Source: Mobula birostris
Taxonomy: Eukaryota
Assembly: GCF_030028105.1 (NCBI RefSeq)
Contig: NC_092384.1
Coordinates: 16,685,629 to 16,749,628 of the forward strand
Length of the DNA stretch: 64,000 nucleotides
Reading direction: 5' to 3'
The notes beneath the pieces are model-generated. The model worked only from the letters and a program-made list of their open reading frames with translations, had not been told where the DNA came from and made no database searches. The position numbers and the translations under genes were made by a program. Position 1 is the first letter of the stretch; the number at the start of each line of letters is the position of its first letter. Positions 1-64,000 of this stretch are shown here, piece by piece.

Positions 1-184
1 GGGAGGTGATGGGCAGGTAAGGAGATAAGGTGAGAAAGAGAAATGTCCCCCTACCCCGTTCACCATTCCCTCTCTTATCTTATCTCCTTATACAGTATTT
101 TGACTGTTTGTGGAGAACATGGATCTTAAGATTGTATTCTGCAGACAGAGTTTGATAATACATGTACTTTGAATCATTTTGACC

Positions 185-320
185 TTCCCATTGGTTTCAG
201 CAACCATGAGCCGGCCGCCTCCCCGGACTAGCCAATCATATGAGACTCCCTCCTCGCGCCCTTCTATCACCCGGATGTGGTGCGCTCTTCCGGAAGTGAA
301 TCTTCCCGGTTAAAGCGCCA
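185..320 (+). promoter_or_regulatory. CpG-rich, TATA-less promoter region of NUDT21
   Basis: ATTGG 190-194, CCAAT 232-236, ETS-type CCGGATGT 271-278 and CCGGAAGT 290-297 (in palindrome CTTCCGGAAG 287-296). Local CpG enrichment upstream of the ATG at 430. Confidence 0.6.
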
Positions 321-429
321 AGGCTTTTGAGGATCCGAGTTCTTGCGGTTGTAGTTTTTGGTTGTTTTCTTCAATCTCTGCGGCTTCTGCCACCTAGGTG
401 TCCACTCGTGCACCCGGGAATCTGTTGCT

Positions 430-14297
<13,868 letters not shown>

Positions 14298-16480
14298 AGG
14301 TTATGGAATCGTGTTCAAAAATCCTAATGGAGATATGACTCCAGTTTTTTGTGAACATCTGAGGCAGTAGTGTGGCTTCTCAGACAGAGACTAAATCAGT
14401 TCTTCAAGCCAAATCCAGTGACATCTGCAGAACCTGACCTGCCTCTGCTGACACTCAAGTGGGATTTTGTTCAACTCTCCGCCAATTATAAAGCCAAGAA
14501 GCTTTAATTGGTGCATTTGTTTTTTTTAGAAATATTGTCTGCTTATGTAATTGTTTGCATTTTCTACTTTATTAAATGGAAAATACCTCTTTTTTGAGGG
14601 TTTTAATGAACTGTAGTTTGTGTACTTTGTGTATCATCATTTATTTTGTAATTGGATATGACAGAAACTTAGTATATAGATTAATTAAAAAGAACACTGA
14701 CCTGATTTCCTCTGGTTTGGTTTGTATGGCAGAAATGAGTTTTTAATTATGGGCCTGTCATTGTTTACGCCAGTTCCATTATTTGCCTTCTTAAAGGCTA
14801 TTATGTAATTGGCTAGATTTGGGATAATACATTTTAAGATGTATTCGTTTGAGTGACTGAGCATGACCTGAGCTTATTCAGAATGTGAATGATCAAATCT
14901 GAGCAAATTGGCAATTCCAGGTATACGTGGCTCTTCGGAGGTCCTATTATTATGTATCCCAATTACAGATGAGTGGGGAATACTTAATCACAAAAGGGGC
15001 AAACTGAATTGGGCTATGGTTATTATTGAAGAAGATTTTTTTTAAAAAGAAGTCACTTGCATGTGAATTTCACTTGCTCTTTAATGACTCTGATCTTAGT
15101 TTGTCCTTCTAATTTTGGTTCTTTCAAAATGCAGTTTTAGCCTAATTTGGAAGTTTTGAGAGGAAATGTCTAATGCCAGGCAACTCTACTGCAATTTGAA
15201 GTGTTCCTTTCTGAGCTTGGTGCATTCCAAATGATGTTACTTATTTTCAGCAATTTGTTTTGGAACATGGGAGTATAGTCATCAAATGTAGAAATTTTGA
15301 GAAGGTCTACCATGACCAAATCAATAAATGTGCTCTTGACTAGTTCCTACATTTGAAGAAACGTTCAAAGAATCTTGTCATCTGTTGTTAAAACTTAATG
15401 GAGATTTCAGTCCTGACCCTTTATGATTGTATATTGTGTTGTTCATTTAGGTATCATTTCAGCTTTGTAAGATGTTGTGCATGATGTATTTTTGCAGATG
15501 GCTTGGGTGTTTGCCTATACTGCTCATTTCATCTCCATGTACTATTTTGCTCCCTTAAATTAAGCAAAAGGGCAGAAGGATTGTTTAGGGGAATGTGTTG
15601 AAGAAGCAATACATACACTTTGGATAGTACCTTTGGAGAGATAGCAAACTGCTGCTTGTTTGCCCATAACGGTTGACTGTGGCCACCTAATGTTATACCA
15701 GGGAAATTGTAGTTCTCAAGGTTGAGTGGTGGATTTTCTTTTCTCCACATTGTACAGCAGTGCGAAAAAAAAAAAAAAAAAAAGCTAATACTGCATCACT
15801 CCCTGGCCAATGTGGGTATCTTTTTTTTAAGCTCAATAACAGTTTAATCCTTATCTCTCCTTTTAAACTGTAAGCTCTACTGCTAATTGGTACCCTGTGT
15901 CTGTGTTTTCCTCCAGGTGCTTCCACTTTAAAAAGTTTGTTGGTTGGCTGCTGTAAGTTATCCCTAGAAAGGGAGAATATGTTGGTGAACTGAAGTGAAT
16001 GGCACTGCTGAGAGCTGGCACAGGTTAAATATGCATTAGTGCAAGAAGACCTGTATGAAATACCTGCATGAATCCATTACACCTTTCCCCTGCATTCTGT
16101 AAATCGTGGTCAGAATACACAATTGTTCTCAGGTGCAGCAGGTCTCCAAACCAGATATTGGTGATTGTGGCTGTTACGTTCCTGTGGTTTGAAACTCCTT
16201 TAAAATCTATCACTGGCTCTTCAAGTCTTTCTGTGCATATACTTGAAGCTGGTGAGGAAGACAGCATTTCAGTTATAGGTACAGACGGTACCACCTAATT
16301 CTGTACTGCTTCAGTACAGCCTATGTTAACTTAGGAAATGGTGCCTTTCTCTCATGTGGCAGTGGTTTGCAATTCCTTGTTTTGTTTTAATGCAGATGCC
16401 AGTCGCTGCAAATGATGGACATCAAGTCGTGGGTGAATTTGAAAAAGTTTTAATTAAATGAAAATAAAATTATTTTTATA
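14298..16480 (+). terminator. NUDT21 3' UTR with candidate poly(A) signals
   Basis: ATTAAA 14571-14576 and 14684-14689, AATAAA 15323-15328, ATTAAA 16453-16458 and AATAAA 16463-16468. U-rich and free of obvious large TEs until ~16680. True 3' end unknown. Confidence 0.5.
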
Positions 16481-16689
16481 AAGTTTGAATTAATGGCTAT
16501 TTACTTAGACGGTGTAAGTTATTGCAATCTGAGCTTGCCCAATGCATTGCAGACTTCCAGAACACAGCATAAGTGGGTGAAGGTATATTTTCAATTTGCA
16601 CTTGTTTTGGACATTAAATCACCAGTTATCGGTGGGTTACTACCAATCTCTTCAATGTTCAAAGTAACTTTATGATATACACACATTGA

Positions 16690-18131
16690 TAATAGAAGTT
16701 TTCATGTTTTATTGTTTTAGAACATTGAATCACAGTGCATTTAATTTGGCTTTTTTGTCACTGATCAACAGAAAAATACTCTTTCATGTCAAAGTGATAT
16801 CGGATCTATACAAAGTGATCTAAATTAACTACAAATAAAACACAAAATAATTGATTGCATAAGTATCCACCCCACCAATATGACACATCTAATCTGTTTT
16901 TGGAGACCTGTGTGCAGTCAAGGTATTTTCATTGATTGTAGTAAAAACGCACCTGTATGTGGAAGGTCCAACTGCTGGTGAGTCAGTATCATGGCAAAAA
17001 CTACACTAAGCAACTCCATGAAAAGGTTATTACAAAGCACAAGTCAATTAACTGAATACAGGTAAGTCAATAGCAAGAGATGGAAAGGATATGGCACAGC
17101 TGTAAATCTGCTGACGGTAGGCCATCCTTAAAAACTGAATGACCATCCTTGGGCCATCCTTAAAAACTGAAAGAAAGGGGACTAGTGAGGAAGGCCATCC
17201 TGGAGCATTTACAAGCTTCAGTAGCTGATAGGGGAGAGACTGCACAAACAAAAACTCTTGCCTGTGTACTTCCATCAGTCATAGCTTTATAGGAGAGTGG
17301 CATAGAGAAAGCCACTGCTGGTTCATTTCTCGTGCCTGCTTTGTGCAACTGTTTTCAATGTTCTCACTTACTTTGTAGCAGCTGTTGATGTGACTTCGAG
17401 TATAGTGGACAAATTTCCCGAAGACCTGACCCCGGGGTGGGGGGAAGGAACTTGCATGAAATCGCAGCTGGAGTTTGCCAGAAGGCATGTGGGAGACTCA
17501 GAAGTCAGCTAGAAGTAGGTTCTATGGTCTGATGAGATCAAAATTGAACTTCTTGCATCAGACTAAATGCTATGTTTGGTGTAAGCCAAAAGCCGCACAT
17601 CATCAGAAACACGCCATCCCTGCCGTGAAGCATGGTGGTGACTGCATCATGCTGTGGGGATGCTTCACTGCAGCAGGCCCTGGAAGGTTTGTGAGGGTAG
17701 AGGGTAAAAGAAGTGCAGCAAAATACTGGGAAATCCTGGAGGAAAACCGGATGCAATCTTCAAGAGAACTGTGACTTGAGATTTGTTTTCCAGCATGACA
17801 ATGACCCCAAGCATAAAGCCAAAACCACACAGGAATGGCTTAAAAACAACAAAGTTAATGTCCTGGAGTGGCCTCAATTGAATTGAAAAGAGCTGTTCTC
17901 TCATGATTCCCCATGCAATTTGACAGCTTGAACAGTTTTGTAAAGAAGAAAGGGGAAAATTGCAGTGTTCAGATGTGCAAAGCTGATACAGAGACCTATC
18001 ACATAGACTCAAGGTTGTAATTGCTGCCAAAGGTGCATCTGCTAAATACTGACGTGAAGGGGTTGAATACTTATGCAATCAATTATTTTATGTTTTATAT
18101 TTGTACTTAATCTATATCACCTTGTAGAAAG
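16690..18131 (+). mobile_element. Second Tc1-like transposon, internally deleted, right TIR truncated
   Basis: Inverted inner repeats 16844-16873 / 18059-18089; transposase remnants [40 protein letters not shown]. Left boundary approximate. Confidence 0.85.
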
Positions 18132-18132
18132 C

Positions 18133-18560
18133 TGTACACACCCAAACCATATACAACCCTCAAATTTGTTTTATTGCAGGCATACTCAATAAATCTAAGA
18201 AACATGATAGAATCAGTTAAAGACTGCACCCAAGAGGACGGACAGACACAAGATGGCAAACCATACAAATACAGATGAAATAATGAATAAGTAAGCAATA
18301 AATATTGAAAACATGAGATGAAGAGTCCTTGAAAGTGAGTCCATAGGTTGTGGGAACACTTCAGTGATGAGGTGAGTGAATCCCAGTAGTTCAAGAGCCC
18401 AATAGTTGAGGGGTAATAACTGTTCCTGAACCTGGTGTGTGGATTCTGAGGCTGGTGTACCACCTTCCTCACGGCAGCAGTGAGAAGAGCACCGCCTGGC
18501 TGGTAGGGATGGATGCTGTTTTCCTGAGACAGAGTTCTGTCTAGCTGTGCTCTAGATTGT
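18133..18560 (-). mobile_element. Rex1/Babar-like LINE 3' fragment
   Basis: C-terminal motif TRFRNSYYPSTIGLLN in ORF 18107-18472, followed by 3' UTR-like sequence. Confidence 0.6.
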
Positions 18561-19049
18561 CAGGTCTGTTGAAGGTGGAAATAGCTACTTTGCTTCTCAC
18601 CTTGATATGGATTATCTCTTGTTGGCAGCAATAAATAACTTGTGACAACACCCTTCCTGAAACACGAATGTCTCCATATATGTTGCCTGACCTGAGTTCC
18701 TTTAGTATTTTGTTTTTGTCCCTTAATAATACTTCTTATCAGTATTCACCAAGGAGGAGGAAATGTACATGGATAATGTGTAGGGACACGTGTCCTCAGA
18801 ACCACAGGAATGTCTCAGGAGCTATTGAAATTGAGAGGGGGTTAGATGGGAGCCTGATAGAAATGTTAACATCTTCATTCACCACAGGTAATACTGAAAG
18901 TTAACCAATTTAATAATTTATTAAATAACTATATTTTGAAGTAAAACTTCACTTAGTAACTGTAGCAGGAATTAACCAAGTAATAGGCCAGTGAGACTCA
19001 TTATCAAGTGAAGAAAGTCCAAAGAGAAAAGTTTTATAACAGCGGAAGT

Positions 19050-19580
19050 GTAGGTGTGTAGGTGGTATATCTGTCTTGTATGTGGCAAGGCGGTGAAAGT
19101 CTGTATGACTGTGTGGTGGAAGTTGCGTCTGATCAATTTGATTGAGCTTTTGGAGGGAGCAACTAAGACAATTGCTGAACATAGAATGGTATGCATTGTT
19201 TATATGGATTTTAGTAAAGCACTTCACAAGGTCCCGCATGATATGTCGGACTAGAAAGTTAAGACAGGGGCTGGAAGGTGAGCTGGTTAATTGGATCTGG
19301 TATTGACTAAGTGATTAGGAGGCAGGGTACATTGGTGGGAGGATGTTCTCTTTACTGGTGACGAGTGGTGTATTGCAGGGATCTGTGCTGGGAGCCGTGT
19401 TTGTGATGTATTTTAATTTTGGGTGAATGCAGGAACCGTGCTTTGTGGATGAATCAATGTTGGTGGTGTGGATGATGGGGAAGGCTTTTCAGGCTAAAAC
19501 AGGACAGATTTGGGCCTTATTTAAGCAAAGTGTTTGGTGAAACTATGAGCCAAAAGGCCTGTTTCTGAAATGTACAACTC
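19050..19580 (+). mobile_element. Decayed CR1 RT fragments
   Basis: VYMDFSKALHKVPH; ggtgtattgcagggatctgtgctggg (GVxQGSVLG). Confidence 0.7.
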
Positions 19581-19919
19581 TCTAAGAGGATACTAGTATC
19601 TTCAAACGAGTTTAGATTTTGAGCCTCATAAGATCGTATTGGATTGACAAAACCAAAAGAACCACGCATCATATTTGAGAAGATGCAAGAAGCTTGGCAG
19701 CGTAGGGGAAATTCCAGAGATAAGGTTTGGCGTGGACATCAGCAGCTCAGAGCCGAAAATCGTGCCCCTCCAAAGAAAAACATCGAAGGAGAGTGGAAAA
19801 TTGTAGGCCTAAAGCGGGATAGGAGATTGGTAAGTGCGAGAATGGGGGAAAAATCTAGGCCCCATTGAACTGAGAGAGGGATGACTGAGTTGTGCGTCCT
19901 GTGACTGATAAACTGTACA

Positions 19920-20030
19920 TGCTGTCTTCTCACTGCTGCTATCAGGAAGGTGCTACAGGGGCCTCAGAATCCACGCACCAGATTCAGGAACAGTTATTAC
20001 CCCTCAACCATCAGGCTCTTGAACTAGTGG
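19920..20030 (+). mobile_element. Rex1/Babar-like LINE C-terminal fragment
   Basis: FSLLLSGR...TRFRNSYYPSTIRLLN, same motif as 18133-18560 in opposite orientation. Confidence 0.6.
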
Positions 20031-20610
20031 GCAAAACTTCACAGAAATACATACAGACATGCTTATGTGGGATTGTTCTCTTACGATCCCATTGTGTTGA
20101 TGGAACTCGATTAACTTATTCTTTTCCTTCCAGTCCTTTTTTGACTAGATGGTGGATTACGCTCCACTTACCCGCATAAATCCAGCTCTAACAAAATCCA
20201 AGAAGCTCTATGTCATCCAGGAACAAGCAGCACCAATGCAGGGGTTCCCAACCTGCTGTCTGCAGTCCATGGATCGCTTGTTTAATGATAGGGCTGCATT
20301 GCAAAATAAAAGTTGGGAGCCCTGTTCTAGAGCATTACTGCGCTTTTACATTGCTTCCCTGTGGCTGTAGAGCATGAAAATTATACACAAATGGAATAAA
20401 TATTGCCATTCCATGATCATGCCAGGGTTTATATCCCATTACTCTCTGTATAACAGCATTGTCCATGTATCGTCACTTAAAAGCCAGCGGCCAGTTCAAA
20501 CAGATGGGTCTGCATCTCTTTGTCAGTTCGAGACTTCTTTAATAATAGATCACAGCATTCTACTTTCTCTATTTGTTAATATTTAGTTACATACATGATA
20601 TTTAGACTTG

Positions 20611-21165
20611 AACATAGAATAATACAGTACAGTCCCTTCGGTCCACAACGTGTGCCGACCCTTAAACCCTACCTCCCATATAACCCCACCACCTTAAATT
20701 CCTCCATATACCTGTCTAGTAGTCTCTTAAATTTCACTAGTGTATCTGCCTCCACCACTGACTCAGGCAGTGCATCCACGCACCAACCACTCTCTGAGCA
20801 AAAAACCTTCCTCTAATATCCCCCTTGAACTTCCCACCCCTTACCTTAAAGCCATGTCCCCTTGTATTGAGCAGTGGTGCCCTGGGGAAGAGGCGCTGGC
20901 TATCCACTCTTATCTATTCCTCTTATTATCTTGTACACCTCTATCATATCTCCTCTCATCCTCCTTCTCTCCAAAGAGTAAAGCCCTAGCTGCCTTAATC
21001 TCTGATCATAATGCATACTCTCTAAACCAGGCAGCATCCTGGTAAATCTCCTCTGTACCCTTTCCAATGCTTCCACATCCTTCCTATAGTGAGGTGACCA
21101 GAACTGGACACAGTACTCCAAGTGTGGACTAACCCAAGTTTTATAGAACTGCATCATTGCCATGG
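20611..21165 (-). mobile_element. CR1 LINE 3' end (5'-truncated)
   Basis: ORF 20900-21181 HLEYCVQFWSPHYRKDVEALERVQRRFTRMLPGL; 3' UTR and tail closely match 36290-36808. Confidence 0.9.
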
Positions 21166-21899
21166 ACTTGGACCAATCCACACATAAACATTTTCTTTAT
21201 CAAACTTTACGAGATGTGATGATGAGGAACTGCTTCTGAAGCAAGTCCCTTGCTCTTTCAGGTAAGCCTTTCGTTCCTGAAGGGGTTATAACCTCAAACA
21301 CGGCACACTCACAATGGACGAAGTTTATGATGGATGGGGCAATGTGCTGGGTCGTCTTTAAGTACAGGTTTATTCCAAGCTGTAGTTTTGGAGACATTGG
21401 TCTTATGGAATGACACTGGAGTTCTAATGTTTGTGTGCCTTAGGGGAGCCATCTCACTCCAAGAGGTACTGCGGCTGGTGGAAGTTAAGCTGGGTAATTT
21501 CTTATTTTAATGGCAGACAAAATCAGTGAAGAAAGAAAGGGGGCTCCACACTCCTTTCTATACTCTGATCCTTGATAAATTCACTTCTCTTGCAAAGAAT
21601 GTGGCAGCTTTTCAACAACAGGACTAATGCCACGAGAAGAAATGTTCCTGCTATATTCATTCATTCCAACTTGAAATTTTCAAGCCAAGGGTTTCAACAT
21701 CTTGCTTGTAAAATTACTTTAACAACAATTCCAATTTAGTCATTGGACTTTAAACAATCTAGTAAAGCCTCTCTCTACCTTTTTGCTCTGGAGGAACCCT
21801 TGAAATAATTTTCATGTCTCAGAGAAGCCCTGCGTAAAAATTATTATGTCTACAGCTCACTGCATGTTAGCGTGATTAGTAAGTTGCAGCAATAACAAT

Positions 21900-22505
21900 C
21901 CAAAAATAATTGTCAATGGTCTTGAAGCACTTTGATTTCCTCTGCTGCCTAAGTCTAGGAGAAACAATCTCTGGCCCCGCCAAACGAGTGAGATTGAGGT
22001 GCGAGTATCCCCCCCAACCCCAAAACCTCCTGTTTGTGTGGATGCTGTGTAATTCACTACCCTGTTACAAACTAATGCCGTGAAATAATGGACAGTACAG
22101 TGCATACTAGTAAAGGAATTATATTTATGAATCTTAACTAAAGGGTTAGTAAATAATAACATAAAGAAATGGGCCCATTTTAAATAAACAGTCAAATATT
22201 CACAAGTTGGAGGTCACCTTGAACTTCTCTGTCACTCACGCACTGGGCCCTCAGTCAGTGTGAACGCCCACACCACCCTTCCAAACATTGCTCGCAATCC
22301 ATCTCAAACAAACTGGTCTCCCATCGGATCGTGTGCTACAACCAGTTCTCCCCAGCATCTTCTCTCTTCACTTCCTATCGATCAAAAGCCCAAGACCAAC
22401 CCTATTGTCCCTCACCAAGAAAAATCTCGCGCTACTTGGATGGCACATATTCCACATCATCCCTTATCTTCAACAAGGCTGAAAGTGGAACAAACAGCTC
22501 TTACA
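21900..22505 (-). mobile_element. Putative solo LTR related to the Gypsy element at 29841-31382
   Basis: Shares tctaggagaaac...ggccccgccaaac with 29884-29913 and ends in ...cttaCA. Left end and TSD not found. Confidence 0.35.
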
Positions 22506-22987
22506 GATCTGTTGAATGAAATACCTACAGAACAATAGTAAAGATGTGAATCAGGGCACCACAATCTTTTAGGTGGAGAATAATTTTTTAGCTAGCCTTT
22601 CTTGAAAAAAAGGTAGTTAAGCTTAGCTTACCTTACTTGAGATTAATATCTTTCTTTCTCTATCATAAATTTTTAAATTCGTAAGGCAAACATAATACAT
22701 ATCTGTTAAATAACTGGCTTAAGCCTAACGGGATCTAATTTTTCTAAAGGTAGGCTTGGTAGATTTAATTTAAATAAAGATTGTAAATTGATTTTAATTA
22801 ATGCTACTTGCAACATGAAAAATTATTTACAATGTTTATTGGTAAAGTTATTAAAAACCATAAACTAATGCAATATGAATAAAAATAATATCAATGAGAC
22901 ACAATGTTTGCAAGACTTTGAAAATCTACTTTCTTATTAACTGACATAATCAGGCTTAAATATAGGCCAAGCACATGAAACCTCTGG

Positions 22988-24640
22988 CAACACACATCAA
23001 AGTTGCTGGTGAATGTAGCAGGCCAGGCAGCATCTCTAGGAAGAGGTACAGTCGAGGTTTCGGGCTGAGACCCTTTGTCAGGACTAACTGAAGGAGGAGC
23101 TAGTGAGAGATTTGAAAGTGGGAGGGGGAGATCCAAAATGATAGGAGAAGACAGGAGGGGGAGGGATGGAGCCAAGAGCTGGACAGGTGATTGGCAAAAG
23201 GGATATGAGAGGATCATGGGACGGGAGGCCTAGGGTGAAAGAAAGGGGGAGGGGGGAAACCCAGAGTATGGGCAAGGAGTACAGTGAGAGGGACAGAGGG
23301 AGTAAAAGTAGAGAGAGAGGAAAAGAATATATATAGATGAGGTACGAGGGGGAGGTGGGGCATTAACAGAAGTTGGAGAAGTCAATGTTCATGCCATCAG
23401 GTTGGAGGCTACCCAGATGGAATATAAGGTGTTGTTCCTCCAACCTGAGTGTGGCTTCATCTTGACAGTAGAGGAGGCCGTGGATAGACATATCGGAATG
23501 GGAATGGGACATGGAATTAAAATGCGTGGCCACTGGGAGATTCTGCTTTCTCTGGCGGACAGAGCGTAGGTGTTCAGCGAGATGGTCTCCCAGTCTTCCT
23601 CGGGTGTCGTCAATATATAGAAGGCCTCATCGGGAGCACTGGATGCAGTATATCACCCCAGCCGACTCACAGTTGAAGTGTCACCTCACCTAGAAAGACT
23701 AGGGGCCTTGAATGGTAGTGAGGGAGGAAGTGTATGGGCATGTGTAGCACTTGTTCTGCTTACAAGGATAAGTGCCAGGAGGGAGATCGGTGGGGAGGGA
23801 TAGCGGGGGGGATCGAATAGACAAGGGAGTCACGTAGGGAGCGATCCCTGCGGGAAGCAGGGAAGAAAGATGTGCTTAGTGGTGGGATCCCGTTGGAGGT
23901 GGCGGAAGTTACAGAGAGTTATATGTTGGACCCGGAGGCTGGTGGGGTGGTATGTGAGGACAAGGGGAACCCTATTCCTAGTGGGGTGGCAGGAGGATGG
24001 GGTGAAAACAGATGTGCGTGAAATGGGAGAGATACGTTTGACAGCAGAGTTGATAGTGGAGGAATGGAAGCCCCTTTCTTTAAAAAAGGAGGACATCTCC
24101 TTCGTCCTGGAATGAAAACCCTCATCCTGAGAGCAGATGTGGCGAAGATGGAGGAATTGCGAGAAGGGGATGGCATTTTTGCAAGAGACAGGGTGAGAAG
24201 AGGAATAGTCCAGATAGCTGTGAGAGTCCGTAGGCTTATAGTAGACATCAGTAGATAAGCTGTCTCCAGAGACAGAGACAGAATGATCTAGAAAGGGGAG
24301 GGAGGTGTTGGAAATGGACCAGATAAACTTGAGGTCAGGGTGAAAGTTGGAGGCAAAGTTAATAAAGCCAACGAGCTCAGCATACGTGCATGGAGCAGTG
24401 CCAATGCAGTCATCAATGTAACAAAGGAAAAGTGGGGGACAGATACCAGTATAGTTTCGGAACATAGATTGTTCCACAAAGCCAACAAAAAGGCAGGCAC
24501 AGCTGGGACCCATACGGTTTCCTATGGTGACACCTTTAGTTTGGATGAAGTGGGAGGAGCCAAAGGAGAAACTATTAAGAGTAGGGACTAATTCCGCTAG
24601 ACGGAGCAGAGTGGTGGTAGAGGGGAACTGGTTAGGTCTA
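22988..24640 (-). mobile_element. Penelope-like retroelement 3' portion (RT + GIY-YIG endonuclease + terminal repeat with degenerate hammerhead 23049-23086)
   Basis: RT: MGPSCACLFVG, YIDDCIG, KPTDSHSYLDYSSSHP, IPFSQF. Endonuclease: GVIYCIQCSR*GLLYID...AEHLRSV...VATHFN...LEEQHLIFHLGSLQPDGMNIDF. In-frame stops present. Confidence 0.92.
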
Positions 24641-24799
24641 TTAAGTTAGTTTTTTTCCGACTGGACAGTCCTGAGGGGATTTTCTTTGTCAATCATTTTG
24701 CTTCTCTTTCTGATCAAGTCATGTTTCGCCCTTTCTTCTGATTTAGGCTGCGCCTGCGCATTAGATTACTTTATAAAATTTTTAAATTAAACTTTAAAT

Positions 24800-27700
24800 A
24801 TGGATCTTAATAAAATTAATATAATATCTTGGAATTTAAATGGTATGAACCAACCGATCAAGCGCAGAAAGATTTTTAAGAAATTAAAAACACTTCATGC
24901 AGGATGAAAATTGCTTTTTTAAATTTTGGAAGGGACCCTTATTTCATTCTTTATCAGTACATAAAATAAGAGGGATATCTATTTTTATTAATTCTAAAAT
25001 CCCCTTTGTTCATTTTCATACTGTTACTGATTTAATTGGAAGATATTTAATTGTTACTGGTTTGCTATGTGGTCAAAAGGTGGCTTTGATGTGTGTATAT
25101 GCACCTAATATAGATAGCCCTGAATTTTTTAAGAAGCTATTTTCTGTATTGCCAAATTTAAATGAATTTAAGTTGATTATGGGCAGTGACTTTAACTGCT
25201 GTCTCAATCCATCGATTGACAGATCGTCCACTAATCCGTCACATCCTAATTAAGCTGCAACTTGTATTAATTCTTTTTTATTAGAATATGGTCTGGTCGA
25301 CATTTGGAGATTTAAATAACCTAAAGAAAAAGATTTTTCTTTTTTTTCACATGTACAGTATACCATAAATATTCAAGAATTGATTATTTTTTGTTGGATA
25401 CGCGATTGGTGCCCTCTGTTGTTGAATATGTGTATGATGTGATTGCGTTGTCAGATTATGCACCTATGAATCTGACTTTGGAGCTCTCTGATAATAATCA
25501 CATACCTCAGTGGAGATTTAGTATTTAATTGTTACAAGATTCAACTTCTGTAAATTTTATTAAAGAGCAAATTTCTCTATTTTTTGAATTAAATACAACT
25601 GAAGGAATGTCAAATTTGGTTATCTGGGATGCGATGAAATCTTTTCTTACAGGACAGATAATTCCATATTCGGTAGGTTCAAGAAGGAAAACTAAGGCGG
25701 AACTTTTACTGATTACTAATAGGATTAAAAAAAATAGATAAGATTTATTCAGTAATGCCTAGTGAAGATCTCTTTAAGGAAAGGGTGGAACTTCAAACAC
25801 AGTATGATTTGCTTTTGACATTTCCCATTGAACAGCAACTTCTTAAATCCAAAAGCCAATCCTATATACATGGAGACAAGTCAGGCAAATTATTAGCTGG
25901 TCAGTTAAAAGCAAATATGGCTAGAAGACAGATCCTGAAAATATGAAGACCTGATAGAACTGAAACGACAGATCCTTATGAAATTAATAAGATATTTATG
26001 GATTTCTACTCTAATCTTTATAAATCTGAATTTTCAGATAATATTAACTTCATGAATGGTTTTTTGCAAAAATTGAATATACCTAAAATCTCTATTCGAG
26101 ATATGAATACATTAGATGCACCTATTGAACAAGAAAAATAGCAAGGGCTATATCCTCTCTTCAATCAGCTAAGGCTCCGAAACCAGACGGATATACAGAG
26201 GAATTTTATAAGACTTTTACTGATATACTTATATCTCATTTATGTCAAAATTTCACTGATTCTATATCCTCTGGGACTCTCCCAAAAACTTTCTATGAAA
26301 CTTCAATCTCTTTAATTCCTAAATAAGATAAAGATTTATCTGAATGCGCCTCTTATAGACCAATTTCTCTGTTGAATGTGGATTTTAAAATTCTCTCTGA
26401 GATTTTGGCTAATAGACTTGAGAATATTTTACCTACTGTTATTTCCAGTGACCAAACTGGATTTATTAAAAATAGATATTCACATTTAAACATTCGAAGA
26501 TTATTAAATATCATTCACTCTTCTCCATCTAAAGAATCTGAATGTGTTGTTTCTCTTGATGCAGAGAAAGCCTTTGATAGGGTGGAGTGGTCTTACTTAT
26601 TTGAGGTTTTGGAAAGATTTAATCTTGGTCCGGGATTTATTTCCTGGATTAAATTGATCTATCATGTTCCTATGGCTGCTGTTATAACTAATAATCAAAA
26701 ATCTCCATATTTTAGATTAGATTTAGATTATGAGGACACGCAGTCCTCTTTTATTCTCATTTAGTAATGCATGCATTAAGAAATGATACAATATTCCTCT
26801 GGTGTGATATCACAGAAACACAGGACAGACCAAGACTGAAAAACTAACAAAAACCACATAATTATAACATATAGTTACAATCATGCAACAATACCATAAC
26901 TTGATGAAGAACAGGCCATGGCACAGTAAAAAAGCTCAAAGTCTCTTGAATGTCTCACATCTCACACAGACGGGAGAAGGAAGAAAACCCTTCCTGCCAT
27001 GCCCAACCACAGTCCGACTTTGAGTCGTCCGAAAACTTCGAGCCTCTGATCAGCCCGCCGACACCGAGTACCAAGCACCATCTCTATCCGAACGCTTCGA
27101 TCTCAGTCTCAGTCGCCAGCAGCAGGGGCCTTCCCTCCGGAAGATTCTTGATCGCACAGTAACAGCAGCAGCGAACCGGCATTTCAGAAATTCTCCAGAT
27201 GTTCCTCTGTGCTTTCACGTCTGTCTCCATCAAATCAGAATTGTCCACGGCACCTATTTAACAGATACGATATCATTTCACCAGAGAGCCGCGCTCGCTG
27301 CGTCGCGCTGCCATCTTCTCCTCCCGCTATACATAGGGGTACTCGACAGGGATGCCCGCTTAGCCCCTTATTATTTAACTTGGCCTTTGAACCCCTTGCG
27401 ATTGCTCTTAGAGATTCTAACACTGTTCAGGGTATTAAGAGAAGGGACAAAATACACAAGGTTTTGTTATATGCAGATGACCTGTTAGTTTATATTTCAG
27501 ACCCTAGGAAATCTATTCCTTCTATGTTATCTATATTTTCTGTATTCAGTAGTTTTTCTGGGTATAAATTAAGTTTATATAAAGGTGAGTTATTTCCTAT
27601 TAATAATTGCTCGGATCCAAATTAACAAGCACCTTTTAGTATTGCTAAAAATATTTTACCTATCTTGGTATTAAAATTACTAAAAATTTTAAAGATCTCT

Positions 27701-28425
27701 ATACATATAATTTTTTCCATTAATTGGCTACACCAAACAAATGCTTTCTAAATGCTCTCCTATGACATTATCATTAATAGGTGGAATTAATGCTATTAAA
27801 ATGATAGTTTTACCGAAATTTATATATATATTTCAGGCAGTTCCTTCCTTCGATCCTAAAAAGTTCTTTGACAGAATAGAATCCATAATCTTATTTTATA
27901 TTTGGAATGATAAAAATCCTAGGTTGAGTAAACCCTTATTGCAGAAGTTAAAAAAAGATGGTGGTACGGCTTTGCCTAACTTTAGAATGTACTATTGGGT
28001 AATTAATATTCAATATATTACTTTTTGGATTCATTATTCTGATATACATGAATGTCCTTCATGGTTGGATTTGGAGGTAAACTCGGTGAAAGGATTCTCT
28101 TTGGCCTCTTTACTGGGAGCTCCTCTTTCCTTTTTGTTTTCTAAGATTAGTAGACAAGATTTTAATCCCATTATTAAACATGCGTTAAGAATTTGGTTTC
28201 AGTTTCATAGATTTTTTGAGTTAAATAATTTTATTCTTTCTAGTAATATCCATCTCAATTATTTTTTTTTAAACCATCAATTTTGGATAAGGCCTTTTTA
28301 ATTTGGAAAACCAAGGGAATAATAACTTTTTCAGATTTGTTTTTAGGGGACTGTTTAATGTCTTTTTCTCAGTTGGTGGATAAATATAATTTATTTAAAA
28401 ATACCTTTTCTGTTTAAACACAGAG
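24800..28425 (+). mobile_element. L1-clade LINE ORF2 (APE endonuclease + RT), inactivated and interrupted at 26720-27329
   Basis: MDLNKINIISWNLNGMNQPIKRRKIF, VYAPN, YRPISLLNVDFKIL, DQTGF, SLDAEKAFDRVEW, GTRQGCPLSPLLF, LYADDLLVY; many stops and frameshifts. Confidence 0.92.
26720..27329 (-). mobile_element. Non-autonomous retroposon nested in the L1 RT
   Basis: L1 reading ...SPYFRL|HRGTRQG is split here. The insert has a GC-rich 5' end and a 3' stem-loop plus short TAATCTAAA-like tail; its 3' ~80 nt recur at 52793-52868. Confidence 0.75.
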
Positions 28426-28435
28426 AACTTTCAAA

Positions 28436-29570
28436 TTGCAGTACTTGCAAGCCATTTGTAAAAGGATCTCTTTAACGATCATGATTGATGGGAAAAGATT
28501 TTATGTGATAAAGCCATGCACTTGGTTTTACATGGATTTCAGCAAAGTATCTGACAAGGTTCCACATGGGAGTTTAGTCAAGAAGGTTCAATTGCTTCGC
28601 ATTCTAGATGAGGGAGTATATTGGATTAGACATTGCCTATTCGGACGAAGCCAGAGAGTGTTAGTAGATGGTTGCCTATCTGTCTGGAGAACTGTGACGA
28701 GTGGATTGCTGTAGGTCCTGGGTCTGTTGTTGTTTGTAATCTATATCGACGATCTGGATGATAATGTGATGAACTTGATCAGCAAGTATGTGGATGAAAC
28801 CAAGATTGGGGGTGTAGTGGACAAAGAGGGAGACTATTAAAGCTTGCAGCGGAATTTGGACCAGCAGTTGGAATTTAGTGCAAACAAATATGAGGTGTTG
28901 TACTTTGGGAGGACCAACCAGGGTAAGTTTTACACAGTGAGTGGCCAGGAACTGAGGAGTGTGGTAGAACAAAGGAATCTGGGAATACACGTCCATATTC
29001 ATTACAGGTGGCATCACAGATAGTAAAGAAAGATTTGGCACAATGGCCTTATAGATCAAAGGAGTTGGGATGTTACGTTGAAGTCGTGTAAGACGTGAGT
29101 GAGGTGTAATTTGGAGCATTGTGTGCAGATTTGGTCACCTAACTACAGGAAAGATGTACAGTAAATAAGTTTGAAGGAGTACAGAGAACATTTACAAGGA
29201 CTTTGTCTGGGTTGCCAATCAGAACCTGAGTTAACCTGAGTTACAAGTAAAGATTGAATAAGTTAGAAACTTATTCCTTACAATGTAGAAGATGGAGGGG
29301 AGATTTGATAGAGGCATATAAAATTATGAGGGGTATAGATAGGTTAAATGCTTGCAGACTTTTCCCATTGAGGTTGGGTGGGACAACAACCAGAGGCCAT
29401 AGGTTAAGGGTGAAAGGTGAAAAGTTTAAGGGGGAATTTCTTCACTCAGGGGGTATGAGAATGTGGAACAAGCTGCTAGTGCAAGTGATGGATGCGATAC
29501 CGATTTCAACCTTTAAGAGAAGTTTGTATAGGTACATGGATGGGATGGGCATGGAGGCCCATGGTCTGGG
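28436..29570 (+). mobile_element. Decayed CR1 LINE RT/3' fragment
   Basis: YMDFSKVSDKVPHG, KYVDETKIGG, RGDLIEAYKIMRGID. Confidence 0.85.
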
Positions 29571-29840
29571 TGCAGGTCGACAGGACATCATTTGTTCATT
29601 ATGTACTGTGTCCTATGACATGGGCGATCATTGTCTTTCTATAACCATGATTGTTGTTGGCACGTTTTTCCACAGAAGTGGTTTGCCATAGCCTTTTTCT
29701 GGACAGTGTAAGGGTGATCCCAGCAAATATCAATGCTCTTCAGAGAGTGTATGACTGGCGATTGCATTGAACTGGACGGCTTAAATGGTTTGACTTGGAT
29801 TAGATGGCCGAAAGGCTTGTTTCTGGGCTATAATTCTCAA

Positions 29841-31382
29841 TGTAGCCCCCCGGCCAACCTCAGAGTCACTAGGCTCGCTGTCATCTAGGGAAATAGCCCT
29901 CGGCCCCACCAAACTGGCCCTCACTTTAATTCGGTACTGGCTCAAGGCTGCTACACATGTCCTCAGAAGCAACTCGACACGCTGGATGCCCAGACAATGT
30001 CCCCATAAACTCCAGGTCATTAACCAATCATCGACTTCTGGATAACTACTGGCACTGGTACCCAAAATCTCTGGTGCCCTTGCAGTTGTCAAGAGTAAAT
30101 GCTTCAGACACCAGTTGTAAAACGAACTGTACAACAACTTGACCTGTGCCCCGGGGTCGAGGATAGCTTTAGCATCGCTTCCCTCTATCCATAACGACAC
30201 CCTGGGGGGTGGTCCCTCTAAGCCTTCAGGAATAGGGTCTTTTCCTTTCAGAAGTTCATTGGTACATTGCTGGGAACGTGCTTCCCCAGAGACCCCAAGC
30301 CGTTCCCCCACGGGGCCTCCAGGAAGTTTCCCGACACCTCTCTGACCAGCTGAACAACTGAAGGAGGGGCTGACCCCTTGAAATGATCCCCCTGGCCTTG
30401 CAAGCAATTTAGCTGCCCTCCTAGCCAGAGAAGACACACTGAAAACTTTCCCCCCCTTTCAAATTACTGACAGCCATCACTACGGTGTAAGTGAACCCGA
30501 CAGCTCTAACACCGTCACCAGCCTGCCTACTTAAACTTTCAACCAATCCCTGTCGCTCTCCCTCAGCCGAGCACTGCCACTCATCTAACAACTGAGAGAT
30601 CTGCTCCGCCCACGTCTCGCACGCCTCTGCCCCTCTTGGGGTGGACACTATCCCAAATGCCAGGTGGAGCCTGCCAGAGCTAGAACATTTATTCGGACAC
30701 ACTACCTCCAAATCAGACCACTCTTTCCTCTCTCTCCCAACAGCATGGACAACCCCGAGTGCCACCTCCAACTCGTCAATGCCAGCCTGAACTCGAACAA
30801 AGACCGCACCCACCACGCATACAGCAATAACCAGCAAATAATCCACAGAGACACACATTACAGATTTAAACAGGGCACCCACACAGCATACCAGTAGACC
30901 CAATCCCGGACAAAAGTCCACACTTATCAAAGTTCAATCTCTTCGTGCACAAACAGTTGGAGCTCAGATCCCTTCTTCTTCACCCTGCGACCCCTCGGAC
31001 TACCTCGACCGGCCGCCTGGGACCAACTACGGTGGTCGACCAGATGCTCCACACGAGTCCGTTTCCGTCTCCTCGCCGAACGCCTGCCTCGGGATCCGAC
31101 CCTGTTAGTGGACATCACAGTACCTGGTCCATCCTCTGTCTCTCTCTCCCGCCTTCTGCCCCAAAACACCTCGCATACAGTATCTTCAAATACACCAAAA
31201 ACATAACAACTATCACAATTGGTTCATAACATATTCTTATCACTGCCTAACCCAAAACAAGCTGCTAGTGCAAAAACTTTCTCAGCGTTTAACATAACAA
31301 AGAAGCATTCTTAACTATAACATAACAAAGAAGCCATTTTAATTGGCCTACGCAGTAACATAAGAGATGAAACCCCCTTACA
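29841..31382 (-). mobile_element. Internally deleted Ty3/Gypsy LTR retrotransposon (PNMA-like gag + aspartic protease remnants)
   Basis: TG...CA termini (TGTAGCCCCC at 29841, CCCCTTACA at 31382). Gag-like TPRGAEACETWAEQISQLLDEWQCSAEGERQGLVESL; protease-like [13 protein letters not shown] (DTG decayed to DPG). No TSD seen. Confidence 0.7.
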
Positions 31383-33149
31383 TCTATGATACCATTGATA
31401 CATGGATAGCAAAAAGTTTATTGTGATACACTTCAAACGCAGGTAAATAGAACTAGCTGGAATAGATTTGTTGGTACATGGACAGGCAGGGCAGATGGAC
31501 CTGTTGTGTGCTGTATGACTCTGTTTTGTTCTATCTGGAGGAATTTTCTTTGGAATGCCAGGGATAGTAGAGTGGCGTGTGAACAATGCAGAATTAATGT
31601 GATATATATATATTTATATAAAATTGGTGCATGATGGTAGCCGTGGAATTTGTACACTGAATGAGATCTGTGCATGTACGGTCTATTCCAGTAAGCCAGC
31701 AGAGTAGTGTATTTTCGAATTGGGGCCTTGTATTGGTGTCCATGTTAGGATCCAGGAAAGAAGAAAGGACTGCAAACAAATGTCCCACACCTATGAAATG
31801 AAGTTGCGTGAAAAAATATCTCCCTGGCTTTTGGAGGTGCCAGGTATATTCTCCTACTGATCAATAGAAAGAAATGATGGGAAGGATAGTCAAGGGTAAA
31901 ACGAAGTGCAGATGTCGTATCGGTTTACAGGACATGTTACAAACATTGGGCAGATTGTATTTAAACCACCAGATGTTTGTTAAATGAAACTTGTTGTCAG
32001 CTAAAAAAAAGGCATTCAAACTGTTGAAAGTACTGATAACTGTGGGCTGGAGTGGTGGAGGTGCTGCAAGCGGAGCGAAAATATCCTTTTAATTAACGGC
32101 TTCTCCCTGCATTAAAACAACTTTATCTCGCCAATAGCGGTGAATCTCTGGATGTTGTTTTTTTTCAGCGTCTAAGGAATGTTGAAATAAAATTATTGGG
32201 GTGTATTAACTGGAAAGTACAGTAGTTCCCTTTTCTTGGAATAATTGGAGAGTGTGCGATGGATCAGAAGAGGACCAGATTATGAATGAGCATCTCACGT
32301 TGAATGGCCGGCCGGGCAGTAGAGAGAGAGACGGAATGGCTGACTCTGGCTTACAGTATTCCCGATCCTTTCCTTCAGTTTCTTACTTTTATTTTTTTCA
32401 GTGACAATTGGCTCCAATGAATCAAAAAATATCGAAGACGAAAATGACCTCTTACCTTCCCAACTCATATATATATGATACCGATTGTCATTCTTTGCCT
32501 GGTTGTAAGGAATGAAACGAAACAATGCCTTGGGTCTGCACTCATTGGTGGTCTACAGCTCTGAACTACAACTGGATTCTCAGCTTCCCAGTTGCCTTGA
32601 TGTGTTTACTGTATATCTGCGTTCAATGTATGTTTGCTTTGAAGTTTGGATGCTGATGTGTTAATGGAATTGTGAAGCTGGCGAGCAGCGCAAGTCAGTC
32701 TGTCAGCTCCATTTTTTAGTCTCTGAAAGTAATTGAAAATTCAGCATCCAGTGACTAATTGAATCAAACGATTGTAAAATAAACTAGTGATGTATTCATC
32801 AGTTATCAATTTTCGATTGCTACCGCTTTTCACAAGGTTTATGTCAGCGTCCTTCAAGATTTCCCTTCTTGATTCATATAGAATTTGAACGGCAAAAGCC
32901 TATCTTGTCCCACAGAAGAACGAATGTTTCTTTCCTTACTTAAAATGAAATTTAGCAAAATTTAATCAGGAGAGTAGAGAAATCGTTGAAGTAGACTAAA
33001 TGTTTGGCTAACACACAATACAAGCGCATTTTTCTGTTATTTCTATCTGATTTCCGCAACCTGATTCATCTGCTGATCTCACAGGTAGTTGCTTCGCTTC
33101 GTAAGAGCTCATTACGCAATAGTTTTGTAAGCTGATATATATGAGGGGA

Positions 33150-33358
33150 GGGAGAGAACGTCAACTCAGACCATGAGAGGTCTGCGTCGGGCAGTTTCAT
33201 GCTTTACAAGGCGCAGATTGGAAGTCTGTGTGGGGCGTCACTCCTCGCACAGACACTAAGCAAGTGCCTTGCTCAAGGACACAAACACGCTGCCACAGCT
33301 GAGGCTCGAACTAGCCACCTTTAGATCAATAGACGAACACCTTAACCACTCGGCCACG
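33150..33358 (-). mobile_element. tRNA-derived SINE
   Basis: A-box TGGCCGAGTGG and B-box-like AGTTCGAGCC on -, CORE-like GTGTCCTTGAGCAAGGCACTT, LINE-like 3' tail. Confidence 0.7.
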
Positions 33359-33934
33359 AAAAGATCAAAGATAAAATTTTTGACTCTTTTTAAATTGGCA
33401 CCGCTGCCCTTGCTTTTGCAAATGAAAATATGTTTATCGATAGGGTCAGAAAGAAATTCCACCCGTCTATCACAATGTCCACTTTTCTTATACTTAAATT
33501 TCAGTATTATTTTAGCCGTCGCTACTTAGTCTCCCCTGCAGCACATAAGGGGAAACAATCCGTTGGCCATGCATTCCTTCAGATTTTCAGCTTCTCCCTT
33601 ATTGTGAAAGTTTGACATCTGCCTACACTGAATCCTTGTTGCTGTGCTTAAATGCCGATGGTGCAGAGCGGACTCTGTCAACATTTCACCTCCGCCACGT
33701 CGAGTCTGTGGAAGTAATTCAATATCAGTTCTTCGTCAATTGTTCAGCAAAAAAAGCGAAGCGATAGATTTTAAGATACAATTGTACTGTATTTAATAAT
33801 TTTCATTATCAGATTACAGCCATTTTATACAGTTTGTACTGAAAGAGAGAAAAGGGAAACCGCTGTTTCTTTGTTCTTCACCGAAGTTTCGTTGCCATGT
33901 TTTACATTATTGGATAATATATAATTTTACATGG

Positions 33935-34357
33935 AAACTAAACTGCTTTCGGATGAGGGGGAGGAGGTCTGGCCCCTGCACATGTAGCACGCAGGCACCT
34001 TGGTGTGTGGACAATCCCTGGTGCTCGTAAACCAGATCCCCAGCTAGGGATAAATACCTCCACTGCCTTGGGGGCTGCCTCGGGAGAGACGAAATCCACG
34101 GGAGTAAAGGCAGACAGCAAATCTGGAGCAGAGCTCCCAAGGCAACTGAACGTTATTGAACTTCCCTCTGGCAGCTCCTGCAGCCTAGCTGTTGCCAAAC
34201 GCATTGTTTCATAAGCTTTCCTTTGGAGTACACCAGTGAGGCCGAGAGGGGGATTTTGACGAATGGAGACCCCAGGATCTCCATACCTTTCGCCCTGGCT
34301 GGTGATGATCATCCTCAGCCATTGTCCTTCGAGACAAACAGATGACCACCACCAACC
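33935..34357 (+). mobile_element. Probable RTE-derived non-autonomous element
   Basis: 3' end (ccattgtccttcgagacaaacagatg) resembles the reverse complement of 49096-49121. Family assignment is from recall only. Confidence 0.35.
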
Positions 34358-34451
34358 ACTATAAGGTCAAAATTAGACCCATGCGTTTTTACAGCTTAAG
34401 ACATTAATTTTAATTGTTTTCTTTATACAATGCTTGTTTTATATCTCCCCG

Positions 34452-36808
34452 TCCCTAAGTGTGTGCAGGATGGATTCCTGTCACAGTATGTTGACAGGCC
34501 GACTAGGGGGAATGCCATACTAGATCTAGTATTAGGTAAAGAACCGGGTCAGGTCACAGATTTCTCAGTGGGTGAGCATCTGGGGGACAGTGACCACCGC
34601 GGCCTGGCCTTTAGCATTATCATGGAAAAGGATAGAATCAGAGGGGACAGGAAAGTTATTAATTGGGGAAGGGCAAATTATGAGGCAATTAGGCTAGAAC
34701 TTGCGGGTGTGAAATGGGATGATGTTTTTTTCTCGGAAATGTACTATGGACATGTGGTCGATATTTAGAGATCTCTTGCAGGATGTTAGGGATAAATTTG
34801 TCCCGGTGAGGAAGATAAAGAATGGTAGGGTGAAGGAACCATGGGTGACAAGTGAGGTGGAAAATCTAGTCAGGTGGAAGAAGGCAGCATATATGAGGTT
34901 TAGGAAGCAAGGATCACATGGGTCTATTGAGGAAAGGAGGTTAAGAAGGGGCTAAGAAGAGCAAGAAGGGGGCATGAGAAGGCCTTGGCGAGTAGGGTAA
35001 AGGAAAACCCCAAGGCATTCTTCCATTATGTGAAGAACAAAAGGATGACAGGAGTGAAGGTAGGACCGATTAGAGATAAAGTTGGGAAGATGTGCCTGGA
35101 GGCTGTGGAAGTGAGCGAGGTCTTCAATGAATACTTCTCTTCGGTATTCATCAATGAGAGGGAACTTGATGACGGTGAGGACAATATGAGTGAGGTTGAT
35201 GTTCTGGAGCACGTTGATATTAAGGGATAGAGGGTGTTGGAGATATTAAAATACATTAGGACGGATAGGTCCCCGGGGTCTGACGGAATATTCCCCAAGC
35301 TGCTCCATGAGGCGAGGGAAGAGATTGCTGAGCCTCTGGCTAGGATCTTTATGTCCTCGTTGTCTACAGGAATGGTACCGGAGGATTGGAGGGAGGCGAA
35401 TGTTGTCCCCTTGTTCAAAAAAAGGTAGTAGGGATAGTCCGGGTAATTATAGACCAGTGAGCTTTACGTCTGTGGTGGGAAAGCTGTTGGAAAAGATTCT
35501 TAGAGATAGGATCTCTGGGCATTTAGAGAATTATGGTCTGATCGGGGCAGACAGCATGGCTTTGTGAAGGGCAGATCGTGTCTAACGAGTTTGATAGAGT
35601 TCAGGAGGTGACCAGGCATATAGATGAGGGTAGTGCAGTGGATGTGATCTGTATGGATTTTAGTAAGGCATTTAACAAGGTTCCACATGGTAGGGTTATT
35701 CAGAAAGTCAGAAGGCATGGGATGGAGGGAAGTTTGGCCAGGTAGATTCAGAAATGGCTTGCCTGCAGAAGGCAGAGGGTGGTGGTGGAGGGAGTACATT
35801 CGGATTGGAGATTTGTGACTAGTCGTGTCCCACGAGGATCAGTTCTGGGACCTCTACCTTTCGTGATTTTTATTAATGACCTGGATGTTGGGGTAGAAGG
35901 GTGGGTTGGCAAGTTTGCAGACGACACAAAGGTTGGTGGTGTTGTAGATAGTGTAGAGGATTGTCGAAGGTTGCAGAGAGACATTGATAGATTGCAGAAG
36001 TGGGCTGAGAAGTGGCAGATGGAGTTCAACCCGGAGAAGTGTGAGATGGTACACTTTGGAAGGACAAACTCCAAGGCAGAGTACAAAGTAAATGGCAGGA
36101 TACTTGGAAGTGTGGAGGAGCAGAGGGATCTGGGGGTACATGTCCACAGATCCCCGAAAGTTGCCTCACAGGTGGATAGGGTAGTTAAGAAAGCTTATGG
36201 GGTGTTAGCTTTCATAAGTCGAGGGATAGAATTTAAGAGTCGTGAGGTAATGATGCAGCCTATAAAACTCTGATTAGGCCACACTTGGAGTACTGTGTCC
36301 AATTCTGGTCACCTCAATATAGGAAGGACGTGGAAGCATTGGAAAGGGTACAGAGGAGATTTACCAGGATGCTGCCTGGTTCAGAGAGTATGGATTATGA
36401 TCAGAGATTAAGGGAGCTAGGGCTTTACTCTTTGGAGAGAAGGGGGATGAGTGGAGACATGATAGAGGTGTACAAGATATTAAGAGGAATAGATAGAGTG
36501 GATAGCCAACGCCTCTTCCCCAGGGCACGACTGCTCAATACAGGGGGATATGGCTTTAAGGTAAGGGGTGGGAGATTCAAGGGGGATATTAGAGGAAGGT
36601 TTTTAACTCAGAGAGTGGTTGGTGCGTGGAATGCACTGCCTGAGTCAGTGGTGGAGGCAGATACACTAGTGAAGTTTAAGAGACTACTAGACAGGTATAT
36701 GGAGGAATTTAAGGTGGGGGGTTATATGGGAGGCAGGGTTTGAGGGCCGGCACAACAATGTCGGCCGAAGGGCCTGTACTGTGCTGTACTATTCTATGTT
36801 CTCTGTTC
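34452..36808 (+). mobile_element. CR1 LINE, 5'-truncated, relatively young, ORF2 disrupted
   Basis: PTRGNAILDLVL, ENPKAFFHYVKNKR, WREANVVPLFKK, NYRPVSFTSVVGKLLE, MDFSKAFNKVPH, GSVLGP, KFADDTK, YCVQFWSP; 3' tail ctatgttctctgttc. Confidence 0.95.
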
Positions 36809-37184
36809 GAATCCCTTGGTTTTACCTTTGCATAGACAACGTGTTCGTCCTGGCGCCTGACCTGGTCAATAACTTAGTTTTCTCTCGTGTTTGGTGTAGC
36901 ATAGGCAAGGTTATGTTCAACTGGCGCTAGTCCAGCCTGTTAAAAAGATATAGTTAACTCTGTTCGTGGCGAGTCAAATGCAATTCCAATTCCATAATGA
37001 AAAAATGAGTATTAAAACATAAGCGTAAATGAGTAAAATGCGGCATAATAACATTCTAACATCAGTAAATGATATTGCGATGTACAAACATTTTATGTTA
37101 TTTCAGAAACGGCAGGAAATGTGTTTTCCCTAGCGCTGAAAGTCTTTATGATCTTTTAAGACTGAAATTGATTTTCAAGCACCA

Positions 37185-37190
37185 TTTATT
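37185..37190 (-). terminator. Candidate poly(A) signal AATAAA for the receptor gene
   Basis: TTTATT on + at 37185-37190. Confidence 0.4.
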
Positions 37191-37317
37191 CTACGAGTAG
37201 GGTGAGTTTCTCATCTGCTGTCATCTTTTTTCTTCCGCAGTTATTTCCTTCTCCCTCCATTCCCCAACAGCTTACGCAGGGACAACTGTCACCTTTCTTT
37301 TCCTCGGACACTATGGA

Positions 37318-37412
37318 CTATTGAAGCAGCGTTGCGCAGGTCAGTTCGTCATCGGTTCTCATACACTCACAGACATATCCTTTCTGCGGTCGTAGTTGAT
37401 CATAATATTCCT
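37318..37412 (-). CDS. Tentative cytoplasmic exon EEYYDQLRPQKGYVCECMRTDDELTCATLLQ*
   Basis: Phase-1 TAG acceptor and open frame with YxxL; AATAAA ~130 nt after the stop. An internal GTGAGT donor at 37370 makes the true ending uncertain. Confidence 0.45.
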
Positions 37413-40400
37413 CTATCAATTCCTCTCAGAAGCAAAAAGTAAAACCTGTATCACCAACCGGTTCTCCGCTCTGACGTGCTTCCTCGGAGGTTGTTTTAAT
37501 ACCTAATGGATTAAAAAATACAACACCTTAAATAATAGTGGTAACGTTGGAAAAGTTGAAGTTGCGCAATGGATTGCAATCAAATTTCTTGCCTAAAGGT
37601 GCAACTCCTGACAGCTGTCCAAAATATTATCGGCGCACACTGTGGCCATGAAATGTGTTGTGCATGACCCTTCATGAATGTAGTGGATCTAGATTTTGAT
37701 TGAAAGAGTAGAGTGGCAGTAGCAGAACGTCAGTCATGTTATATCTCAAAAGAACGAAAATATGACAGTAAAAGTATTATTACTTGTGTAAAATCGCCGC
37801 AGGAAGTCACAGCCTGAAAACCCCAGGTGTCTGAAAATCGTGGGTACAAAGGATGATTGGAGAACTTGAGCGAGAATGTAAAATTATCCTGTTATTTATA
37901 ATTAGTATTGTCGAATGTGAATCCGATAATGCCTTGGAAATCTTGATTCTCTCATTATCATTTCCTCTTTCAATCTGCAGAGGTAATAAATGGAAATACT
38001 TGTCAAATCATTCATGTTCTTACCACGTTTTTCCTTAACTCCGATTCTTATCAAAATTATAATCAGCGTTACAATTGCCAGTCCGCCCAATGCACTTCGA
38101 AAAATCAGGATTTTATTGCTGTCTTCCGGATCTGTTAAAAAAAACAAACCGTGAAACATATATAAATGTATAGAGACCGTGAGACAAGAAAGTAGAGCAT
38201 TTTAATAGGTAATTCAGGCCTGAACAAATAAAGATTGCAAGAGACGCAGTATGACACGGGTTTTAAGGTGATGATGGGACTTATGGAGCGAACAGATAAG
38301 CTTACATAGTGGTTCTTTACAGACAGTACTTTTTATTTGCATTAAGAGAATTTTTCTTTTTACTATGCCTTTGCAAATAGTTTAATCGCAACTTCGAAAT
38401 GACATCGTTTCTGTTTCTGAACTTTCACTCGAAAACTCTCTCAACAGATTCCATTAGCAAACAAGAGAAAATGGCTTTTTACCATGTGGAATTTCTCACT
38501 GTAAGAGAACACAAGAAGCATTAATAGAATATCAAATGTCGACTTTTCAGGCCGAGATCCAACATCATGACTTCATCGAGACACCATCTTACCTTGGTCC
38601 TGGATGTAGCTGAAATTGGCAGGCACCGTGAGGGAGACATGCGACACCAGACAGGTGTAAGTATCTTTTCCCAAAGTAGACTGCGTGATTTCCAATAAAC
38701 TAAATGCTTCGTACAAGCCATCCACGCTCCGGTTTGTCACACTTTCTATTCCAGTGCGAATTTGCTTGTTATTTCTTTGCCAAACGATTTCTAAGTTCTC
38801 CGGGTAGAAGGCAGCCGTTTTACAGAGGAGCTTTCGAGGAGACGAAAACCCTCCAACAGGAACAATTTCCACTGGAGTTGGAGGAGCTTGAGTAAAAACA
38901 TAGTTATATTGAGTATTTTCAATCCATATCAGTACAGGTAGATTCCTTTATCTCCCGGCCAAGTAGCATGACGCTCAACTATCAAATTAGTTACCCGCCA
39001 GTATTAACCAGTATTTAATAAGTTCTTTCAACTTCACGTTCTGTTTATTGTTGCTCAACCATATACACACACTCCGAAGCGAACCTTTGTTCTTCTGGGG
39101 CCAAGTTGCAAAATAGTGTATATATAGTCACACACATATAGTCACCATCCAGCACTGACAGTCACAAAATAAGCAAAATAAAATACAGTCAGTTTGGGAG
39201 AAGGATGAAAGGAGAAGTTCAGCGAATGCACCTCGATGGCGAAGCTAAGAGATCCGAAGTGAGGAAGAAGTTCTCTTTTGAATGGCATTTGAGCTTCATT
39301 GCACAGTTGGGCTTGCGGCGGGCGTTAGCTTTGGAAACCAGACTACCTTTGGATTTTTCATTTCGTATCAAAACTGAGCTACAAATCCCAAACTATCACA
39401 GATTTCTATAGTATGAATGCACATGGAGTTTAATATTCTGGCAGCTCAACTGCTTCGGGAGTGTTTCAAGTCCTGGGGTTGAGCTTCCTAGTCATAAACA
39501 TTCAGTAATAGAGCCTTCCCCGGAATGTGAACCATTCCTGGAACTGTTACCCCGTATTGATTGTGACAAATCATCTCCTCCGTGAAACAACCAGGAATGC
39601 AAATGCAAATTGATATTAAGTTCTTTGATTCTATAGTTGTTTTCTTTCTAAAGCCTGAAGACCTGCAGCAAAATGGTCGACAGTGACTTGGCACTGCTAT
39701 AGGATCGTTTATGAAAACGATGCCTTGTAGAGGGTCAATCAGGAATTGAACAACTTCAATTTCACCATGCACAGTGAGACCAATTTTAAGATTTTGTAAA
39801 CGTGGACCACTTCCGCGACAGCTATGGTCGGTGTCTGACAGGGGAGATCAATAGTTAGATCGTTTTATCTGTTTATCACAGCAGTTAGGGTTTCGCTGTG
39901 CCTACAATAGTCATCCTGACCGTTGCCTGACTCCACTTCCCACGCCTATACCGCCGTCAACGTTCTTGGCCTTCTCAAATTCTAGGTGGAGGACAATTCT
40001 AAGGTGAAAAAAAAATGAAGGGATTCTACAGATACATTAAGCATAAAGGGATAGCGACAGACAAAGTTGATCCATTTGAAGATCAGCGGGTTCAACAATA
40101 CATGGAACCGAAAGAACATGAACCTTATATATTTCCATTCGTATTTATTCGGGAGACGTACACAGAGACTAAGGCAAAACAGCAGCAATGTCATGGCCCA
40201 TATACCGATTACAGTCTTGAGGCAGATTAGGGTGTAGCAGTCCCCAGGACATGGCAAAGAGTCCCATCGGACCTTTTCGGAAGCTAGTGCAGAAAGTGAA
40301 AGGGCCCCGATTGAGTATTCAAAATGTTCTTACCCGTGGGTGAAGTGCCGGAGGACCAGAGTAAACTAATGTTTTAATACCATATAACTATAGGATATAG

Positions 40401-43400
40401 GAGCCTAAGCCCACCAAGTTTGCTCTGCCATTTCATCATAGATAATATTTTCTGCTCAGCCCCAATCTCCTGCCTTCTCCCCATAGCTCGTCATGCTCTA
40501 ACCGATCAAGAATCTATCAACCTCTGCTTGAAATATCCATAAAGGCTTGGTCTCCATACCTGCCTGTGGCAAAAAAAAATTCCACAGGTTCTGCACTCTC
40601 TGACCTCTTCATCTCCTCTGCACTCTCCCACCATAGGAAACATCCTCTCCACATCCACGCGATCAAGTACTTTCACCTTTCTTTAGGGTTCAATGCCGTC
40701 GCCCCTGTTTTTCTTTCTGAATTCCAGTGAAGTCAGGCCCAGAGCCATAAAACATTCTTCATATGACTAGCTATTGAATTCTGGAATCATTGTCATGAAC
40801 CTCCTTTGAATCTTCTCCAGTTTCAGCATATTCTTTCCAAGATAGGGGGCCTAAAACTGCTCACAATACGCCGTGACGCCTCACCAGTGCTTTATAAAGT
40901 CTGAATATTACATCCTTGCTTTTATATTCTAGTCCTCTTGAAATGAATGCGATCATTGGATTTGCCTTCCTGACCACGGACCCAACCTGCAAATTAACCT
41001 GTATGGAATACTGCACACGGACTCGCAAGTCCCTTACCACCTCAATGTTTTTTTGTGTTTTCTCTCCAGTTGGAAAATATTCAAAACTTTCACACCCTCC
41101 ACCAAACTGCATGACCGCACACTTCTCGATACTGTATTCTATCTGCCATTTCTTTGCCTGTCCTCCTAATCTGTCTCAGTCTTTCTGTAGCCTCTCTATT
41201 TCCTAAAACTACCTGCGCGTCCACCTCTCTTCATATCGTCTGCAAACTTTGCAACAAAGCCATCAATTCCACCATCCTTATCATTGACATATAACATTAA
41301 ACGAATCGGTCACTGCACAGACCCCTGTGGAACACCGTTAGTCACGGGCAGCCAACCAGAAAATACTCCCTTTATTCCCATTCTTTGTCTCTTACAAACC
41401 GGCCACTGCTTTATCCACCCTAGAATCTTTCCTGATATACTTTCGGCTCGTAGCTTGTTTAACAGCCTTGTGTGTGGTACCTTGTCAAAGTCCTTCTGAA
41501 AATCCAAGTACACAGCAACTGATTCTGCCTATCTTTATCTATCCTGCTTTTCATTCCGTCAAATAATTCAATCAGATTTGGCTGGCGAGAGTTTCCTTTG
41601 AAGAAATCATGCTGACAATGGTGTGTTTTATTGTGTGTCTCTAAGTAACCTAACACCTGATCCTTAATGATGGACTCCAACATCTTGACAACCAGTGAGG
41701 TTAGAGTGACTGGCCTATAGTTTCCACTTTCTGCCTCTCTGCCTTCTTGAAGACTGGAGTGACATTTGCAATTTTCCATTCTTCCAGAACCATTCCAGAA
41801 TCTAGTAATTCTCGGAAGACCTTTACTGATGCCTCCAGAATCTCTCAGCAACTTCTATCAGAATCATGGTATGTACATAATCTGGTCTAGGTGAATTACC
41901 TACTTTCAGACCTTTCAGTTTCCCAGGAACTTGCTCTCCAATTATCTCCCTAGTTTTGCCGTTGTTCTAGATAGACTCTCGGAAGAAACCAGCTAGTCTA
42001 TAATATAGTTGGTATTACAGTGAAGTGGGTAATTTATTGGAAGGTAATTCCAAAGATTGGGATACATAAATATTTAGATAGACTGGGCTTGTTTGGGAAT
42101 AAGCAACATTATTTTGTGCAATGTAGGCTCTGTCTAACCAATCTTAATGAGCTTTTCGAGCGGGTTACCATGGATCTTGATGAAGGATAACAGTGGATAT
42201 GGTCAACATGGATTTTAGCAAGAATTTTGGAAAAGTTTGGGGGGTGGTGGGCTGATCAAGTACGTTCGCTTGGCATTCAGGATGAAGGAGTAAGTTGTGT
42301 CTAACGTTGGCTTCGCGGGAGAAGCCAGAGTATGGTAGTAGATGGTTGGTTTTTGATCGTAGGCCTTTGACTGGTGGTGTGCCGCATGGCGATCAAAGCT
42401 TGCAGCGGGTTATGGACCAGGTGTAAGAATGCGCTGAAAATGGCAGATAGGATTTAATGAAGGTAATTGTAAACTGTTGTTCTTTGAGAAGACAAACCAT
42501 TCTCTGATATACACAGTGAACGAGACTGGCATTGACGAGTGCGGTAAAAAAAATCTTGGAATTATAGATCGATAATTCATTGAAAATGGAGTCAAAGGCG
42601 GATGGTATCGTAAAGATAACCTTTGTCATATTGGCCTTCATATATCAGAGTATTGAGTGTGGAAGTTGGGATGCTATGCTGAAGTTGTATTAGACGTCAG
42701 TGAGAAAAAATTTGGACTATTGTTCGCAGTTCTGGTTACCTATCTGCAGGAAAGTTATCAATATGATTAAATGAGTAGAAAGAAAACTTACAAGATGTGG
42801 CATGAATTTGAGGACATGAATTATGAGGAAAGTTTAACAGGTAAAGATTTTTTTTCCATCATTCGTAAGAGAACGAGCGAACATTTCATAGAGGTATACG
42901 AAATTATGAGGGATGTAGATATGGTGCATGTAAGCCGGCATCATCCACTGAGGTTGGGTGAGAATGTAATTGGAATTCATAGCTCCAGGGTGAAATGAGA
43001 AGTATTAAAGGCGAACCTGAGGGGAAACGTCTTTACTTAGACGGTGAAGCTATTGGGGAGTGAGCTGCCAGCGGAGGTGTTTGCGCTCGACTCTCTACGC
43101 TTTACTATTCAACCCTATCAAAATTCACCTTAACCTGAGAGGTCTATATTTCTCACAATTTATATGGTGAAAGAAGTATAGATTTTGCTAACCCTGCATA
43201 ACAAAAGTTGGAATGACATTTTGCAGTGCATGTAACAAATTGTTACTTGATGTTAGAATTAACTCGTTTGGAGCTGGGTCTACCTGTTGATGCGGAAATG
43301 GAGCATTGTGCTGCTGCATGCAGACCCTTTGATCGAGATTACTCTATTTAAGTATTAACATTTGGCGTCCTCTGTGCTGAGGCATCGAGTTATCCAACTC

Positions 43401-44396
43401 CAGCCATTCACATTAATATTAATATTATTTCAGCCTCTTGCTTGCAACACAATCCTAACCTTGCTTGAAAAGTAATTCGTTGTATTCAAAGTACCTTCGC
43501 GATAATGAGGGTAAAGTCCTAAGCTATCACTAACCTTGGACATTCGGTTTAATTGGGAGATAGCTGATGAGCAGGGCTGGACGAACAGCAGTGGGGAAAG
43601 AGCCGGGGAAGTACGATACGATAAACAGAATCAACTCCACTATGCGCCTAATAGTTGCTACATGAAATGTGATTAATTTTTCTGTTCTTTATAATTCTGA
43701 ATTTAGAATCCCTGGACTGGGCTATATCTTAACGCGGTTTGTTTTATCAAGTAGAAACATATCGTTTTCTCCTCATCACTAAGTTTGATGTAAAATGCAC
43801 AGAGCCGAAAATCTCCAAACAGCCGCACTCACCGAACACAGTGAACTTGGTGCCAGCTCCAGTCCCTAAATATTGTTCCTGAAACTTTACTGTACAGTAA
43901 TACATTCCAGAGTCGGCGAATTTGACATTCCAGAGTACAAGTGTTCCTCTTCCCCTTTCTACAGTAAATTGTCTTCTGCTGTCCCTTTCTAAAAACCCCT
44001 TCTCGCTTTTCCTCCACCAACGAACGTCAACGGTATCTTGTGATAGTGGAAATTTGCAGAACATGGTAACATTCGCACCACTCGGGACGTTCAGGTCCCG
44101 AGGGAATTGAGATACTTCGTTCGCAGTTACTTTGACGACTGCCGAAAAAATAAGCAAGAGTATTAATAACAGTTAAACACAGTGAATTAACAAAAACTGA
44201 TGACGTAAGTGACTGGACATCTAAGAGCGAAAGACGGCCGAATAGATGAAAAACGGTAACCGAATATGCTGCAGGCACCCAGGGTTAAATATTATGAAAT
44301 AGAATATTCAATTCGGAAACGGCGTGTATAAATCAGCATACTTAGCCAAGTAATAGCCAGAAGTGCCATGTACGAAACCGTAAACTTCTCCGCCAT
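37318..44396 (-). CDS. Ig-superfamily type I receptor: leader - germline-joined VJ-type domain - C1-set domain - TM (Arg) - cytoplasmic tail (NCR3/NKp30-, NCR3LG1- or VJC1-like); ~285 aa if last exon is correct
   Basis: join(44396-44342, 44138-43833, 38886-38593, 38131-38024, tentative 37412-37318). All junctions are phase 1 with GT-AG and there are no stops. Orthology not established. Confidence 0.85.
38024..38131 (-). CDS. Stalk + transmembrane exon
   Basis: Acceptor ttttttttaacAG; DPEDSNK-ILIFRSALGGLAIVTLIIILIRIG-VKEKR; donor GTAAGA. Confidence 0.88.
38593..38886 (-). CDS. C1-set exon
   Basis: APPTPVEI..KLLCKTAAFYPENLEIVW..DGLYEAFSLLEI..YTCLVSHVSL; acceptor tttttactcaAG; donor GTAAGA. 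Confidence 0.92.
40015..43085. mobile_element. Cluster of decayed CR1 fragments in both orientations in the V-C1 intron
   Basis: GNYRPVTLTSLV and YLDFQKDFDKVPH on - (41310-41851); SRGLEYKSKDV on - (40861-41112); + strand fragments at 40015-40330 and 42030-43085. Confidence 0.8.
43833..44138 (-). CDS. V-set exon with built-in J-like G strand
   Basis: Acceptor ttttttcggcAG; MFC..VRWWR..DSGMYYC..YLGTGAGTKFTVF; donor GTGAGT. Confidence 0.93.
44342..44396 (-). CDS. Receptor leader exon
   Basis: aagATGGcg context; MAEKFTVSYMALLAITWL; donor GTATGC. Joins to IVKVTA/NEVSQ, a plausible signal cleavage site. Confidence 0.75.
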
Positions 44397-44399
44397 CTT

Positions 44400-44545
44400 A
44401 CAGAAACCAAATCGACCAATTCTTGCAATGCAAGTGGTATCTTAAACAATTTTCTGGAGGAAAAGGACTTCGTGAGGAAATGTATTAATTATGTAAACAT
44501 GACGCAGGTGACGCCACCGCCAGGCAGAATAATGTGGTTCAGATT
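44400..44545 (-). promoter_or_regulatory. Putative proximal promoter of the receptor gene
   Basis: ETS-like GAGGAA ~44474, E-box CAGGTG ~44506, RUNX TGTGGTT 44533-44539. Short motifs, weak evidence. Confidence 0.3.
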
Positions 44546-47500
44546 TAAACCCTGTCTCGGCTGGGACGAAAATAAGAATTCTTACAATTCTAATTTTTAC
44601 ATGGCCTACCTAATGCTTCCGTGATTATGTTGGAAATCTTGACCTCTTGCTGATTACAAGAATTATCCACATCTTTATTGAGATATAAATTCAAATCTGT
44701 ACTCTGCGCATTTTGATGGTAAAGATGGAAATCCGCTTAGGAGTTGAAAAATGTCTAATAAGATTGGCGGACAAAAATAATAACAATATTTCTTCATTCC
44801 AATTTACCTTTGCAGCTTTGCTCCATTTCAATCATATACCTTCAGTCAAATGGCACCCTGCGGGTTTCTCTAGTAAAGCAGTTACGCTCATGCGGCCAAA
44901 AGTCTTTAAGCTGCGACGGGTGCGGACGGTGTTACATAAATGAAAAATTTGCTTCTCTTGATAATTTCATTTAGGGTTTGGTTATAACGGTTCGATTAAT
45001 GAACTACTGCTTAATGTCTGGATTGCAAAACAAAACGGAAATGATGAACGAGCCTGGTTTGAACAGCAAGTACATTCCTCCGGACGTCGAAATGCACATG
45101 TCTCCTGCACAATGTATGATTTTGGATTCTGAGCACTGATGACAAAGAGAAATGACATATAGCCGTGTATTCTGTCTATTACTCCAGCAATTTTCATGTA
45201 ATTTAAATGCTTAAGTTTCATGAAACAAAAGCATATAATGTGAAACCTTTATAAATTAATTCCAGTGACAGATTTCAATCTGTTTTCTCAAAGTAGGCCG
45301 CATATTATTCAGGTTCCTTACTCGCTGCTGTGATCAGTTCGCACGTAGAACTCTGAACAGCAGCAGCAAATGTTGTCTGTGATAGAAATAGATTCGGCGT
45401 ATAGGATGTTGATCACATAAGGAGTGAGCGTAGAGTTCAAACAGCAAGTTATTCAGTTTAATGATGACAGAGATTGAAGAGGTACTGCGATAGAATCTAT
45501 AAAGGGCGCATCGAGGAAGCCTCAAATGATTGATTGCAGTTCCGAGGCTCCATTTTAAATCCAATAAACACGAGCAGTTCCATTGGGAGAAATGCTGCTC
45601 TTTCAAATATCTCCTACAGTTCCACAAGGTAAACGGGAGACAACAGGATAGTCAATCGAGCAAAAATTTTAACCGGATACAGAAAAAAAAGGTCAACTCG
45701 CACCCATGTGTCTAACCTGGTAGGGCAGAAATTGTTATCCATTTATAAAATGACAACACTGAATATTCAAAGGCATCATGGTTGGCAATGAAACAATACT
45801 GATCTTCCACATGATTCATACGAACGGAGTTAAGATTCTGATTACCATGTCAGACACCTCGCCATTTTGAGCAGTTACATTTCCGAATTTCCACGCAGCG
45901 GTGGGAATGTTATGCCTTTTTCATAGAAGCTTTGTCACCATTATTAAATTGTATCTCCTGTCTTCTTAGATCTGAAATTATGTAGCTGCTTGGGGCGTAA
46001 AGTTGTTCACAGGTAACACGAATTTTGTCAATTGGATCCCACGGGATGTAATTGAGGTCTGTCTGTTGAGGAGTTTATCCGGGAGTGGATATGGACGTTG
46101 TGAACCTTATCCTGCTGTGGATCTGATGAATAGAAAGAGACAATTCTAATGAGGGAGAGCTTAGTTTTACGTTACAGGTAACTTGTGATGCCGAATACAA
46201 AAATGTGTCTGCGGCAGAAAACGCTATTTCCAGAAGGTAAGTTTTCTGTCGAGATTTCTGCCTTGATCTTCAGATATTCCTTTTTCTCGACAGATAAATA
46301 CCAAAGATGAGAGTACTCTGATTAGTTCCCCATGAACCACTCTCTGTTCTCCATTAGTCCATTCTTCATGTGGCGTAAGAATAGAGCAGTAACTTAGACC
46401 AGTTACTAAGCACTTCAAAACAAGTTTGCTGATAAAAATTGGCCTCGGTTGAGCACGGTTGGGATTATCATGGTAGCTCTTAGGTGACAAATTGAATAAC
46501 GATGCTGATCATTTTCAGTTTTAAATGCTTTAGAGGTAAACCCCACATCTCTATGTTTTCACCAGCATAAATTTGTTCAGCGCTAAATGGGCCGGAAAAG
46601 CAAGGGTAAGTAGAAGACATTTTGTTTTTTCAATTTATTGGTTTTTTGATTTCAAATGCTTGAATACATGACATTCTCAGAAAAATCAATATGTTTTTAA
46701 ATGTCAAGCACAGCTTTGGTTAGGCCAAAGGATTGACTGTAAATCTAGATTTCTAATTTGTGAGACAATTTTGTCCACCCGACGAGATATCCTTTATAAT
46801 ATTGCGCCTTTAAATGTCTCTGCCTTCATTACAAACATATTCCGAAATGTTTTCAACAAGGTTCTTCTAGGATAAATGTTTCAACTGAGTGTTGATTATT
46901 CTTTAATAGATAATAGGGAGCTTAATTGAAGTTAGTTGACTGCAAAATTAAAGCTACTGTTTGATACTACTGTGTGGAAGTCACAGGAAACAATCAGGAA
47001 GCCAGGTAGTGTCTGCTGAGAGAAATAGTGTGAACACTTCAAGTTGATAATTTTTCACTAGCTCATGAAGAGAAATGATTTGTAATTTCCCCTTTTCATA
47101 GAAGGTTCCTGATGTTTTCTGCTTAATTTCGGATTGCAAACATCTGCAACCTGTTTTCCATTAATTGCCCTGCTTTCCAATAAATGATCAAACTTGATAT
47201 GAGCCGAATACAAAAGCGACATGACCTTACTTCCCCTTTCACTCAAAAGTATCGTGGAAAACCTTAGATTAAGAAGCAACTCTCGCATTGGCTGCGCCAG
47301 AGACTTTTTGATGCTGGTGCTACAGTGGAGCTGAATTATTTTGTGATGGTGCTGAGGGATGTACCCTATAGTAATATGTATTCGCAAGGCCAGACACGTG
47401 GCGTTCAAAAGTCATTTTCAAGCATTATGTGCCTACTATAAATGCCTCTGTTGATTCACAAGCAAAAGCAATTGATAGATCTAATATAGAAGTGAACTGT

Positions 47501-47940
47501 GACAGGATCGACAGCATCGGAGACACCCCGGGCTACACAGAGTATAAACAAACAAACCAACAGAGCATCCGACCCACAGCGCACAACGTGACTCACGCAC
47601 CAATCCCGCAATCAGCGTCAAATGCGTGCTTTTCAACTGAAAGACACAACGCTAACCCACAATGTCCAATGCTATTCGCATTTCATAGACAGACAATGCC
47701 AAAAGATACACTGTTATTAAAGTCAAATAAGGCAAATAACAGATGCAAGGCCTTACCAGGAGTTGGACAAATCATACTCTGACCATGCAATGCCTCAATT
47801 AATTCGGCTATTGAATTTAAAACAAAAATCAACAGAATCACCGCTTGGAAGTCTAAGCAAAACCAGTAGGCATAATAGCAGTAAATGTAATATTTTAGGA
47901 TTTGTGGGAAACATAAGGACTATGGGATATCCACCACAAA

Positions 47941-47982
<42 letters not shown>
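47941..47982 (+). repeat. (AAT)14 microsatellite
   Basis: Direct reading. Confidence 0.95.
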
Positions 47983-47999
47983 CAGCATTAGTCTTGGCC

Positions 48000-49026
48000 G
48001 ACATTTAAAAAAAAGTCAACTGCACTTACCATTGATGTTTTCAGAGAAGCACAATCCGTCTGTTGTTGTGATTGGCGGTGAAAGCGTCAATGATTTTCAG
48101 GATGTCAAGTGCTTTGGTCCTCCGGCTGTTTATGGCCAACAGGGCCATGTTGCTGTTCTGAACATCGCCACTGCTATTCTTTAGGTAGTTTTTGAGGCGT
48201 CGGAGGCAAGAGAAACTCCGTTCGCATGAGGCAGATGTCAAAGGTAGCGTCAGTGATATGCAGATTAGTTTGTATAAGTCTATAAATGCATCGCGTTAGG
48301 GTCTCATTAGAGCTAGAAATTCCACTGTCCTTGCTAGAGACTCAACCACTGCTCTCATATACTCACGATTTTCTTGGACAATCTTTGCATGTTTCCTAAT
48401 CTTGAACCATCTTGTTTTCTCAATCTGAATTCAGCCCGTGCCTCCATAACAAACTTATGAGCTACACTTGAATGGTGGGTTTTGAAAGCTATTGTAGCTT
48501 TCCGCGAGTTGTGATAATCGGTGACAGTGAAGGTAGACTCGGAATGGAACCCATGTCCTCCACACAGGAAATGCCTGCATGCGAAGCAGAATGTAGTATC
48601 TTTCGTGATCGAATATTTCAGTCAGTCAAACCAGCCACGAATAAAGCTCCTTTGCTGATTGTCAAACTGTTGCGAGTAGCGAAGGTTACTTTCTCAATGC
48701 TGACCGACGGGGTCCTTCTTCAGGCTGCTGGCTAACATCGCTAACATTATTCCCGCTCGCACTAAGAGCAACTTCATCCACGTTCTCTTCCAAATCCCGC
48801 TCCATTTCTTGTTCCTCTACTTCGCCCTCACACTCCTTCGATGAACTGCTGTCGCCCTCATCCCCACTTACTTCTTTCTGCATGTCACTTTCTATTCAGA
48901 CAGGCTCAGGCTGAGACACCACTGATCCCTCTGGATGAGATCGTTTTCTCCCTAAAAATCGATCCATTTTTCACGCCGGCCAGAATAATGCACGTGCCAG
49001 GCCCACACTAGCTTGTAAAAGCACAA

Positions 49027-49089
<63 letters not shown>

Positions 49090-49495
49090 GGGGGTGCACC
49101 CGTTAGTCTCGCGAGACCATGGATCTGCGCCTGGATGTATACTGTCAATCTCTCGCGTGAGTGAGAGTGAGTGACATCACCACCTTAAGTGATCTCAGAT
49201 CAGTTTCTGAGGACAGTAACGGCAAGACATTGACAACGAACGAATAAGCAGAAGTGTAGGGTGGATCTTACAGAGCTTATAACTTTATTGCTGTGTGGGT
49301 GCTATGGTAGCTGGGGGCGCTGTTTCACTATATCAACTGGAGAAACAAGCTGTATTCAAAACTATACAGAGAAAGCAAAGCAGCTGCAATTTGTATATGA
49401 AATTTCAGTTAATTTCTTGGTGGTGCTACGGTGGTGCTATTATAATTTCTGTTGGGGCTAGAGCACCAGTTAGCACCACCTTAGCGCCGCCCCTG
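48000..49495 (-). mobile_element. Internally deleted hAT transposon (ZMYM1-like, TTF zinc finger + C-terminal dimerisation domain)
   Basis: TIR-like CAGGGGCGGCGCTAAGG on - from 49495; QRSFIRGWFD*LKYS...FCFACRHF...FKTHHSSVAH; TSASCERSFSCLRRLKNYL...ALLAI. Other TIR not found. Confidence 0.8.
49030..49086 (+). repeat. (GT)~28 microsatellite
   Basis: Direct reading. Confidence 0.95.
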
Positions 49496-51039
49496 AAACC
49501 TCGACATTACCACTTCATGTAATGTTGTCTACCTGTTCCTTGTTCCCTTAACACTGCTTTTAACATAACAACGGACCAGTACAGCACAGGAGTAGGACCT
49601 TCAGCTAAGCTGTCCGTCGCGAACACGATGCCAAATTAAACTAAATATCTACTAGTTGCAGTCCCTCATTTAATTAATCAGAAAGGAGAATGTTTTCCTC
49701 ATGAAATCCGTTTACAATGTCTTTAATCTTCAAAGTAGTTGGTTCTCCATTCAATGCTCTCAGAGAATGGCTCACACATATATATCAAGTATTTAGTTGT
49801 TTTTAAGAATTCTTTCGCGTATTTATTTCCAGAATGAACATAGCACAGAAACAGAAAATATAGACGTTGCAGCACAACTTGAGAAACATTTAGCTGACAG
49901 GAGCAAAATATCAAATATTGCTTAAATTGAACTTATTGATCTACTCTTAAACGTCCAGTGTGATAACACGAGCTGTCTGCTACATAGAGGTTTCAAAGAG
50001 GAGCAATCTTTGAGCACAAATTTTCCATGATGTTACCAGCAGGCTCACGAGTGCAATTCTATTCTCAGGTAGCGTATTCGGTCCCATAGGCACAAAGTTC
50101 AAATGCATTCTTGGTAAACTGACAGATGAATTAAAATTCTATTCCGAGCATCTTTTTCACAGAAAACTTGCAGAAGCTCGCATGCAAATATTCGCATTTG
50201 TGAATAATAAGCAGGATGTGAAAATATATCTATTTTAAGAGGATATGAAACTTCGTCGGAATTGAACAAAAACAGCTGGCCTTTCAAACGGGCAGATAAA
50301 ATAGGAAAAGAAACACAAGAATGTACTCACTTCTTTCGAAGTTAATAGAAATACTTGGATTCATAATTCACGAATGTAGAGTTAGCAGTCCAGAAACACA
50401 ATTCTGTGAAAAGAAGGTAAATTGAAGAGTGAATTCTGTTGATCTGCCTGCACATTCTAACCCGATCTGCTGAATATTCCGTGCATTCCATATTCAAGAG
50501 TCCAACGAGTTGGACCATTCGTCTTTTTTGTTATCTATTCTATTAGGCCACTTTATATTCCCTGAATATGGAATTTTATTCAGTTTCTTATGCTACCATA
50601 ATCCGTAAAAGTCCTGATTCCCGCAGGTGTAACTGATCCGCGAGATGAGTATGCCATTTGGAACAATTTTCAACTGCTGAGGCAGCTGGCATGAAAGGAG
50701 GGTCATGGAGGTCAAGCTAGGTATAGATTCTGGAAGGTGATGAGCAGAAAGGCAAAGGCTACCAGTTCTGGAATCTAACAAATAAAGGAGAAAGATAGTG
50801 GGGACCATTAGAGGAGAGGTGAAGGGCAGATGGAGCCAAGACAAGATGGGGGAAGGGAAAGGCTTTGTGTGAAATGTGTGTGTTGTGGATGGATGCAACC
50901 ACTCGGTAGCAAAGTTTTTTGGAAAGTGTTGCTTCTTCAGATGTGGATGAGATATTCTGCCTGAAGCTGAATAGAATGATAATTTCACATTACTTGTATC
51001 AGGAAGAAAATTGGAGAAACAAGGCATAAACTTTTATTG

Positions 51040-52597
51040 ATTATAAAGCGTTTAAGAGTATAATGGTAATGATGCCTGACAATAATTCAAATAAGCTAAA
51101 ATATTTTGTGAGGATTTCCGTTTGTACTCAATGCCAAAGGCTTCTTGCGTAAGTGTCCAACAATAATCCTCCAACATTAATGGACTCCAGCTGCCTTGAT
51201 ACTATTTTTTTCATGACCGCAATCTCCTTGTGAATCCTTTCACCATGCTCGTTACGAACAGCACCAAGATCTGCATGGAAGAAGTCTAAATGGGAATGCA
51301 GAAAATGAATTTTTACTGACATGCTGCACTTCATGGTTTTATATGCTTGAATTATGTTGTCAAGTAGCTGCACATAGTTTAATGCTCTGTAGTTGCTAAT
51401 AAAATTTTCAACGACATCCTTGAATGCCTTCCACGGGATTTTCTCCGGTCCCTCTAGACATTCTTCGAATGGCCTGCCATTGATGACCTGTTTGATATGC
51501 AGACCAACAGAAAAAGCCTTCCTTAATTTTGGCATCAGTTATTCTGGGAAACATCTCACTCAAATATCGAAATCATCCACAGAAATTCTTGTACCTGGAG
51601 ACAGCAGATTTCCTCCTTGTAGTTTTGAACCCGGTAATTCTGCTTTTGCCTTTGACAAACCCAAGTCTCTGACAAAGTCATTTTACTCAGACTGTGTTTC
51701 ACAAGAGGCTCACTCGACATAAAGAGTTCAAATCCTGTATCGATATCAGTGTCGTTTTTCTATTCCTGCCTCTTACACATTGTCATCTTCCTCTGCCTCC
51801 TCTAGACTGTATGTCTCTGATGGCTTCAGTACTGCAAGACTATCATCATGCGGCTGAAGTCTCGATGCTGAAAGGAGATTGTAGTTTTCAATCGATTTCT
51901 TGTTTATAACGGAGAAACCAGACACACTGGTCAGATAGAACTAGCTCTCGCCATATCATCGGTACCACGAATGCTTGTCTTCCGAACATCTCTGAGCCAA
52001 ACTCCCAGATCAATAACGCCTGTTGAGCAACAGATGTGAAGAGCCCAGGCATTGTTTTGGTCGCCAATCATAAACTCAAAGTAGAACTCATAAGCTTTCT
52101 TAAAAAGAAGAGTCATGCTCCGCGCTTGAAATTTAAACTTATACTCGCCACAAGTATAACGGAAAATATCGCGGTTGATGCAACATCGGCGAGACATCTT
52201 GTTTTCGCAAATACCACTGAAAATAAAATTACTTGACGAGAATGAATACACGCAATATGCTATGCCCGCCGAGCATGCGCCTGAACATGATCACTGACCA
52301 ATATAAACTTAAACGCAACGCAAAGAACAGAGTGTGCATGATGCTTTTATAATCTTTCTAAAACCTGACCTGCCATGTAGCATCCGCCCTGCCTAATGCA
52401 CGGACAAGATGAACACTTTTCAACTTACATAATGGGCAACCATTTAATTGGCTTGAATTATGAATTGAAATAACAAATATAGGCGGTTTCAAAATGCTAT
52501 GTGATAGGGAAACTTCATGGTGACTTTCATGATCAGCAGCACAAAATCTCTAAGACAAACCGAAAGGTATCAAAGATGTAAACTCTTTGTTGTCCTG
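51040..52597 (-). mobile_element. Internally deleted DDE DNA transposon (tentatively Sola-like)
   Basis: N-terminal MSRRCCIN..FRYTCGEY..IGDQNNAWALHICC; C-terminal MSVKIHFLHSHLDFF..LGAVRNEHGERIHK. Superfamily name and ends tentative. Confidence 0.6.
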
Positions 52598-53036
52598 TGA
52601 ACTCGGAGGAGTGGTGGTGAACACATGTGCCTTGGAGCTGAAGGGTGCAAGAAGATGGGGCAGAGCGAGACACAGTATACGAGGGTTTATCTTCAACTGC
52701 CGAACGTGGTATCTAAGATCCTGGGTTATGGAATATGAAAGCGGAATACTCAGAGACAGGCCACAGAATGTTAACCTTTGATGCAAGCCCTTGAGGAATA
52801 TTGTATCATTTCTTAATGCATGCATTACTAAATGACAATAAAAGAGGACTGCGGGTCTTCATAATCTAAAAGGACCTGGTAAGAGACAAGAAAGCCGTGC
52901 TGCAGCAAGGCAAAATGACTCGGTTTAACCGCAATTGCGAACCACTTTGATCTTTTTAAATGGTATGTTTTTCTTAGAGGAAGTACAATGAAGTTTCTCT
53001 AAATTAGGTCAAGCGGCATCTATGGAGAGAAGTGAA

Positions 53037-53074
53037 CGGTCGAAGTTTCGTGTCCAGACTCTTCATCAGGACTG
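53037..53074 (-). ncRNA. Degenerate PLE hammerhead motif
   Basis: CAGTC-CTGATGA-AGAGTCTGGACAC-GAAA-CTTC-GACCG; palindrome broken, within a decayed PLE end ~53010-53170. Confidence 0.6.
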
Positions 53075-53529
53075 GAAGAACGGAAAGCAGGAGGACAAGT
53101 AGCCAGTATTAAAAGGTCAGGAAAAGGTTGGAGCAAGAGTTGGAGAGTAATAACTGGATCCAGGGGAGGAAGTGATTAACATCACTCTCCTAAATCACTT
53201 GATCCTCCCTTGCATTCCTCACAAACTACCTCGATGTTTAATCAGACTAAATTCCTCGCTCACGATCATGGCTGATCCAATCAGAAACTTTGATTCGACT
53301 TTCCTTTTCGTCTTCAACACACATCAGAATCAGTCAGCTTTACCTTGTTTCTATTCGGTTGCTTTTTAAAATTCTCCAGCAAACTACTGATATGATTTAC
53401 GCCATGTAATCTAAAAGACTGGAACAATTGAAGAAAATCATATTTCAAATCTCGTTCTGGCAGCGTGCGAGTTTGCGTTCAGCTAATGAATTAACGAATC
53501 GTATGAATAATGGTGCCCACGACTGAGGT

Positions 53530-54560
53530 ACAGCACCGATCTCTCTAATATTCCCTCTCATTGGATTCCCAATTGTTGATGTCGATGTTACATTTCTTCA
53601 TGTTGGCTTTAAAGTCGTCTTTGAATTTCTTATGTTGTCCGCCTTTTATGTTTGCCTTCTTTAAGCTGGGAGTAGAAGATTTCTGTCGGCAGACGTTCGT
53701 CTTTCATCCGAACAACATGACCACTCCATCTTAGTTGGTTCTTGATGACGTGGGCTTCAAAGTTGTTGTTTTTGCTTTATTTAGCATACTGACGTTGGTC
53801 CTTCTATCTACCCAGCTGACAGTTAAGATGTTTCGAAGACAGCATTGACGGAATTTTTCAAGCGTCTTCAGATGTCGTCGGTATGTTGTCCAGGTTTCTG
53901 ATGCATACAGTAGCGTTGGAATTACCACTGCTTGGTACACTAACATTTTGGTGTCTGTTCGGATGTCACGATCACGAAAGATTCTTGTTCGGAGACGTCC
54001 AAAAGCTGTTCCAGCGCATGTTGGATCTCGTCATTAAGGTTGACATTGGAGGAGAGGTGACTTTCAAGATACAGAAAGTGGTCCACATTTTCCAGGGTTG
54101 TTTCGCCAAGTCTCCTGGCAGCATCCACGCTCCAAACACTGGAACCTCTCGACTACATCATCGTACGATCTCGGGACAAACAAGATGTACTGATAACAAG
54201 AGCTGTTACTGGTGCTGACGAGTGCTGGACAGACCATCGACTCATCTTGTCCACCGTGAGAATGAAGATTCGGCCCAAAAGGAAACACCAAAATCAGAAC
54301 ACTATTAAGAAATTTAATGTTGACATCCTTCAAGACATCAGCCATGTACAGAGGTTCCAACAAAATCTTCAAGAACAACTGCCTCAACAAATCCCACCAT
54401 CTGTAGAAGAACACTGGAATCAATTGATGAACGCTGCCAACACCTCCTGCGAAGAAACAATTGGGTTCAAGACGAAAAAAAGATCAGGATTGGTTCGATG
54501 ATAACGACAAACTGCTCCAACAATTTATCGATGGAAAGAGAAAAGCTTTCAAGAATTGTA
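53530..54560. mobile_element. RTE-clade LINE fragments in opposite orientations (53530-54150 on -, 54150-54560 on +)
   Basis: Minus: VYQAVVIPTLLYASETWT, LENVDHFLYLESHLS. Plus: CWTDHRLILS, QDWFDDN. Confidence 0.85.
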
Positions 54561-54969
54561 TTTCAAGTAATCAATTTATACTGACATTTTAACTGTCAAA
54601 CACGACAGTTTTAAGTCTTCCATTGTATCATTTATCATTTCTATCATTAGAACTAAAAAACATAAACGAGAAAATGTGAGATTCTTACCATGTTATGCGT
54701 TTACGATCAATCTTGAGACAATTATGAGCAGACCTAAAATTACCAGTCTGTCCAACGCCCACACTAGAATCAGTCTTTTCTGCGTTCTGTCTAGGTGAGA
54801 TGCAAAATAAGGAACCGTGAAACAAATACACTTATACAGGGGTTACGGATGTCTAAGGTCGAGCACTTTAAATGTGTCGCAACTGGAGGAGCTCAGCAAG
54901 TTAGGCAACATTTATGGAGGGGAATGAACAGTGCACGTTTCGGACGGAGATGCTTCAAAAGTACTGTAA

Positions 54970-55660
54970 AGGAAGGGCCCAGAAACCTGCATGTCTGTTG
55001 GGGTCATCTATTGTATACGGTGCTCCTAGCGCGACATCGCTGAGACCCCACCGCAGATTAAGGTACCTCTTTGACGAGCGCACTCGCTCTGTCCACCGCA
55101 AAGGTTAGGTTCCCCTGGTGCCTACCCATTCAAATTCGACTTCCCATTCCCATTTGAACATGCCTGTCGATGGCCTCCTTTACTGCTGAGGCCAAACTCA
55201 GGCTGGAGGAGTAAAACTCTTTATTTTCTTTGGTTCGCTTTTAAACTGATGGCAAGAATATCGATTTCTGTAACTTCCCGTTATTTGTCTCCCCTCTTTC
55301 CTTGTTTCATGAATTCCAAGTCCACTGTCCTCTGCTATTAGATTCTTTCTTCTTCTTCTTCTTCTTCTTTTTCTTCTTCTTCTTCTTCTTCAGCCTTTTA
55401 CCACTATCTCCTCCCAGTTTTGTACTTCATTCCCCTTCCAACACCCACCCACTTTCCCCCTGATCTGGTCTCATCAATTTTCTGTCAGTGTGTACTCCTT
55501 CACTCTCCTACGTATTCTGTATTCTGCCCCCTTCCTTTAGAGTCCTGATGAAGGATCTGGGCCCGAAATATCGACCGTTTGTTCATCTCCATAGATGTAG
55601 CCTGACTTGACGAGTTCCTTCAGCATTCTGTGTGCATCAAGATTTACACCATCGGCAGAA
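54970..55660 (+). mobile_element. Decayed PLE 3' end (GIY-YIG remnant, (TTC)n at 55347-55391, terminal repeat with hammerhead 55540-55577)
   Basis: Similar to 23370-23650 in opposite orientation; GAGTC-CTGATGA-AGGATCTGGGCCC-GAAA-TATC-GACCG. Confidence 0.8.
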
Positions 55661-55929
55661 TTCGTTCTGTTTATATTTTAAATGTGTCTTTCAATCTTCT
55701 GTGTACAGCAATTGGAATAATAAAATATACAAGTCCAATAGCAAGTTAATGATGGAATTTATAGGGCAAACGGATTACATTACCCAGGCACAAGAAACTG
55801 CAGATGCTGGAATCTGGAGCAACAATCCATCTGCTCGAAAAACCCAACGGTTCAAGCAGCATTTGTTGGAGGAACGCAATTATAAGGTTTCGGGTCAAAA
55901 CCCTGCATCGTGACAATATTGACCATATT

Positions 55930-56512
55930 GCCTCTCATTCTCAATCCTTTGACATTCTGCATACCAACCACGATGCCTGGTCAAGCTAGTCCCACTTGCC
56001 TTATTTTGGTCCATTAACTGCTGAACCCTTACTATCTACAGACCCGTGGAAATGTTTTGTAACCGTTGCTATTGCATCTACTTCAACAATATCCTCTGGC
56101 AGGTCATTCCATATCACCCTCCTCGAAAAAAAGTTGCACTCAAGTTCCTACTGAACCTTTCCACTTGCACCCTTAATCTATGTCGTCAAGTTCTTGATTC
56201 GTTAACTTTGGGAAAAAAGGCTTGAGTGAATTCATTCTATCCATGCCACTCATGATTTCATACACTTCTAAACTGTGAGGAAAGAAACCCTAGCCGGGTC
56301 AACCAGTCCCAACAATCAGACCCTCAAGGCCTGTCAACATCACTGTAAATCGTTACAGCATTCTTTTCAGTTTTATAATATCTTCCCTCCAGGAGGTTGC
56401 CCAAAACTGAACACGATACTCTAAACGTGGTCTCACCAGTGTCTTGTTTTAACCACAACATAATCTCCTCATCACTCTACTGAATGCCCTGATTGATAAA
56501 AGCCAGCATGTC
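55930..56512 (-). mobile_element. Decayed CR1 3' fragment
   Basis: Reverse complement resembles the 36285-36800 region. Confidence 0.6.
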
Positions 56513-56516
56513 AAAA

Positions 56517-57082
56517 TGTCATGGTCCGGTCCGTAAAGTCCTTATTCCAGTTCACGGTCCGGTCCATCGACCCTTGCTCCAGGTTTTCCTGTCTACCCAG
56601 TTACTGTTCTTGAGTTCTAATTGAGGCACCTGATGCCAGTTGGGGCTGGCTGCATAAATACCCTCAGAGACCAGGGCGTGGCTGCTCCATTGTTCTTGTC
56701 CTACTCCTTGTATCCCTTCCTCTGCCTTCTGTTTCCTCGCCGGTAGCCCTGCCTTGTCTTGCCGGTAACTCTCGCCTCGCCTTGCTTTGCCCGAAGCCTT
56801 ACTTTGTCTTGCCGGTAGCTCTTGCCTCACCTGAATTTCTCGTCTCCCCTTGCATTGCCTGAAGCCTTGCCTTGTCTTGCTGGGAACTCTCGCTTCGTCT
56901 CGCCTGCAGTCTTGTACTGGAGCCACTCTTTACCTAGCTCCCTTCCTGTCCCTTGCCTCCGTCAGGTAAGCCAGGCCGTCTTGCCATTACCTGCGGTTGG
57001 TTCTGTCCCATCCTGTCCCTTGCCTCTGTCGGGTGGTAATCCATGCCCTGCCCAGGAGAACTGCGCCCTGACCAGGAGGAGC
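56517..57082 (+). mobile_element. LTR-like sequence leading into the tandem array
   Basis: Starts TGTCATGGTCCGGTCC, TATA-like CATAAATA 56653-56660, pyrimidine-rich short internal repeats. No 3' CA end visible in the window. Confidence 0.5.
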
Positions 57083-57545
57083 CTGCCTAGCCTCAAGCCT
57101 GAAGACCCCAGCCTCCTGCCTGGCCTCAAGCCTGAAGACCCCAGCCTCCTGCCTGGCCTCAAGCCTGAAGACCCCAGCCTCCTGCCTGGGCTCAAGCCTG
57201 AAGAGTCCATCCTCCTGCCTGGCCTCAAGCCTGAAGAGTCCCGCCTCCTGCCTGGCCTCAAGCCTGAAGAGTCCAGCCTCCTGCCTGGCCTCAAGCCTGA
57301 AGAGTCCAGTCTCCTGCCTGGCCTCAAGCTTGAAGAGTCCTGCCTCCTGCCTGGCCTCAAGCCTGAAGAGTCCAGCCTTCTGCCTGGCCTCAAGCCTGAA
57401 GAGTCCAGTCTCCTGCCTGGCCTCAAGCCTGAAGAGTCCCGCCTCCTGCCTGGCCTCAAGACTGAAGAGTCCAGTCTCCAGCCTGGCCTCAAGCCTGAAG
57501 AGTCCATCCTCCTGCCTGGCCTCAAGCCTGTAGCCTCTAGCCTCC
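57083..57545 (+). repeat. 33-bp minisatellite, ~14 copies (CCTGGCCTCAAGCCTGAAGAGTCCAGCCTCCTG)
   Basis: Direct reading; translates as (PGLKPEESSLL)n. Confidence 0.95.
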
Positions 57546-60500
57546 TGCCAAGCCTTGGCTCAAGTCTCTAGCCTCAAGCCTGAAGACTCCAGCCTCTTGC
57601 CTCCTGCCAAGCCTCGCCTCTAGCCTCAAGTCGCAACCCTGAAGACTCCAGCCTCCTGCCTCCTGCCACGCCTCGCCTCTAGCCTCAAGCCTCAAGCCTC
57701 AAGCCTGAAGACTCAAGCCTGAAGACTCCAGCCTCCTGCCTCCTGCCAAGCCTCGCCTCTAGCCTCAAGGTTCAAACTTGAAGACTCCAGCCTCCTGCCT
57801 CCTGCCAAGCCTCGCCTCTAACCTCAAGCCTCAAGCCTGAAGACTCCAGCCTCCTGCCTCCTGCCAAGCCTCTCCTCAAGCCTCAAGACTCAAGCCTGAA
57901 GACTCCAGCCTCGTGCCTCCTGCCACGCCTCGCCTCCAGCCTCAAGCCTCAAGCCTGAAGACTCCAGCCTCCTGCCTCCTGCCAAGCCTGGGCTCAAGTC
58001 CCTAGCATTAAGCCTCAAGCTTCAAGACTACAGCCTCCTGCCTCTTGCCAAGCAGCGGCTCAAGTCTCTAGCCTCAAGCCTCAAGCCTAAAGACTCCAGC
58101 CTCCAGCCTACTGCCAAGCCTCGCCTCTAGCCTCAAGCCTCAAGCCTGAAGACTCCAGCTTCCTGCCTCCTGCCAAGCCTCTCCTCTAGCCTCAAGCTTC
58201 AAGCCTGAAGACTCCAGCCTCCTGCTTCCTGCCAAGCCTCTCCTCTAGACTCAAGCCTCAAGCCTGGACTCCAGCCTCCTGCTTCCTGCCAAGCCTCTCC
58301 TCTAGACTCAAGCCTCAAGCCTGGACCCCAGCCTCCTGCCTCCTGCCAAGCCTCGCCTCTAGCCGCAAGTCCCAAGCCTGAAGACTCCAGCCTCCTGCGT
58401 CCTGCCAAGCCTCGCCTCTAGCCTCAAGCCTCAAGCCCGAAGACTTCAGCCTCCTGCCTCATGCCAAGTCTCGCCTCTAGCCTCAAGCCGCAAGCCTCAA
58501 GACTGAAGACTCCAGCTTCCTGCCTCCTGCCAAGCCTCGCCTCTAGCCTCTAGCCTCAAGCCTCAAGCCTGAAGACTCCAGCCTCCTGCGTCCTGCCAAG
58601 CCTCGCCTCTAGCCTCTAGCCTCAAGCCTCAAGCCTGAAGACTCCAGCCTCCTGCCTCCTGCCACGGGTCGCCTCTAGCCTCAAGGTTCAAGCCTGACGA
58701 CTCCACCCTCCTGCCTCCTGCCAAGCCTCGCCTCTAGTCTCTAGCCTCAAGCTTCAAGCCTGAAGACTCCAGCCTCCTGCCTCCTGCCAAGCCTCGCCTC
58801 TAGCTTCAAGCCACAAGCCTGAAGACTCCAGCCTCCTGCCTCCTGCCAAGCCTCTCCTCTAGCCTCAAGCCTCAAGCCTGAAGACTCCAACCTCCTGCCT
58901 GCTGCCAAGCCTAGCCTCTTGCCTCAAGCTTCAAGCCTGAAGACTCCAGCCTCCTGCCTCCTGCCAACCCTCGCCTCTAGCCTCAAGCCTCAAGCCTGAA
59001 GACTCCAGCCTCCTGCCTCCTGCCAAGCCTCGCCTCTAGCCTCTAGCCTCAAGCTTCAAGCCTGAAGACTCCAGCCTCCTGTCTCCTGCCAAGCATCGCC
59101 TCTAGCCTCAAGCCTCAAGCCTCAAGCCTGAAGACTCCAGCCTCCTGCCTCCTGCCAAGCCTCGCCTCTAGCCACAAACCTCAAGCCCGAAGTCTCCAGC
59201 CTCCTGCGTCATGCCAAGTGTCGCCTGTAGCCTCAAGCCTCAAGCCTCAAGCCTGAAGACTCCAGCCTCCTGCCTCCTGCCAAGCCTCGCCTCTAGCCTC
59301 AAGGTTCAAGACTGAAGACTCCAGCCTACTGCCTCCTGCCAAGCCTCGCCTCTAGCCTCTAGCCTCAAGTTTCAAGCCTGAAAACTCCAGCCTCCTGCCT
59401 CCTGCCACGTCTCGCCTCTAGCCTCAAGCCTCAAGCCTCAAGCCTGAAGACTCCAGCCTCCTGCCTCCTGCCAAGCCTCGCCTCTAGCCTCAAGGTTCAA
59501 GACTGAAGACTCCAGCCTACTGCCTCCTGCCAAGCCTCGCCTCTAGCCTCTAGCCTCAAGCTTCAAGCCTGAAGACTCCAGCCTCCTGCCTCCTGCCAAG
59601 CCTCGCCTCTAGCCTCAAGCTTGAAGACTCCAGCCTCCTGCCTCCTGCCACGCCTCGCCTCTAGCCTCAAGCTTCAAGCCTGAAGACTCCAGCCTCCTGC
59701 CTCCTGCCAAGCCTCGCCTCTAGCCTCAAGCCTCAAGCCTGAAGACTCCAACCTCCTGCCTCCTGCCAAGCCTAGCCTCTAGCCTCTAGCCTCAAGGTTC
59801 AAGCCTGAAGACTCCAGCCTCCTGCCTCCTGCCACGCCTCGCCTCTAGCCTCAAGCCTCAAGCCCGAAGACTCCAGCCTCCTGCCTCCTGCCAACCCTCG
59901 CCTCTAGCCTCAAGCCTCAAACCTGAAGACTCCAGCCTCCTGCCTCCTGCCAAGCCTCGCCTCTATCATCAAGCCTCAAGCCTGAAGACTCCAGCCTCCT
60001 GCCTCCTGCCAAGCCTCGCCTCTAGCCTCAAGCCTCAAGCCTGAAGACTCCTGCCTCCTGCCTCCTGCCAAGCCTCGGCTCAAGTCTCTAGCGTTAAGCC
60101 TCAAGCTTCAAGACTACAGCCTCCTGCCTCCTGCCAAGCCTCGGCTCAAGTCTCTAGCCTCAACCTCAAGCCTGAAGGCTCCAGCATCCTGCCTCCTGCC
60201 AACCCTCGCCTCTAGCCTGAAGCCTCAAACCTCAAGCCTGAAGACTCCAGCTTCCTGCCTCCTGCCAAGCCTCGCCTCTAGCCTCAAGCCTCAAGCCTGA
60301 GGACTCCAGCCTCCTGCCTCCTGTCAAGCCTCGGCTCAAGTCTCTAGCGTTAAGCCTCAAGCTTCAAGACTACAGCCTCCTGCCTCCTGCCAACCCTCGC
60401 CTCTAGCCTCAAGCCTCAAACCTGAAGACTCCAGCCTCCTGCCTCCTGCGAAGCCTCGCCTCTATCATCAAGCCTCAAGCCTGAAGACTCCAGCCTCCTG

Positions 60501-63500
60501 CCTCCTGCCAAGCCTCGCCTCTAGCCTCAAGCCTCAAGCCTGAAGACTCCTGCCTCCTGCCTCCTGCCAAGCCTCGGCTCAAGTCTCTAGCGTTAAGCCT
60601 CAAGCTTCAAGACTACAGCCTCCTGCCTCCTGCCAAGCCTCGGCTCAAGTCTCTAGCCTCAACCTCAAGCCTGAAGGCTCCAGCATCCTGCCTCCTGCCA
60701 ACCCTCGCCTCTAGCCTGAAGCCTCAAACCTCAAGCCTGAAGACTCCAGCTTCCTGCCTCCTGCCAAGCCTCGCCTCTAGCCTCAAGCCTCAAGCCTGAG
60801 GACTCCAGCCTCCTGCCTCCTGTCAAGCCTCGGCTCAAGTCTCTAGCGTTAAGCCTCAAGCTTCAAGACTACAGCCTCCTGCCTCCTGCCAAGCCTCGGC
60901 TCAAGTCTTTAGCCTCAACCTCAAGCCTGAAGACTCCAGCAGCCTGCCACCTGCCAACCCTCGCCTCTAGCCTGAAGCCTCAAACCTCAAGCCTGAAGAC
61001 TCCAGCTTCCTGCCTCCTGCCAAGCCTCGCCTCTAGCCTCAAGCCTCAAGCGTCAAGGCTGAAGACTCCAGCCTCCTGCCTCCTGCCAAGCCTCGCCTCT
61101 AGCCTCAAGCCAAAAGCCTGAAGACTCCAGCCTCCTGCCTCTTGCCAAGCCTCTCCTCTACCCTCAAGCCTCAATCCTGGACTCCAGCCTCCTGCCTCCT
61201 GCCAAGCCTCGCTTCTAGCCTCTAGCCTCCAGCTCAAGCCTGAAGACTCCAGCCTCCTGCCTCCTGCCAAGCCTCGCCTGTAGCCTCAAGCCTCAAGCCT
61301 GAAGACTCCAGCCTCCTGCATCCTGCCAAGCCTCTCCTCTAGCCTCAAGCCTCAAGACTGGACTCCAGCCTCCTGCCTCCTTCCACGCCTCGCCTCTAGC
61401 TTAAATCCTCAAGCCTCAAGCCTGAAGACTCCAGCCTCCTGCCTCCTGCCAAGCCTCGCCTCTAGCCTCAGCCTCAAGCTTGAAGACTCCAGCCTCCTGC
61501 ATCCTGCCAAGCCTCGCCTCTAGTCTCTAGCCTCAAGCTTCAAGCCTGAAGACTCCAGACTCCTGCCTCCTGCCAAGCCTCGCCTCTAGCCTCAAGCCTC
61601 AAGCCTGAAGACTCCAGCCCCCTGCCTCATGCCAAGCCTCGCCTCTAGCCTCAAGTCCCAAACCTGAAGACTCTAGCCTCCTGCCTCCTGCCACGCCTCG
61701 CCTCTAGCCTCAAGTCCCAAACCTGAAGACTCTAGCCTCCTGCCTCCTGCCAAGCCTCGCCTCTAGCCTCAAGCCTCAAGCCTGAAGACTCCAGCCTCCT
61801 GCCTCCTGCCAAGCCTCGCCTCTAGCCTCTAGCCTCAAGGTTCAAGCCTGAAGACTCCACGCTCCTGCCTCCTGCCAAACCTCGCCTCTAGCCTCTAGCC
61901 TCAAGCTTCAAGCCTGAAGACTCCAGCCTCCTGCCTCCTGCCAAGCCTCGCCTCTAGCCTCAAGTCCCAAGCCTGAAAACTCCAGCCTCCTGCCTCCTGC
62001 CACGCCTCGCCTCTAGCCTCAATCCTCAAGCCTGAGGACTCCAGCCTCCTGCCTCCTGTCAAGCCTCGGCTCAAGTCTCTAGCCTCAAGCCTCAAGCCTG
62101 AAGACACCACCCTCCTGCCTTCTGCCAAGCCTCGCCTCTAGACTCAAACCTCAAGCCTCAAGCCTGAAGACTCCAGCCTCCTGCCTCCTGCCAACCCTCG
62201 CCTATAGCCTCAAGCCTCAAGCCCGAAGTCTCCAGCGTCCTGCCTACTGCCAACCCTCGCCTCTAGCCTCAAGCCTCAAGCCCGAAGACTCCAGCCTCCT
62301 GCGTCCTGCCAAGTCTCGCCTCTAGCCTCAAGCCTCAAGCCTCAAGCTTGAAGACTCCAGCTTCCTGCCTCCTGCCAAGCCTCGCCTCTAGCCTCTAGCC
62401 TCAAGCCTCAAACCTGAAGACACCAGCCTCCTGCCTCCTGCCAAGCCTCGCCTCTATCATCAAGCCTCAAGCCTGAAGTCTCCAGCCTCCTGCTTCCTGC
62501 CAAGCCTCGCCTCTAGCCTCAAGCCTCAAGCCTGAAGACTCCTGCCTCCTGCCTCCTGCCACGCTTCGCCTCTAGCCTCAAGCTTAAAGCCTGAAGACTC
62601 CAGCCTCCTGCCTCCTGCCAAGCCTCGCCTCTATCATCAAGCCTCAAGCCTGAAGACTCCAGCCTCCTGCCTCCTGCCAAGCCTCGCCTCTAGCCTCAAG
62701 CCTCAAGCCTGAGGACTCCAGCCTCCTGCATCCTGTCAAGCCTCGGCTCAAGTCTCTAGCGTTAAGCCTCAAGCTTCAAGACTACAGTCTCCTGCCTCCT
62801 GCCAAGCCTCGGCTCAAGTCTTTAGCCTCAACCTCAAGCCTGAAGACTCCAGCATCCTGCCTCCTGCCAACCCTCGCCTCTAGCCTGAAGCCTCAAACCT
62901 CAAGCCTGAAGACTCCAGCTTCCTGCCTCCTGCCAAGCCTCGCCTCTAGCCTCAAGCCTCAAGCCTCAATGCTGTCAAGCCTCGCCTCTAGCCTCAAGCC
63001 TCAAGCCTGAGGACCCCAGCCTCCTGCATCCTGTCAAGCCTCGGCTCAAGTCTCTAGCGTTAAGCCTCAAGCTTCAAGACTACAGCCTCCTGCCTCCTGC
63101 CAAGCCTCGGCTCAAGTCTTTAGCCTCAACCTCAAGCCTGAAGACTCCAGCCTCCTGCCTCCTGTCACGCCTCGCCTCTAGCCTCAAGCCTCAAGCCTGA
63201 GGACTCCAGCCTCCTGCCTCCTGCCACGCCTCGCCGCTAGCCTGAAGCATCAAGCCTGAAGACTCCAGCCTCCTGCCTCCTGCCAAGCGTCCCTTCTAGT
63301 CTCTAGCCTCAAGCTTCAAGCCTGAAGACTCCAGCCTCCTGCCTCCTGCCAAGCCTCTCCTCTAGCCTCAAGCCTAAAGCCTGAAGACTCCAGCCTCCTG
63401 CCTGCTGCCAAGCCTAGCCTCTAGCCTCAAGCTTCAAGCCTGAAGACTCCAGCCTCCTGCCTCCTGCCAAGCCTCGCCTCTAGCCACAAGACTCAAGCCT

Positions 63501-64000
63501 GAAAACTGCAGCCTCCTGCCTCCTGACAAGCCTCTCCTCTAGCCTCAAGCCTCTAGCTTGGACTCCAGCCTCCTGCCTCCTGCCAAGCCTCGCCTCTAGC
63601 CTCTAGCCTCAAGCTTCAAGCCTGAAGACTCCAGCCTCCTGCCTCCTGCCAAGCCTCGCCTCTAGCCTCAAGCCTCAAGCCTGGACTCCAGCTTCCTGCC
63701 TCCTGCCAAGCCTCGCCTCTAGCCTAAAGCCTCAAGCCCGAAGACGGCAGCCTCTTGCCTCATGCCACGTTTCGCCCCTAGCCTCAAGTCCCAAGCCTGA
63801 AGACTCCAGCCTCCTGCCTCCTGTCAAGCCTCGGCTGAAGTCTCTAGCGTTAAGCCTCAAGCCTGAAGACTCGTGCCTCCTGCCTCCTGCCTCCTGCCAA
63901 GCCTCGCCTCTAGCCTCAAGTCCCAAGCCTGAAGACTCCAGCCTCCTGCCTCCTGTAAAGCCTCGGCTCAAGTCTCTAGCGGTAAGCCTCAAGCTTCACG
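57546..64000 (+). repeat. Satellite-like tandem array, 52-bp core (CCTCAAGCCTGAAGACTCCAGCCTCCTGCCTCCTGCCAAGCCTCGCCTCTAG) plus 0-3 extra heptamers; runs off window end
   Basis: Direct reading; on the order of 100 units. Confidence 0.97.

What the first reader, a model, noticed from the sequence alone, without database searches (positions are those of the whole stretch)
37318..44396. Intact non-rearranging VJ-C1-TM receptor with antigen-receptor-chain architecture
Seen in sequence: a leader exon, then one exon encoding a full V domain ending in a J-like GTGAGTKFTV strand. A canonical C1-set exon (C-x4-FYP, W, Y-x-C-x-V-x-H) and a TM exon follow, all phase-1 spliced with no stops. Established: C1-set domains are largely confined to Ig, TCR, MHC, tapasin, SIRP and B7H6-type proteins. 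Germline-joined VJ domains (NKp30, and reported VJ-C1 genes in amphibians and birds) are discussed as models for the pre-RAG antigen receptor. Inference: this may be an uncharacterised member of that class in a cartilaginous fish.
Basis: partly seen in the sequence, partly recalled or inferred. Interest (0 to 1): 0.85.

Follow-up and report, generated by a model that had tools for sequence, protein, structure and literature searches.

The report
Manta VJ-C1 activating-type receptor gene
This is a real, spliced giant-manta gene for a membrane protein built like one T-cell-receptor chain but encoded ready-joined in the germline. It is the probable "on-switch" copy in a large, unnamed shark-and-ray family of paired on/off immune receptors, not a one-off antigen-receptor relic.

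Summary
On the minus strand there is a leader exon, a single V exon ending in a J-like G-T-G-A-G-T-K-F-T-V strand, a C1-set exon and a TM exon, all phase 1 with GT-AG borders. Only the 3' end was misplaced.

The gene is a Mobula birostris database model of 276 aa, auto-named "PD-L1-like". It belongs to a multigene family that my searches found only in Chondrichthyes, from chimaera to rays. Pipelines name its members inconsistently: SIRP-alpha-like, NCR3LG1-like, Ig-lambda-like, tapasin-related-like, TCR-beta-like.

Members have one of two tail types. Some have an uncharged TM plus an ITIM/ITSM tail. Others have an Arg in the TM plus a short tyrosine-free tail. This gene is the Arg type, and its ectodomain is 93% identical to an ITIM paralogue of the same species. 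It therefore looks like the activating half of a paired receptor, SIRP-like in design.

Sequence and fold searches place it about equally far (15-24% identity) from B7/B7-H6, SIRP, Ig/TCR and tapasin-related proteins. That gives no special support for antigen-receptor-precursor status.

The scan has already flagged other VJ-C1 receptor genes in this genome, two of them on the same piece. I found no paper describing this family, but key papers (shark B7H6, PRARP) could not be read.

The parts
44342..44396 (-). Leader exon (ATG at 44396; 18 codons + 1 nt, phase 1; split leader)
   Evidence: A paralogue transcript contig carries a 55-nt segment 5' of the V exon border at 44138 (X1 record 7).
44139..44341 (-). 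Leader intron (203 nt, GT..AG)
   Evidence: RNA contigs aligned to the V exon stop exactly at 44137/44138.
43833..44138 (-). Single V(J) exon: V-set domain with the J-like G strand included, no RSS gap
   Evidence: V-set E 6e-13. RNA contigs end exactly at 43833 and 44138.
43837..43866 (-). J-like motif G-T-G-A-G-T-K-F-T-V (x-G-x-G-T-K-F-T-V, with Thr where Ig/TCR J has Phe/Trp)
   Evidence: Read from the sequence. The family consensus is G-N-G-T-G-S-x-L-T-V.
38887..43832 (-). V-C1 intron (4.9 kb) filled with retroelement fragments
   Evidence: Loose ends at 38885-38887 read ...G-T-K-F-T-V-F joined to the C1 exon in orthologue and paralogue transcripts.
38593..38886 (-). C1-set exon (C-x4-F-Y-P, W, Y-x-C-x-V-x-H)
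   Evidence: (C1-set E 2.7e-12). A 54-nt contig with 0 mismatches covers 38834-38887.
38024..38131 (-). Stalk + TM exon, with an alternative in-frame acceptor at 38122 (database model)
   Evidence: X6 record 25 covers 38021-38136 with 0 mismatches.
38097..38099 (-). Arg codon inside the TM helix (I-L-I-F-R-S-A-L-G-G...)
   Evidence: The ITIM paralogue P0161 has Ala-Cys at this place. A Y/F-R-S motif recurs in short-tailed shark members.
37503..38023 (-). Intron between the TM and tail exons (521 nt, GT..AG). It begins with an open read-through frame that other species' database models use as the tail.
   Evidence: joint (skips 521, CT..AC on the + strand)..
37426..37502 (-). Last coding exon: (G)-I-K-T-T-S-E-E-A-R-Q-S-G-E-P-V-G-D-T-G-F-T-F-C-F, stop TGA at 37428-37426; no tyrosine
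   Evidence: X6 record 25, 0 mismatches; P0166; gene span 6971 bp.
37250..37425 (-).
   Evidence: X1 record 1 covers 37250-37410 with 0 mismatches and runs past 37250. The in-frame stop lies at 37426-37428.

Best explanation
The locus encodes a type I membrane glycoprotein of 276 or 279 aa. It has a split signal peptide and a V-set domain whose G strand is a germline-encoded J-like G-x-G-T-K-F-T-V. One C1-set domain follows, then a short acidic stalk without cysteine. The TM helix carries an Arg five residues in, and the cytoplasmic tail is short and has no tyrosine. The gene is the activating-type member of a chondrichthyan multigene family of paired VJ-C1 receptors. Shown: the gene model, the domains, the splicing, the family's distribution, and the near-identical ITIM paralogue. 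Inferred: the variable V domain binds an unknown ligand, a self marker or a pathogen product. The TM Arg recruits an Asp-bearing ITAM adaptor (DAP12, FcR-gamma or CD3-zeta type) that signals activation. The sister ITIM/ITSM paralogue, with almost the same ectodomain, recruits SHP-type phosphatases and signals inhibition. In design this is SIRP-alpha/SIRP-beta-like, or NKp30 with an added C1 domain.
For: Gene model. RNA: the TM-to-tail joint is seen in a 0-mismatch contig, and the 3'UTR is covered at 100%. Leader-V-C1 lies in one paralogue contig, and V-to-C1 junction reads come from orthologue and paralogue transcripts. Family: about 85 V-C1 proteins from at least 18 chondrichthyan species, and only those, in three word-indexed searches, an exhaustive HMMER search and AFDB clusters. 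The leader / single VJ exon / C1 / TM exon structure is conserved in Callorhinchus and Chiloscyllium, where the genes sit in clusters. Two tail types: ITIM/ITSM tails (L-T-Y-A-A-L, T-L-Y-A-D-V, T-E-Y-A-x-L) versus short tails with Arg in the TM. P0166 (this gene) is 93% identical in both V and C1 to the ITIM paralogue P0161 of the same species and groups with it at SH-aLRT 98. Arg-TM and ITIM forms interleave across the tree. Among ray paralogues V is more variable than C1 (entropy 0.89 vs 0.54), with peaks in the F-G loop. The AF2 ectodomain model is confident (pLDDT 90) and extended, and its best TM-scores (0.79-0.81) are to SIRP-alpha and SIRP-beta.
Against: There is no functional, tissue or cell-type evidence. 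RNA depth is low, and the contigs that are 100% identical cover only parts of the gene. The activating call rests on one Arg. Two short-tailed relatives with a similar TM exon (P0023, P0021) lack it. A second Arg lies near the inner end of the helix, so the helix borders are uncertain. I did not look for adaptor genes in this genome. The best rigid-body structural match is B7-H6, a ligand, not a receptor.
Confidence: 0.6

Rival explanations
1. It is a B7-H6 (NCR3LG1)-type ligand: one copy of the expanded shark and ray B7H6 family displayed on cells for recognition by the expanded NKp30 (NCR3) family.
For: B7-H6 is the top hit of the redundancy-free structural search (Z 17.1, 188 residues aligned, 22% identity). 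Database pipelines name many family members 'NCR3LG1-like'. B7-H6 is also V + C1-type. From my memory of the abstract of Flajnik et al. 2012 (cited in PMC12227049 but not readable here), B7H6 and NKp30 gene numbers co-vary 'from sharks to mammals', so the published shark B7H6 genes may be this family.
Against: The lead over Rst, Neph1, PD-L2 and butyrophilins is under 1 Z unit. Foldseek ranks NCR3LG1 level with PD-L1, Ig lambda, CD276, TAPBPR, SIRP-alpha and TCR-beta at 15-22% identity. The G strand has the G-x-G-T-x-L/F-x-V motif of receptor VJ domains. Pairs with an Arg TM or an ITIM/ITSM tail and near-identical ectodomains are a receptor hallmark. The neighbour here is NUDT21, which is not a neighbour of human NCR3LG1 on 11p15 (from memory).
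Confidence: 0.2
2. It is a surviving non-rearranging antigen-receptor-lineage chain, a UrIg/PRARP-type relic of the pre-RAG receptor, that pairs through its V and C1 domains like a TCR chain.
For: The architecture is leader / single VJ exon / one C1 / TM / short tail, with a basic residue in the TM as in TCR chains. The family profile matches Ig light chains, UrIg2 and SIRP-alpha over V plus C1. Such VJ-C1 genes are sought as antigen-receptor precursors (PMC12227049, PMC10751288).
Against: It is no closer to Ig/TCR or UrIg2 than to B7 or SIRP proteins. There is no Phe/Trp before G-x-G, no Gln in the C strand (W-W-R-K), and no stalk cysteine for an interchain bond. The predicted V-C1 arrangement is extended, not elbowed (TM 0.40-0.45 to light chains, 0.79-0.81 to SIRP). 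It is a fast-evolving multigene family with two tail types. MHC genes noted by the scan lie on other pieces of the genome (unchecked).
Confidence: 0.1
3. It is a silent or decaying copy, or an annotation artefact.
For: RNA depth is low, and no single 100%-identical contig spans all exons. Another scan note reports a frameshifted VJ-C1 copy elsewhere in this genome (unchecked).
Against: The frame is open through five exons with canonical splice sites. The M. hypostoma orthologue is 92% identical. Contigs with 0 mismatches cover the C1 start, the TM exon, the spliced TM-tail joint and the 3'UTR.
Confidence: 0.03

Closest known systems
SIRP family (SIRP-alpha / SIRP-beta, PDB 2wng, 4i2x)
   Same: The N-terminal V domain has a germline J-like x-G-x-G-T-x-L-x-V strand and is followed by C1-set domain(s). 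The family pairs ITIM-tailed members with short-tailed members that have a basic TM residue. The tail motifs resemble each other (L-T-Y-A-x-L, T-E-Y-A-x-L here; the SIRP-alpha motifs are from memory). The highest TM-scores of the model (0.79-0.81) are to SIRP-alpha/beta, and the family profile aligns over V plus C1 of SIRP-alpha.
   Different: This family has one C1 domain, not two. Identity is only 15-21%. The TM residue is Arg, not Lys. The family is chondrichthyan only, and orthology is not shown.
B7-H6 / NCR3LG1 (PDB 4zso)
   Same: V + C1-type ectodomain. Top structural match (Z 17.1, 22% identity). Frequent automatic name of family members.
   Different: B7-H6 is a ligand with a non-J G strand (from memory). 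It is not known as Arg-TM / ITIM pairs. Its margin over unrelated two-domain IgSF proteins is small.
NKp30 / NCR3 and the amphibian and reptile tandem-VJ receptors
   Same: These are the nearest non-family V domains (29-37% identity, E 1e-9 to 6e-16), and they include a frog protein named NCR3. They share the J-like G-x-G-x-G-T motif without Phe. NKp30 has an Arg in its TM (from memory).
   Different: The two hits I read (P0077, P0104) have V domains only, with no C1 domain.
UrIg / UrIg2 (PMC12227049; PDB 9dmx)
   Same: Non-rearranging elasmobranch genes with a split leader, a single VJ exon and C1 domains. UrIg2 is among the best profile matches.
   Different: UrIg has 3 C domains and is secreted. 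UrIg2 has 9-11 C domains and forms disulfide-linked dimers. This gene has one C1, no stalk cysteine and paired signalling forms. Identity to UrIg2 is 23%.
PRARP (Fu et al. 2019, J Immunol; cited in PMC10751288)
   Same: By the abstract as I recall it: non-rearranging VJ(-C1)-TM genes with an ITIM.
   Different: PRARP is reported from bony fish to birds. No sequences were available here, so the relation is untested. AFDB clusters show no bony-vertebrate cluster above 23% identity.

Membership tests
Unnamed chondrichthyan VJ-C1 paired-receptor family | V-set domain with W-W-(K/R), D-S-G-x-Y-Y-C and a G-x-G-(T/S)-G-(S/T)-x-L-x-V strand, followed by P-P-T-P-L and a C1-set domain | tested here: met
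   Alignments A1-A4. This gene is 34-93% identical to members over the ectodomain.
Unnamed chondrichthyan VJ-C1 paired-receptor family | Exon plan: leader / single VJ exon / C1 exon / TM exon | tested here: met
   Window, Callorhinchus L001 and Chiloscyllium L002.
Unnamed chondrichthyan VJ-C1 paired-receptor family | Two tail types: ITIM/ITSM tail, or short tail with Arg in the TM | tested here: met
   This gene has the Arg and a tyrosine-free tail.
SIRP | V + two C1-set domains | tested here: not met
   Only one C1 exon lies between the V and TM exons.
SIRP | Groups with SIRP by sequence (orthology) | tested here: inconclusive
   15-21% identity, level with B7, Ig and TCR hits. No tree with outgroups could be built.
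B7-H6 / NCR3LG1 | Closer to NCR3LG1 than to other IgSF families | tested here: inconclusive
   Rank 1 by VIA-align (Z 17.1 vs 16.8 and 16.3 next), but rank 5 and 12 by Foldseek at 20% identity, and not among the 60 best profile matches in the PDB.
B7-H6 / NCR3LG1 | Binds NKp30-family receptors | not testable with these tools
   Needs a binding assay.
Ig/TCR antigen-receptor chains | Separate V and J (and D) segments with RSS, joined somatically | tested here: not met
   V and the J-like strand are contiguous in one exon, and the same holds in chimaera and shark.
Ig/TCR antigen-receptor chains | J motif F/W-G-x-G, and Gln in the C strand (W-Y-x-Q), at the V-V interface | tested here: not met
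   This gene has T-G-A-G and W-W-R-K. The family consensus is N-G-T-G and W-W-K/R. The Ig/TCR motifs are established knowledge.
UrIg / UrIg2 | VJ followed by three or more C1-type domains; disulfide-linked dimer | tested here: not met
   One C1 and no stalk cysteine. The defining features are from PMC12227049.
PRARP | Sequence relationship to the chicken, frog or fish PRARP genes | not tested
   The paper and its sequences are not held. No closer bony-vertebrate cluster appears in the AFDB.
Tapasin / TAPBPR | Large N-terminal domain before the Ig domains | tested here: not met
   The signal peptide leads directly into the V domain. TAPBPR aligns only over its residues 198-404.

The most novel reading that the evidence does not exclude
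The family is a surviving non-rearranging, membrane-bound single-chain relative of the receptor from which TCR and Ig chains arose: VJ, one C1, and a TM with a basic residue that couples to CD3-zeta/FcR-gamma-type ITAM adaptors. It would have been kept only in cartilaginous fish and later diversified into on/off pairs. That would supply the membrane-signalling form that the secreted or multi-C UrIg genes lack.
Probability: 0.08. Interest if true: 0.85.

Novelty: new variant of a known kind. Interest (0 to 1): 0.45.

Why it matters
Non-rearranging VJ-C1 genes are sought as clues to the receptor that the RAG transposon split (PMC12227049, PMC10751288). In cartilaginous fish, only UrIg, UrIg2 and the V-only NCR3 family appear in the literature I could read. 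This family spans chimaera to rays, has the exact chain plan of a TCR chain, and occurs in both Arg-TM and ITIM forms. Databases hide it under at least nine unrelated automatic names. Naming it and placing it in curated trees would show whether sharks have a SIRP-like paired-receptor system, an expanded B7H6 system, or a further antigen-receptor relative. It would also correct misleading annotation. For this single gene the gain is modest, because it is one more copy of that family.

Tried and rejected
The RNA joint goes to 37502, the stop is at 37426, and the Y-x-x-L there is 3'UTR.
- Other Ig exons in the window: none. The weak C1-like hit at 30427-30654 is a PNMA/Gag-like ORF.
- Trees with named outgroups (NCR3, NCR3LG1, SIRP, tapasin, TCR, Ig, UrIg, PRARP): not possible. 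All three word-indexed protein searches returned only family members, so I held no reference sequences, and I did not type any from memory.
- Profile searches of the PDB by whole protein, V alone and C1 alone: swamped by multi-domain antibodies, titin and contactins, so they do not discriminate.
- Foldseek against the PDB: the 50 rows shown are all antibody Fab entries.
- Reading Flajnik 2012 (B7H6), Ohta & Flajnik 2015 and the UrIg 2023 paper: not held. 'PRARP' searches gave only unrelated uses of the term.
- Chromosome coordinates of paralogues in M. birostris: no DNA or ranges were returned for that assembly.
- Choice between acceptors 38131 and 38122: unresolved. The only 0-mismatch contig runs 5 nt into the intron.
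- Scan look-ups by sequence and by words: blank.
Full report
**What is in the sequence.**
The gene lies on the minus strand.
- Leader exon: 44396..44342, 55 nt, with the ATG at 44396. A 203-nt leader intron follows.
- V exon: 44138..43833, 306 nt.
- Intron of 4.9 kb, full of retroelement fragments.
- C1 exon: 38886..38593, 294 nt.
- TM exon: 38131..38024, 108 nt.

All exons are phase 1 with AG/GT borders and no stops. Pfam calls the V exon V-set (E 6e-13) and the next exon C1-set (E 2.7e-12). A language-model search agrees on C1-set.

The V exon ends ...Y-Y-C-T-V-K-F-Q-E-Q-Y-L-G-T-G-A-G-T-K-F-T-V-F, then G|gtgagt. The J-like strand (43866..43837) is therefore contiguous with V in the germline.

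**Correction of the 3' end.**
That frame is not coding.
- A contig of run X6 with 0 mismatches joins 38024 to 37502, skipping 521 nt with GT..AG borders on the minus strand.
- From 37502 the frame reads (G)-I-K-T-T-S-E-E-A-R-Q-S-G-E-P-V-G-D-T-G-F-T-F-C-F and stops at TGA 37428-37426.
- This equals the database model P0166 (276 aa) and its gene span of 6971 bp in assembly GCA_030028105.1.
- A second 0-mismatch contig covers 37250-37410, so that stretch is 3'UTR.

The TM exon has two in-frame acceptors, 38131 (D-P-E-D-S-N-K...) and 38122 (D-S-N-K..., used by the database model). The RNA did not decide between them.

**Transcription.**
Runs X1 and X6 (organism A) hold contigs identical to the window. 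They cover the start of the C1 exon, the TM exon, the TM-tail joint and the 3'UTR, at low depth.

Other contigs, 3-10% diverged (paralogues, or orthologues in organism B), end exactly at 43833, 44138, 38886 and 38593. One 413-nt contig carries a 55-nt leader-length segment, then the V exon and the start of C1.

Loose ends at 38885-38887 read ...G-T-K-F-T-V-F or ...G-T-K-I-T-V-F joined to the C1 exon. Loose ends at 38592/3 continue into two kinds of next exon. One is G-V-D-T-R-F-I-L-A-C-A, the ITIM-type paralogues. The other is D-P-Q-D-S-N-T-K-L.

The exon borders are therefore used in this gene family. For this gene itself, only the last junction is proven by an identical contig.

**The family.**
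An exhaustive HMMER search with the V domain gave about 25 single-domain hits at 38-82% identity. The 20 I looked up are all chondrichthyan. They span Mobula, Hypanus, Narcine, Scyliorhinus, Heterodontus, Chiloscyllium, Hemiscyllium, Carcharodon, Mustelus, Heptranchias and Callorhinchus.

Three word-indexed searches (whole paralogue, family profile, C1 region alone) again returned only chondrichthyans. They added Hemitrygon, Pristis, Leucoraja, Stegostoma and a sawshark.

The automatic names are contradictory: SIRP-alpha-like, NCR3LG1-like, Ig lambda-1-like, tapasin-related-like, TCR-beta-like, class II-like, CD276-like and PD-L1-like.

In AFDB clusters one shark-family model scores E 4e-21 (33% identity). 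Everything else starts at E 1e-13 with at most 23% identity.

The exon plan is the same in Callorhinchus and Chiloscyllium, where a second V-C1 or C1-set gene lies within 10 kb of the queried one.

**Paired forms.**
Family members have one of two tail types.
- An uncharged TM and a long tail with L-T-Y-A-A-L, T-L-Y-A-D-V or T-E-Y-A-x-L (ITIM/ITSM patterns).
- A short tail and an Arg near the outer end of the TM.

This gene has the Arg: I-L-I-F-R-S-A-L-G-G..., with the Arg codon at 38099-38097. A similar Y/F-R-S context recurs in short-tailed shark members (P0092, P0099, P0102). Several sharks add an Asp or Glu near the inner end of the helix.

The M. birostris ITIM paralogue P0161 has Ala-Cys where this gene has Phe-Arg.

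In a tree of 85 ectodomains, this gene groups with P0161 and its M. hypostoma orthologue P0170 at SH-aLRT 98. Arg-TM and ITIM forms interleave elsewhere in the tree.

Identity to P0161 is 93% in V and 94% in C1. Identity to the orthologue P0170 is 89% and 96%. That pattern would fit sequence exchange between the two tail types within a species.

Among ray paralogues V varies more than C1 (mean entropy 0.89 vs 0.54), with peaks in the F-G loop.

**Comparison with known families.**
The AF2 ectodomain model is confident (pLDDT 90, pTM 0.80).
- **Foldseek on Swiss-Prot:** a tie at E 1e-13 to 1e-14 and 15-22% identity among PD-L1, Ig lambda, CD276, TAPBPR, NCR3LG1, SIRP-alpha and TCR-beta. The best TM-scores (0.79-0.81) are to SIRP-alpha/beta, meaning an extended V-C1 arrangement.
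- **Redundancy-free structural search:** B7-H6 ranks first (Z 17.1, 22% identity). Rst, Neph1, PD-L2 and butyrophilins follow within one Z unit. SIRP-gamma scores 14.0, UrIg2 13.7 and a TCR chain 13.5. The C1 domain alone fits class II membrane-proximal domains best, at 25-32% identity.
- **Family profile against the PDB:** it aligns over V plus C1 of SIRP-alpha, Ig light chains and UrIg2.
- **Nearest non-family V domains:** reptile and amphibian tandem-VJ receptors at 29-37% identity, one named NCR3. The two I read through to the TM (P0077, P0104) have no C1.

No known family is clearly closest.

The G strand is x-G-x-G-T-K-F-T-V, but without the Phe/Trp of Ig/TCR J segments. The C strand reads W-W-R-K, not W-Y-x-Q. 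There is no stalk cysteine.

**Reading.**
The best-supported account is an activating-type member of a chondrichthyan paired VJ-C1 receptor family. It works like SIRP-beta versus SIRP-alpha.
- **Shown:** the gene, its domains, part of its splicing, the family, and the near-identical ITIM partner.
- **Inferred:** ligand binding by V, adaptor coupling through the Arg, and expression in immune cells.

The B7H6-ligand reading keeps real weight. I could not read the paper that described shark B7H6, and those genes may be this family. The antigen-receptor-relic reading is not excluded, but nothing supports it beyond the shared architecture.

**Context.**
NUDT21 lies on the + strand; its NUDIX_2 pieces run from 3155 to 13042. 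No other Ig exon is in the window.

The scan has already flagged several VJ-C1 ITIM receptor genes in this genome. Two are on this piece, 0.67 Mb after and 13.4 Mb before the window. Another note on this piece, 3.9 Mb before the window, reports an Arg in a TM helix. I did not test whether these belong to the same family. MHC notes are on other pieces.

Papers I could read describe UrIg, UrIg2 and NCR3 as the non-rearranging VJ genes of sharks and do not mention this family.

Noticed in passing
window 37903-38023 (minus strand, directly after the TM exon donor): If the TM exon donor is not used, the frame stays open for 40 codons (G-K-N-M-N-D-L-T-S-I-S-I-Y-Y-L...R-Q-Y, then stop). Database models of the M. 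hypostoma orthologue (P0170) and of a Hypanus sabinus relative (P0021) use exactly this read-through tail, and the Hypanus version is about 78% identical with no stop. It may be an alternative isoform, or just slow intron drift.
   Followed up: partly
P0166 vs P0161 vs P0170: The V domain of this Arg-TM gene is closer to the ITIM paralogue of the same species (93%) than to its own orthologue in M. hypostoma (89%). The TM exon resembles that of a different clade (P0023/P0021). Both hint at gene conversion or exon exchange inside the family.
   Followed up: partly
P0025, P0092, P0180, P0111: Short-tailed shark members carry an Arg near the outer end and an Asp or Glu near the inner end of the same TM helix (for example I-P-R-L-V-L-G-F-L-I-I-L-G-L-L-G-I-I-V-D-H-V). 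This is an unusual two-charge helix.
   Followed up: no
P0001 (M. birostris, 248 aa): This model joins a family V domain directly to the TM and ITIM tail with no C1 domain. It is either a C1-skipping isoform or a V-only gene on a 33.7-kb contig.
   Followed up: no
window 3155-13042, + strand: NUDT21 (CFIm25) exons. Two ORF pieces hit Pfam NUDIX_2 at E 1e-23 and 9e-14. The gene lies tail-to-tail with the receptor gene, about 24 kb away.
   Followed up: partly
window 40300-42100 (inside the V-C1 intron): Retroelement fragments with reverse-transcriptase-like ORFs on both strands reach very high summed contig depth in all four RNA runs (up to 100,000, against 2-40 for the receptor exons). These are abundant, transcribed repeat families.
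   Followed up: no
window 29781-30930, minus strand: Two long ORFs (218 and 169 aa) in a GC-rich patch. The piece at 30427-30654 hits Pfam PNMA (Gag-derived) at E 1e-6. This explains a weak false C1-like tblastn hit.
   Followed up: partly
window 56500-64000: GC jumps to 0.60 with strong negative GC skew. Long ORFs on both strands are made of repeated P-G-L-K-P-E-E-S units, so this is a satellite-like array (already noted by the scan as s1-146354).
   Followed up: no
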